A DNA stretch of 61,395 nucleotides, the filler included, from Dimargaris cristalligena (lineage: Eukaryota): NCBI GenBank assembly GCA_003614675.1. It is 4 parts of 4 records of this genome, joined end to end, with 100 filler letters (N's around TTAATTAATTAA, not from the genome) between each part and the next. Parts side by side here need not be neighbours in the genome. Positions count along the whole stretch, not along the records: positions 30,766 to 46,031 come from ML002900.1; 3 more parts are not named here. One strand, written 5' to 3'. Below the pieces are notes generated by a model. The model did no database searches. It saw only the letters and a program-made list of their open reading frames with translations, and was not told where the DNA came from. Positions 1 to 61,395 of the stretch are shown here, piece by piece; positions within the stretch are counted from its first letter, which is position 1; every line of letters starts with the position of its first letter. A program made the position numbers and the translations under genes.

Positions 1-1739
1 TCAAACTTCTGCAGAAGTGCTATCTGGTGAATTCTTCAGCCTCGACTAAAAAGTTGTGTTTATTGATAAGATATTCCACCGAGTATTTATACTAAAACTC
101 GGGGATTATAAATTGGCAGATATTCAAAGACTAAAGATAAAAGATACTAAAAGATCAGACCTATTTGTATAACCAAAACAACAGTAAAGATAAGGGTCTT
201 TAAATTGTATCATTAGTTTTAAATGGTAAACCATTTGTTAGTATCACCAAAACTATGGTAAAGAAAGGAAACTTCAAACTAATAATTAGTTAAGGCTAAA
301 GTTATACACATTGGTATAATAAAAACAAAAGAATAAAAGGTATAGACAAACTTATAATAGGTTAAAGGAATAGCTGATACTCGTTGATAGAGTACAGCAA
401 GGGTATAAAGTGATACTTGGAAAAATAATCCAATCTGAAATAAATATATAATTGTTGTATGACAATAACAACTATAAAAAGGGAAAACTTAGGCTAGCAG
501 CACCAATTCTTTGACTAATCACCTAAATATGGATGGTGGTTTCAATTAAAAGAGTAAAAATAAATAAGACAGTGTCAAATACTACTATAGCCATTTGGCT
601 ATATCATAACAGATGTTGTTATGGTAGGACCTGAGACCACTTAATCAAACATAGTATTCCTTTTTAATCACATTCTATTTTTATATCCTTTTATTAGTGA
701 AGTTCTGATTTATTATTTTATAGCCTTGCAATATCATAGCAAGCAAGAGATACATCAAATATCACTCACATTTATATTTAATATCATCATTAGCCAGATA
801 TATTTATAAGCTTCTTATTCATTAATTCAAGTAGCAATACTATGTAGACTGTACTTCAACTACTTCATAAGTATAGATACCTTCAGGGATCACAGCTCTT
901 AATAAAGGATCTCTTCTTCATCCTTTTTAACTATACTAGCAGTTTTTCCTATAGTTGTATTAGTCATTTCTAAGGTCTGATTTTACTTTATTCTTTATTC
1001 AATTATAAGGTATTCATGCCTATTATTGTTTCTTCTATTATAGTCACTCTGTCATACCACAACAATTTTGTAGATACATCCTTTAATTTAAATTAAAACT
1101 CTATTATGCTTCTAAATGAGCCAGAAGTTGGATTTCGTGTGGTAATTAATCACCCACGTTGCAGTATCAGGTCTTTATGATTTATCAATTACTATCTATA
1201 GTTTTAAAGTGAACCTAATCTAATAGTCTTGGGAAATACACCCTGGCAGCTGGTCAATATTTCAGGGGTTAGGTATGTTGTAGACTCTCTTAATTATTGA
1301 GTATATAGTCATTATTATCTGCACTGTCTTTACAGACTGGTTATGGCGGTAATTATCATAATGGACTTGTTCTTAATTGAATGACGCAATCCGGTTTAAT
1401 ATCGAACATTTTTCTAAAAAAATTGGTGACAATTCCTTATTGTAGGGTGAATTTTGATGGTGTTAGTCGCCATAGTGTAATGTGATAATTTTGCCCGGTC
1501 CAGCTTAACTATTACTATAGCCGAAGTAGTGGTTTACTCGAGTGGTGACTAACCATTACGAGACTCCGAACGGCAATTCCCCATTGCTGCCTTGAGCACA
1601 AAGCACTAGTATTCAGCTTCCTCGCTTGATATCGCTGCGACTGATTTAATTACTACAAGCATTAACCAGTGTTACTATTCGCTCTCACTATATGCCTATA
1701 TATATTCCTAACTAAAAGGTAACATTTAGGTTCGTTACA
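1..1739 (-). mobile_element. Degenerate LTR retrotransposon (probably Gypsy-type): 5' LTR 1476-1739 plus decayed gag/protease region running off the window edge
   Basis: 264-bp segment with inverted termini (minus strand TGTAACG...CATTACA) and an internal TATA (GGAATATATATAGG). It is followed 3 nt later by a PBS-like TGGCGACTAACACC. Downstream DNA is very AT/TpA-rich with no long ORF, with faint remnants resembling a zinc knuckle (~1040-1070) and a protease-like MFD*..SQV motif (~625-655). Confidence 0.6.
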
Positions 1740-2085
1740 GGTTTTATTGAATGTATGAGGAATATATGATGTCCTAATTACCTATCTAATACAATCCGGA
1801 GTTGTTGTTGCTAAATGGTTGCGAGTAAATGGATAATCAATACGAGGAAAATAAAAGAAGGGGGAAAGCAGCGGTTGGAAGTATATAGACACAGAGCGGG
1901 AATCTTAGAGAGGGAGTACAAAAACTATAATTGGAGGTTGATTGACTCAGACAGCAATTGGTATGTCAAGTAATTGAGGAGTGGGGAGGCTCCAAGTGAT
2001 GCTGTAATAACTTGGATATAGTTGTTTGGGATATCCCCACGGCAGCAAAAGGTAATTACTGAAGATTGGCCTAATAATTCACCCA

Positions 2086-2796
2086 TTACAACATACATAG
2101 ACAGACACCGACGTCCCGCTTGTTTTTTATCTCATCCGTGACTAAAAGAGCCGTGAGGAGTATGAACTCGTCGAGCCCGACCGGCCATTTGTTATTAGCG
2201 TATAGGGTGACTTCCGCAGTTAGAAAATTGAAATGTGGGCGGCTGGCCCGTGCCATAGTTTTCCGCGTAGTCCAATTCACCAATTCGTAACTGTATGTCA
2301 AGATATTGAACTCTAACCATTTGTATTTTTGGCCCGCGAATACAAATTTATAGGCGGTATTAGAAAGACCACCGCCACGACTCACCCCTACCTTGTGGTT
2401 GTACGTGGGACTTTGGTAGACTCGGTCGTAGATAGTGGAGTGGCCAACAACATCTTTCCAAAGGATTTGGCCCGAATGAAGTAGTTCTAACTGACGGTGG
2501 TGACGCTGGGGTCTACGGACGGCCATTTTTGGCGCCTCCCCCTCTATCCGAACCAGCTTAACATCAGACTTAGTGTCATTGTAAATTTGGTATCTCTGTT
2601 TAACGACTGTAAATCAAATGCATTACATATATTGCGAATATAAATGGGCAGCGCCATACACCTAAATTAATTGGGGCTAGTAGGGAGAAACTGTGTGTTA
2701 AGTACTCGACCTATGAGTAGCCGGTCGGATCCCCGAGTATAAATAGTTATCCGCCATCCCCGAAGGGACCATAAACCTACCTTCTGTATTCTTCAT
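2086..2796 (-). CDS. Hypothetical beta-rich protein, DUF6593/tubby-C (LURP1)-like; 2 exons (2796-2781, 2606-2086)
   Basis: The ORF extends in frame upstream of 2526 to a CAG acceptor at 2607. ATG at 2796 with a phase-compatible GTAGGT donor at 2780 (an alternative donor near 2705 is also in phase). C-terminal YKFVFAGQKYKW...LVN...LDEFILLTALLV pattern is typical of this fungal fold family. Confidence 0.6.
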
Positions 2797-4383
2797 GATT
2801 TACTAACCGTGTGCTGGTTTCCTAAAGCGAGCGTCAATGGAAAGATAAAATAAATCAATGTATGGACTAACTGGGAGTGGTTTGAAATGTGATGAGAGCT
2901 AATACGCGGTAACTTAAATCTCATAAATTCAGGCTGTTAGTATAGCGATGGGGAGAAGAGCAATGGAGCAGGTGGGCGGGTCCAATTTATACAATATTTT
3001 CTTAATGCTGTAGAACTTCACAAGTTTAGAAGCATGATGGACCAAGGGCCACTTCGGTTAAACAATAGTATAATGGGGTTTTTTTTCTTGGATGTTTCAC
3101 AGAGTAACAATTGTCCGTTGAAGAAGGACGCAGGGTAAACCCTCATTGGTGCAACCATCACCCGGAAGAAATCAATTCGCCTCCCTAGGTCACCCGTGCC
3201 TTGCAACAATAGCAGGAAGAAAGGGGACATGCACTATCCATTGATAAAAGGTGGATGTCCCCTTGTAATCTATTTCTAAGAGATTATGAAAAGTTAAGCC
3301 CCTTCTGAAGAGACTATAGCACCCCACGGACACATTTAATGCTTACTGATAGAGGGTTCTATAGTATAGCAATTAAGCTGCGAGATTCTTGGTAGGGCGA
3401 AGAGAAAAGTCATCGCGGCCTTCATTAACGCAAGCCACCTTACGAGCTCCGGAGCCACAACCGCCGAATACTATATCTACATATTTGGGTTACATGCCGC
3501 CATTGCGATAAAATGATAAAAGCAAGGGAACCCCAAAACATGTGTTTTTTTTAGGCCGGCCATATTAGTTGTACGGTCCATCACATGGGGATGGAATGTG
3601 TGACTTATTGGATTTAGCAATGCCAATAAGTTTTCCGGTGGCTAACAAGGGCAGGTGCACCTTGTAATACTAGGCTCCCCTTTGGATGATTCGAAATAAT
3701 AGGCATAGGGTGTCGACCTTTGTCGTTTTAGCCGCTGGCATTGGGTTAATACTCGAAAGGTCAAACTCATTGAGGCATTCAATTTAGGTGTACCGCTCAG
3801 TCAATCAATTTGGTCCGTATGTCCGTCAGGGTTTATCGCACGGTAAATCTCCTAAAAATAGCATTTACCCTGGCGGATACAAGGTATTGTTGCTATTGTT
3901 TAGCGATTTTGACTACATTGAAAAGCCATGGGGTCCGCGGGAACAGCCTAGATTGGCACCGGAGCTATAGGTCAAAATAGTATATCAAAATAATACACTC
4001 TCGTGGGTGCATTGCTTACGTCCAGGGCTGGGGAGAAGGGGGAGGGTATATATGGTACTGTAACGGGTCCCTCGGCCAATATAATAGTTAGTCTAACAGC
4101 CAGCAGGACGGGAGTATGTGCGCTTATGTGCGATGATCAAAACCAACAGCTCCACTGGAACGAGGAGGTTCCTTTCTCTAGTATATCCATAACAATAAAT
4201 CGGTTTAACACTACTCCCCCATTTGCCCCTGTCCGCACGTAACAGTACAATCATATACTAGAGCCTCCTTAATTTAATGCATTAGTCACTATGGTGAGTT
4301 CCTCCTACTTAGTGACGGAGGTATATTGGACTAGTCGAAACGGGGATTAAAGGCAGTAACCCATACGCTGTTCTTATCGCTAG

Positions 4384-5700
4384 GTTCAGCCTTCCTCAAG
4401 GGTAAAGATCACGTCGTTGGCGGGGCCCTCGCTGGGTTCGGCGAAAGGCTCTGGTTGCTTGACCCTAGACCGGAAACCTATTGGTCCACCACTGCTCCGA
4501 TCACCCTCTACGGCGAGCTTCATATCTTCCTCACGTACCTCGCCACGCTGAACGAACGAACCGAACGATCCGACCAATATGCGCAGGGACTTGTCAACCT
4601 AACCCAAACGTTTGGGCGGCTCGCCTGGGATAATTACCGGCTCATTCTAAAGGGATGTCAGGTAACTGATGGGCGAAAGAACATCGCCAGTAAGCTGGGA
4701 CTCGATAAATAGGCCGACGAAGTATAGACTAAACAGAGGGAATGCCAAAAGCGTCTATTTTGGGAGAACAATTTGGATTTCTCCGAACCCATGGTCACCC
4801 GAGTATTGATTGATGCAAATATCTGGGACGACGGTTATCTGGGGAATTCGGAAATGGTCGATACGCCGACCAACTGGGTCCCTGAACTTCTTCCCGAGTT
4901 CGAATTCGACTTCAGCTCGCCATCCCTACCCGGTCGCCCCACCTGGAAGAAGCGTAACCGCAACTCAGCCAATAACAGCCCCAGGAAAGTTGGAGGTACC
5001 CAACCAACTAAGAAGGTGACCCCCCGATTTCCGACTATTGATCCTCTATGTGCCCTACTAGATCTGCTGGAGGAGGCTGATGAGATTGACCCATACAAAT
5101 ATAATGGCATCCCATCTATCACAGACTCGAAATCATATGGCACAATCCCAGGCATAACCGGCCGTCCCAAATCAGGGAGTCAGTCGGCGGCTGTGGAGAC
5201 TCAGCCTTTAGTTACCGATATTTATGGTGCCATTTTGAATGAAAAAGGTCTTTCGGCGTTTGAAGGCGAACGCCTTGATTCTAGTAGTGCCCCTCCATTC
5301 ATTCCGGATGAATACGTTAAAAAAGAGAAGCCCTACGCGGGTACTAGTCCACACTCGTGGACTTCGATGACCAGGTGAACCAGGTGGATGCGTCAGATGA
5401 ATATATCACTTATTTTATCAAAGTTGCCAACGCCAAGAACAGATCTATCCGTAGGAGCCACCATCCACTCGACCGTATCCCAAATGAAAAATGGTGATCA
5501 GGAGGGGACTTCACTCTCGCCCGACCAAGATAATCGAATTGACCAATGTCTCCAGGATATCTACGAGCAGAGCCGTGACAACCCCCAGCACCTTCTGAAC
5601 TAACTCATCCAGAATTGACCTGCTTCTTCCTCTAACAATGCCGCCACCCGGAAACCCGCCAAAGGTGTCCACCCCTTTGGGTTCAGAACCTTCTCCTCAA
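4384..5700 (+). pseudogene. Disrupted lineage-specific gene with in-frame TAG stops at 4710 and 4725 and a probable frameshift near 5350-5380
   Basis: ORFs 4455-4712 and 4773-5378 share one frame and are separated only by two TAG codons. The frame opens at a TAG acceptor (4383) preceded by a branch-like AGTAAC and a GTGAGT donor near 4293. No recognisable domain. Confidence 0.5.
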
Positions 5701-6443
5701 GACCAGCTTTCCAGTTTTTCCCGAGGAAGAAGAGTTGTTCGAGCGTGTGGTAAAGTCCATGTAGTGACGGTCAGGGTTTTAGTGTCGAGTAAATGGCGAC
5801 CTTACTGCGTTCCTGACTCATGCATATCTAGTGCACCAGTTTCAAGTAAGCTGACCATTGGCATCTAGCCCAAATTGGCCACCCTATACCAATGCAGATA
5901 GAGTACTTTGGTTTTGTTCCAGCTGAATGAAATTTAGAGGGCTCAGCCCCACTTCCTACCCGCTATTAGTATAATATACCGCCGCATTTTGGCCATTCTA
6001 CGTTGATACACAAATTCTTACACATTACTTAGATCAAACTATGGCGCACCGGCCAAGCGGGTTAGTTATGTATAAGTTTGCTGGTATCGCTTGTTTCGTA
6101 GATCAATTTAATTAGGTGAACTAAATTAGTTGGTGTATTGCCAATAAACCATTTGTTCATTGAATAGGGCTTTTACCGACGGCATAGTTTCTCTTTATTT
6201 GGTCAGGGTGGGTGCTTTTATTAATATACACTGCGCAGGTTAAATGTTTCAAATTTGGCTTGTTTTATCCGTCTGATTAAACGATATGGGCCATTGTACA
6301 ACCTATACCCTACTGCACCCCCCTTTATTGCAACACTCCAAAGGAGATCGGTTGGGTGGTGCAATACCAAATGCCTTGGCCCCTCGCCTACCACCCCAGA
6401 AACAATCCCTTTCACCCTTTTTTTCTCAATGGTTAGCCCAACC

Positions 6444-8030
6444 ATGTCTCTCTCCCTAACAACATTGCGTTGGGTCTTTCGTCAAACGTTTTTATTACCT
6501 CGTCGGTCCTCTATACCCCTTGTCACCCGCTGTCCTTCCCCAGCCGCCCAATACCACCACCACCGCTGCTGCAGTTTGCCCATTGCTTGTTTAGCTACCA
6601 TGACGACTGACCCCGACTGCGCTTCCATCCTATCGGCCAAGGTCGCCGATATAACCTTTGGCTCCCCGGATACTTCAGGCATCGATCGCGACGAATTATA
6701 TTATCGGGGCCAGCGCATTCCATGCCCGGGCCCGTCGGACGACCCACCCCCACCGTCCTCGTCAGTGCCGACCTGGCTGAGCCGGGCGTCCGCCCTCCTG
6801 CGGCAAGACCAGGTCGTGGCTTTCCCCACGGAGACCGTCTACGGCCTCGCCGGTAATGCCCTTTCTGCGTCGGCGGTGCGCCGAATTTTCGCCGCCAAAA
6901 ACCGGCCCGCTGATAATCCGCTGATTGTCCACATTTCGTCCCTCGCTATGCTGCGTACCCTACTTCCCGACGGTCGTATCCCGTCGGTATATGAACCGCT
7001 GATTCGGAAATACTGGCCCGGTCCTTTAACTTTGCTCATGCCCACCTCGGACCTTATTATCCCTTCGGTGATTACCTGCGGCCAGCCCACCGTTGCTATT
7101 CGGTTCCCGGCCCATCCGATCGCCCGGGCCTTGATTGCGTACAGTGGCCTGCCCCTCGCCGCGCCGTCGGCGAACTCGTCCGGTAAGCCTTCGCCTACTT
7201 TGGCCCAGCACGTCTGGACCGACTTGCGGCAGCGAATTCCCCTGATTGTGGACGGTGGCCAGTGCGACTGGGGTATCGAATCCACGGTAGTAGACGGACT
7301 GCGTCTCGGACAGCCCACCCCCGTAGTTCCGGCCATTTTGCGCCCCGGGGGAGTCACCCTCGAACAAATTCAACAAGTCCCGGGATTTGAGCAGTGCCAG
7401 GTCTACCGGAAGAATTTTACGGACCACCGGTTGGAAGCTGCGCCCACGACCCCGGGAATGAAATACCGGCATTATTCGCCGCGGGCCCAAGTGATTCTGT
7501 TCGAAGCCCGGCCTTTAAATACGTCAACGACCACCGACCCATCATCCCCCGCCAGTATAGCCCAACCTAAGGGTCTTGTGGGGGATCCAGCTGATGACTA
7601 CGCGACTGCGCATCACCGTTTCTTAAAAGCGGTACAAAAGGAGATTGGCCGACTGGTTTCCGATTCAGCATCGCCTACTGCGCATCACCCTGAGTCTACT
7701 TCAACTTCCCCGTCTCTAGTCTTTGGCTTTCTGCCCGTTTTTTCGGACCCTTCGGACCATCATCTAATCCAATGCCCCGACCATTGTACGCTTCATTTTA
7801 AATCAATGTCGGAGACTGCTCCACCGAATGCCAAGTCCATCACTGCAGAGACCGCCCAGCATCCTTCGCCAACCTCTCAGCCCAGCTCCAAACACCTATT
7901 CCGCAGTTTCCGCGATTTTGACGATCTGGGGGTTGACTATATCCTGGTCGAAGGCACTTCAGAGCGTGACGAAGGACTGGCGGTAATGAATCGACTCCAC
8001 AAAGCAGCTAGCCGGACCGTGTACTATTAA
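6444..8030 (+). CDS. SUA5: Threonylcarbamoyl-AMP synthase Sua5 (t6A tRNA modification)
   Basis: VAFPTETVYGL, KNRPADNPLIVH, WPGPLT, APSANSSGKPSPT, GIESTVVD, PGMKYRHYSP and C-terminal GLAVMNRLHKAA motifs. In-frame ATGs at 6444 and 6600. Confidence 0.96.
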   Translation: MSLSLTTLRWVFRQTFLLPRRSSIPLVTRCPSPAAQYHHHRCCSLPIACLATMTTDPDCASILSAKVADITFGSPDTSGIDRDELYYRGQRIPCPGPSDDPPPPSSSVPTWLSRASALLRQDQVVAFPTETVYGLAGNALSASAVRRIFAAKNRPADNPLIVHISSLAMLRTLLPDGRIPSVYEPLIRKYWPGPLTLLMPTSDLIIPSVITCGQPTVAIRFPAHPIARALIAYSGLPLAAPSANSSGKPSPTLAQHVWTDLRQRIPLIVDGGQCDWGIESTVVDGLRLGQPTPVVPAILRPGGVTLEQIQQVPGFEQCQVYRKNFTDHRLEAAPTTPGMKYRHYSPRAQVILFEARPLNTSTTTDPSSPASIAQPKGLVGDPADDYATAHHRFLKAVQKEIGRLVSDSASPTAHHPESTSTSPSLVFGFLPVFSDPSDHHLIQCPDHCTLHFKSMSETAPPNAKSITAETAQHPSPTSQPSSKHLFRSFRDFDDLGVDYILVEGTSERDEGLAVMNRLHKAASRTVYY

Positions 8031-8814
8031 ATGCTGGGGATTTTCTTGCGAGCCTACACTATGCTACCCCTTTTTTTAGAACGGACTTGTATGTTGATAA
8101 TTTAACCCTAATGTAACTAGACGCTTTAAATCTTATAGCAAAACACTGCCTGGTTGACTTTATTGGACTGTAGGACTGGGTCGGTTGAAGATACCACCCA
8201 TCTCGCCTATTCCCAAAATGACTACACGCTGTGGTTTATATGGTGTCGTTTGGGCAATTATCGGATTGCGATATAGCTAATGGGTACTCGGCTACTCGCA
8301 ACTGGCCAGATAATTTGAATGGATGAATCGTTTACACGGGGCCATGGATCCCCTCCCCCGCACAGCTACAACTAAATGAAGTAGCCCCCGCGACTGAGGC
8401 GGTGTCTTACTTTTAATAGGGGAAATGTTACAGGTTAACAGTCCAACAAATGTCCACAAACTGTAGGGCCCTGTTGTCTGTTGCCACGTATCCCACCCCG
8501 CATTTACAATGGGGAAATTTGTAATTACAATTTCGGCCAAACGCAACTCAGGGACCAAAGGGGAGTGGGAAACATACAGGATCCGAGAGGCCCATGAGGG
8601 TAGCGCCCTGGAAACGGATGACCGACCTACACGCCTCCTCCCAATGGACCGTGTAGTCTCATCTTATATCCTCCACCAGGGTCAAATGCAAAGCAACCCC
8701 CCTGGTGCGCGATTTTGTTATCCCATCCTTTTTTCCAGTTGCGTTGGTTATTTACGTTGTTTATTTATCCTACCCATTTATTTGCTCCTCTCCAGTTTAG
8801 CCTCCGTTTCCAAG

Positions 8815-9870
8815 ATGCCGGCCTTATCCCTTCGCCGGTCCCTGCTGTTCGCCCTGGCCCTCGTGGCCTTCGTGGCTACTCTGTGGACCCCCCGCGTGGC
8901 GGCCTGGGATGACCAGGACCACGAGATCTTCGACCTGGTCGATTACCTCAAAAAAGTCCAAAAGGGCCAGGACCGCTCCTTTTACGACATTTTAGGCGTC
9001 GACTCTAAGGCCACGCTCAACACGCTCAACCAGGCCTTCCGCCGCAAGTCCCTGGAATTCCACCCCGACAAGAATCCCTCCGAAGAGGCCCAGGCCCTCT
9101 TCACCCGTCTGGGTCCCATCATGAAAATCCTTCGTAACCCCGCCATCCGCGAACGCTACGACTTCTTCATGAAGAACGGCGTGCCCGTCTGGCGCGGAAC
9201 CGGTTACTTCTACCGTCGCTACCGTCCCGGATTTTTCTCCGTGTTGTTCGGTTTGGTCTTCTTTTCGGCCGGCATCCAGTACCTAGTGCAGTGGCTGAAT
9301 TATACCCTGACCGTACGTAAAATCGAACACTACCGGGCGGAGTTGCTGAAAAATGGCCAAGGACCCACCAGCCGGTCCGATAGTCTGATCAACAGCGTGG
9401 CCGCCCAAGCGACTCAGTCGGCCTCGGGGAAGAACCCTTCGGCCGCCACCATGGAGTCGGTGGACCGCAGCGGACTTACCCGTCGGCAGATCAAGCAGCT
9501 GGAACGCGACGAAAAACTCCGGGCCCAGGAGACCCGTTTGGCCGAACGCGCCCAGAAGGCGGCTCAGGATGAAGCCAAAGAGGAAGCCGAGCGACTCCCC
9601 GAGGATCCCGAAGAGGCCCGCTACGTGCTGCTGCAGCGTCATTGGGGCTCCATGGACCCCGAATCGGTTGCCAAACCTTCCTGGGAGAGCCTGTGGATCG
9701 TTACTCTGCCCCAATACCTCATGGCCGAGGGGCCCCATATGTTGAGCCGTGGGGCCGCCAAGTCACCCAAGCCGGCTAACCGTATCGCTAAAACCAACGA
9801 ACCGGTGGCAAGCCGGACCCGCCAGGCCGCGAACCCTGAGCGCAAGTCTCTCCGCCAACGTCGCCAGTAA
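8815..9870 (+). CDS. ERJ5: ER membrane J-domain co-chaperone (Erj5/DNAJC1-like)
   Basis: Signal peptide MPALSLRRSLLFALALVAFV...AAW, then DHEIFDL, a J domain with HPD (FHPDKNP), RERYDFFMKNGVPVWRGTGYFYRRYRPG and one TM helix. Confidence 0.88.
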   Translation: MPALSLRRSLLFALALVAFVATLWTPRVAAWDDQDHEIFDLVDYLKKVQKGQDRSFYDILGVDSKATLNTLNQAFRRKSLEFHPDKNPSEEAQALFTRLGPIMKILRNPAIRERYDFFMKNGVPVWRGTGYFYRRYRPGFFSVLFGLVFFSAGIQYLVQWLNYTLTVRKIEHYRAELLKNGQGPTSRSDSLINSVAAQATQSASGKNPSAATMESVDRSGLTRRQIKQLERDEKLRAQETRLAERAQKAAQDEAKEEAERLPEDPEEARYVLLQRHWGSMDPESVAKPSWESLWIVTLPQYLMAEGPHMLSRGAAKSPKPANRIAKTNEPVASRTRQAANPERKSLRQRRQ

Positions 9871-10336
9871 AGCCTTCTCGAGGCTTGAACGTGGTGGTGG
9901 TAGTTTGGGGGGCAAGCAGCCATTATCCCCAGACGCCCACTTCCCCCCTCTCACCACCACTACCACATGTCCACCCAGTCAGGATTTCTTTCTTTCATAA
10001 TTTTGGCTTGATTAAGGCAGTGTTTACCAATTTACGGGGGGTTTTGGAATAACGAAAGCCCATCTTTCTTAACGCCAACATGCTGGCTAGTACATATCTC
10101 CTTCGCTTGAAAACATAAATAAATGACGAATTTTAAGTTTATTAGAGCATGTCTGTTCTAGATTCAATGGACATTCTACTCCTATATTACCTTGAAATAA
10201 ATTTCGAAAAACAAGCGGAATAGTGGTAGTAGTCTCTCCCGCTCTTAGTTAGCCAAATGTATAGATGCATATGTAGGTATTATGTGTTCGGAAGCGGTAT
10301 GTTTTGCTCTTTTTTTCTTTTCTTTTTTTTTGGTTT

Positions 10337-11521
10337 TTACTGAAGGTGTTTGCAAACGGCTTCAGTCACCTCCTCAGTGGTGGCAGTACCGCCCAGGTCG
10401 GGAGTACGGAAGCCCTTGCGAAGGGTGGTATCGACGGCCTGGTAGATGGCAGAGGCGGGCTGAGACAGACCGATGTTCTCCAGGAGCAGGGCAGCACTGC
10501 GGATGGCGGCGATGGGGTTAGCCTTGTGCTGACCAGCGATGTCGGGAGCGGAGCCGTGGACGGGTTCACCCATGACGAAGTTATCGCCGACATTGGCGCT
10601 AGGCACCAGGCCCAGGCTGCCGACCAGGGCCGCGGCGCCGTCACTTAGGATATCACCGTACAGGTTAGGGGCGACCACGACGTCAAACACCTCGGGTTCG
10701 CGGAACATACGGTACACCATCGAGTCCACCAGCTGCTCCTCCAGAGCAATCTGGTCCCGGAACTCGGGGGTGTTTTCATACACGTGGCGAATCGACTCAC
10801 GCCACAGGCCGTCGGTGATACTCAGCACATTAGACTTGTGGACGATGGTGACCTTGGGGGGCCCGGTCCACCGGCGCTGGTCGACGGGCTGCTTCTCCCG
10901 CACGGCCTGGCGGGCCAAAGCCATACGGAAAGCCATGCGGCCGGCGCGTTCGGACGCCCCCTGAGTAATCAGTCGTTCCGCGATCGCCTTTACCTGACCG
11001 TCGGAGTCGGTGAACTGGCGCTCCTTCTTGATGTACAAACACTCGGTGTTTTCCCGGATAATCAGCATATCCACCGCTTTCTCGCCCATCGCGGCCTCGC
11101 CGGCGCCAGTGGTAGTGGAGATCACGGGACGCACATTGGCGTACAAGTCGAGGTGTTTGCGCAGGGCCACGATGGGGGACGAGTAGCCAGCCACCTTGTG
11201 GGAGGGGGAGCTCACGGCACCGAACAAAGCACCGTCGCATTCCTGGCGGAGCACGTCGATGGTTTGTTGGGGCAGGGCGGTGCCGTGTTGCTGGAAGTGC
11301 TCGAAACCGGCCTCGCAGTGCTTGAACTGGAAGGCCAGTTGGTAAGAGCTGGGCAGGGCGTTGAGGACCTGCTGGGCGGCGGGAATGACTTCACGGCCGA
11401 TGCCGTCAGCGGGGATCAGTCCCAAGGTGAGAGTCCGGACGGAAGAGTAGGACCGGCGGGGGGCTGAGGCCAAAGAGCCAGTCACGGCTTGGGCTTTGGG
11501 GAGGCTGGACAGGACACGCAT
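10337..11521 (-). CDS. LYS12: Mitochondrial homoisocitrate dehydrogenase (alpha-aminoadipate lysine pathway)
   Basis: LGLIPADGIGREV, GALFGAVSSPSHKVAGYSSPIVALRK, RENTECLYIK, PNLYGDILSDGAAALVGSLG, EPVHGSAPDIAG; Arg/Ser-rich presequence. Confidence 0.94.
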   Translation of the reverse strand: MRVLSSLPKAQAVTGSLASAPRRSYSSVRTLTLGLIPADGIGREVIPAAQQVLNALPSSYQLAFQFKHCEAGFEHFQQHGTALPQQTIDVLRQECDGALFGAVSSPSHKVAGYSSPIVALRKHLDLYANVRPVISTTTGAGEAAMGEKAVDMLIIRENTECLYIKKERQFTDSDGQVKAIAERLITQGASERAGRMAFRMALARQAVREKQPVDQRRWTGPPKVTIVHKSNVLSITDGLWRESIRHVYENTPEFRDQIALEEQLVDSMVYRMFREPEVFDVVVAPNLYGDILSDGAAALVGSLGLVPSANVGDNFVMGEPVHGSAPDIAGQHKANPIAAIRSAALLLENIGLSQPASAIYQAVDTTLRKGFRTPDLGGTATTEEVTEAVCKHLQ

Positions 11522-13253
11522 ACTGGAGAGAAGGGGGGGGGTATAGACTGAGTAGAAATAATAGTAACTATGTAGTGTTGATAACTAATATTAAGTAATA
11601 CTTTATGCAGAAATTATATAGCGAAGAAGGCTTTCGTTTGATCAGGCTGTGCTAAAAGACTTTAGTATACGGGGGAGGGAGGCCTTTATGATTCATCATT
11701 AGCTGTGGCATTCCATTGGTAAGCTGTGTGGATGGTTCGTCTTCGCCACTCGGGAAGGGAAAGGTTTCATAGGGGAAACAGCCCGTCTAAGGTGGTCGAA
11801 CCCCAGCCATCATTGGTGCTCTAATTGGGGGTGAGCGACTGGCCTCCTCCCCCTACATAAATATATATAATAGATACGTGAAAAACATGCAGAACCCGGC
11901 CGGTTTTAATGGGTCATAACCAATCTTGGCCTAGTGTCGTAGAACCAATCAACCACCGCCCCTCTACAGTGCTAAAACACACCATAAATACCTACCAAAT
12001 GACCTTTCTTCTCTCCGTTGCTGTCGAAGGAAAAGAGGGCCGTCTTCGAAACTATTATCTGATTATAATCCCCGCTGGGTGCTATTCCAACTGGTAATGG
12101 CCGCGCAGTTTAACCCTCCCGCGTCTCCCCGACCTGTGTAGCAAACGTGTGTATGGACCCCTTGTGGGCTATTGGCGGCCTCTGTCGTCCCACCCCGGCT
12201 TTTTTAATGTGCACTATTTCATATCTCTCTCCCTCCTATTCACTGCACAATGCTGGATTTAAGCGAATGCAAAATACTATTATGTTTAGGGCGAGTATGT
12301 TGCTCAACTAACGACAGAAACCCGGCGCAAATCTAGTCGAAAATAAGTACCCTCTCCCCCATGGCGGCGGCGAGTAGCCCCGTTTTTTATTCTCAAATCT
12401 ATCCATCCACCAATCATCCAGCCTAGCCTGAAACTCTTAATACAAAAGATTCCCTTTTATTTGAGTACAGAGCTCACCCGCTCCGGGAGAAGGGCATAGA
12501 TACGGAGCAGAGCGGAGAGAAGCAACAGGCGACCGAGCGGAAGAACGACCAAAAATCCCCCTTTTACATCCACAACGAGACTACCCCACTCGAAAAAAAT
12601 CCAGGATATACTCTATTCCCAGATGGCCTCTGGGTGTGGTGTGTTAATTGACTGGGCCATGTAACTCGATTTCTCATTGGAAAGTTTCACTCCCCCCCTT
12701 TTTAGTATCCCGTCGCGCGAGTCAACCGCCCAAACTACTCAGACCATCCAAACCAGACTGGACTGGACCGTAATTTCCGTGGCAGTGTTGTTGCTGTAGC
12801 CCACCCCTTTCCCTAAATAATCAAGTGTAACCGTCCTCATCTGCGGAGGGGAGAAGCCCATGGGGGGGGGAGGACTGGCTGGCCGAATATTCGGGCTTCG
12901 GACTGCTCCGCCAATTGATGATAAGATAAGGATGGGCAGGTCAATTCCTTTGGTGAAGAATAGTCGCAACCACGAGTTGGAAGGTTACACACTAGTGTAG
13001 GGCAGGAGGAGTAGGCATGGGAAAAGAGCAGTGGTGGTGACCTGGGGATGCCGCTGGGCTCCACTCCAAAGTCCCTGCCATTCCTGCCTATACTGTTAAT
13101 TTCACAGTGCGACTTATTAAATCCAACTGATATAAGAAAGCAAGGCCGCGCCCCACCAGCCAGTTTTTGAGCACATCTTTCTTTACAAACCACCACTGTT
13201 CCGTATCGGGGGATTGTTTTTCATAATTACTTTGATAAGTCACCATTGTCACT

Positions 13254-14709
13254 ATGCAGCTCCCTATCATTGCTTTAGTTGCCTTGGGTCTACCACGGGT
13301 TTGGTCCAACCCTCCTTTTGTCGATTCCTCTCATAAGGATCCCACTTTCAATTGCCTAGCTACCAAAGCCGACAATACGGCCACACATAAACAGCCGGAT
13401 CCCATAAAACCCGTTAATCTGCGGCTACAACATACATCAGATATTATCGACCAGCTGCACCTCTACGTGGCCCACGAGGTCAGAGCTATCGAAACTCCTA
13501 AACCGGCCGAACTTTCGCCCAGTAAACCCGTATACGGTCTATATCGACTATGGAACAAGTTCTCACATACAGACCCCCTTTTGGCCGAGGTAAGAATGTT
13601 AACCCAAACCCATTGACCTCGCCCATACTCCGCCATGCTACCTATTTTGGTGCACAGCCCTGTTGTATAAACCATGTCGTCAATGGTTTTTGACCAGATG
13701 CCCGGCGACTGGCCTTGAAGTATCCTCGCTCCCACACTCGAATAGTTTTGTTAAAATATCATTAGTTTTGTGCCTTCTATAAAATCATTCTAACAATTAG
13801 ATCAAACGTATGTTGACCACCGCCTTGAGCCCTGGCAGTCGTTCCCACAACTTAGCTGATACTCTACCTTTCTTAGCCCCATTAGAAGCAGTCCGTCTGA
13901 TGCGTAATGGCTTAATGACCCTGCTCCCTTTTTTGGGCTTTAGCAGCTACGGCAAAGAGACTGCCAGACACGCGCTCTGGAAACCCGCCGAAACGGAGGA
14001 CCAGGAAAAATACAAAAAAGACATCGATATCATGGGTAGAGATTTGTGGGCCATGTCCAGCTATATAGGCCGAGTGCCCTACTCGTCATTACGACCCGAC
14101 CAGGCTGCCTACCTCTTGCCTCTACACTATGCCGCCCTGCATGGCCAGTCGGGCCTAGTGATCCAGTACCTTCAAGAACTCCAGGCCACTCAGTGGAATT
14201 TCCTTTCCCCGGAACTACCCCCCTTTGCCCCGCCTCCTCTCAAAACATTGACTGGTTGGTGGACATGCTCATCCAAACCGGTGGATCTGAAGCCTGTAGC
14301 GGTGGACATGGCGGTTTCCATTGCCGCTCATTTAATTATGCACTATCAGTCTCTTAAATTGGCCCAGATTGCCTGGTTCCTCAAAGGGGTGATCCAACTA
14401 CAGATGGATGCCCCAATCCGCGAGGAGATAAACCTGGTGTTGTATCAACTGATACTTAAAAACTCTTTGAGCAACGTTTTAAATATCAGCAAATCTCTCA
14501 GACAATACTTTAGCTCGTATATCAACCAAACTGCGATTCTTTCGGAAGAGTCTACCAGGTGTATGCAACGCTACCAATTAAAAAGTACTATTGGGTCGGT
14601 TATATCATCCTCAACTGCGAGTAGCGCATCGTCAACATCGGCGTGCTCTAAGACATTAGCTAATATTTCCTTAGTAAACACTAAGGAATATTCATTTGCG
14701 ATCTACTAG
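13254..14709 (+). CDS. Secreted lineage-specific protein (~414 aa) with one ankyrin-like motif; exons 13254-13589 and 13801-14709
   Basis: Signal peptide MQLPIIALVALGLPRVWS. A GTAAGA donor at 13590 and CTAAC branch plus TAG acceptor at 13800 join the two ORFs in phase 0. Contains LPLHYAALHGQSGLVIQYL. Confidence 0.65.
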
Positions 14710-15028
14710 CCTTGGCCAAAAGGCGGCAACCTATGGCTGAATTGTGACTCCAAACTAAAGACTGGTCCATTAAATTGCCAACTTTGCCCCCCAACTAATG
14801 GAGTGGACTAATATACGTATAGATTATTATTCCAACTATTATTTGACAATATCCCTTAGCTGATAGAAATAAAATTTGAATATTTAGCTATGTAGTCTTA
14901 GATTTACGAGAACAACATTATTTGACATGCTGCCTACCACTACTATCATAATATCCAATAAAGATACATGGCGTACTATAGTTAAAAGATAACAGAATAC
15001 CGAAATGATAAAATCGACAAAAAACAAT

Positions 15029-15100
15029 TGCGTTGACGGGGAATCGAACCCCGACCACATGCTTGGAAGGCATGTATGATAACCATTTCACTATCAACGC
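15029..15100 (-). tRNA. tRNA-Gly (anticodon TCC), intronless
   Basis: Minus strand GCGTTGATAGTGAAATGGTTATCATACATGCCTTCCAAGCATGTGGTCGGGGTTCGATTCCCCGTCAACGCA. Acceptor stem GCGTTGA/TCAACGC, anticodon loop CT-TCC-AA, T-loop TTCGATT, followed by a T6 Pol III terminator. Confidence 0.97.
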
Positions 15101-15299
15101 TTTTATGATGTGTTGTGGTGTGGCAGAGTGACTAATATAATAATAGGCGAAAATGCCTTATTGTCAAAAGATATAGTAAAATCGGACCCAAGATAACTGT
15201 AGGCAAAACTGCCGGTACAGTTCAGAAGAATGAAAAAAGAGATGTTTTATTAAAAGTTGCGATTCTTGGAGGTATTTATACTTAGGAGGTGGTTGAAGG

Positions 15300-15399
15300 N
15301 NNNNNNNNNNNNNNNNNNNNNNNNNNNNNNNNNNNNNNNNNNNTTAATTAATTAANNNNNNNNNNNNNNNNNNNNNNNNNNNNNNNNNNNNNNNNNNNN
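15300..15399. other. Assembly spacer (44N-TTAATTAATTAA-44N)
   Basis: Identical 100-nt construct at three places; TTAATTAATTAA gives stops in all six frames. Confidence 0.97.
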
Positions 15400-15820
15400 C
15401 AAGCAGGCATGGAATGAAGGGTGATTGGATTAACCAGGTAGCTTACAGTGAGCCTAAAGCTAGTCGGGTAATACAAATGGATAGAAGAGAATGAGGGGGT
15501 TTTTGTGATGATAAAAAATAGCAGCTTGAAAAAGAACTAATTGGAAGGAGTTTAAATTGTTTGAATTAGAGGGAGTCTTAGTATCAGGCAGTCGATGATA
15601 AGGAGCCATATCCCAGAAGATTAGTGAATTTCAACTGCCCCTGCATGTAAGAAACGTGCGATATGCACACCGCCTAGTGATAATATCTGTTTTATTAAGG
15701 AGATATATAGTAGTCTATATGGGGGAGAAGGAAGGTAATGGCGATAGGGATTCTACTAAAAACTGAGAAAGTATGAATATGCTGGCCGAATACCCATATA
15801 CAATTGGTTTAGACCCCTCG

Positions 15821-16122
15821 TACGTGGGCTGGATAAGTACGACAAGTGCGAAGCTCAATCCCGCTGGACCTCGAATCCTTGAGGTAGCCCTTGTAGGGCG
15901 ACAGGGAAGTACCTTGTTCTGAACGCCTGGTTGCATTGGCGGGCTTCCAAGGTTGGCATCGTTGTCGCTGGTGAATAGGGTTCATCTTTCGTTAATTGCC
16001 GGGGTTCCTGGATAGCTGGGTCCCTGGGCATATTATCCATCGGTAAGGGTACTGTTGCGTCAGTATTGGCAGGCCTAGCCCCGACCACTGGGCAAGAGCT
16101 AACATCCCCTATGCACTGTAGG
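15821..16122. repeat. Dispersed ~300-bp repeat, copy 1
   Basis: Colinear match to 24924-25237, e.g. GTGGGCTGGATAAGTA, CTTGAGGTAGCCCTTG, TACCTTGTTC, GTCGCTGGTG, GGTAAGGGTACTG. Confidence 0.85.
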
Positions 16123-16754
16123 ATATTTTAGAACCTGAATGGTTTTTCCCATCATGCTATTGTAATAGACAATATGAAAAAAAATCTTATAGACCATATG
16201 GTCATTTTCTGGTGATTGTATGGAAAAAGCCCTTTACGTAAGGACTCTTCCTTCTATGTATCCTCGTGACTGTCCTCTCTCCAAGTATAATAGTCGGGAT
16301 TACCTCTGATGAACACTCAACAATACCACCCAACCCGTGTCGATTGTATTGTGGTGGCCCTTCCCATCAATAAACATGATATTGGGCCCTCTATGGGTTG
16401 GGCGTAGCCTATTGTTTTGAAATTGGGCTATGGGATTTACGCTCTAACCATATGATAACTATATCCCAGATCATTGTGGCACAGCCCTTGGCTTCCAGGC
16501 TGGATTTGTAGGAGTATTTTGAGTCTACCGCATGTGGGTGCGACTATAGGCGTAAAAGCCAATTCGCTTATCCCTGAAGGATTGCGTTTATTGGACCTGG
16601 CTTGTCAGTCATATAACTGGGAAAGTATAAAAACCTACTCTCTGCCCTCCTCCATTGACATTATCGCCCTACTTCCAATCAATACCTCTCCACACCATTA
16701 CCAGACACGCCTATTCCAAACAAACCTCACCCACCCCAGCCTCACAATTCCACC

Positions 16755-17150
16755 ATGGTCAAGTTTATCACCGTCGCTCTCTTCGCCACTCTCTCGGTCC
16801 TTGCTGCCTCATCACTGGTCCAGGGTTACGACGGCACTTGCAGTGTTTCCAAGCCATGCGCCAACGGCACCTGCTGTAGCGGCTTCGGCTCCTGCGGTTC
16901 TACCGACGCCCACTGCGGGTTTGGTTGCCAGAGCGGCCCTTGCAAGGGTGCACCCACTCCCGCTTCTCCCAACCCCCCTCCCAATGGCTCCGGTAGTTGT
17001 AATGCCAATACACCCTGCCAGAGCGGTGCGTGCTGTAGCAAACAAGGCTTCTGTGGCTTTACCAATGCCCATTGCGGTACCGGCTGTCTGAGTGGGCCCT
17101 GTGGCCAAGTGTTCAACCGCCGTTCCGCCGTCGCTAATGCCCGGGCTTAA
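16755..17150 (+). CDS. Secreted lectin with two hevein/CBM18 chitin-binding domains and no catalytic domain
   Basis: Signal peptide MVKFITVALFATLSVLAASSLVQG, two 8-Cys C-x5-C-x4-CCS-x2-G-x-CG-x5-CG-x-GC-x-SGPC repeats, a Pro-rich linker and a C-terminal RR dibasic site. Confidence 0.92.
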   Translation: MVKFITVALFATLSVLAASSLVQGYDGTCSVSKPCANGTCCSGFGSCGSTDAHCGFGCQSGPCKGAPTPASPNPPPNGSGSCNANTPCQSGACCSKQGFCGFTNAHCGTGCLSGPCGQVFNRRSAVANARA

Positions 17151-17741
17151 CTCTAGTGGCCTCTTATCCCGGCCCACTTCCCAATGAGGAACTTCCTATT
17201 TCGGGGGGCTTCTCCAATCCTGTAGCCATTCAATAATCATATCCTTCTAGACCATATATTACATTGAATTATTGGGCCCTATTTGTTCGTCATCCGATCG
17301 ATTAGGTCACTCAGACTAATGGCTGAGTATCTCTACACATTCTTTCAACTATTTTATTCTTTCTGTGCTATGTTTAAGGTTTTAAGTATTTGCATTAATC
17401 TAGACCATCTAATAGAGGCATACCTTTTGTAAATAAATATTTTATTCAAGACATATTCCCCTATATCTTAGTCGATTTTATCCACTTTTGTAGCCTGTAC
17501 GCTTAGCTAACGTTTGGACATTGCTCATTGACCCGACTGCTTGTGCCCAATTCATCGCTGCACCTAATGATGATTTGCATTGCCCAATCCCTATTTATTC
17601 TGGATCTTAGTGTGTCAAAAAATGGTATTAATCAGGCTTAGAATGGATGCATCGGTTAGCTTCTGCCATATCTTTATATCGCCAATTGTTAAACAATGGC
17701 GATACATGGCCCGTTCCAATATGAATGCCCCTTATCGCTTG

Positions 17742-17742
<1 letters not shown>

Positions 17743-17776
<34 letters not shown>
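17743..17776. repeat. (AT)n microsatellite
   Basis: About 17 TA units. Confidence 0.9.
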
Positions 17777-17778
<2 letters not shown>

Positions 17779-17925
17779 GTCAGGTTAATTGGACCATCTA
17801 GTATAGGGATGGTGGTATTTTAATAGTTGATGGGGCAGAATATCTGATACCAAATGGCCGACTATCATTGAATATGACTAACGTTTGAAAGCAATCCTCA
17901 CCCTCAACTCTAGTACAGGCTTCAT

Positions 17926-19640
17926 TTGAATGCTAACTGTATTGTTGTTAAAATGCCTTACCTAAATGAAGCAGTAATAGGCGACAGAATACCAATAGTG
18001 GCGATGCTATTAGCAGAGATGGACACCAGAGTCCAGTATTATTATATGGAGGAGGTAAAATCTGGCGACATAGCGAACAATGCATTAATTGAGACTGGTA
18101 TTCATGGTTAAAATTAAACACCCCACCCATTTCCCAGTAGATATACCATTTGAAGTTCATGGTTGGGTGAATAATTTTCTTGCCATGGTTTTTGCTGCGT
18201 ATTATAATATGATTTACTACAACAAGGTCCTCTGTCCCAGTAGTTATTATCTGAATAATGCTCTCCTGAATTAAAGTGACTTTCCCTCGGCCACTCCTGG
18301 TGCCGTAGAACCCGGCTATCCTACCCCGGCCAATACTTGAAGGATCCTTCTAGTTCCCCACTAGAGCCTTCCGAGCACCAGTATATACCTTCTAGAACGC
18401 CGTTGCTTTTCTTAGAATGCCCTCCAGCCCCGTTTCCATACTTTTAAACACACCTAAGCTACAGCATTCTATCCCTTGGCTTATTAGTAATCCAGTTTAT
18501 TCGAATGAATTCTAATCCACTGTCCCTGAATAAGGACCCCGTGCTGAGATCCGTATACACCAGTATATCCCCCACCATCACCAATTGTGCTCTACTAATA
18601 AGTCCCGGTTGCAATGAATCTAGTAATTGTAAAAATTAGAAAACCTACTGCATGGACTCTGATGCGGAATTATAGTAGTAAATCACCACGATATGGATTA
18701 CATTGTTATAAACCCAGCTTGACAATTAGTCCCCTTTAATCCACCGTTCGTCCCAGCACCTATTTGATTGGCTTAATTAATTGAACGGTATTGTACTAGA
18801 ACCAACATCTATGCTAAAATATAACTGGCGCCCTTAGATCGGCACCGACTGGAGCAGTGGCAGCCACTTTGGGAAACCTAGATCCCGGGACCAGAAACTT
18901 GTGCTCGGCGTGGACTATTCCTATCTGGATTTTGGACTGGGGCAGGCTGGGCCACCAGGGAATATTCTGGAATCCCTGATGACACATGGTAGATTATACA
19001 CGCGGAATGGACTCTGGTTAAGTGGCAACGTGGGCAAGATATACATTGATATCGGTAAAACTGGTAATGGACCGAATAATATATACCAGTTTGTCTTTAT
19101 TAAGGGTATGGTTGCAGTGTATTTACAAGAAAATTGGGAATAGAGGAAATAAAAGCTGGCAACCTAGTAGTGCCCAAGGCTGATCTGGCCAATGGGTAAG
19201 GGTAGGTGTCACTATAGCACCAGGTTATACAATGGACAACCATGAAGAATGAATATGGGAGAAGTTCATTCAGGCTGTATAATGAAAAATCCATTGGATG
19301 AGGCCAATATTACTGGTTAAAAGCTATTCTCACATATATTCGCCCATACGCGTATTGTGTAAAACCTTATACAGCTGGTTTGAATTTCATCCATATAAAT
19401 AACTAAGAACACACACAAAAATAATGATAGCGGCTCTGGGGTACAAATGCTGGAGATACACCTCAACCTCATATACCTTAGAAGTATTCCAAATAATATA
19501 ATGAATGCTGGAATACTAGCCCAGACCACCGAAGTATGTCAGTATGAGTGGAAGGGTGAAGACCTACCTCTGGTGGCGGCCGTCACCATTTCCAAAACTA
19601 GAATAGCCTGGCTGGGGTATGCTTTTGAGGTCTAAGCAGG
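17926..19640 (+). pseudogene. Probable decayed gene (fragmented ORFs in shifting frames), interrupted by a MITE
   Basis: Successive short protein-like ORFs (17926, 18089, 18901, 19447) on one strand, with a MITE at 19253. No recognisable domain. Confidence 0.25.
19253..19396 (+). mobile_element. ~140-bp MITE family, reference copy
   Basis: Imperfect ~25-bp TIRs (GGGAGAAGTTCATTCAGGCTGTATAA / TTATACAGCTGGTTTGAATTTCATCC) flanked by ATAT on both sides; non-coding; many related copies in the window. Confidence 0.85.
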
Positions 19641-21319
19641 CCCGTCCACAAAAATTAAAAGAATAGGCCATACTGAGGTCCAGTGCATTGTACACTGAAT
19701 TACTCTAAAACTTTGACGATCGACCTGCTCCACAGAATTAGGATGATTCCATAAGCCACGCTAATTCTGGTATATCATATTATTTTTTTCATCATCCCAC
19801 AAATACATTTATGTATGTAACATTGTTCCCGACCGGATAAATACAGCCGTTTCATTGATAATTTGAAAATCAACAACAAACCGAGATAAGGGCTTCTTTA
19901 AGGTCGCTCATCAGGGTTCTTTCAATTAACTTGGATAGATAATTGATACCAAGTCCTGGTAAGCTCTCGAGGTCCTTTAGACGAAACATGCGGGGTTCCC
20001 TGCTATACGTAGCACATCCCCCGTATTGACTGCCTGGAAAACCAGACACTTTGCTCTTATTACATTGTGTTCGACGGGCTCCAATACTTACATTATCCCT
20101 TCATTGAAAATAAAATAAGTCAAATAATCTCTTTATTACTATTGTTAGCCAGGGCAATTTTATTCCGGATTACAATTGGATTCTTAATATTTACTTATAT
20201 TTTTTATTGCTGCTGTTACGGTCAAGTTGACCGTCCTTAGTAGTCGTTGGGTTATCTTGCGGTAGATCTTTCTATATATGGGATATACTGTACTGGCCAA
20301 TATGAATAGCATTGGGGTAACTATAATACCCGGCCTAGGACTGGTAATGGACTTATACAGCGCCCCCCGCTTCCCTCCATGAATCTGGAAGTCACCCTTT
20401 CTGTTCTATTCGATACTTATTATTTGATATACTAATAATACTTTTATAGTTACACTGCCAACATTTCATTCAAAATCCAAAGTACTGCTGTCGAATTATA
20501 CACATGTGGCATTTTCACAACCATCACCCACTCTCACCGCCCTAGTGACCTAGACAGCTTAGTCGAGTTGTAGGAAATATAACCATACTATATTTAACAA
20601 TCGCCTGACTGTTTGTTTTATATCATTTCTACACTATTTTGCGTCAGTTATATCCAAACAATGAAGTATAAACGCAAGTATGGATCAAACCATTTAATTA
20701 TTTGAAATTGTACGAAGTATTCTGGGATCATTGCATTTCTATGAACATTAGATGGGAGGGGGCTGCGAACATCTTCGTCTTTCGCAGTGTTATGACGGAA
20801 CTTATTGTCACATTAAGATAAAACTGGCAACCATATATCAGCACTGGTTGGATCAGTAGCAACCCTGTTTGAAACTAATATATCGGGAGGGATGTTTGCA
20901 CTTGACCAAGAACAACTGTTGCCTGGACTTCAGACAGGGACAGTCTGGGCTACCGGGGATCACTCTTCGATCCAGCTAGTTCATGGCGAACTGGTCACAA
21001 TGAGCGGGCTTGGAACAAGTGGCGACATGGACGAGATTGCAACGGGTATCGGGGACAACTAAAGGTAAATCAAATAGCAAAAAATTGCATGTTTTTAAGA
21101 GGATACCTTCGGGGTGCTTATAGGAAAATCGACAATAGGAAAAAACAATATATGATAATCATGGAGGTTGGTCAATAGACCCGGCTATGGGGCCGACATA
21201 ACCATATTTTAAACACACGCGTACAGCTTAAACGGGTACTATTACAATAAAGGAACCAGTACGGCCGATGGCTATCTGAATGAAAGAAAAAAAGGACTGT
21301 TAGGGGTGAAACTGGTAGA

Positions 21320-21724
21320 TTTACCTGGAAAAGTTTCTGGTTGGGGTTATGTAGATTATGAAAATAATTCGACTTTTGGTCGACTTTTCAATGTTCATTG
21401 CGGTTATCTCATTGCAAATAACCTAAAATTTCAGAAAAAAACTTCACTAGACATATACTTAAACCAGTTGGTGATGGTATTTTGAGAAACCCTAGTTTAG
21501 GAAATGGTCTCGGTATGCGGACCGCCAATTAATTGGGTGGTGTTGTCTCCGTGGGCAGGTTGTTGTTTAAAGACAACGGAGTCATTGCTATCTTTTGATG
21601 CTTCGTTGTCAGTATAAGTTTCATTGTCTGGTATTAGACCTTCATATTGGGGCTGCCCGGTAACACTGAGGACCAGGACCAGGACCAGGACCAGCAAGAT
21701 GACAAGAGTAATATATGGCTTCAT
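21320..21724 (-). pseudogene. Signal-peptide gene, either a short secreted peptide (21497-21724) or a truncated multi-exon pseudogene
   Basis: MKPYITLVILLVLVLVLVLSVTG signal peptide, with the LV run encoded by a (GGACCA)4 repeat. TAA at 21497 is followed by continuing frame and GT..AG intron-like signals. Confidence 0.4.
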
Positions 21725-22618
21725 TGCCAGTAGGGGGGAATGGATTGAGCGGGAAGGAGACGAATCTGAGGGGAAAAAAACAAGTAGGCCAATAGTGAGC
21801 CAATACTAATAGCAGAATGCAGTCGAGAAAAGTAAAGGAGCAAAAGGGAAGTCCAATACCGGTTAGAGGCCGGTGAATTGGATGGGTGTGGGTGTGATGA
21901 AAATAATAGGAGGGGGAGAATGGGCTATTTATCTATTGGAAACAGAGGCATGAGCAGGGGGGAAGCACCACCCGGACTGGCCTGGAAAAGGGAAAACACC
22001 ATTTAACCAATGCCCGTTATTCAATGAGATTTGGGAGCAATGGATACACCTTCCTTAAACTTTCCTTATAACATAGGAAAGGGAAGACCATTCCACCAAC
22101 AGAGGATGGGGAAGAAGTATTTTAAATACAGGCCATTGCACTGGGCTATCTATTTCCTTATTAATAAATACCCCTACACTAAACATATACCACAGAGATT
22201 GCAAACCCGTAGCTAAACAACTCTATGGCCAAACTGAGTGTAACCCTGCATGGTGAACCATTCCCTCGTCACCCTTTCGACTTCTTATCCCGATTGGCTG
22301 TAAAACTAACATTCAAAAAAATAGCCACTACATAAAAGAACTCGCCCATTGGCCTTGTTATTGAACCCGGGCTGCATAAAAATGAAAGAAAAGGAGCATT
22401 GGAATGAAAGTGAATAACCAATGACAGCTGGGTGCAGTAGTTGGGCTTTGTCCATCATCGCCTTTTGGCTATTATATGCTGGCCGAAAAAAGCAGACTCT
22501 CAATAGTGGATTTTTCAATGAATACTTTGGTGCAACTGTCCAACAGTTTCTCTATTGGTTCTTTTCTGTGTTTTTTTTCTGGTGGTGGTTGAGGGAAGTC
22601 AAGGGGAGTTGAAGAAAC

Positions 22619-23536
22619 TGGGTGAAATTCCAAACAGCTGTATAAGGTTTTACATAATATGTGTGTAGTGCCATCCGGAGGTTGGCACTTATCCCCAAAC
22701 TATGGATAGCCAGTCCTCATTGTCAGAGGGTGGAATATGCCGTGACATGTAATGGTGGTATCACTCCCACCATTTACCCACAAAAAATATATAAATATAT
22801 ATATATATACTGCCTATACTGTGGCATATACAAAAACTAACAAAATATTATTCATTTCTTTATACTCATAGTTTGCATTAAAAAGCCCACTGTTTTCTTC
22901 CTTACATTTAAAAGTCTGACCTGTTTTTCGGTGGATTTCTTATCATTCCATTTTATTCTATTCTTGACCTTCCTTCTATGTCCCTTCTCTTGTATCCAGT
23001 GGCCCCTAAGGCCCATAGGATGGTTGCATAAGTAGCCAGTGAATTCCCGCTCATTTTAAAAAAGAATCATCATTCATATCATTTTGAAACTCATAACTCT
23101 ACCACCCCTTAAGCCCAGTCCTGAATTTTTTATTGATCATTTTTGTATTATTTACCACTACTGTCTCTATTCATTTTATTTATTCTCAATAAAACCTTCA
23201 TATCACTTGTCATATCCTGCCCCCATCCTCTGTCCACTCCACCGACCACTCGCCTCCTGCAAAACCCCACTATATCAACATCCAATTCTGCCCCAGTCTC
23301 CTCCTACTCCGCAAACCTCCCATCTTCTGCCACCAGGGAACTGGCCACTACAACTTCAGGCCGTGTTGACAAGGAGGCCACTGCCTCCTCGGGAATCCTG
23401 AAGGCTGTCAACAATTGGCCGGACATCCCGGGTAGTACACATGTATGGGCAAATATATATGAGAGTAGCTTTTAACTAGTAATATTGGCCTCAACCAATG
23501 GATTTTTCATTATACAGCCTGAATGAACTTCTCCCA
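22619..23536 (-). mobile_element. MITE copy split in two (22619-22663 and 23440-23536) by a nested insertion
   Basis: The two pieces join to give the full reverse complement of the 19253-19396 element. Confidence 0.85.
22664..23439 (+). mobile_element. 776-bp solo-LTR-like insertion with 4-bp target-site duplication
   Basis: TGTAGT...GTAGTACA termini, internal TATA-rich tract (~22790) and AATAAA (~23189). Flanks TGTG and CATG are both CpG-decay products of the CGCG at this position in the intact MITE. Confidence 0.75.
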
Positions 23537-24049
23537 ACTTAATCTACCTCCCGTTGGCCTTGACTGCTGGTTTAGTTTGCAGCACCCTCTGTTTTTTCCT
23601 TCATTACCACCCAGTAAGCCATTTCCAAGGCTGTGTGGTCTTTACCACCAAGCAACCGAGTGGATCATTTCATTGATTTTATCTTTCCGGTTGTCGTGAA
23701 TACCATCACCCCAATCCCCACATAACCCCCCCCCCCACTATATATCACCAATAGCTATGGGAATCCAAAGGATGCAATTAATAGAAAGCAACCATACTGG
23801 ACTGCATCCCTCCTCCCCTTCTTGACGAATATACAATAACTATTAGGTGTAACCATATGCCAAGCACACCATTATATCCACCACAATAGATAAATACCAC
23901 AACCTTGGGAAATAGTTTGCAAAAAAAAATTGTACATTTACCTAGATAATTCTATACCTCCTGTCATTTCTGGCCACCATGTTTGCATGCACTCCGCCCC
24001 GATACTGGTCCCAAGTTCAACTAAACCACTTTCTTTATTCTCAAATAAA

Positions 24050-24350
24050 ATGCCAAAGGGATGGCTGCTGGATATCACACTTTCGACTTTTTATTGGCAA
24101 TCTTCCTTGAGCCATGCTATAAGTCCATACATGCACTCTACATGGGCAACAGACTTTCACCCCTTGCTCTAAGGGGTAAATAATGAACTGGGCCAATGTT
24201 TCGGGAAGCTGATAGACCAGTGGCTTCAAGGGAGCCATACTTTGGGTGGTGTTACCCTTATGAGACTTGTCCTACACCACATTATACTACACATGGAGGA
24301 TTAGCCACAGAATAGCCGACACCTTGGACAAGTGTGCAAGGTTGGGTTGG
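24050..24350 (+). mobile_element. Possible degenerate tyrosine-recombinase (DIRS/Crypton-type) remnant
   Basis: Frame-shifted fragments GSHTL-GGVTLM...HGG...DTLDKC resemble the H-x-x-R...HGxW...Y catalytic box. The catalytic Arg and Tyr are not intact, so this is tentative. Confidence 0.2.
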
Positions 24351-24509
24351 AAAACTGAAACTACCCCGACTCCCCACTTCCTCTATAATTAAACAGACCT
24401 ACCAATTGGGGGTTTACTGATTTACCCGGAATAATTGCTGCCAAGGGAATTTTTGTACACTCTTTCCCCTTTCTATTTTCGCCTCTAGTAGGCTAGAGCC
24501 GAAGAAATA

Positions 24510-24664
24510 TGTTACAGGTAGATAAAACAGACCCCCAGGTGCTCCCTAAAAGAATTTTTAAATGTCAATCTAGCTCTCCCTAGTGAATAAATATGGGTGA
24601 ATTAGGTTAATAAATGCCATGTGTAGGGGGAAATAGGCGGGGGACTCACTTGCTACCTGTAACA
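24510..24664. mobile_element. 155-bp element bounded by a perfect 12-bp inverted repeat (short LTR or TIR element)
   Basis: TGTTACAGGTAG (24510-24521) and CTACCTGTAACA (24653-24664); no matching TSD seen. Confidence 0.5.
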
Positions 24665-24923
24665 CTTGCCTCATAAAAATGGGGGGGGTTTGGTATATAG
24701 TCCAGTTGAATCTCTTCTATATGTGGTAAGTCCTGGCCCAAGTCAGACCTTATAACCAAAAGGGTTATTTAATATTGCCAATAGGAGATTCCTAATTTAA
24801 GCTACTCCTTGATAGCTGGTGTGGTGATTTTACAAATCACTACAATATGCCAGTTTTATTCAGCCTATCTAAGGAATCTCCCAATATCCAGAAATGGTGA
24901 GAGGCCGGGTGTTTTTTTTTTAC

Positions 24924-25237
24924 TATGTGGGCTGGATAAGTATAGGTGCCAAGCTCAATTCAGTAGGACCTCGAGGCCTTGAGGTAGCCCTTGCAGGGTG
25001 ACCGGGAAATACCTTGTTCAGAACGTCTGGCTGCATTAGCGGGCTTTGGAAGTTGGAATTAGTGTCGCTGGTGGGTAGGGTTCATAATTCGTCGATGGCT
25101 GAGGTTTCTGAATAGCCAGATCCCTGTCTACTTTGATCCCCGGGCATTCTATCAGCTGGTAAGGGTACTGCCACGTCGGTATGGACAGATTTAGCCCCAG
25201 CCGCTGGGTTGGAATTAACCCTGCCAATCACTTAGGT
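24924..25237. repeat. Dispersed ~300-bp repeat, copy 2
   Basis: Homologous to 15821-16122 with a ~17-nt extra segment near 25120-25140; preceded by T10. Confidence 0.85.
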
Positions 25238-26141
25238 AGCAGGAAAACCAGTGCACTACCGCCCTTCTTCCTTGTGAGCTATCAAAGGCTAATCCGCTGG
25301 ACAGAAAAACCATGCATCTAGTTATTTAGGAGCTCACGCCGATTTTCTCGTTGACTAGGCAACACCTCCCCGTGAAATTGGATTTAGTGAGTGTCCCCTT
25401 AATGCGAAATTTATAGAAAAATCACTCTAGTTACAGATTCTCCCATATGGTTTGCGAATCCATTGGCGAAATCCAATGAATGAACTGAAAAAGGCTTACC
25501 CCACGCCACCAACTGGTTGCCTGGTGCGGGTTTATTTAAGATCACATGACTACTGCTGTGAGAGCCTTCTGGGTCAAAAGTGTCCCCCCGCATTTTGTAA
25601 AGGCAGCGGAAAAAAAGAGGGCTAGGGTGCTATAGCCCTCCGCTTAAATAGCCGACTCCCTTTCTTTGGGACAATCCACGGATTAATGGAGGAAGAGAGT
25701 ATTGTCGCTGACTTGCATACTGAGCTGGGAAAATAGTTGGGGGAATATGGCCCAACCGCCGTAGCAGTGAAAATAACGAAGCGACGAAAGAGATGAAAGA
25801 GAGGGGAATGCGTGTATATGTTGTGTGTGGAAGAGAACCAAACTCCTCAGACCGATCCAACTCCGTCGACTTTATACAAGGAAAGCTTGCCCACGGCCTC
25901 TGCGTCTCTTTCTTCCCCCTTTCCCCCTTTTTTAGCACACCTGTGCCTGGCCCATCTTGGCCCTTGGATTCCTCTTTCCACACACTTACTTTAGTGTTGG
26001 TCCTTCTATTCGTGTTTCACCTATACACGTTTACCCTCTCACCTGCCTCTTCTCATCATCCCCACTCCCCCCCTCACCACCACCCAACCGCCGTTTCCCC
26101 CTCTAACCGAGCCAGATCCGCCCATACACATATAAACAACT

Positions 26142-29100
26142 ATGGCCCCGATCTTCATCAAACCCGAGAACGCCCTCAAGAAGGCCGAGGACCTGCTTAA
26201 GGTGGGTCAGAAAGACGCTGGTATCAGTGCCTTGACCGATGTCATCGTGTCCAAGCGCTCGCGCGGCGTCCCCGTGTCGGTGCTGGAGCCCATCATGCTC
26301 AAGCTGATCCAGATCTGTGTCGCCGACCGCCGTGGTCAGCTCCTCAAGGAGGTCCTGCAGGACTACCGTAATACCTGCCAGAACACCAATGTGGGCACCA
26401 TCGGTACCGTGGTCACTGACTTGATCCAGCGCTCCGAGGCCCAGGTCCGGGAGGCCCAGGCCAAGGCCGACAAGATCAATCTGGAAAAACTCGAGGACCT
26501 CGAGGTGATTGAAAACCCTGAGTCCATCCTGATGAGCGCCGTCAGCGACGAGCAGGACAAGGACCGGACGGACCGCGGTATTGTGACCCCCTGGCTGAAG
26601 TTCCTGTGGGAGACCTACCGTAACATTTTGGATACCCTGCGTAATAACACCCGCCTCGAGACCATCTACCAGTCGGTCGCCACCCAGGCCCTCCAATTCT
26701 GCCTGAAGTTCCAGCGCAAGAACGAATTCCGCCGCCTGTGCGAGAAGCTCCGCACCCATTTGTCGGCCATCATCAAGAACACCAACCAGTCCCATGGTAT
26801 CAACCTCCAGGACCCCGAGTCCCTGCAGCGTCACTTGGAACTCCGTTTCGGCCAACTTCACGTCGCCACCGAAATGGAACTGTGGCAGGAGGCCTTCCGC
26901 TCCGTCGAGGATATCCACCTCCTGCTCGCAAGCACCAAGAAGGACCCCAAGCCCAGCATGCTGGTGAGCTACTACGAAAAACTGACCCGGATTATGACCG
27001 TGAGCGGTAACCATCTATACCACGCCGCTGCCTGGCACAAGTACTATGATACCGTGCGTCACCATGCCAAGGCCATCGGCGCCTCCGAGTTCGAGCGCAT
27101 CGCCAGCCATGTGGTGCTCTCCACCATGGCCATTCCCATTATCAACCCCACGCTGCGGGTAGCCACTATGAGCATCGACGAGAACAAGGTGCGTGATACC
27201 CGCCTCGGCAACCTTCTGGGCTTGACCAGCTCCCCCAAGCGGGCTACTCTCATTAGCGACCTCATCGGTAGCGGCGTCCTGTCCAAGGTCAGCCCCGAGC
27301 TCCGTGATTTCTTCTACCTGATGGAAGAGAAGTTCCACCCCCTGTCCATCTGCCGCAGCGTGTCCCCCTACTTAATTAAGTTCCACGGCCAGCCCGAGTT
27401 CGCCAAATACGCCAAATCCCTCCAGGTCTGTCTGGTCACCCGTCTGTTCCAGCAGCTATCCCAGGTCTACACCGTCATTAAGTTGGACTACGTTCTCCAG
27501 CTGACCACCTTCCCCGAGCCCCTAACTTTTACCAGCGCCCAGCTGGAGCAGTTCCTCATGAACGGCAGCCGTCGGGGTGAATTCTCCCTGCGCCTGGACT
27601 ACCGTTCCCGCAGTATCCACTTCACCAGCGACGCCTTCAGCGATGCTGGACAGACCACCGCCAGCGGCCCCCAGCTGCAGCCCACCCCGGCTGACCAGAT
27701 CCGCAGCCAGCTGTCCGGTCTGGCCGAAGGTCTGAGCGCCATCACCCGTGTGGTGGTCCCCAGAGCCGCCGAAGAGCAGGTCGCCGCCCGCATGGAGGCC
27801 GTGGCCGTGGCTCTGGCCAAGATGAAGGAGGAGCACGAAGGTGCCCTGAAGCGCAAGGCCGTCCTGGAACGCCGCAAGGAAATCATCGAGACTCTGAATG
27901 CCCGCAAGGAGAAGGAGGAGGCCCGTGAAAAGGCCCTGCTGCTCCAGCGCGAACAGGAAGCCGAAAAGATCCGCCTGGCCGAAGACGCCCGTCGCCGTGA
28001 GATGGCCCGTCTGGAGCGCGAGCGTGACGCCATCGCCAAGGAGGAGGCCCGCCGTCTGGCCGAAACCCTCCAAGCCTCGGGTGGCCTGAAACTACAGGGT
28101 GAGAAACTGGCCAATCTGGACAAGGACCGCCTGGTTGAACTCCAGGTTGAACAAATTGAGAAGAATAAGCGCGACATGGAGGCCAACCTCAAGGCCATGG
28201 CCAAGAGCCTTGACTACACCCACCGGGCCTACCGTCTGGAGGAAATTCCCCTCCTTGAGAAGGACTACGAACGCCAGAAGAAGGCCGACTTGGCTTTCTA
28301 CGAAGCGGCCAAGCAGGCCCAGTTCGCCAGTTCCAAGGCCGCCTACGAACACGGTATGTCCCTTAAGGCCAAAATGGAACGCATGCTTCCTTCCTACATG
28401 GATTTCAAGGCCAAGCTCGAGTCCCGCCGCAGCGAGGAGCTCCGTCAACTCAAACAAAAGTTGGACCAGAAGATTGAAGCCGAGAAGAAATTCCGCATGG
28501 AAGAGTACCATCGCCTTAAGGAGCAGGAGCGCCAGCGTCGCGAAACCGAAGAGGCCGAACGCCTGCGCAAGGAAGAGGAGGACCGTCGCCGCCGCGAAGA
28601 AGAGGAGCGTCTGGAGGCTGAACGTCAGGCCGAAGAGAAGGCCCGCCGGGAAGCCGAGGAGGAACGGCGCCGTCAGTTGGATGTCATATTCGCCAAACAA
28701 CAGGCACGCGAGCAGGAAGTGGCGGCCCAACAGGAGGCCCGCCGTCTCGAGCGTCTCAACGAAGAACAGAACTCGGGCCGTTACATTCCCTTGCACCGTC
28801 GTGCCGGTGGTCTGGCAGCCCCTCCGGCCACTACCACGACCACCGCCACCGCGTCCGCTGCATCCCCCGCTGGTACCGCTGGCCGCCCAGAAGCCTTCAC
28901 TGAACTTCGCCGGTCGACCAATGCCTGGCGTCCTCGCGGTGCGGCCGGTTCGCCGGCGGCCTCGGACGCCTCTCCCGTCCCAGCTGCTGCCGCTCCCATC
29001 AGCCGTCCCCGCCCCACTCCCGCATCCACCCCTGCTCCCGCCCCTACCCCCAGTGCGGGTGCGGCTGGTAGTTCGGCCGGTTCTTCTCCCGCCCCCGCTC

Positions 29101-29153
29101 CGGGTAAATATATTTCCCCCGCTATGCGTCAGCGGATGAACCAACAGAACTAA
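26142..29153 (+). CDS. TIF32: Eukaryotic translation initiation factor 3 subunit A
   Basis: KPENALKKAEDLL, TPWLKFLWETYR, LELRFGQLHVATEMELWQEAFRSVEDIH, PCI domain and a long charged coiled coil; single exon, 1003 aa. Confidence 0.98.
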   Translation: MAPIFIKPENALKKAEDLLKVGQKDAGISALTDVIVSKRSRGVPVSVLEPIMLKLIQICVADRRGQLLKEVLQDYRNTCQNTNVGTIGTVVTDLIQRSEAQVREAQAKADKINLEKLEDLEVIENPESILMSAVSDEQDKDRTDRGIVTPWLKFLWETYRNILDTLRNNTRLETIYQSVATQALQFCLKFQRKNEFRRLCEKLRTHLSAIIKNTNQSHGINLQDPESLQRHLELRFGQLHVATEMELWQEAFRSVEDIHLLLASTKKDPKPSMLVSYYEKLTRIMTVSGNHLYHAAAWHKYYDTVRHHAKAIGASEFERIASHVVLSTMAIPIINPTLRVATMSIDENKVRDTRLGNLLGLTSSPKRATLISDLIGSGVLSKVSPELRDFFYLMEEKFHPLSICRSVSPYLIKFHGQPEFAKYAKSLQVCLVTRLFQQLSQVYTVIKLDYVLQLTTFPEPLTFTSAQLEQFLMNGSRRGEFSLRLDYRSRSIHFTSDAFSDAGQTTASGPQLQPTPADQIRSQLSGLAEGLSAITRVVVPRAAEEQVAARMEAVAVALAKMKEEHEGALKRKAVLERRKEIIETLNARKEKEEAREKALLLQREQEAEKIRLAEDARRREMARLERERDAIAKEEARRLAETLQASGGLKLQGEKLANLDKDRLVELQVEQIEKNKRDMEANLKAMAKSLDYTHRAYRLEEIPLLEKDYERQKKADLAFYEAAKQAQFASSKAAYEHGMSLKAKMERMLPSYMDFKAKLESRRSEELRQLKQKLDQKIEAEKKFRMEEYHRLKEQERQRRETEEAERLRKEEEDRRRREEEERLEAERQAEEKARREAEEERRRQLDVIFAKQQAREQEVAAQQEARRLERLNEEQNSGRYIPLHRRAGGLAAPPATTTTTATASAASPAGTAGRPEAFTELRRSTNAWRPRGAAGSPAASDASPVPAAAAPISRPRPTPASTPAPAPTPSAGAAGSSAGSSPAPAPGKYISPAMRQRMNQQN

Positions 29154-29722
29154 TGGCCCAGGCTGGTTGAGTTCTGGGCGGTATCATTCAAATGTTTTCT
29201 ATATATATATATATCTTTTACTTATAGTCCTTGCCCCTCAAAAGATTACCGCATTCCCAACAAAAGTAATTTAAATATACATTTATATATATATATATCA
29301 ATGATAAATATATCTATATCTATATATTTAAAGATGATGTATAGCTCATATCTTCACACTTGAGAGGTGATCCTTTTTGGCCTGTGGGGAACCGCATACG
29401 CACATCAATACAATAAACCCCCAAACATATAACGTGAAAATAGTCGTCCTTCAGGCAATTGAATAGCACCCACTACATGTCCTTTGTCTCGATCAATCAT
29501 CCACTAATAGTCTAGTTGTAAGAAAGGGTTGGGTTATATATGGGGGACTGTTGCCGAATTGGTAAGAAGTACCCGGGGACACTTCCGTTATCCTTGCTCT
29601 TGTTAAAAGAGCGCGAGATATGAGCGAATTTATTAAGGAATGAATATAATTAGCATGAACTTGCTGAAGCGATGTGGACGCTAGTAAACTGGAGAATCAG
29701 ATTGCGTAACCGATACTTATAT

Positions 29723-29857
29723 ATATAGGAGAGGTTCAACCAGGCGTTCTATCGAAAAATCTATTGGATGGGGTCAACATCTAAGGTTAATATTAATCAA
29801 TACCCCATATACATGTTATGTAAAACTTTATACAGCTGATCCGGATTTCACCTATAT
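29723..29857 (+). mobile_element. MITE copy (diverged)
   Basis: ATAT-AGGAGAGGTTCAACCAGG...GAAAAATCTATTGGATG...TTATACAGCTGATCCGGATTTCACCT-ATAT. Confidence 0.8.
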
Positions 29858-30665
29858 GGACTATAACAGGCAACCGGTAAGCCCAAGAGGGTTGATGATA
29901 TTTTCACTGAACCTTCCGGAATAGTGCTCTAGATAGTAGAACGGGTGACGGGCTCGGAGAGATGTTGGTTAATCAGAAGCCCCTGGTCGAGATGCAGGTG
30001 GCTGGGGAATACTCTCAATAGCAGATGGATGAAGTTCAATGTAACTATATAACGATTTGGATGAAAGTTCCAAATGATGTAGCGGTACTATTTTTTTATT
30101 GAAACGGAAAATAGGCACATCGATGGGACTTTTTTTAAAATGAGGGAAAAATGATCACCGACCCTGTAATCAATCATAAGACCTATCATTACTCTATGAA
30201 TAATGACTCAGGAAAGCCAAAAAAATAATTATACTATGTAAATTGATGCCTGGCAACCGGACTAGCGGCAAATTAGCTTTCTTTAACTACCTTCCACTAT
30301 TTTTCAAAACTTTTAAGCTATTTTCTACTACTTTTTAAAGGATTATTCCTATACTAAATTAAATGACAATAAACCTAAACTTTCTTTTATATATAATCTT
30401 GCAGCTAATGTATAGAAACTATGTTTTTTTAATTAAACTACCCTTCCAATACTTTAAAATCTCTTACTAATCCCTACCAATTTGCCCAAATACAAACTAC
30501 TGCCAATTCAACCAAACCTTTGAGCTTCTCCAGTTACCTATACCCCCTTTCCTTTGGCAATTAATTACCAAATAAAAATTCTAAATGGTGAATACACATA
30601 AACAACACCGGCTGTATTGTAAAGTAAGTAAACCCTTTTCACAGCAGAAAACTGGCCAATGAGGG

Positions 30666-30765
30666 NNNNNNNNNNNNNNNNNNNNNNNNNNNNNNNNNNN
30701 NNNNNNNNNTTAATTAATTAANNNNNNNNNNNNNNNNNNNNNNNNNNNNNNNNNNNNNNNNNNNN
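30666..30765. other. Assembly spacer
   Basis: 44N-TTAATTAATTAA-44N. Confidence 0.97.
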
Positions 30766-31974
30766 CCCCCACTGGGCCCCTTCCCCCAATTCCTACCGAG
30801 CCGTTTATTACCACACCCTACTAACCTGGTCGTAGGGGGGGGGGGGGGGGTCCTTTACAGTCTACACTGGAATTGGGTTGCGACGATGTGTATTTTGTCG
30901 CCCCCCCCTATTTTTCAATCCAACTGGCCCTGGCACTTGTGGTTTATTTATTGAATGCCTACTGAGGTTCACACAGTTGGCCAATGCCATTCGCCCCGTC
31001 ACCAACCCTTACATCTACATGCGTATACATTTCCTACCCACACCTTATAACCATTCCCCCTCAATATCTCCCACGCGATTCTCTTCATCTTTACCACCCT
31101 GCATTGTAATTACCGTATTATTATCAAAAAAACCCATACTTTATAACCATCAGATTCAGCCCTTTTCACTCTTGTGGAGTAGCAGAGTCGCCCTTGGCCT
31201 ACTCTATTCTCGTTCCACCCTATGTGGGCCTTGGTACGCCAACAGCCCTCTCTCTCGTCCTAGTTATGGAATCACTATTACCAGGCTTTGTTATGTTTCA
31301 CTGTATGCCAATCAAGAGATTCTCACGATACCCTGGAGATTAGGGATTTATAGATCCATAAAGACATTTATAATGGTGGACAACCCACGGTTGGTTACAT
31401 AGCCTTCACTGACCCTACTTCTAGCTGGCCTTAATGATCGATACAGGCCTTTTACTTTCACCCCCACTTCAGTTGATTGTGGGGGACTCTTCACGTATGC
31501 GATGGATTGGATATTGGGTTTCATTTATCTGTTTAACCCACCTCTTGCTGCGCGTTTTTTCTCGTACTCGGTTGCTATCGCCATGCCGAATGACGCCTCT
31601 TGGGTGAGGGTGGTGGCAGGAGTGCGCTTATTGAACCATTTTCTAGCATTCCCTTCGCTTGAAATCCGTGTAACACAACAGTTATCTTATATGTTAGTAG
31701 TTCCACTATGGCACGTTTCATTGCAAATGCCGGATTGGTAGCGGCATCTTTATATTTTATACATTTACGTCAGTCGCGGCCTAGCTTGTTGGTGCCCCGG
31801 CCCATGTCTTCATGAATCATTAAATTATGAAGAATTATACACCGCTGATCAAAAACCGGCTAATTCCAAACCAATGCAGGAATAGGGAGGTGACGAATGA
31901 TTGGGAAGGGCAGGGCGAGACTTAGGTTATACGTTTGGGTGAGATTTATACTGGAAATCAAGGTAGAAGACCCC

Positions 31975-33047
31975 TTAAACTAAGCCAAGGTTTTCGTTGA
32001 CCAAGGTTACGATCATTCCATAAAGGTAATAAAAAAAGCAGGTCAGGAAGAATACGGCCTTAATGATGCCTTCCTTTTTGTATTGGGGTAAGTGGCGAAA
32101 CACCAGCGTGGGATCAAAGAATTGGGTCTCCGAAGCCATTCTGTGTGGAGGGGGGATATGCGAGAAGGTGGAAGAAGAAGTGACACCAGGGCAGTGCATT
32201 AAATAGGCAAGAGGGTAGTGAGATGGCGTGGGCAGCTTTTAACCGGTGATTCTATAAATGATGCCAGTAAATCTATTATAGCCTGGTTTTTTTATATATG
32301 CTATAGTACAGGTAAGCTGCCGGAGTGTTTGGGGTCACCCTCAGGCCGCATGCTTCCAGGAACAGGTGGTATATATTCCGGGATAGGGATCTGGCGCGAT
32401 CTCAATGGCCGGGCAGGATATAGCCATTAACACCACCACCACCACCACCACTGCCGGCACCTTTCAATGACCTTGCCTAGTCTCTGAGTATGAAATAAGA
32501 AGTAGGTACAATAGAAGGAATCCTAATAGAATATATAGTTCAGCAGCCACTTACTTGTTAATGTTCCATACCAGAAGGGGTAAGTTAAGAAGCGCGGGAA
32601 TCCATTGGCCGTTCAGTAGAAATACGGTGAATAGGCCCGAGTGGAGAAAGACCTCGGGGACAACCCACTTAATAGGCCGATGGTAGTGGTGGAATAAGGG
32701 GGGATGTTGGTGGCAAGAAATGCGTATGGGTGCGATAGGGTTTTAGAAGGATAGTAATGCAATATACCGCATGTTAGTTTCGTGAAACACATCGCTGAGT
32801 ATTATATATAAATATATATATATATAGATAGATAATGAAGGAGCGTGGTCGCCTTTGGGATTTTATAGGGCGAGGGGAGAGAGAGAGAGAGAGGGTGACC
32901 TACGGCGTTGAGGGTGGAGCAAAGGTCCACGGGATTAATGTAGTCGCTTTCGAGGTCGGATAGCATGATGATACACCAAACGGCGTAGAAGGTCAAGCTG
33001 CCGGATATGAGGAGACCCAGCAGGTAGGCGATGGCTTCCCAGGTCAT
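31975..33047 (-). CDS. ERV14: Cornichon/Erv14 ER cargo receptor, paralog A; exons 33047-32904, 32667-32555, 32140-31975
   Basis: Spliced product contains MLSDLESDYINPVDLCSTLN-WVVPE, LNLPLLVWNINK and FDPTLVFRHLPQYKKE. Donors GTAGGT and GTAAGT, acceptors AAG and CAG, phases consistent. Confidence 0.92.
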
Positions 33048-33317
33048 GGTGGGGCGGAATCGGGGAGTGGAGTTGGGCAAAGGGAATGGGCGAGAGGGAA
33101 TGGTTTAAACTCCTTGAAGCAAGTCAGTGAAGGAATGGGGAGAGTGAAAGTGAGGGTTGATAAGTTGGGCCTTGGACGACAACGACAACTAGGGAGATCC
33201 CGTAGACTGGGAGCGACGTCATTGACCCAAGAATAAAAGCCAACAACCTCTACAAAAAGGGTGTTTTATAGAGTAAGTATGTATATCTGACTAAGTGGAC
33301 TTTCTGAGTTAAGGTAG

Positions 33318-33342
<25 letters not shown>
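33318..33342. repeat. (AT)n microsatellite in the shared divergent promoter of the two ERV14 paralogs
   Basis: TA run roughly midway between ATGs 33047 (-) and 33691 (+). Confidence 0.85.
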
Positions 33343-33349
<7 letters not shown>

Positions 33350-33690
33350 TCCCTTAGCCTGCCTATAGGCTAGATCATCGAGCATCCCAGCCATTGTGTT
33401 GGCTGTTAAGCCTGACCCAGCGCAGTGTACCCCGCGCGCCGCATATAGTATCTTCCTTCCATTATTATTCCGCCCTGGTACCAAAGAGAAAAGGCCCAGC
33501 AGAGCGCCCCACTCCACACCCCAGTCTTTGTTCTCCCAGCCTCTCATATTTGCCCCTGGAGTTCTTTTTGGGGGGTTTCCTTCTTCCCTAACTTAACTTT
33601 AGCCCTAGCTCTCCTTTTATGTTCTTCTTTCCTTGAGTCCGTACATTCCCCCCCTATTTCCTCCCCCTCCTCTCTATATCTCCGGTCAGC

Positions 33691-34263
33691 ATGTTTCTTT
33701 TTCTCCTATCCCTCCTCGTGTGCGGCGGGTTCATGTGCCTCTCCATCTGGCAGGTCATCAATTTCGTCGACATGGAAGCCGATTACATGAATCCCATTGA
33801 ACTGTGCCAATCGCTGAACCAATGGGTGGTACCCGAAGTACTGGCCCATGCCGTGTTGACCCTGCTGTTTATGCTGTTCGGCGCGTGGTCGTGTGTGCTC
33901 ATCAACCTGCCGCTGCTCGGCTGGCACCTGTACAAGATTAGCCAGAAGCGCCATCTCTACGACCCCACCATCGTGTTCCGCCACCTGTCCGAGTATAAGA
34001 AGGAGGGCTTTATCAAGGTCGGCTTCTTCTTCTTCTCGTTCTTCTTCTACCTCTACTGGTAAGTATTACATATGATATACACGTAAATATAGACCGGGCC
34101 CGATTCCCCCCAGCGCCGGTCCTTCCCGACAATTCCTAAAGCAACACGTCACCAGGCCCTTCTAATCACTCCTATTTCCAAACCAACTAACCTTCTCCGT
34201 ATTCTCCCCATCGCCATGCCCCCGTTAAGCATGATCGCCTCTCTCATCAACGAGTCCGGCTAA
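33691..34263 (+). CDS. ERV14: Cornichon/Erv14 ER cargo receptor, paralog B; exons 33691-34058, 34230-34263
   Basis: DMEADYMNPIELCQSLNQWVVPE, INLPLLGWH, YDPTIVFRHLSEYKKE. GTAAGT donor at 34059, CTAAC branch and AAG acceptor at 34229 give C-terminal YCMIASLINESG. Confidence 0.92.
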
Positions 34264-35507
34264 ACCTTACCCCGTTATTCAGGGGGGTACTCTTCAACCC
34301 CGCCTACCTCTTCGGCTTCAGTATCTGAGCCGCGCACCTTCAACAAAGGCGCGGTTGTTCCATACCTGCTATTCTTCCTTCGCCTATGATTCAACGGACG
34401 ATTTGGCTTGATCTTCTCACCCTCCAATCGGCCGTGTTATACCACCTCTGCATTACTATCTCTTTCCTCGATTTTGCCCTCAATTGATTCGTATTTCTTT
34501 CGAACTGTCGACTATCATCCCTCACATTGGTTTCCGTTGGTGTAGTTAGTTTTGTTTTTTTACTCTTGCCTGCCATTATAATCCGCCAGTAATTTTGTTC
34601 TATTTTTTTTTTGTTGCAAAATATACTCTCTGATACACTCGCCACTTTTGTTAACTTCCACCGCGTTCTAGGCATGTCATTCGTTGATGGTGTATATAAC
34701 CTCGGATCCCCTTTCTCTTCTTCGTACATCGCTTTACTGTATCCCAATATATGTAGTAGTGCGTGGTTCATCAATATCTATAGTAAAAAACGTCCGTTTG
34801 GCATGTAGTTTTAAGGGACCATTTCCGTATTAATCTATCGCTATGGAATTATGTAAATCGACCAGCCTTAAAATCCCGTATAATGCGTTGAAACTATAAT
34901 AACAAAGGGGGACAGTCAAGCGACATGGGCTACCAGGGATTATTATCCTGGATTTCTCTTGCGGCACACGGCCGTTCATCCGGGATTTCGGGATTACAGG
35001 ACCAATCGTCAAGTTGCGAATATAATGGGGAAGTAGTTAATATTGAACAGTAGACTACACTAGTCCGCAGAACAAAACAATAGCGCGAGGTGAAGTGAAG
35101 GAGGTTATTACAGCTGCCTTATCAGCTTTTTCATTCCCAAGCCAAGGACTGTAAATCCCCTGTCAATTCCCCACACCCAAGGCCCTTCCCTCTCCCTGTC
35201 TTACCCGAGAACCAGGTCTAAGGAAAGAGACAGGTGGGAATCTCCTGGTGGGGCTCATTCCCAACCCTCCCGCATGGGCCATATAGCGAATCCAAACGAA
35301 ACCACTTGCGTTTTTAAAAGGCATCTCTAAGCCCAGCCCAATTGCTGATTCGGTACATGCCCAGTTCCCTAAAGATTTACACCAGGCTCTATAGTCGACT
35401 CATTTCCACACTCCTCAAGGCATCCCTTTTGCACCGTATTGGGTTATCAGCGTCCCGCTATATTTATTCGTATATAATTCAGCACCCAACGGCCGAGCTT
35501 GGTAATA

Positions 35508-36351
35508 ATGTCTAACTGCGTCTTTTGCGATATTTTGGCTACGCGTAGCACCCGGATTATAGACGAAGTAAGCCATTTCGCTTCCGATTTATGGTATCCT
35601 TTCCCTAATGCTCACCTTAAATCAGGTTAACCACAGTGTAAAAGTTGGTCGATACGGGGCTATACACAACAGCCCAACCTTAGCCCCCCAAATATGCCAG
35701 CTATTCTCCTTATAAGAGGAGGGGGGGAAGATGCCTGGTATAGTTCATCTTATTCGAAGGTTGGCTTTCTAATTCCAGTATTTGCAAATGATCATGGTAC
35801 CGTCTATTTGGCATATCTTCACTTCTAATACCCCACTCACCATCCCTACCACTATGGAGAATGAAAATTGGTTTATAATCGAGGACATCAAACCCGCCTC
35901 TCGCTTCCATTGCTTGGTTATCCCCAAATCCCATATAGGGCCGGTTTCGGCCCTAGGCCCCCAGAACCGCGGACTGATCAAAGAAATGGTTGACGCTGGA
36001 AACGAGATGCTGGAATCCAAAGGGTATTCGGTGAAGCAGCGTCGGTAAGGTTTCCACACTTTTATTTATTCATACTGATGATTTGGCAGCTTACTTGTAT
36101 AATTTAACGCCAATTCATGCATTCTGGGCTACTGCTTCATTAACTTCGCTATTTCTTGACTGTTTATGCTCATAAATCCCTTGGTAACCTGTAGACTCGG
36201 TTTTCACCGGCCACCTTTCAACAGTGTCACCCACCTCCATCTCCACTGCATTGGGCTGCCCATCACCAATGTCCTCATGCGTACCCTCTTCCCTAGCTTC
36301 AATTGCCGTTGGTTTTACCATGCGGATCGTTTGTTGAATAAATTGAACTAG
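35508..36351 (+). CDS. HIT-family nucleotide hydrolase, HINT3-like; exons 35508-35567, 35860-36044, 36195-36351
   Basis: MSNCVFCDI, DIKPASRFHCLVIPKSHI and RLGFHRPPFNSVTHLHLHCIG (histidine triad); GTAAGC and GTAAGG donors. Confidence 0.9.
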
Positions 36352-36756
36352 ACTGAGTGTAGCTTGTAGACCACACATTATTATTACTATTATTAGTATT
36401 ATTTTAGGATAGCTCATTATTCCAATACGCGTTATTAGGTTTTAGGTGAACTACTCTGCCGCACACTCCGTTAATAAACACAGAACTGGACGATACTGGA
36501 TATTGGGAGGGGTAGGTTTAGCCCTGGACCATGGCTGGCCTTTAACCCCTTAGTCCTTATTACTACAACTTTAGGGCTAATGGGCGTATCACACACCCCA
36601 TTCTCCCAACAAACCAGTGAGTAGATGTCACTGTCGCTGTTAGAAACTTCCTGCTTGGAAACGCTCATGCCTAGTCCTTCGCTTTTGCATTAGTTAGCTA
36701 TACCACCACATTTACCATTTAACCCCTTTTTTCCGAAAACCCCATTCGAAAGCGAC

Positions 36757-37853
36757 ATGCTGGCCCATTCCGTTTCGCGATTCCCCCTTCGGTCCATTCC
36801 AGGTACGCAGCGGATATACACCTCATTCTGCCCCAAGGCCGGTTGGCAGCTGATCCTCCCAATACCTAGGAAGATCACCGCACTTATTACTCCTTAGGCC
36901 CCCGGTGGCCAAGTCGTGTTCGCCAATGGCCCTTCCTAATCAGTACCCACTATACCCGAATTAACTCACTACTCTACCAATTATAGTTGGATGGTCCGCC
37001 TTAAGAAGGTCCGCCATGGCCGGCTGGGAAAACAACCGCTGGTTTTCATTGGCCTCTGGTAGGTTTTTGCTCTATATTTATTACCATTCCTCCACCACAC
37101 AATCACCCGCATATTGATATCATCCGGAATCAAATACTATAAGCGTCCGCTTGACAGATAGTACCATCAATCACATTTCCAAACTCACACCTTGCCAACT
37201 GCCACTGCTCCGTATCTGTCCTGGAATCAGGTGTGAGTCGGGGATATCCAGCCCTTGCTACCAACAGTCGCACCCCTCTGCAGAAGCCTATGCAAATGGC
37301 CTGTTTTGCTTCGGCGACCTCCCCACCACCTTCTGGCCAAAGCCCTTCTACTTCCCAAACCCAGGCTGATAGCAGCCTCGCGGCCGGTGCCGAAGCCTTT
37401 CAAGCCGGCAATCTCACCGACGCTCTAGTCCACTTCCAAGCCTCCGTGGACGCCTCCCCCTCGTCCGCCGCCTACTACAACATCGGTGTCTGCCACTACC
37501 AACTGCAACAGTTCCCCGAGGCCGCTACCGCCTGGGACCATTCGCTCGAACTAGACCCCCACCGCGCCGACGTGCACCTGAACCTCGCCAGTGTGGCGTT
37601 TATGCACCTCAAAGATACCCCCCGGGCTTTGGAGCATTTGGCCGCTGCGAGTCGGATGGATCCCCAAGATGGGGAGATTTTCTACAACTACGGGTGTATT
37701 CTGGAATCAACGGGGCAATTGGCGCAAGCTATTGAGAAATATCAGCAGGCGGTGGATTTGGGGATCGAGCGAGCTAAAGTTAATTTGCGGAACGCGATGG
37801 CCCGGGCTATGCAACAAAAAGCGGCGGATTCGAATAAGCAGCAGTCGGAGTAG
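36757..37853 (+). CDS. Mitochondrially targeted TPR-repeat protein; exons 36757-36802, 36987-37058, 37231-37853
   Basis: About 4 TPRs (AYYNIGVCHYQL, VHLNLASV, IFYNYGCILES). Phase-1 introns GTACGC..TAG and GTAGGT..CAG give an Arg/Ser-rich N-terminus MLAHSVSRFPLRSIPVGWSALRRS. The 5' exon model is inferred. Confidence 0.78.
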
Positions 37854-39224
37854 GCGTAGTGATATTTGAACTAGCCCGGCATTATTACCGACATGCCTTG
37901 TTCTTTTGGTATAAAGGAGTATTTTTAGTCTTGGTTTAGAATTAAATATAGAATTTTAGGTTATTTATTGAGATTGTTACCACGCCGCCAACTTAAATGA
38001 GATACGATACCTTAGACTAGGTTGTAAGGTAGTTACAATATTAAGATGCATGGTTTCGGGACAATGACCAACATTTGAATGGTTTTTAAGCAGCGCTAGG
38101 AAGGAAATCGCCGCTTATTTTGATTTAGGCCGAACTCAATTTCCTTATTCCTTGAGCGTGGAGTGTCTTTATTTTACTTGTGGGCACTGGTCGAGTTGTA
38201 TCAACCCCAGGTTAAAGTCGATCGCGAAACAAGGAAACTTATACACCGTACCACGGGTTCTAGAGGGCGACAACTCTTGTTGTGGTTATTTACAATGGAT
38301 AGTTACGGCCAGACCTGTGTCGCTAGGGCAATGGCCAATGCAAGGCACCAGTAATTTCGGACATTACTTGGCTGGTGAGCGGTGTTATACCGCAGTGAAC
38401 TCCAATGCTGGATAGGGAAGATGGACAGACTTCTGAAGCGGCGCGACACGATTCTATTTACCAGCCGGGGTCGGGGGAGGATCAAGCTTGTGATATACTA
38501 TGGGTGGTATGGTTAAATGTTATGGGCAAAATACAGCATAGCTGTATAAGAAATGTAATGAAATGAGGATGGTAAAACACAGGGGATTTGTTTAAAAGAA
38601 GTAAAATTAGTCCGTCAGTTAGATTTTTCGTTTGTAGTAGATCCAAAACTGGCTCTTATTTCAAAAGCTAGAGGGCTACCACTAAGTAGCATTTCATCAG
38701 CACAATCTGGCCACAAATCGAAAAAGGTGGTTGCTGGTTGTAGTATAGCTATAGACACCATGCAATGACTATTAAATTGCTAAATGCACACTTATTATAC
38801 AGTTGCATTAGGAAGTGTATAATAAAATATCCTGTGGATGATATATGGAACATTAACGATTGCCAGAACTCATTTCAATAAGCCCAATACAAAATGCATA
38901 TACCTAGAAAATACCCCCCTTTACTGGAGTATATTAATCAACCCGGTATTATAGATATTAGTGTGGCCACTTCAACCAGCTAATTCAATAGTTACAATCA
39001 AAACTAGCAAAGGGCCTTATCCTAAGTCTTTCTATTCTTTGCGTATCCACTATGACATTATAATTTCTCTTTATCCTACACTAAATCCGAAACATATACA
39101 TGCATATTTATTATTAAAAAGTCCATCAAACAAAATGGCTAATATAAATAGGAGGTATTCTCACATTGAAACATAACTTTATATACAAAATTATAAGGTA
39201 AACTAAACTAAATGTACCGATTTA

Positions 39225-39630
39225 ACCTGCTCATTGGCAGGCACCACCTTGGTTTGTATTAAACGGTGGCTGGTACAATCGGTAAGCCCCTATCTGCGTC
39301 AGACAGGGGCTTGTCCCGTTCTGATGTCGGGTAATCCCTCCCCAGGACAAAAGGGGGATTACCAATAACACCCCCTTGGGGGTGAGTATCTTGTTTTGAC
39401 ACCTGCATTACTGCAGGGCGCGACCTGTATACTGGTGGACAGGTCACTGGGTATTGTAAAAAGGGCCCCGGGACGGCCATTGGGAGGGGAGAAGAAGGGA
39501 GGGGAGGGGGGATATATTCTTTAAAAAAAAAGGAGAAAGAAGAGGGAAGGTGGCAATCATGTTGTTAGGAGGTGGGGATGGTTTGCACATTGGGACATCC
39601 AAGTAATTGAAAAATAATGATTGTATATTT
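39225..39630 (-). ncRNA. Candidate structured ncRNA (tandem hairpin array), copy 1; overlaps the 73-aa ORF 39259-39480
   Basis: Eight adjacent stem-loops at 39225-39447. G-U wobbles and a GUAA tetraloop work on the minus strand only, and there is a compensatory pair versus copy 2. TATAAATA at 39650-39657; the 5' end is an estimate. Confidence 0.6.
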
Positions 39631-39649
39631 GGAAAGGATTTTGGTGCAC

Positions 39650-39657
39650 TATTTATA
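39650..39657 (-). promoter_or_regulatory. TATA box
   Basis: CTGTATAAATAGTGCACCAAA is identical in both duplicate copies (also 44871-44878). Confidence 0.6.
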
Positions 39658-40709
39658 CAGCACTTAGCCGAAGGCTTCATTAGCCAAGTGTGGGATAGGT
39701 TGGCCCCACTTCTCCCACCAAAGTAAACTATATTTCTAGTTCTATTCTATAGGTTTATCAGGGACACAATGGCCTAGTTGCTAATGAGAATTAGGAAAGG
39801 GACGAGGAGTTTTATTCACGCCCACCCATTCCCTTGAACGATTCAGTTTTGTAGCATGGAAGTCAACAATAAGCCATTCGGTGTTAAAACTAGTCACTGG
39901 GGTATAATTATGCACAATGTATTGATGCACCGGTTTAACCCCCTGATTATGACACCAGATTCTGGGATATGACCATAACAGGAGTATCCTGACTGGCGGT
40001 TTTTTATATAATACTTGCTAATTGCGATGAATATTCCGTGAAGCACCCTACAATGTCAGGCCTATTTTCACACGAAGATAACCATCCCAGTGAATAACAT
40101 TAGGCCCCATATTGGAAAAGGCCGTGTGCCTTATTTAGGAAGATGCGTCCCCGTCAGTCACTACAATGCAATGTCGATGGATCCTGTTGCACTTCACTCG
40201 ACTAACTGGTCCGCCGATTAAATGGCCACAGTCTAGCTATAATATGGACAATCCCCAATGCCGTGCTCTTAATAGGAAGAGCGAAGCCTTCCGGCCTTCA
40301 GTAATACATTCTAGCCGTAGATGGTCCGCGAATTGCTGATAATCGCCCTAGTACAATTGTGGTGAATCTTGTAAATTAAGTTACTTTCGTTTATTTATTT
40401 TTAGATTTCGGCACTCATGTTAGTCGGAGAAAGGTATAGTGAAATTGATTGATGCATGGCTCACTGACTGCATCCCACTTTCATGGGCCGAATTATATGC
40501 TGGTATCCTAGACTATTCTTCACGCTATAACGCTGTTGCCATTAATTTTCCAAGTAATACACCAGTTGCTGGGCCGTAGTTATACTTTGGTGGCCTTTTA
40601 TATGTGCATAGTAATACCACCCTCCTTGTTGTTTTTTATGGCTTTGTCCACCTCCTAAAACACGGAGTGCTAAAGGGATGACTGACGCAGAAACTACTCG
40701 TTAAGTAGG

Positions 40710-40990
40710 ATATGGGTAAAATTCCGCCCAGTTAAATATGGGAGAAATTCAACCAGGCTGAATAACGAAAAATCCGTTGGATGAGGTAAATACTACTGAT
40801 TAAAGTTGAATAACTCGCCTATTCTCTTATGCACATACCATGTAGAACCTTATACAGTTGGGTCGAATTTCACCCATATAGTTTTAAATGATATATATAT
40901 GGGAAAATAAACGGGAAATTCATTTCCATCCTGGCATTTTTGCCTCATCCAATAGTGTTTTCGGTATACAACCTCGTAGACTATCTCCTA
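40710..40990 (-). mobile_element. Older MITE copy interrupted by a younger copy of the same family
   Basis: 40710-40739 plus 40880-40990 align to the reverse complement of the reference MITE. Confidence 0.75.
40736..40879 (+). mobile_element. MITE copy nested in opposite orientation
   Basis: ATAT-GGGAGAAATTCAACCAGGCTGAATAA...TTATACAGTTGGGTCGAATTTCACCC-ATAT; absent from the paralogous site near 45940. Confidence 0.85.
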
Positions 40991-43397
40991 AAGCAACTTC
41001 CAAAAGATAAGAGTATGTTGAACCTAAATAGACAATATTAGACTGTACAATAATCGCTTTATATTCATATAATTGGCCATAGTCGACGGGAATTTCAAAC
41101 AATCAAGAGGCAAATAATTTTAATCGGACTTAGTAATAGCTGCCAGTTTAGGTAATGACGCGAACTCGTTAAAATCCAAATATATACAGTGGGGCACAAA
41201 TGGTTTTTTTAAACTGTAGGATCGGGTGTAACTCAGGCATATATCAGCAAAATCCGTGGGGTAGTCGAGTCCACACACACTCAGAAATACTGCCGGCCAA
41301 GATCTGTTTACTGTTGAGAAGAGATCGCGAGAATTGGAGCGGATTAGATTGGGAACAGAGACCACCTGCACAGGTGATATACTTGGGATTTGTTAATATG
41401 ACCGAGTTGCCCTCGGGATTTCTTTGAATCACTGCCTTAAATAGTGGGCTTATTAGTTCCGGTGGGCTTGTTCTGTTGATCAGGAAGGACCTAAGGAAAG
41501 AAGTTGGCGCAGATGAAGCACTTAGGTATTTGAGAGGTAGTCTGCGAACTGCTAACCGGAGTGGTGGCCATAGTGGTAATAGCACAGTAAGTGCCCAGAA
41601 TCAAAATCTTCTTAGGCAATATGAAAGCTATAGTGAGTTGGATGGGATATGATGGAATGGAATGGAAGATCAGGGTATTTTAATAGTCTGGCTATTTAGT
41701 AGAAATACTAATGTGTGTATGTATTGTGCCAGTGGTTTGAGGCCCCTCCCTCCTGGGACTAAGGCTGGGGTTGGGCCCCTTGTCCTCCCCAGGGTCAGCA
41801 GGGTCACTGGACATCAGGTTTGGAGGGTTCAAGGCACCTGGGTGTAACATGGAGAACTCGGGAAATAGTCCTTTAGCTAGGCAGATCAGATCAGAGCTGT
41901 GCTCGGAGGTTGAACTGGGGTATGGTGCAAAATGTTCCACACAAAATGGTCCTACACTCCCGTCATTAGAGTTAGGTGCTGGAGGAGCCATGGTGGTTAC
42001 ATGCTGAAAATAAGATAATGAAATTTAAGAAAACAAAAAATTGACTTCTGGTTGAAGTCCTTGACTGACGCTGGGTAAAACACTGGGTGAAGTTAAAATA
42101 TATATTTATTCTGGATAATAAAAACTTATCTTAAAAGTAACTTGCCATTTTAAAGGCCGGCTGGGGAAACTATATATATGCAAATTAATACTATGAACTT
42201 AGAGCTATACTACTACTTTAGGATGTCGTCCTCGGATGGACTAACAACCATAAAAAACCACGAAGGGAAAAACTGGCTGGGTCTTCAAGTTTGAACACTG
42301 TGAAAAAATAGAAAGAAAATATATATAGAAAATTGAAGACAAGATTGCCCTGGATCCACCGGGGCATTCTTGAAAGTAAGATACAGAAGAAAAGAATATG
42401 GGAAATGGAAGACATCGACATCACTCACTCATCCCTGTGTGAGCACTGTTCACTGCAAAGGCATAACTACGGATCTAGAGTGCGCAGGTGTCATGGGATG
42501 GAGTATAATGACTAATTAGTCTCATGGAAAGGGAAAATCATCCTGACCCTTGGCAGTACATATGAGTTGAATGCGGGGAATGTAGAATGTGATGGTAATA
42601 TTGATAATATTTTTAAAGAGGATGGTTCCCATTTTTTTATATCTAAATTGGCCAACCTTTGGACATGGTGCTCTGCCAATGCTGGGCTATGGCTTTTTGC
42701 TACCTCGGGCGTTTTCTTGGCTATGCCCTATTAATTACTACATCCCTAAGGGAAGATCCACATCCATACCTCCATACCCATATGACTTGCTGATCCTAGT
42801 GTTCTGCTGTCCTATGGGTCCACTTTTAATGCTTTAGTGCTCCTCCAATTTTACGTCATGTAGTTTTCATTTATTTATTCACAGAATAACCTCGGTGATA
42901 GGCTGGCTGCTGGAAATAAATTTCTAGAAAATGGTTAGGGGCTATTCTCAAGCAAACCATCATTGCCTTCAGTTAACTCATTATTAATATCCATGGATAG
43001 GATATTGAGTCATGCAATCCCTTTGTTGATGCTTAAATTGTCCCAATATAGTGTATGTACATAGCACAGATTGTCCTAAATACAATAAATATTTAGTAAA
43101 TAGCAAATCAACCGTATCGCGATAATGGTGGTGGATAATGTTTTGAAGAAATCGTACCCTAATCTACTGTCTTAACCTACACGTAGGCCGTTAGGCGGAC
43201 TGTCAGAAGGGACTTTGTGTGAGGCGATGGTTGTCTTGCCATAGTAAACTTTGGCTGTCTAGGCAATATTGGCCACCCTCTAGCGATTTATGGTCTATCA
43301 CAGGTATTACCTACCCAACCCCTGGCCAGCGTATGTCTAATAATAAGCCCATTTGGTTTACTTTACACTAGCTAATAAAAGAAAACGCTGGTTGAAC

Positions 43398-43539
43398 ATA
43401 TGGGGAGATTTCAACCCAACTATTCAGGGCTTTAACTAATGTGTATAGGCAAATATAAGGCAAATATTTTTTTAACCAGTGATTTTTACCTCATCCAATA
43501 TATTTTTAGTAATATAGTCGCGTTAAACCTCTGAAATAT
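43398..43539 (-). mobile_element. MITE copy (diverged)
   Basis: ATAT-GGGGAGATTTCAACCCAAC...TTTAACCAGTGATTTTTACCTCATCCAAT...-ATAT. Confidence 0.7.
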
Positions 43540-43794
43540 AGATATTCCAGTGTATGCAGGACATTCGAGGTGTTCAGTTGCTTTAAACGATCCAAGGGAT
43601 ACTATTTAGTGAAGTCACCATATAAATGCGTATTTGAATACAGCTGTGAAGGGCTTAATAGGGTAAATTTCTAGCTAAGCGGGAAATTGTACAATGTCCA
43701 ATCAAACTAACCTCACCAATCAAGCCTTCCAATTTACAGCCAGGCCACACCTATTTCTATGCAATACTCACTAATAGGTGTGCCAAATGACCCT

Positions 43795-46031
43795 TAAATT
43801 AATATGGGCAACGTTTATCACAATGGTATAAGATCTGGGATGATATATGGACAGTAAACTGTACCAGATCTTTGCTATATAATAGAACCAATGTGGACCC
43901 TTATTTCAAAATATAGGAAGACACCACCAAGTCATCTTTCATGAACACAGGCCGGTCTCACAAATTGTAAGAGAAACTTCTGGTTGGAGTATAGCTATAA
44001 ACATCACTATATTGTGATAAAAGTGCTAAATACATGTCCATCTTGCAAATGAATTAAGGTATGGATAACTAAATGGTAACTATTTAATATGTGAAACAAT
44101 GACTATTACGAAGTCTGTATATTCATGAAATGTCCAAAATTATCTCCTTGACAGGGGAATACTATCCACATTAGTAGTATGGCTTTCTCAACCAGCCAGT
44201 TCAAAATTTTCCATCGAAACTAACAAAGGGCCTCATCCAAAGACCACATCCTTCACGCAGCCACTATGGCATTATCATTACTATGGAACAGTCTAGATTT
44301 ATTTCCTTAGCATTTCTCTTTATTACATTCTACATCCGAAACATACATATGCCCAATTCCTTATTAATTCATCAAACACTTCGGCCAATATAAATAGGGT
44401 AGACTCCCACATCGAAAAACAATTTTATAAACAAAAATATTATATGTAAAATTAGAAATACACATTTAACCTGCTCATTGGCAGGCACCACCTTGGTTTG
44501 TATTAAACGGTGGCTGGTACAATTGGTAAGCCCCTATCTGCATCAGACAGGGGCTTGTCCCGTTCTGTTGTCGGGTAATCCCTCCCCAGGACAAAAGGGA
44601 GATTACCAATAACACCCTCTTGGGGGTGGATAGAATGTTTTATATCCTGTATTACTACAGGAAGCGACCTGTATACTGGTGGACAGGTCACTAGTTGAAA
44701 AAATGGCCTAAGGGCGGTCATTGGGAGGGGAGGGGGAGATATTTTTTAAAAAATTGAAAAATAGTGAATGTGGCAATTGTGTGGTTAGGAGGTGGGGATG
44801 GTTTGCACGTTGGGACATCCGAGTAATTGAAAAATGATGAGGGTAAATTTTGGAAAGGACTTTGGTGCACTATTTATACAGCACTTAACCAAAGGTTTCA
44901 TTAGCCAAGTGTGGGATAGGTTGGCCCCACTACCACCACCAAAGTAATCTACAGTTCTAGTTCTATTCTATAGGTTTATCAGGGACACAATGGCCTAGTT
45001 GCTAATGAGAATTAGGAAAGGGACGAGGAGTTTTATTCACGCCCACCCATTCCCTTGAACGATTCAGTTTTGTAGCATGAAAGCCAACGATAAGCCATTT
45101 GGTGTTAAAACTAGTTGTTGGAGTATAATGAGGCACAATGTATCGATACTATGACTTAATCCCCTACTTATATCACCCGATCATGGGATATACCCATAGC
45201 CGGGGCTTCCTGACTGGCGGTTTTTTATATAATACTTGCTAATTGCGATGAATATTCCGTGAAGCACCCTACAATGTCAGGCCTATTTTCACACGAAGAT
45301 AACCATCCCAGTGAATAACATTAGGCCCCATATTGGAAAAGGCCGTGTGCCTTATTTAGGAAGATGCGTCCCCGTCAGTCACTACAATGTAATGGTGATG
45401 GATCCTGTTGCACTTCACTCGACTAATTGGTCCGCCGATTAAATGGCCACAGTCTAGCTATAACATGGACAATTCCCAATGTTGTGCTCCTAATAGGAAG
45501 AGCGAAGCCTTCCGGCCTTCAGTAATATATTCTAGCCGTAGATGGTCCGGGCATCGCTGATAATCGCCCTAGTGCGATTATAGTAGATTGATTTCCTATA
45601 TTTTTTTTTTGGATTTTGGCATCCGTGGTAGTTGGGGTAGGGTGTGATGAACCAGAATAGTGCACGGCCCAGCAACTATATTATCTTTTCGTGGGTTGAA
45701 GGATACACTGGTATCTTGGACTAGTCTTCGCACTATACCATTGTTGCCACGATTTTTCCGAATTATACTACCACTGCTGGGCCGCAGTTTTATTTTGGCG
45801 GCTGTGTTTTCTCGAACATGAATATCCCCCCTATTATACGTAATTGCCTTGTCTATCTCCTAGGCCGCGGAGCGCTAGCACGACAGATGGTTAGGCAACA
45901 GTAGGTCATATAGGATATATGTGATATCCAGCTCACCTGGACATGTTTTTAATGATATAGGTATGGGAAATAACCGGGATACCCATTTTCAGCCAGGAAT
46001 GTTTGTCTCATCCATTGTATTATTATTTTTT
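43795..46031. repeat. Segmental direct duplication, copy 2 (ends at a gap); includes an uninterrupted old MITE at 45915-46031
   Basis: Colinear with 38515-40990. Confidence 0.93.
44469..44850 (-). ncRNA. Candidate structured ncRNA (tandem hairpin array), copy 2; overlaps the 72-aa ORF 44503-44721
   Basis: The same eight stems are present at 44469-44691, e.g. TCCTGTA-GTAA-TACAGGA versus CCTGCA-GTAA-TGCAGG in copy 1. Confidence 0.6.
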
Positions 46032-46131
46032 NNNNNNNNNNNNNNNNNNNNNNNNNNNNNNNNNNNNNNNNNNNNTTAATTAATTAANNNNNNNNNNNNN
46101 NNNNNNNNNNNNNNNNNNNNNNNNNNNNNNN
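46032..46131. other. Assembly spacer
   Basis: 44N-TTAATTAATTAA-44N. Confidence 0.97.
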
Positions 46132-47006
46132 TATTTGATTGTGATGAAGCAGGTCGGCCTGTCCAAGGGAATCAAGAAGCTCGTAGGCAAAGAGGTTCCT
46201 GCTCTTGGCAATATGATGGATATTAGTGAATACGTGTTGCGGTAAGTCATACCCTTTTATTGGATTGGGCCATTTATTTGCTGTACTTTGTTATTAGACC
46301 CTTGAAAAAGCAACCCGTACCTAGTCTAGTTTTTCTAACCCACTTATCATCATTATTATCCATTTATTTATTTTTGAACATAATCGTGCTGCTTCAACCT
46401 TCTCTGGCCCTTAGTGAATCGTTCGCCTCCGAAAGCGATGTCGAAGACACCAATGAGGGAACCGTTACCGTGCCTGCGGGTGGTCGAGGCCGCCACAGCC
46501 GCAAGGCCGAGCAGCGCTCGATTCGGCTGATTGAAATCGGCCCCCGGCTCGAGCTGCAGCTCTTCAAGATCGAAAACGGCATGTGCGACGGGGAAGTCAT
46601 TTTCCATCGGCTCATCAAGAAGACCCCCGAAGAAATCCAGCTGCAGAAACTGGAGCGTGAGCGCCGCAAGTCCGAAGCGGCCCTCCGCCGGTCCGTGCAG
46701 GAAAGAAATATCCGCAAGAAGGAGGCCGTCGCCGAGGAACATCGTCAGAAGACCCGGGAGGGTGGTTTGGCCGGTATGCGCAAGAAACGGGCCCTGGAGC
46801 AAGAGACCCTGGATGAGGAAAATCGACCATTGGTCGAGAAAATCCCGGTGGGTAATGGTGACGACGACGACGATGATGATGATGATGATGATGATGAAGA
46901 TGGTGCTGATAATGATGGGAATGCCGGCGCAGAAGACGGGTCTGACAACGATGACCAGGACGACGACTGGGACCGTGTGGATGATATCGAAGAGGGTGAT
47001 GATTAG
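46132..47006 (+). CDS. SSF1: Ssf1/Peter Pan Brix-domain ribosome biogenesis factor, 5'-truncated by the gap; exons <46132-46241 and 46415-47006
   Basis: VGLSKGIKKL...DISEYVLR-ESFASESDVED, QRSIRLIEIGPRLELQLFKIENGMCDGEVIFH, and an acidic tail with a (GAT)n repeat; GTAAGT..TAG intron. Confidence 0.9.
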
Positions 47007-47490
47007 TCATCCTGGCATCTGGCTGGGATAATTGCCCTTTATTTTACTATAATAAAACATGGCTTATACCCGTGATTATTCCGTAGCTATTCGGCCCTTT
47101 TTGTTTCAGAACGGTTGCAGTATTTGACTAACTAACTAAGCGCGTTTTCCTAGAATTCCATTAGTTAATGGCCGTGTGCTTATGTTGAACAGGTGGGAAA
47201 GCGGCATAATCCGTGTCACCACTGGGGACAGTATAAAAAGTGGGACAACCCTCAAGGGTGAAATGGCGTGGGGAACCCTTCGTACTTTGGATGCAGCTGA
47301 CGATGGTCTCCGATAGGAATATTAGAGCCAGTTAGGTTACCGCCAGTCTCCCTTTTATTATTGTCGTTGAAAGGTACAAATAGGTGAAAACCCGGGTTGA
47401 TTAGGCAGGCATTGTAGGCTTAAAATAAATGGCCCGCCTAATCGCCTGTCTTCATGAATCAACCAAATCCTTCAACAGCGGTTTTATGTC

Positions 47491-47657
47491 ATTATACAGG
47501 CTGAATGAACTTCTCCCATATGTAGTCTAATGCAGGTGTACAATGAAAAATCCATTGGATGAGACCAATATTACTGGTTAAGGACAATTCTGCCACATAT
47601 TCACCCATACATGTATTATGTAAAATTTTATACAGCTGGTTTGAATTTCATCCATAT
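47491..47657 (+). mobile_element. MITE copy (47518-47657) abutting an inverted left-TIR fragment (47491-47520)
   Basis: AATGAAAAATCCATTGGATGAGACCAATATTACTGGTTAA...TTATACAGCTGGTTTGAATTTCATCCATAT, preceded by TTATACAGGCTGAATGAACTTCTCCCATA. Confidence 0.85.
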
Positions 47658-47792
47658 ATTCTTTACCCACACTTGGCCATTGGGGATGCTGGATTATACA
47701 GGTCTACATGAACAATAGAGAGATAGGGCTATACAACCACTTCATCGTAAAGTGCCCTCTTTTCATCGATATTAGTGTAATTTATTTGGGTT

Positions 47793-48152
47793 TTAAAACG
47801 GGTCAGTAAAAACAATGGCACCCGAGAACATAGGATTTTTTATTACTATGGGCATATGAATAAATTTGAGTGATAGTGGATTCGTTTCGGCTAGTTCTGG
47901 CGTGTTCTCAGTTTTAGTTGTTTTGGTTGAACGCCTTCTGAAAGTTGACCGGGGGAAAGAAGGGTGGTGCCGGCGAGCTAGTGCTAATGATGAAGAGGGA
48001 CTTGAAGACATGGAAGCATTGTTGACTCCTTGGGAAGCAGGGGTGGCCAGATGGGGCAAGGCGGCGGAGAGAACTCCCGGGGCCATATAAATCGCTGTGG
48101 TGGCCACCGCGACTAGAATTGCCAGGTCGGGTAAAATACTGGTAACTTTCAT
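47793..48152 (-). CDS. Small putatively secreted protein (119 aa)
   Basis: MKVTSILPDLAILVAVATTAIYMAPGVLSA signal-like N-terminus and ARR/RRR dibasic sites; no known domain. Confidence 0.55.
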   Translation of the reverse strand: MKVTSILPDLAILVAVATTAIYMAPGVLSAALPHLATPASQGVNNASMSSSPSSSLALARRHHPSFPRSTFRRRSTKTTKTENTPELAETNPLSLKFIHMPIVIKNPMFSGAIVFTDPF

Positions 48153-50508
48153 TGTCGAAATGGTAAATATAGCGGAGCGGTAATACAAAAAAATTAGAAA
48201 TGCCCGTCCGGGTGCTTAGAGGGAGCTGACTATCGGAAATTATAGGCGAGTAGTAGTAAGAGGTATAGCAAGGCTATATGGTGTTGTAGGTAATTAAATA
48301 GTCCGGAAAGAGAGTATTTGGGGGAGTTTAAATAGTTCATGAAGGATGAAATCTGCTAGGTTTGGTTTTGCCATATATGTCTGTTTGTTTTACTCTGTGG
48401 ATTGGCGTCGTTTATCTCGCCTTCCCAGGATTGCGTAGGTTGACTGTTTCCAACCCGGCTGGATAGCATTACAAATGGACTGTCCTCACGAGCTTTGTTC
48501 ATGTACCCGTAGGATGAGGTGCGCTTCGCTATATTGCGTCTCAACCAGGTCTGTCGCCCGTTGCCTTTAATATGATTGACGGCTGGATCATTTGGATGAA
48601 CGACGTCGATTAGGCTTTTTGAAGCAACATCGCAACTCCGTAGATAGGTTTAGATGGATCGACTCTTTTTTTTTGGCGGATCTCTTTGATTGGCGACGAT
48701 TGCCAAAGTACCTTGCTTCCTATCAAAAATCGACGATCGATAGTGTAGTCCGCTACTTTACCTTTTCAACTACGTAGATGTGATCGCCTCCAATAGCCTG
48801 GTCGACTAGCTGGCACCTCATTGGGCTATGTAATGCGGGGAATGATCAGCGAAAATGGGATTGGCTAGCCTTACCAATGAATGTGGAATGCCCCCAAGAC
48901 TAGCCCAAATAGATATTATCTGGTAGATGTAGTAGTGATCTGTACCCGCACCGGACTCGTTGGCGCCATATCGCTAATAATCCACCGTGTAAAATATTAT
49001 TATCTTTTGTGAGCTAATCTGTAATTGCGCTGTAACAAGGCAGTGTAGTGTATGCCTGCGGTTTGTGGATGGCGGGAGTGTCCCAAATGCTGTCCACCAT
49101 TTCTCTCGCTGGGAGGTGTTGGACAGATTGATTGAAGTAATTTCCCTTAATTTGACAATACTCTAATTAACGGGGGATAGGGGGAGGGGTATAGGCGAGC
49201 GCCAAACTCTCCGATGTTAGGATGCTACTTATTGAGCAAATATCAATCCCCACGAAAAATTAAATGGCGACACCATTTAGACATGGGACCTGGGTATGAT
49301 TAAAACCCCCTGCGGTACTAGTCGATTAAAAAGGGATACTGCCTAATAAGATGAAACTATAGGTCATGAATAGAGGGGAGTTTAGTCTGGCAAATCATCG
49401 AGAGCTGGCGATCTAGTGTAGTTGCAGACTAGATCACCTGGTAAGGAGAGCGCAAGGTTTAATGGGAAACGGGTTAATTGTCGTATCTATGGGGACAAGA
49501 GAGACAGGTATAGTCCTTGCGGGAGAGCCGAGTGATAACCAGGGATACTGGGGTACTATTATTGTTATTATTATAACCAAATAATCGCTGGTTAATTAAC
49601 CAGATAATCAGTAGAGGAATGACTATAAGTCAAAGATACGATGATCTAAGCTCGACAAATGATAAGCAATGATTTAGGAAGAGACCAGGGGCTACTCGAC
49701 GATCAGGCGTCGGCTGGGCTGGTGGAGGGGTAGCCCTGGAGAATTAGTAGCGGCCACCGGATAGATAGTTTGGGGAGTGGTATTCGGAAATCCACAAAAA
49801 AGGAACTAGTCGGATGGATTAAACTGATTGGCAACACCCCCTTACTGTCGGAGGTTTGCCACTTTCCCCACCGCTCCCTGTTTCTCCGTTATAAGAGCCA
49901 GAGTAATCCCTAAAACGGAGCTTGGTCATTCCTTTCCCATTCTTGGGTCAATTAATAATCCCTATTTTTAAAAAGCCCTCTATTACCACAGTGTCAATAC
50001 GGGTTTAATGAAGTGCCTCAGGGATAGTAGGGGTGGCCCTGGCAGAGCTACACAGGCAAAATGGTTCATTATCTCTACTCCGGACCAGACAGAAAAAGGC
50101 ACTGGTTTGGTCTAAAAGCGAATGCCAGTGAATTCAGGTGTAACTTGATTAGTGGAGCTACAAATGTTCATTTTGCTTCCCATCAGCTACAGTCAGTAAA
50201 TATTCGACAATCCGTTCAATGGCTTGGCTTTACCACTGGTCCATCCATATATCCGCTTACTTCAGATCTTTTCCGACGTGTATTTTAATAGCCAGGCTCC
50301 CGTTTACTCACCGACCTACCATGCAATTTCCATTTGCGGTCCGCCGAATGGAATCGCTTAGTTCCCTCCGACGTTACGCAGGTCCGGTAGGACATTTCCT
50401 GGTTGGCCAAGTGGAAGGGAGGGGTGGTGGAGACATGCCACCTTTATGCTGGACTATTTTTATTAATTCGCATTAAGTAACCGTATTCCCTCCGGGAATT
50501 CGGAAGCC

Positions 50509-50560
50509 TGCTTCGTCTCTTTTTTTACCTAGTTGTACGTTTGCTTCGTCTCTTTTTTTT
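50509..50560. repeat. 18-bp direct repeat
   Basis: TGCTTCGTCTCTTTTTTT at 50509-50526 and 50542-50559. Confidence 0.8.
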
Positions 50561-50650
50561 GTATATACATATAATATTTTTTTCAACTGAAGGGGTTTTG
50601 TATCCCCCCCCATCCCCATTCTTACGCGCGCGTAACGCCCCCACAAAAAA

Positions 50651-50787
50651 ATGGGAGAAATTCATCCAAGCCGTATAACGAAAAATCCACTAGATTCGGC
50701 CAATATTATAGTTAAAAATACATTTCCCATATATTTTCCCATTCACGTATAATGTAAACCCTTATATAGCTGGGCCGAATTTCACCT
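50651..50787 (+). mobile_element. MITE copy in the promoter region of the secreted zinc-finger gene
   Basis: ATGGGAGAAATTCATCCAAGCCGTATAACGAAAAATCC...CCTTATATAGCTGGGCCGAATTTCACCT. Confidence 0.8.
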
Positions 50788-50921
50788 AAGTGCTTAAACT
50801 ACTTAAAGACCTTGAGCCGCTACTCATTTTATGAACGGTATCTCACTCATTCGTGACCCACATTACTCGTATCACTCACGCCGTAATCCATCCTAACTCA
50901 CCACCATTTTCCCTGCTCACC

Positions 50922-51257
50922 ATGCAGCTTCCCACTTTTACTTTGATGGCTGTGGCCGGTATGGCCTTGTTAGTGGTACCCGACTGCCAGGCGGTAACCA
51001 CGCCCGAGGACTACTGGACCTCCTCCTACAATAGTTCACCACATTTCGCCGACTCGAGCACCGAGGCCTCGGGTCCCAAACAACTGGTAGCCGCTACGAT
51101 CAAGGGTCGTCCATTATACATATGTCCCTACTGCTCTGTTCTAACCGCCGCGCGGGACTACCAAAACCACGTTGATGGATGCATCCATAAGAAAAGGGGG
51201 GCAGGATTCACCAAAGAGTACATTGACCTGTTGAAAGAAAGCCAAGCCGAGTCGTAA
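50922..51257 (+). CDS. Small secreted protein (111 aa) with a C2HC (UBZ4/Rad18-like) zinc finger
   Basis: Signal peptide MQLPTFTLMAVAGMALLVVPDCQA; CPYC-x11-H-VDG-C followed by HKKRG. Confidence 0.7.
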   Translation: MQLPTFTLMAVAGMALLVVPDCQAVTTPEDYWTSSYNSSPHFADSSTEASGPKQLVAATIKGRPLYICPYCSVLTAARDYQNHVDGCIHKKRGAGFTKEYIDLLKESQAES

Positions 51258-52188
51258 ACCTTGGGAGAATACCCTAACCCAAAAAGTAGGCCCTAGTCGT
51301 ATCCAATACAATAAAATACCCAGATTGCGAATCCGCGGTCCTGTCGGTAATATGGTAATTTATCCTTTCAATCAACGGTATGCTCAACGCAAAATAAACA
51401 CCCCTCAAAATCCCCCGCGCAAGCAAATCCTTCCCAAGCCCGACTAACCCCGCCTGGGGTCCGACTCCGATCACAACTTATTTACCACCTTGCTATTGCT
51501 TGTTTTCAGCCGTCACTTTGACACTCCCCTCTCCTCTATCCAGGCTTTTGCCTTATTTAGCATCTATTAGTCAATAGAAAATAGTTCCTGTTTATCTAAA
51601 ATCGCGTGTCGATCGCCAAGCGGCTCTCACTCTTAGCGACTAGGTTAAACCCCTGTCCCACATTAGGTATCGGAGCGATGCTTTACTTTACTTTGCTATG
51701 CTATGCTAGTGACCACCAGCAATATAGCCAGGGATGCAAGCGGAGGTGTTGAATACCGAATAGTTCTCCTACGGAGACTCATAAGATTTATCCTACGGTC
51801 ACCTCTGTCACATAAGTCTCGTTGACATATAAATCATACCGTCTAGGCCCATATTCCTACGAAGCATCCGTAACGATGCTTTGCTATAAGCGGGTTTCCA
51901 ATGGTCCATTGCTTTATTAATGTAGTAACCCTGTGGATTCTGTCATTCTGGTTTTACATTACACAATCGATCAGTCACCACATACCAAATATAGATGAAA
52001 ACTCCAAAAAACAAAGGCAGCTTAGTAGTTTATTCTCCATTGTTTTTTTTAAAAAACAGCAACAACAACTACAAATAATAAAAAAAGTAAAGACAATCTC
52101 AGCCCTATGGCTGTGTGATCAAACAATAGTAGTTTTAAACGCCCACGTCAATATCATTTTCCAGCACAGGGGAGGTGTGTGTGTGATC

Positions 52189-53658
52189 CTATTTCTTGGG
52201 ATTGGCGGTGACGTTGAACTTGAAGAAGATGATATCACCATCTTCCACCACGTAGTCCTTGCCCTTCTGGAGGTACCGACCGGCCGCCTTGACGCCGGCT
52301 TCGGAGCCGTTTTCGACCAAATCGGTGTACTTCATGACTTCGGCCATGATAAAACCCCGCTCAAAGTCGGTATGGATAGTCCCGGCGGCCTGGGGGGCCT
52401 TGGTATTACGGCGGATGGTCCAGGCCCGCACTTCATCGGGTCCCCCGGTGAAGAAGTAGACCAACTGGAGGGCCTGGTAACCGGCCACGATGATTTTGGG
52501 GAGCGACGAAGCGGTACCCAGGGCCTTTAATTCGGCTTCCCGGGCGGCCTGGTCGGGCAGATCGGCCAATTCGGACTCGAGGGCCCCGCTAAAGGGAATG
52601 AGCAGATCCCCGGGGTTGTGCTTATCGATCCATTCCTTGATGGGGAGCAGGTACTTGTTCTTCTTACGGATGAAGTCCTTCTTGCTCAGATTCACCAGAT
52701 AAATCACGGGCTTAGCGGTCAACAACAGCAAACGGTTAATCACATCTACTTCCTTGTTGTTCCAGTCCCCTTTACGGACGTCCTGGTCACCTTCGACAAA
52801 GGCCAAAACCTTTTTGGCTACTTCGAGTTCCTCCTTCTTGGCCTTGTCCGCCCCGGAAACATTGGTGCCCAGGCGCGATATGCCCTTACCCGCCTGTTCA
52901 ATGTGCTTGGTCAAAAACTCAATGTCCTTGAGGCGGAGTTCCTGGTGGATGATTTCCATATCGCGGGTGGGGTCCACTTCGCCCTCCACGTGCACCACAT
53001 CGGCCTCGTCAAAGGCCCGCACCATATGGAAAATGGCATCGACCGACCGGACGTGGCTCAAGAAGGCATTGCCCAGACCCTCCCCGGACGAAGCGCCCTT
53101 GACCAGACCGGCGATATCAATGACGGTCAAATAGGCGGGCACTTTGCTGGCGGGCTTGAAGTGGTCGCACAGCCAGTCGAAACGGGCATCGGGCACGGCC
53201 ACGCGGGATTCCTCGGGGTCGATGGTACAGAACGGGTAGTTCTCGGCCGCGGAGGCACTGTTGGTCAGCGTGTTGAAGAACGTCGACTTGCCCACATTGG
53301 GCAGACCCACCACACCGATCTTCAAGTTGTTGGACGGGCGACCGAGCAGGATTTTCTCTTCCTTGACCTGTTTCTTGGGGGGCATCTTGGCTTTCTTTTT
53401 GGCGAAAAGGGGATTGGCGGAGCGGTGGAAGAAGGCGCGCGGGGGGGAAAAGGATAGTGACGGTCGATAACGGTGGTGGTGGGAGGGGAGAGTAGAGATC
53501 AACGACGCTGGGGATGGTCGGGTGACAATAAAGGAGAAGAAGGCCAAGGGGGGGAAGCGTAAAGAAGGCGAGAGATGGGAATAGGTAGCAGGGGAGCCAA
53601 CCGGAGGGGAAGGGAGAAAGGATAGAGGCCGAAGCAGGAGGATCGAACGTTGCGACAT
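52189..53658 (-). CDS. OLA1: Obg-like ATPase Ola1/YchF (core starts at MPPKK, 53385; in-frame upstream ATG at 53658)
   Basis: [41 protein letters not shown], and a TGS domain ([14 protein letters not shown]...[10 protein letters not shown]). Confidence 0.97.
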
Positions 53659-54465
53659 GACGCTGCCCTAGGGTACTGGAAAGCAAGAGAGAGCAGGGTG
53701 GGTGGGAGGAGAACAGTGGCTATGGGCCTAACCAGAAAAAAAAATCGGGCAGTGTTCTTATGGGCAATTAACATACATACTCCTCTCCCCCCCATCCTTA
53801 GTGGCAAAGGCCCATCATTTGTAAATACTGTGAAATACACCTCATGCCGCCGTTTGCCGTTATCAACCCGCCTACCTTCGTGTCTATAGTCCAGATATAA
53901 AAGGGGAGTTATCCGTCGACTATCATATCCAAACACAGAAACGGCATGATATGGACAAAACACCCATTCAACTAAACTGAGAAAAGGGAGGACAACCTAT
54001 TACAGCAGCCCATTGTAGTATCTATTGGTAGACAGATACTATAGCGAAACAAGGAGATTATGGTTTATTACACAGTATTTACAGATAATACAGCTGTCCA
54101 AAGAATGGGGAGCAACAGGTCAGAATTTCATCCAAACACAACAAACTAGCGAAGTAGATACCGCCAAGTCTCTTTCGAAATAGGTTCCGATCTCTAGCTC
54201 TGGCACGTACGACTAAAAGATGGCGGTTTTGAACAGTCTGTGGAAACAAATAAGAATTTACAATTACATGGGCAAACAAAAAATTCCGATATGCCGCGAA
54301 TCAAGTCGGTACCGCAAACGGGGTGTAAGGACCGTGGAGGTCCCAAGTAAGCAAGTCATGGGCATCGCTAATAAATAATCGTGGAGAGCGAAAAGGTACA
54401 TAACTTCGATTTAGGTGGGGCGGAGTAGTGTCCGGGCGATATAAATGGTCGTCTGGGGCCATTCC

Positions 54466-57400
54466 TTATTTCGATTTCATGGATGCGATAGGTCGGGGGG
54501 GCGTTACTGCTAACTGAGGCGCGCGGGTTAATTTAGTAACCGCTAATCCAAGGTTCTTGGGTTTGGTGGGGGTCCGAAGACATTGTACCAGCGTGGAAGG
54601 GGCTGGTTTCGGTGGGCCGGGCTGGATACTAGTGGCGGGAGCCAACGATGGGTAGGTCGGTATTGAGCGGGGCGTCGAAGTCGGTGCCAATTCGGGCAAG
54701 GGTTCGATGCCGGAGGTGATTTGAGAAAGCACCGACGTAGCCTTGGTGCCAGGTGCTCGCTTGCGGTGAGGCTGGCGGTTACTTAAACTGGCCCAAGCCG
54801 AGCGCAGAGCGAAACTGGGGCGGTGCTTAATAATCTTACGGTTGACGGTGCGGAATCGTTTACCATATACACCCACCGCCGAGCGCAAAATTTCCCCTTC
54901 CTCCAAGGTAAAGGGTTTAATTTGCAACAGTAGAAAAGATTTAACGGGGTTGCTCTTGACCCGGCGGGCCTTGAGGTTGCCAATCCGATTTTCAATTTGC
55001 CGGTTTGATTTGGTAGGGAGCAGGTGGCTTCGAATGGAGTTTTTATCGTCCTGGCCGAAAAATCGCAATCCAAAGAGAAGCAGGTTGTCTTCGGAATTGA
55101 AGAAGGTGACCCGACTCCGGTAGCGGGAACTCACAATACGGGGAAGCAGATCGGGGTGGAAAATGGGGCGACAGGCGGTTAGGTAGTCGTCCACGCAGGC
55201 CGGAAGGGACATGGGCGTGATATTAGCCAATTCCCAGGTAGTGCCACTCACCACATCATCAGACTCCTTCACCTTAGTCTTCCGCCACTTGGGCTTACGG
55301 AAATCCCGCTGAAACTGAGGCACATCACTGGTATCCAGGCTGGGAAGGGAAACAATGGCGGATCGGAGTGGGTCGGCTATGGTGAACCGGGGGGGCAGAT
55401 CAGTAGTAGTAGTAGTGGTGGGTTGGGGGACCTCCAGCACGTGATATAAAAGATAGTGGGTGTAGGCGGCAATCTGAGGGGCCCCGATAATCCGATAAAA
55501 TGAGTTACGATCGTCCACCCCCGTCTCTAGTGCGTAGGAATCGTACTCCAGAAGGGAGTCTAACTGGCCCTGCCAGTGCCTGGCCACCTCCGTAGTTTGG
55601 CCCTGGGTGACGGTTTCCAGAACCAAAGCTTGGGCGACAATCTGTAAATTGGCCTGCATCTGGCGGCGTAACGTGACCATTTGTTCGGCGGAGAAGAGTG
55701 AAGCGGAGTCCGATTTCTCCGAGTCCCCGTTCGGGAACGCCAATGGGTCAGCATTAGCCATACCATCTCGGTACAGTCCATCGTACTCCTGGCGTGAGAT
55801 GCGGCAGGCAAAATCTTGACGGAGCTCCTCTTGGCTTTCGATTCGAGGACCCAGTGGGTTGTCGTCATACTCCTCGTCGTCACTAAGATCCTCCGGGAAG
55901 ATGGCGTGGGAGGGGGCCAGGGAAGGAGCGTCGAGTCGCCAAGGTTTACCGAAAGCAGCAGATGGGGTAGATACCGCCAAGTTAAACGAGCCCGCCGTAG
56001 TGGTGCTACTGGCCTCATCGACAGCCACTGTCGTATTCCTAGCTTCAGAGTTCGCCTCCGAGGCCGAATACTGGTGCGGGATTGAGTCGATGACCATGCT
56101 AGCCGTAAAACCGCCATCGGGATTCGGGCCAGCCGAATAGGCGGATTCAGGAACAGCAAAGCTCATTGGACTATCATTCTGAAGACTACGGAGAAAATCA
56201 GCGTAGACCTTGGTGTCTGGGTCGTCACTGTCCTGCCAAATCAAGGCTCTCGGGGCAGGAAAATGGGGTATTCCAGTCACGGTGGGTGAGGAGGGTAGAG
56301 TACGTTCATCGGATACAATAGGTTTAGAGGAGGGCAATGGCCGTAGTGGAGTCAGCCTAGGCCGCTGAGTGGGATGTGATGGCTTTAAGCGGGCCGGAGA
56401 AAATGGCTGGGAAAAAGGGGGTGAGACACGAGTCTCGGTGGCAAGGAGAAGTGGTTGTGCAGAGAAATCTTCCTTGCGCCCGCTTGGGTATTCGTAGTCA
56501 ATTGTATTATCATTGTCCTCTTCATCGTCTTCGAATTCAAGTTCGGACTGAGCATCGCTTCCCGAATCACCCAGATCTTCGTCATCGTTGTCGCCGTCTT
56601 CTTCTTCATCGTCACTGATATTTTCATCGCTATACGAATCATCATTATCTTCTTCGGCCTCAATCGCCAAAGAACCTGCCGGGGCGCCCGGGCTTGTTTG
56701 AAAGGGGTCGTCCTCGTTTCTACCCGAACCTTCCAATGATGCGTTAACATCAGGTAATCCGGGCTGGGCTGTTTCGGGGTCAGTGGCTTCGGAGCCATCG
56801 AAGGATATTTGAAGTGGAAAGTAACTCGACTCCATCGAAGGCTGTAGTGTATGGGTCCCAAAATCAAATCCCGGTACAATCGAATGGATATCCCAGGCTT
56901 GGGAGATGGTGGTGGCTGAATCGGGAAGAGCGGGCGTGACAAATGGGTCGTCGGCTTGGAAAGGAACCGCAAAAGTTGAGTTGAAGAGTTCTTCTGGTGC
57001 GAGTGGGAAAAGGGGTAATGGTGGGTCACTTAGGGTTGTTTGGGGATTCTGGCGAAACTCGATATTACTATGGGCCGCCGACACGGCTTGGTCCATGCCG
57101 GCTCGTTGGTGGAGTGAGCTGGATGGGAGGGAGACGGAGGAAGCCTCCGATTTGTAGGGAGCCACATCATCCCGAAGACTGCGGAGTATTTGGGGATCCA
57201 ATGCGGGGGTGGTTGTACTCCAGCATTGAAGTAGGTCCTGGTCCGGCCAGGAGGTAGGTAAGCGTAAAGCGTGGAGGGCAATGCTATGTTTCAACTGGTT
57301 GACGGGCGAATTAGGGTCGGCAAAGTCTAGGATCATAGTCTCGAGTACTTGGATATAATAGGGATGCTGCCATATGGAAGAAAATTGAGGAGGGGTGGGG

Positions 57401-57945
57401 TCAGCCTCGGGGAGGTGAGGCGGTGGGGTAGACGAGGTGACGGTGAGTACTGTGGTGGGTGGGGGACTTGGGGGAGTGGGTTCGGCAGAGTGGCTCGCCG
57501 CGGGTTTCGTGGTGGGAGTGGTTTCGGGCCGGATGCGCTTCAGCGGCAACTTGCGGGTGGGAGTGGCCTGGGGCGAATCGGACTCGACGGTTTTCCGCTT
57601 ATTCTTGTTCTGCGACCTGACGGTAGGTGAATGGATGGTGACGTGTGGCGGAGTGAGGCTGGTGGACGCAGCGGAAGTGGACGGGGTAGAGGCGGAGGGT
57701 GGGGCAGGTTGCTGCTGCTCCTCCTCACCGTCGCTCTCGATAACGTGAACGTAATTGAGGACCTGTGGGCCCAGGTAAGCGAGAATGTGGGCCCAGCGGA
57801 GCTGGCATTGCTTGACTGAGCGAGTACCAACCCAACGGGCGACGAGATTCCAACGGTTTTGGCCGTATTTCTTGACGCAGCGCAATAGCTGGCGGTCCTC
57901 TTCAAAGCCCCATTTCGATATTCGCTTCTTCTTGCCGGTTGACAT
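54466..57945 (-). CDS. Myb/SANT-domain nuclear protein of the GON4L/YY1AP1/DUO3 type (~1159 aa)
   Basis: N-terminal Myb (WGFEEDRQLL...W...RSVKQCQLRW), acidic middle, blocks VYADFLRSL, EELRQDFACRISRQE and FSAEQMVTLRRQMQANLQIVAQ, and C-terminal FFNSEDNLLLFGLRFFG...LLPTKSNRQIENRIGNL...NPVK. Confidence 0.8.
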   Translation of the reverse strand: MSTGKKKRISKWGFEEDRQLLRCVKKYGQNRWNLVARWVGTRSVKQCQLRWAHILAYLGPQVLNYVHVIESDGEEEQQQPAPPSASTPSTSAASTSLTPPHVTIHSPTVRSQNKNKRKTVESDSPQATPTRKLPLKRIRPETTPTTKPAASHSAEPTPPSPPPTTVLTVTSSTPPPHLPEADPTPPQFSSIWQHPYYIQVLETMILDFADPNSPVNQLKHSIALHALRLPTSWPDQDLLQCWSTTTPALDPQILRSLRDDVAPYKSEASSVSLPSSSLHQRAGMDQAVSAAHSNIEFRQNPQTTLSDPPLPLFPLAPEELFNSTFAVPFQADDPFVTPALPDSATTISQAWDIHSIVPGFDFGTHTLQPSMESSYFPLQISFDGSEATDPETAQPGLPDVNASLEGSGRNEDDPFQTSPGAPAGSLAIEAEEDNDDSYSDENISDDEEEDGDNDDEDLGDSGSDAQSELEFEDDEEDNDNTIDYEYPSGRKEDFSAQPLLLATETRVSPPFSQPFSPARLKPSHPTQRPRLTPLRPLPSSKPIVSDERTLPSSPTVTGIPHFPAPRALIWQDSDDPDTKVYADFLRSLQNDSPMSFAVPESAYSAGPNPDGGFTASMVIDSIPHQYSASEANSEARNTTVAVDEASSTTTAGSFNLAVSTPSAAFGKPWRLDAPSLAPSHAIFPEDLSDDEEYDDNPLGPRIESQEELRQDFACRISRQEYDGLYRDGMANADPLAFPNGDSEKSDSASLFSAEQMVTLRRQMQANLQIVAQALVLETVTQGQTTEVARHWQGQLDSLLEYDSYALETGVDDRNSFYRIIGAPQIAAYTHYLLYHVLEVPQPTTTTTTDLPPRFTIADPLRSAIVSLPSLDTSDVPQFQRDFRKPKWRKTKVKESDDVVSGTTWELANITPMSLPACVDDYLTACRPIFHPDLLPRIVSSRYRSRVTFFNSEDNLLLFGLRFFGQDDKNSIRSHLLPTKSNRQIENRIGNLKARRVKSNPVKSFLLLQIKPFTLEEGEILRSAVGVYGKRFRTVNRKIIKHRPSFALRSAWASLSNRQPHRKRAPGTKATSVLSQITSGIEPLPELAPTSTPRSIPTYPSLAPATSIQPGPPKPAPSTLVQCLRTPTKPKNLGLAVTKLTRAPQLAVTPPRPIASMKSK

Positions 57946-58159
57946 CACAGGGGAGGGCGCGGGATGAAACGGCGGGCTAAAGCGTGGAATGGCCGAAGGT
58001 GGGCTGGCCAGAGAAAAAAGGAGTGCTTGGGAGGTAAGAGGCGCGAGTATCAAAGGTAAGAACACGAAAGAAAATGGCGAGGGAGAGAGAGAGAGAGAAA
58101 GAGGACAAGGTAGGGAGTATAGTAGATAGGTGGAGAAAGAAGGGTTAAACCCATAGAAA

Positions 58160-58205
58160 AAGAGGGAAGGCAAGAGAGGAAGGCAAGAGAGGAAGGCAAG
58201 AGAGG
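58160..58205. repeat. 13-bp purine tandem repeat (GAGGAAGGCAAGA)x3 in the 5' region of the Myb gene
   Basis: Directly visible tandem units. Confidence 0.8.
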
Positions 58206-59184
58206 GAGAGGGAAGGATATATACAGGCCGAGGGAGAAGGTGCCCGTATGCGCATATAGGCAGGCGGGGACAGGATTGAAGGAAAGAAAATGAAAGGAGA
58301 GGTGACGGGGGGTAGAAGCGGTCGGATAAGGAAGGGCGCGTGGCCGGAGACCAGGTATCGTCCCCCCGCCGGACCTAACGGGCGACAGCGAAGGGTAAGG
58401 CGTGGGACAGGCCAAGTGCGGGTATGAATGACGACCTAAGCTTGCCTCAATATCGAGCGGCTGCATTCCCGCCACCGCTGCTAAGGGGAGATATGCAGCG
58501 GGTAGCTAAATCACCATCCGTTTGTGTGCATGTTTGGGTTTTGGCTACCCACCGGGCCAATCACCAACCGCGCTTTTGCTTACCCAACAACACCTGCCGT
58601 CTCGTCTGCTTCGATAGATGCTCCTATTATAGAGATTTCGCCGGTCCCATCCTTGCCATAGGGCTATATTCGGAAATAGGGCCACTGTCGTATCGGAAAT
58701 ATCGGCACTCCAAACTGCCGGGTCTCTCTCTCTCTGGCATCATTACACTTGACCTCAATGCCATGGACATTTCTATATTAGGAAGGTTAGATACCCACCC
58801 CTGTAGATTCACCTATCCGATGCCACGCTTCATTATCTAACTAACCATAGGCCTTGGAGTCAGGGCGGGACGATGATTCGGCCACTAATTGACCCATCCA
58901 GAAGACGGACAACTCCCCCAACCCCCCATATAACAACGGTACTACGAGTAATATTGAGAAAAAAATAAGCGGGAATTACCTCGATTCAGCACATGTGGGG
59001 CTTGGGTCACTCCATTTTCCCTCTCACTTGGGGGACCATGTTGCTGCTATTCGACCTAGATCTCCCCATGTTGCTAGCTATTTAATCCTCCTTCCCTAAT
59101 CGCACCCCGCCATTGCTTTGTGGGCTCGGCCAATCGATACATTCCTCCTGTGGTATACCCTTCCTACCCCTCCCGTTTAGCACC

Positions 59185-60462
59185 ATGGCCAGTCTCCGTC
59201 GCCTTCCCGGGCTGGGCCGCCAGGTAAGAAAAGAACCCGTCCGTCTTTTGAGTTAATTTCGAAACTGCCCCACGGGCGTTGCATTGGATCGTTCCCGATC
59301 CCTCCTAATCACCCATGTCTCCCCTACCTAACCCCACCCGTCTCCTCTTCTATCACTTGTTACGCAACTGTCCAAACCGAAGCTGTCGTCCGTGGTTCGC
59401 TTGCCCGCCCGAGTGTCCTCACCCCTTCTCCAGTCAACGAGCACTACTACCGCCCGCCTGGCGCGGGTATCCTTTGCCCATAGCCCGGTCCTCGGCGCCT
59501 CCTGGACCCGCCCCGCTCCCCGCATGTTCTCTACCACCCGGTTAGCCCGCGATGCCGCCTCCTCTACCACTGCTACCTCTGCTGCTGTGGAAGCCCTGTC
59601 CACCCCAGCACTGGATCCCCAGGCCGTGGTGGAGGCGGCCATTCCCACCACGCTCAAGTTCGGTGAACTGAGCAGTATGGGTTTCTGCCATTTTACCCCA
59701 CCAGGCTTCTTCGAGGCCCTGATGGAGGCCATCAGTGCCACCTCGGGTATGCCCATGTGGGGGGTGATCATGACCTGTACCTTGTTGACCCGGTTGGTTC
59801 TCTTCCCGTTCACTGCCCGTTCCCAGCGGGTGAGCACCACCCTGCAGAACCTAAAACCCGAAACCGAAGCCATGATGGCCCGCCTGAAGGAAGCTTCGTC
59901 CATGGGTCTGCGTAACGAGCAGCAAATGATCGCTTTCGAACTTAGCAACTTATACACCAAGAATAACTGCAACCCCACTCAAATGATTGGACTGATGGCC
60001 ATCCAACTCCCCGTTTTCATCGGGTTCTTCCTGGCCCTGCGTAGCATGGCCGAACTCCCCGTGCCCCAACTCCTCAACGGCGGCTTTTCCTGGATTACCG
60101 ATTTGACCGTAGCTGACCCTTACTATATCCTACCCGTTATCTCGGCCGTATCCACCCTGACTGTCCTGGAAATTTCGTCCCAGGCCACCGGTGGCGCCAT
60201 GACCTCCCCCAAGGTTAAGTGGTTTATGCGGAGTATGACCGTTGGCTTTGTCTATTTCACCAGCCATTTCCCCGCCGCTGTACTGCTCTATTGGAGCACC
60301 ACCAATTTCCTGAGTATTATTCAGACTTTGGCTCTGCGCTCGGCTTTCTTCCGTAAGTTCTTCAAGATCCCTAAACTGATCGAGCATAAGATGGTCAAGT
60401 CTCGTCCCAGTGCTCTGCAACAAATGACTGAGGCCTACCGCAAGGCCAAGAAGGGTCAGTGA
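59185..60462 (+). CDS. OXA1: Mitochondrial inner-membrane insertase Oxa1 (YidC family); exons 59185-59223, 59383-60462
   Basis: Presequence MASLRRLPGLGRQ-LSSVVR, GMPMWGVI, QLPVFIGFFLALRSMAELPVP, GGFSWITDLTVADPYYILP, FPAAVLLYWSTTN; GTAAGA..AAG intron. Confidence 0.94.
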
Positions 60463-61395
60463 TTGGTCTACCTATGTTATTTAGACGGTTAATTAGAAAG
60501 CATTGCAAAGGGTCGGAGGAATCCGCCTATGCGTATAGTTTTATAAATTGTCTGTAACAGCATATTTAGGAATAAAAATTAACTATTTTGATGAAGTGAT
60601 ATTTAAAGGTCAGTCTAATGGGCACCCGTCATTGTACATGCAGTATCCTATCCATGCTAGCCCATGACTAGAGGCTGATTGGGATTATCTGATGTTAATG
60701 AAATTCATGCGTGGGCTTGCTTACTGATAACTAACCCTCACCAGAGGGTTCGGGTCACTCACAATGAAAATTGCCGTAGACCCAATTGTATTTGGTTCGA
60801 CAGCCGTATATAAGTAAGTGAACTAGCCTTGCTGTAGTGGAGGTGCTACTAGAAGAGCAAACCAGCTAGCCAGGCTCAGGGTCTACCGGTACACATTTTA
60901 TTTATCCACGGCAACCGAGGGCGAATTAACCTAGCTTTCCAGCGCAATAACTCATATTGTGTCGATTGCAACTGCTGACCAAAGCCAGCTACCGCGAAAC
61001 CGACAAGTCACCTGACCTCCTGGCAGAGCAGGGCCTCGGCAGCGCCCAGCGAGCGATGGCCAGCCCACCAGCCCCACCCATCGAAGCGAAATAACAAACG
61101 GAAATGGCGCACGCTTCACCTCGGGTTCTCTATGTGGCAATAAAATAAGCCTATAATCTAAAACTTTATTACACATTGTGAGTGCTCCGAGTTTCCACTC
61201 GATCGAACTATTCATAGGCGATAATTTAATGCTAGACTGAGGGATATCCGACTTACCTATTGCCTAGTCCCCAAGCCCTTCTCAGCCTCCCCCCCAGCGG
61301 CCTTGGCGAGTCAGGTTCCCCTTTGCTCCGCTTCCCCTCACCTCATCATCCTCAGCCCCTCCAGCCCGCCACCATAGGTCAGCCCCGCCACCCCC

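Follow-up and report, generated by a model that had tools for sequence, protein, structure and literature searches.

Genomic setting and organization of the repeat unit

The window, which is the whole 61,395-nt stretch of Dimargaris cristalligena DNA analysed here, contains two direct repeats of ~1.64 kb each, 5.2 kb apart. By blastn, 39063-40594 pairs with 44312-45802 (83.6% over 1538 nt) and 38956-39061 pairs with 44172-44275 (73.6%). The unit core of ~1.2 kb runs on the minus strand from ~40352 to 39124 in copy A and from ~45611 to 44370 in copy B (Table 1). It lies in an AT-rich, gene-poor, repeat-rich island. The locus is nuclear, with its flank at single-copy depth and nuclear-type genes beside it. 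Neither blastn nor nhmmer found further copies of the unit in the three remaining window segments, or separate copies of single hairpins elsewhere in it, and nhmmer with the upstream module returned two copies only within the window. A small palindrome-rich non-coding element (40736-40939), 300 nt from the unit, was seen at ~200-fold depth, and a neighbouring ORF at 41695-41991 has paralogue-like relatives.

Table 1. Coordinates of the repeat and its parts within the window
Feature	Position	Strand	Basis or remark
Whole direct repeat, copy A	38956..40594	-	blastn
Whole direct repeat, copy B	44172..45802	-	blastn
Conserved upstream module with TATAAATA, copy A	39574..40352	-	alignment, depth, nhmmer
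Conserved upstream module with TATAAATA, copy B	44795..45611	-	nhmmer match 45611-44795, blastn pairing
Variable pyrimidine-rich tract between upstream module and hairpins, copy A	39448..39573	-	alignment, depth
Hairpin block H1-H8, copy A	39225..39447	-	RNAfold, window scan, 69 consensus pairs with copy B
Hairpin block H1-H8, copy B	44469..44691	-	RNAfold; 18 differences from copy A over 223 positions
73-aa ORF through H1-H7, copy A	39259..39480	-	open frame; probably not a gene
72-aa ORF through H1-H7, copy B	44503..44721	-	open frame
AU-rich 3' tail of repeat core, copy A	39124..39224	-	sequence reading, contig depth

Read on the minus strand, the unit is ordered as a ~700-nt conserved block ending in TATAAATA, a variable pyrimidine tract, the hairpins and an AU-rich tail. 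In the upstream module, 51-60 of 60 positions are identical between the copies in 11 of 12 bins with starts from 40340 to 39680, the exception being the bin that starts at 39980 (41/60); the bin at 39621 has 55/60. The pyrimidine tract has 38-39 identical positions and 11-13 gap positions per 60 columns; depth dips there, and other copies carry replaced segments. Conservation is patchy, with ~100% identity over 120-130-nt blocks beside stretches of 64-68%. The AU-rich tail contains a UAUAUA/AUAAA-like motif at the 3' end of the unit, and its conserved TTTTGTATATAAAG motif could be a putative 3'-end signal. As the preliminary description had reported, TATAAATA is found upstream of the hairpins on the minus strand of both copies, at 39657-39650 (210 nt from H1) and 44878-44871 (187 nt from H1). 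This 8-mer is not rare, with 11 occurrences in the window when both strands are counted, and it is common to both copies because the whole region is duplicated. A small intron (GTGCAA...CTAAC...AG) considered in the 5' region of copy A was rejected, as the AG is missing from copy B.

Folding of the hairpin block

All eight hairpins first described for the minus strand were recovered in place in both copies, and the expectation that they fold better than shuffled sequence was borne out. Copy A folds at -99.3 kcal/mol compared to a shuffled mean of -69.2 (z -6.06), and copy B at -89.4 kcal/mol compared to -62.5 (z -5.57), with 0 of 200 shuffles equalling the fold in either case. In a composition-corrected scan of 223-nt windows on both strands across 61 kb (n = 2676), copy A windows held ranks 1-3 and copy B rank 4; the next outliers, 17641-17863 and 33211-33433, each contain (TA)n runs. 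CCTG occurs five times within the 223-nt block. Compared to copy A, copy B has a shorter H3 and an H4 weakened to a U-G pair. An additional 8-bp helix (39284-39277/39222-39215) that would close H7-H8 in copy A was discarded, since two of its eight pairs are broken in copy B.

Minus-strand polarity had been deduced from G-U pairs. As RNA the structure is indeed stronger on the minus strand, by 10.8 kcal/mol, the plus strand of copy A reaching only -88.5 kcal/mol (z -2.66, 1 of 200 shuffles equal); with DNA parameters, however, the difference is nearly gone (z -6.0 minus, -5.0 plus). Given the near-equal folds of the two strands, DNA could be the level at which the palindromes play a role, or at which they originate. 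The block might then be a cluster of DNA palindromes without an RNA role, its stems having been made and kept by mutation (replication template switching, or context-dependent transitions that strike both arms alike) or acting as ssDNA- or protein-binding signals of the repeat. This reading is rather unlikely in our estimate. The stability difference between the strands as RNA argues against it, as do the imperfect consensus pairs, which are all G-U on the minus strand and never A-C (6-7 of the 69 pairs are G-U, just two of the imperfect ones helix-internal). Moreover, eight differing stems in a fixed order are unlike one repeated binding site.

Changes between the two copies

Fourteen of the 18 differences between the hairpin blocks fall in unpaired columns. 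In this comparison of two copies only, one of the 69 consensus pairs covaries, two change on one side and none is broken. The double change of an H2 pair from C-G to U-A, the extra U-A pair of copy B and the change of an H4 pair from C-G to U-G are all present as originally noted. Compensatory evolution, which had been read from them, is upheld only in so far as the H2 pair exists, since it is the sole covarying pair in 69.

The nature of these changes is in keeping with a mutational origin of the palindromes. At H2, mirror CpA/TpG sites have undergone C>T on one arm and G>A on the other. These two positions share their dinucleotide context, each on its own strand of a palindrome. Beyond the limits of the proposed RNA, a 4-bp palindrome lying upstream of the TATA shows another paired change, between 39675 and 39667, along with a change at loop position 39670. 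Transitions are mostly at CpG and CpA, with 15 changes at 38 CpG sites and 33 at 130 CpA sites. Template switching is, in addition, a published source of both hairpins and seeming compensatory changes (PMC8794818). RIP-like mutation was also considered and is unsupported, with transitions and transversions at 93:76 and no strong CpA bias.

Mutation of copy A was simulated, and a fold as good as that of copy B resulted from 18.5% of the random sets (n = 400) and 32.9% of the shifted sets (n = 222). Copy B is thus not stabilized beyond what random mutation of copy A gives, and the A-to-B direction is not significant. Evidence for selection at the RNA level is thin.

Copy number and family members

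The repeat core (~39124-40352) is multi-copy in all four DNA runs examined, which come from at most three samples and two studies, and contigs break there. Summed contig depth over 39119-40392 is above that of the single-copy flank in every bin (~1.3-9x in run X1, 1.5-6x in run X2) and peaks at 39210-39300, with peak and flank values of 1920/212 in X1, 1605/252 in X2 and 4204/175 in X5; contig depth does not equal copy number. The upstream module of copy A has a summed contig depth of ~3-8x the flank in X1. High summed depth reaches down to ~39119, and single-copy contigs stop at 39153 or 39131. Position 39386 has another letter in five different X1 contigs, and among the 40 best-supported of 375 rows the block differs only there and at 39400, both positions being in linkers. 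Some members of the family lack H1-H3 or H4-H6 or carry other sequence in their place, as seen from the joints 39384>39591, 39380>39721 and 39280>39379. The locus had been put forward as a duplicated gene pair; the block is indeed duplicated together with its upstream TATA, but it belongs to a dispersed multi-copy repeat of ~1.2 kb with fuzzy ends.

These data bear on the possibility that the host encodes a family of structured Pol II ncRNAs, each unit consisting of promoter and RNA gene, with the hairpin array used as a protein-binding scaffold or as a processed or exported RNA. Very strong folding and the minus-strand bias speak for it, together with the TATA and pyrimidine tract upstream, the AU-rich motif downstream and the GNRA loop (GUAA) of H2, which is retained though the stem changes. 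Block-wise patchy conservation would also be unexpected from neutral decay alone, and would fit host-gene selection or gene conversion. Against this, conservation in the 700 nt that precede the hairpins equals or exceeds that of the hairpin block, which is atypical of an RNA gene. The loss or replacement of whole groups of hairpins among family members, the single covarying pair, the non-significant simulation and the gene-poor, repeat-rich setting likewise argue against a host gene, and we give this explanation a low, though real, probability.

Searches for known RNA and protein families

That no known family matches the hairpin block was confirmed with Rfam 15 at gathering thresholds, where a tRNA (15029-15100) is the sole match in the whole window. 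Any host RNA gene family would therefore be new. With the limit relaxed to E ≤ 10 over 38800-45300, only RFPL3-AS1_1 appeared (14 bits compared to a 70-bit threshold), a chance match elsewhere in the region. No ribozyme family, including the hammerhead sought as a mark of retrozymes or Penelope-like elements, was found at E ≤ 10 in the same interval. C/D snoRNAs carry a C box (RUGAUGA) and a D box (CUGA) at their termini, and H/ACA snoRNAs have the form hairpin-ANANNA-hairpin-ACA with pseudouridylation pockets. Inspection of the block by eye revealed no RUGAUGA and only one CUGA, in the H6 loop; the stems are without internal pockets, the ACA after H8 is missing from copy B, and no Sm site was seen in the block.

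Sequence collections outside Rfam were also scanned. A 37-nt H5-H6 pattern had no match in the metagenome scan. The sole metagenome match to the H6 stem was dismissed as unrelated: it shares only 32 nt with the window and is a terminator-like hairpin behind a coding region, on a contig that is apparently bacterial. Exact-match scans of viral and prokaryote genomes with two other conserved stretches gave zero matches each, a type of scan that diverged relatives could escape. The main text of a paper on a related fungal genome contains nothing relevant on repeats, transposons, non-coding RNA or the transcriptome (PMC6784888).

The open frames through H1-H7 raise the question of a small protein gene whose mRNA would begin past the pyrimidine tract and encode 72-73 aa, the hairpins being incidental to it. 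The frame is open in both copies, a 3-nt indel preserves it, and the ATG stands right behind the CT-rich tract in a CCCAATGGCC context, which we take to resemble fungal start contexts. The substitution pattern argues against it, with 13.5 non-synonymous and 4.5 synonymous differences between the copies (pN/pS 0.99). Pfam assigned no family to the ORF, no protein of 40-128 aa shared words with it, none of 12 word-sharing candidates among longer proteins reached E ≤ 0.01, and an Atlas search had no usable match. A phmmer search of 1.84 billion representatives returned only three matches, all of them long tandem-repeat proteins. These (E 7.7e-11, 8.1e-10 and 3.9e-4) matched in 9, 7 and 3 stretches and were rejected as chance, the two strongest E-values being sums of 7-9 weak stretches and single stretches of match P0001 scoring 22-25 bits, with 23.5-24.6 bits for the best. 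Furthermore, a Pro/Gly-rich composition is expected from CCC/GGG stems in any frame, and H7b and H8 lie past the stop codon. A protein-coding role is thus very improbable.

Mobile-element features

A search for terminal inverted repeats over 39050-40450 gave 12 weak inverted pairs, none of which joins the unit ends, and neither a target-site duplication nor a primer-binding site could be read by eye at those ends. As the unit is also without sharp ends, its mobility stays a candidate property only.

Seen from the plus strand, the pyrimidine tract becomes a purine tract directly adjoining TGGCAAT at 39551, and a retroelement with the plus strand as its sense strand was considered. The polypurine tract would occupy 39480-39550 and the LTR would extend from TGGCAAT at 39551 to CTAGTACA at 40352; the internal region would then close with a 3' untranslated stretch whose reverse complement is the hairpin block. 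A purine run (...GGAGAAAGAAGAGGGAAGG) does stand immediately before the TG at 39551, the conserved module of copy A terminates in CA at 40352, and the two copies are direct repeats 5.2 kb apart that belong to a multi-copy family. However, neither gag, pol nor any other domain was found between the copies, where six-frame read-through of the spacer (40400-44299) gave 0 Pfam families at E ≤ 1; the unit itself, treated likewise, gave only DUF4948 (E 0.17). The terminal ACA of copy A is GCG in copy B, and inspection by eye of the sequence following 40352 and 45570 revealed no conserved primer-binding site of the TGG type. Homology between the copies extends beyond both proposed ends, depth over the hairpin block is at least that over the proposed terminal repeat, and the plus strand folds worse as RNA. 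A retroelement of this orientation is accordingly quite improbable. Helitrons insert at A^T, start with a 5' TC and finish with a 3' CTRR, which a single hairpin precedes by 10-20 nt. A Helitron-type CCCTAG|T was noticed by eye on the plus strand at 40347-40353; it has no GC-rich hairpin just upstream and is absent in copy B.

Interpretation and significance

The reading we favour, tentatively, is that a ~1.2-kb non-coding repeat, with several diverged copies in the genome, carries the hairpin block as its structured 3' module. We consider such a unit less likely to be a host RNA gene than a relic or a non-autonomous repeat that is mobile or recombining. It would be expected to give a Pol II-type non-coding transcript of ~0.3-0.5 kb, presumably from the minus strand and with ends predicted from the unit. 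The hairpins, chiefly H4-H8, would fold as independent stems in this transcript, and may serve the repeat itself in cis, with stability, 3'-end formation and protein recognition as conceivable roles. A more speculative and still less probable reading sees lineage-specific Pol II 'beads-on-a-string' hairpin RNAs of an early-diverging, mycoparasitic member of the Kickxellomycotina, each copy with a conserved 700-nt promoter, in which the CCUG/CAGG core of H4-H8 would form a multivalent platform for RNA-binding proteins or a precursor of processed or exported RNAs.

Were the unit to produce a functional RNA, it would represent a new RNA class and a case of an independent-stem array used as a module. 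To our knowledge, no non-coding RNAs have been described from this fungal lineage. If it is a repeat-borne palindrome cluster, which is held to be more likely, it constitutes a nuclear repeat family, as yet unclassified, at which short-read assemblies of this genome break. It would also be a caution that strong folding z-scores together with one 'compensatory' palindrome pair do not prove an RNA gene.

Comparison with known systems

No curated RNA family resembles the hairpin array. In size range and hairpin content the block would suit a small nuclear or nucleolar RNA, but the unit is without a match among the curated Rfam 15 RNAs (snRNA, snoRNA, ribozymes, SRP, RNase P/MRP and telomerase RNA). 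With the structured leader or terminal-repeat RNAs of retroelements it shares direct repeats, a TATA followed by stem-loops and multi-copy status; it differs in having no gag/pol, fuzzy ends and homology that continues past the candidate LTR. Like MITE and foldback elements, the unit is small, non-coding, palindrome-rich and repeated. Unlike them, it measures 1.2 kb, lacks terminal inverted repeats and has a depth several-fold that of the flank, compared to ~200-fold for its palindrome-rich neighbour, an element of this sort at 40736-40880.

Hairpins produced by template switching (PMC8794818) find a parallel in the clustered mirror-symmetric changes around H2 (columns 29-30, 35, 42 and 47-50) and in the paired change of a second small palindrome of the unit. 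Template switching is a mechanism rather than a family, however, and would leave the fixed stem order and the conservation of H4-H8 unexplained.

GC-rich palindromes are known from mitochondria, the PstI palindromes of Neurospora being an example. Repetitive hairpin-forming elements and double-hairpin elements likewise occur in mitochondrial genomes (for example PMC2800124). The unit is nuclear, and its eight differing stems stand in a fixed order beside a promoter-like part instead of being scattered singly. In common with the mitochondrial elements, it has clustered short GC-rich stems in AT-rich non-coding DNA, occurs in multiple copies and contains a core similar to their CTGCAG-like cores, H2 being CCCTGCAG-TAA-TGCAGG. 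As a palindrome cluster, the unit would be a possible nuclear counterpart of these mitochondrial hairpin-forming elements.

Folding of the hairpin blocks

The eight stem-loops (H1 to H8, numbered in minus-strand order) that the preliminary description had placed in each of two minus-strand hairpin blocks, copy A and copy B, are all present there in both. Folded as RNA, copy A reaches -99.3 kcal/mol against a shuffled mean of -69.2 (z -6.06) and copy B -89.4 against -62.5 (z -5.57); in neither case was any of 200 shuffled sequences as good. When 223-nt windows were scanned on both strands (n=2676) with energy regressed on composition, copy A windows took ranks 1-3 and copy B rank 4. Apart from the two copies, the strongest outliers are 17641-17863 and 33211-33433, each of which contains a (TA)n run. 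These microsatellites score z -3.5 and -4.5 against shuffles and are trivial self-complementary repeats. The hairpin-block observation is confirmed and lies well beyond chance. Moreover, the changes in H2 and H4 between the copies are as had been described, and TATAAATA, reported upstream of both blocks, was located upstream of each. A search of the whole window against Rfam returned one tRNA and nothing else. No known RNA family falls on the hairpins; at E<=10 the surrounding region gave a single chance match, located elsewhere (14 bits vs a 70-bit threshold).

Positions of the features in the window
Feature	Position	Strand	Remark
Segment spacers, N44-TTAATTAATTAA-N44	15300-15399, 30666-30765, 46032-46131		segment joins
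tRNA-Gly (TCC)	15029-15100	-	sole Rfam/ARAGORN match in window; 200 nt from segment end
Hairpin block, copy A	39447-39225	-	
Hairpin block, copy B	44691-44469	-	
TATAAATA	39657-39650		copy A
TATAAATA	44878-44871		copy B
(TA)n microsatellites	about 17740-17780, 33300-33340		
Repeat alignment	39063-40594 vs 44312-45802		83.6% over 1538 nt
Repeat alignment	38956-39061 vs 44172-44275		73.6%
Upstream bins	40340 to 39621		51-60/60 identical; exception bin 39980, 41
Pyrimidine tract	bins 39561, 39501		38-39/60 identical; 11-13 gap positions
H1-H3 part of block	bin 39441		47/60 identical
H4-H8	bins 39381, 39321		57-58/60 identical
Outer flanks			19-44/60 identical
Contig joints	39384>39591, 39380>39721		span H1-H3 and pyrimidine tract
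Contig joints	39448/39467>39546/39590		span pyrimidine tract
Contig joint	39910>40001		same segment as A-B stretch only 68% identical
Contig joint	39280>39379		spans H4-H6
99-aa ORF	41695-41991	-	spacer between copies A and B
Small inverted-repeat element, ~145 nt	40736-40939		adjoins unit
Relatives of small element	19252-19397, 47530-47658, 50647-50786, 29720-29857, 23439-23524, 22619-22663, 43410-43507		

The repeat unit and its family

Both hairpin blocks sit within a direct repeat of ~1.64 kb. Its core, here called the unit, is composed of a conserved upstream module, a pyrimidine tract, the hairpins and an AU-rich tail. Identity between the copies, counted per 60-nt bin and with each bin named by its first minus-strand base, is strongly uneven along the repeat (see table), and the per-bin values indicate that the 700 nt upstream are conserved to at least the same degree as the hairpins. 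In two minus-strand blocks of ~120-130 nt, 39741-39870 and 40041-40160, the copies match completely or almost completely, against 64-70% identity in the adjoining stretches, a pattern suggestive of either gene conversion or strong constraint. No ORF or fold accounting for the identity was found in either block.

Contigs of four DNA runs (X1, X2, X3 and X5, from at most 3 samples and 2 studies) were compared with 38300-41000 at >=80% likeness. Positions 38300-39118 are covered by one contig per run at single-copy depth. From 39119 to 40392 the summed contig depth, which is not equal to copy number, exceeds that of the single-copy flank in every bin (~1.3- to 9-fold in X1, 1.5- to 6-fold in X2). 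For the three runs of greater depth, the maximum falls at 39210-39300 (X1, 1920 vs 212; X2, 1605 vs 252; X5, 4204 vs 175); X3 gives 775 vs 10.9 there and its maximum of 842 at 39665-39755. Independent signs agree with the depth: five different X1 contigs carry a letter unlike the window's at position 39386, single-copy contigs end at 39153 (X1, X2) or 39131 (X5), and many short contigs lie over the unit at 80-95% identity. The unit is a multi-copy family.

Contig joints further revealed that particular segments are replaced or skipped in other copies, from which it follows that the eight-hairpin array is not fixed across the family. The best-kept part among family copies is H4-H8 with the tail. 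The earlier proposal of a new structured RNA gene family is only partly supported, and a true host RNA gene family is considered unlikely.

Summed depth over the small inverted-repeat element beside the unit is ~200-280x the single-copy level of the flank in three runs and ~780x in the fourth, the low-coverage X3. With its 'opposite strands' contig joints and internal inverted structure, it probably represents a miniature inverted-repeat element of very high abundance.

Tests for selection on structure, and strand polarity

Between copies A and B there are 18 differences over the 223 positions. In the RNAalifold consensus, which was derived from the same two sequences on which it was tested, 66 of the 69 pairs are unchanged, one is changed on both sides (H2, C-G to U-A), two have a single altered base (giving U-G or U-A) and none is broken. 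Only four of the 18 differences fall within the 138 paired columns (binomial P 0.0007 per site); when adjacent changes are merged to 11 events, P is only 0.078. In simulation, mutated copy A folded at least as well as real copy B in 18.5% of 400 random sets, and in 32.9% of 222 sets when the real mutation pattern was shifted along copy A. In the reverse direction, mutated copy B reached copy A in 0/400 and 0/222. From this, copy B looks like a neutrally decayed A-like sequence, or else copy A was improved.

The two substitutions in H2, C>T and G>A, mirror each other within the palindrome and have an identical CpA context on the two strands. A 4-bp palindrome at 39676-39666 (minus strand), which lies immediately upstream of the TATA and is not part of the proposed RNA, reads AGCC-UUC-GGCU in copy A and AACC-UUU-GGUU in copy B. 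Relative to copy A, its paired change (39675 with 39667) and loop change (39670) are also present in 2-4 other contigs of every run. Mutational routes able to yield such paired changes have been published (PMC8794818). RIP-like mutation was considered and rejected, as no signature was seen (transitions:transversions 93:76). Between the copies, 38 CpG sites show 15 changes and 130 CpA sites show 33. Among transitions between 38900-39960 and 44120-45180, CpG sites changed most often, an excess that cytosine methylation of the repeat would fit.

The G-U pairs had been taken to fix the polarity of the array, an argument that proved real but moderate. The minus-strand RNA fold is favoured, being 10.8 kcal/mol more stable than that of the plus strand (z -6.06 vs -2.66), and all imperfect consensus pairs are G-U on the minus strand, only two of them internal to a helix. 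However, DNA parameters give near-equal folds for minus and plus (-50.8 vs -49.3 kcal/mol; z -6.0 vs -5.0). Palindromes maintained at the DNA level, with no RNA role, would be consistent with the latter values and less so with the former, and are rather improbable.

Gene setting, coding potential and possible mobile elements

The 61,395-nt window is built of four ~15.27-kb segments separated by identical spacers, and feature reading across the three joins is invalid; the hairpin blocks and their repeat lie within the third segment. The window's large ORFs are eukaryotic housekeeping genes, each in one long single frame (eIF3a, Sua5, a DnaJ protein, isocitrate/isopropylmalate dehydrogenase, a Myb protein and YchF). 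Against the Protein Data Bank, the eIF3a is closer to longer eIF3a chains (E 1e-163), presumably mammalian, than to a 964-residue chain (E 5e-111) that we take to be budding yeast's. The 99-aa ORF between the copies has no Pfam domain and only two database relatives (73% and 66% identity), both named hypothetical proteins of Dimargaris cristalligena, a member of Kickxellomycotina. The ORF is likely a further repeated module of this repeat-rich island, and its relatives are the basis for taking the source organism to be D. cristalligena or a near relative.

Both copies contain an ORF (73 aa in copy A, 72 aa in copy B) that extends from just past the pyrimidine tract to mid-H7. Its pN/pS is 0.99, and it is without a Pfam family or credible homologue. 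Three phmmer matches were rejected, being long tandem-repeat proteins of which the two strongest are sums of weak stretches. Six-frame read-through of the unit and the 3.9-kb spacer found no domain. The ORF was treated as a by-product of the CCC/GGG-rich stems; a small protein gene is hardly probable at all.

Read on the plus strand, the pyrimidine tract is a run of purines abutting TG at 39551, and the copy A module ends in CA at 40352, which together invite a terminal-repeat reading. However, the CA end is not kept in copy B, no primer-binding site or target duplication is readable, and homology between the copies extends past both proposed ends. A plus-strand retroelement is very unlikely. 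No terminal inverted repeats were found in the unit, no gag or pol between the copies, and no ribozyme was matched in the unit region. A repeat-derived origin is the likelier prior, since the unit lies among many repeats and few genes and its family is multi-copy and mosaic. The reading tentatively preferred is a ~1.2-kb non-coding repeat unit (~40352 to 39124, minus strand) with a putative minus-strand transcript, in which the hairpin array may act in cis as a structured module.
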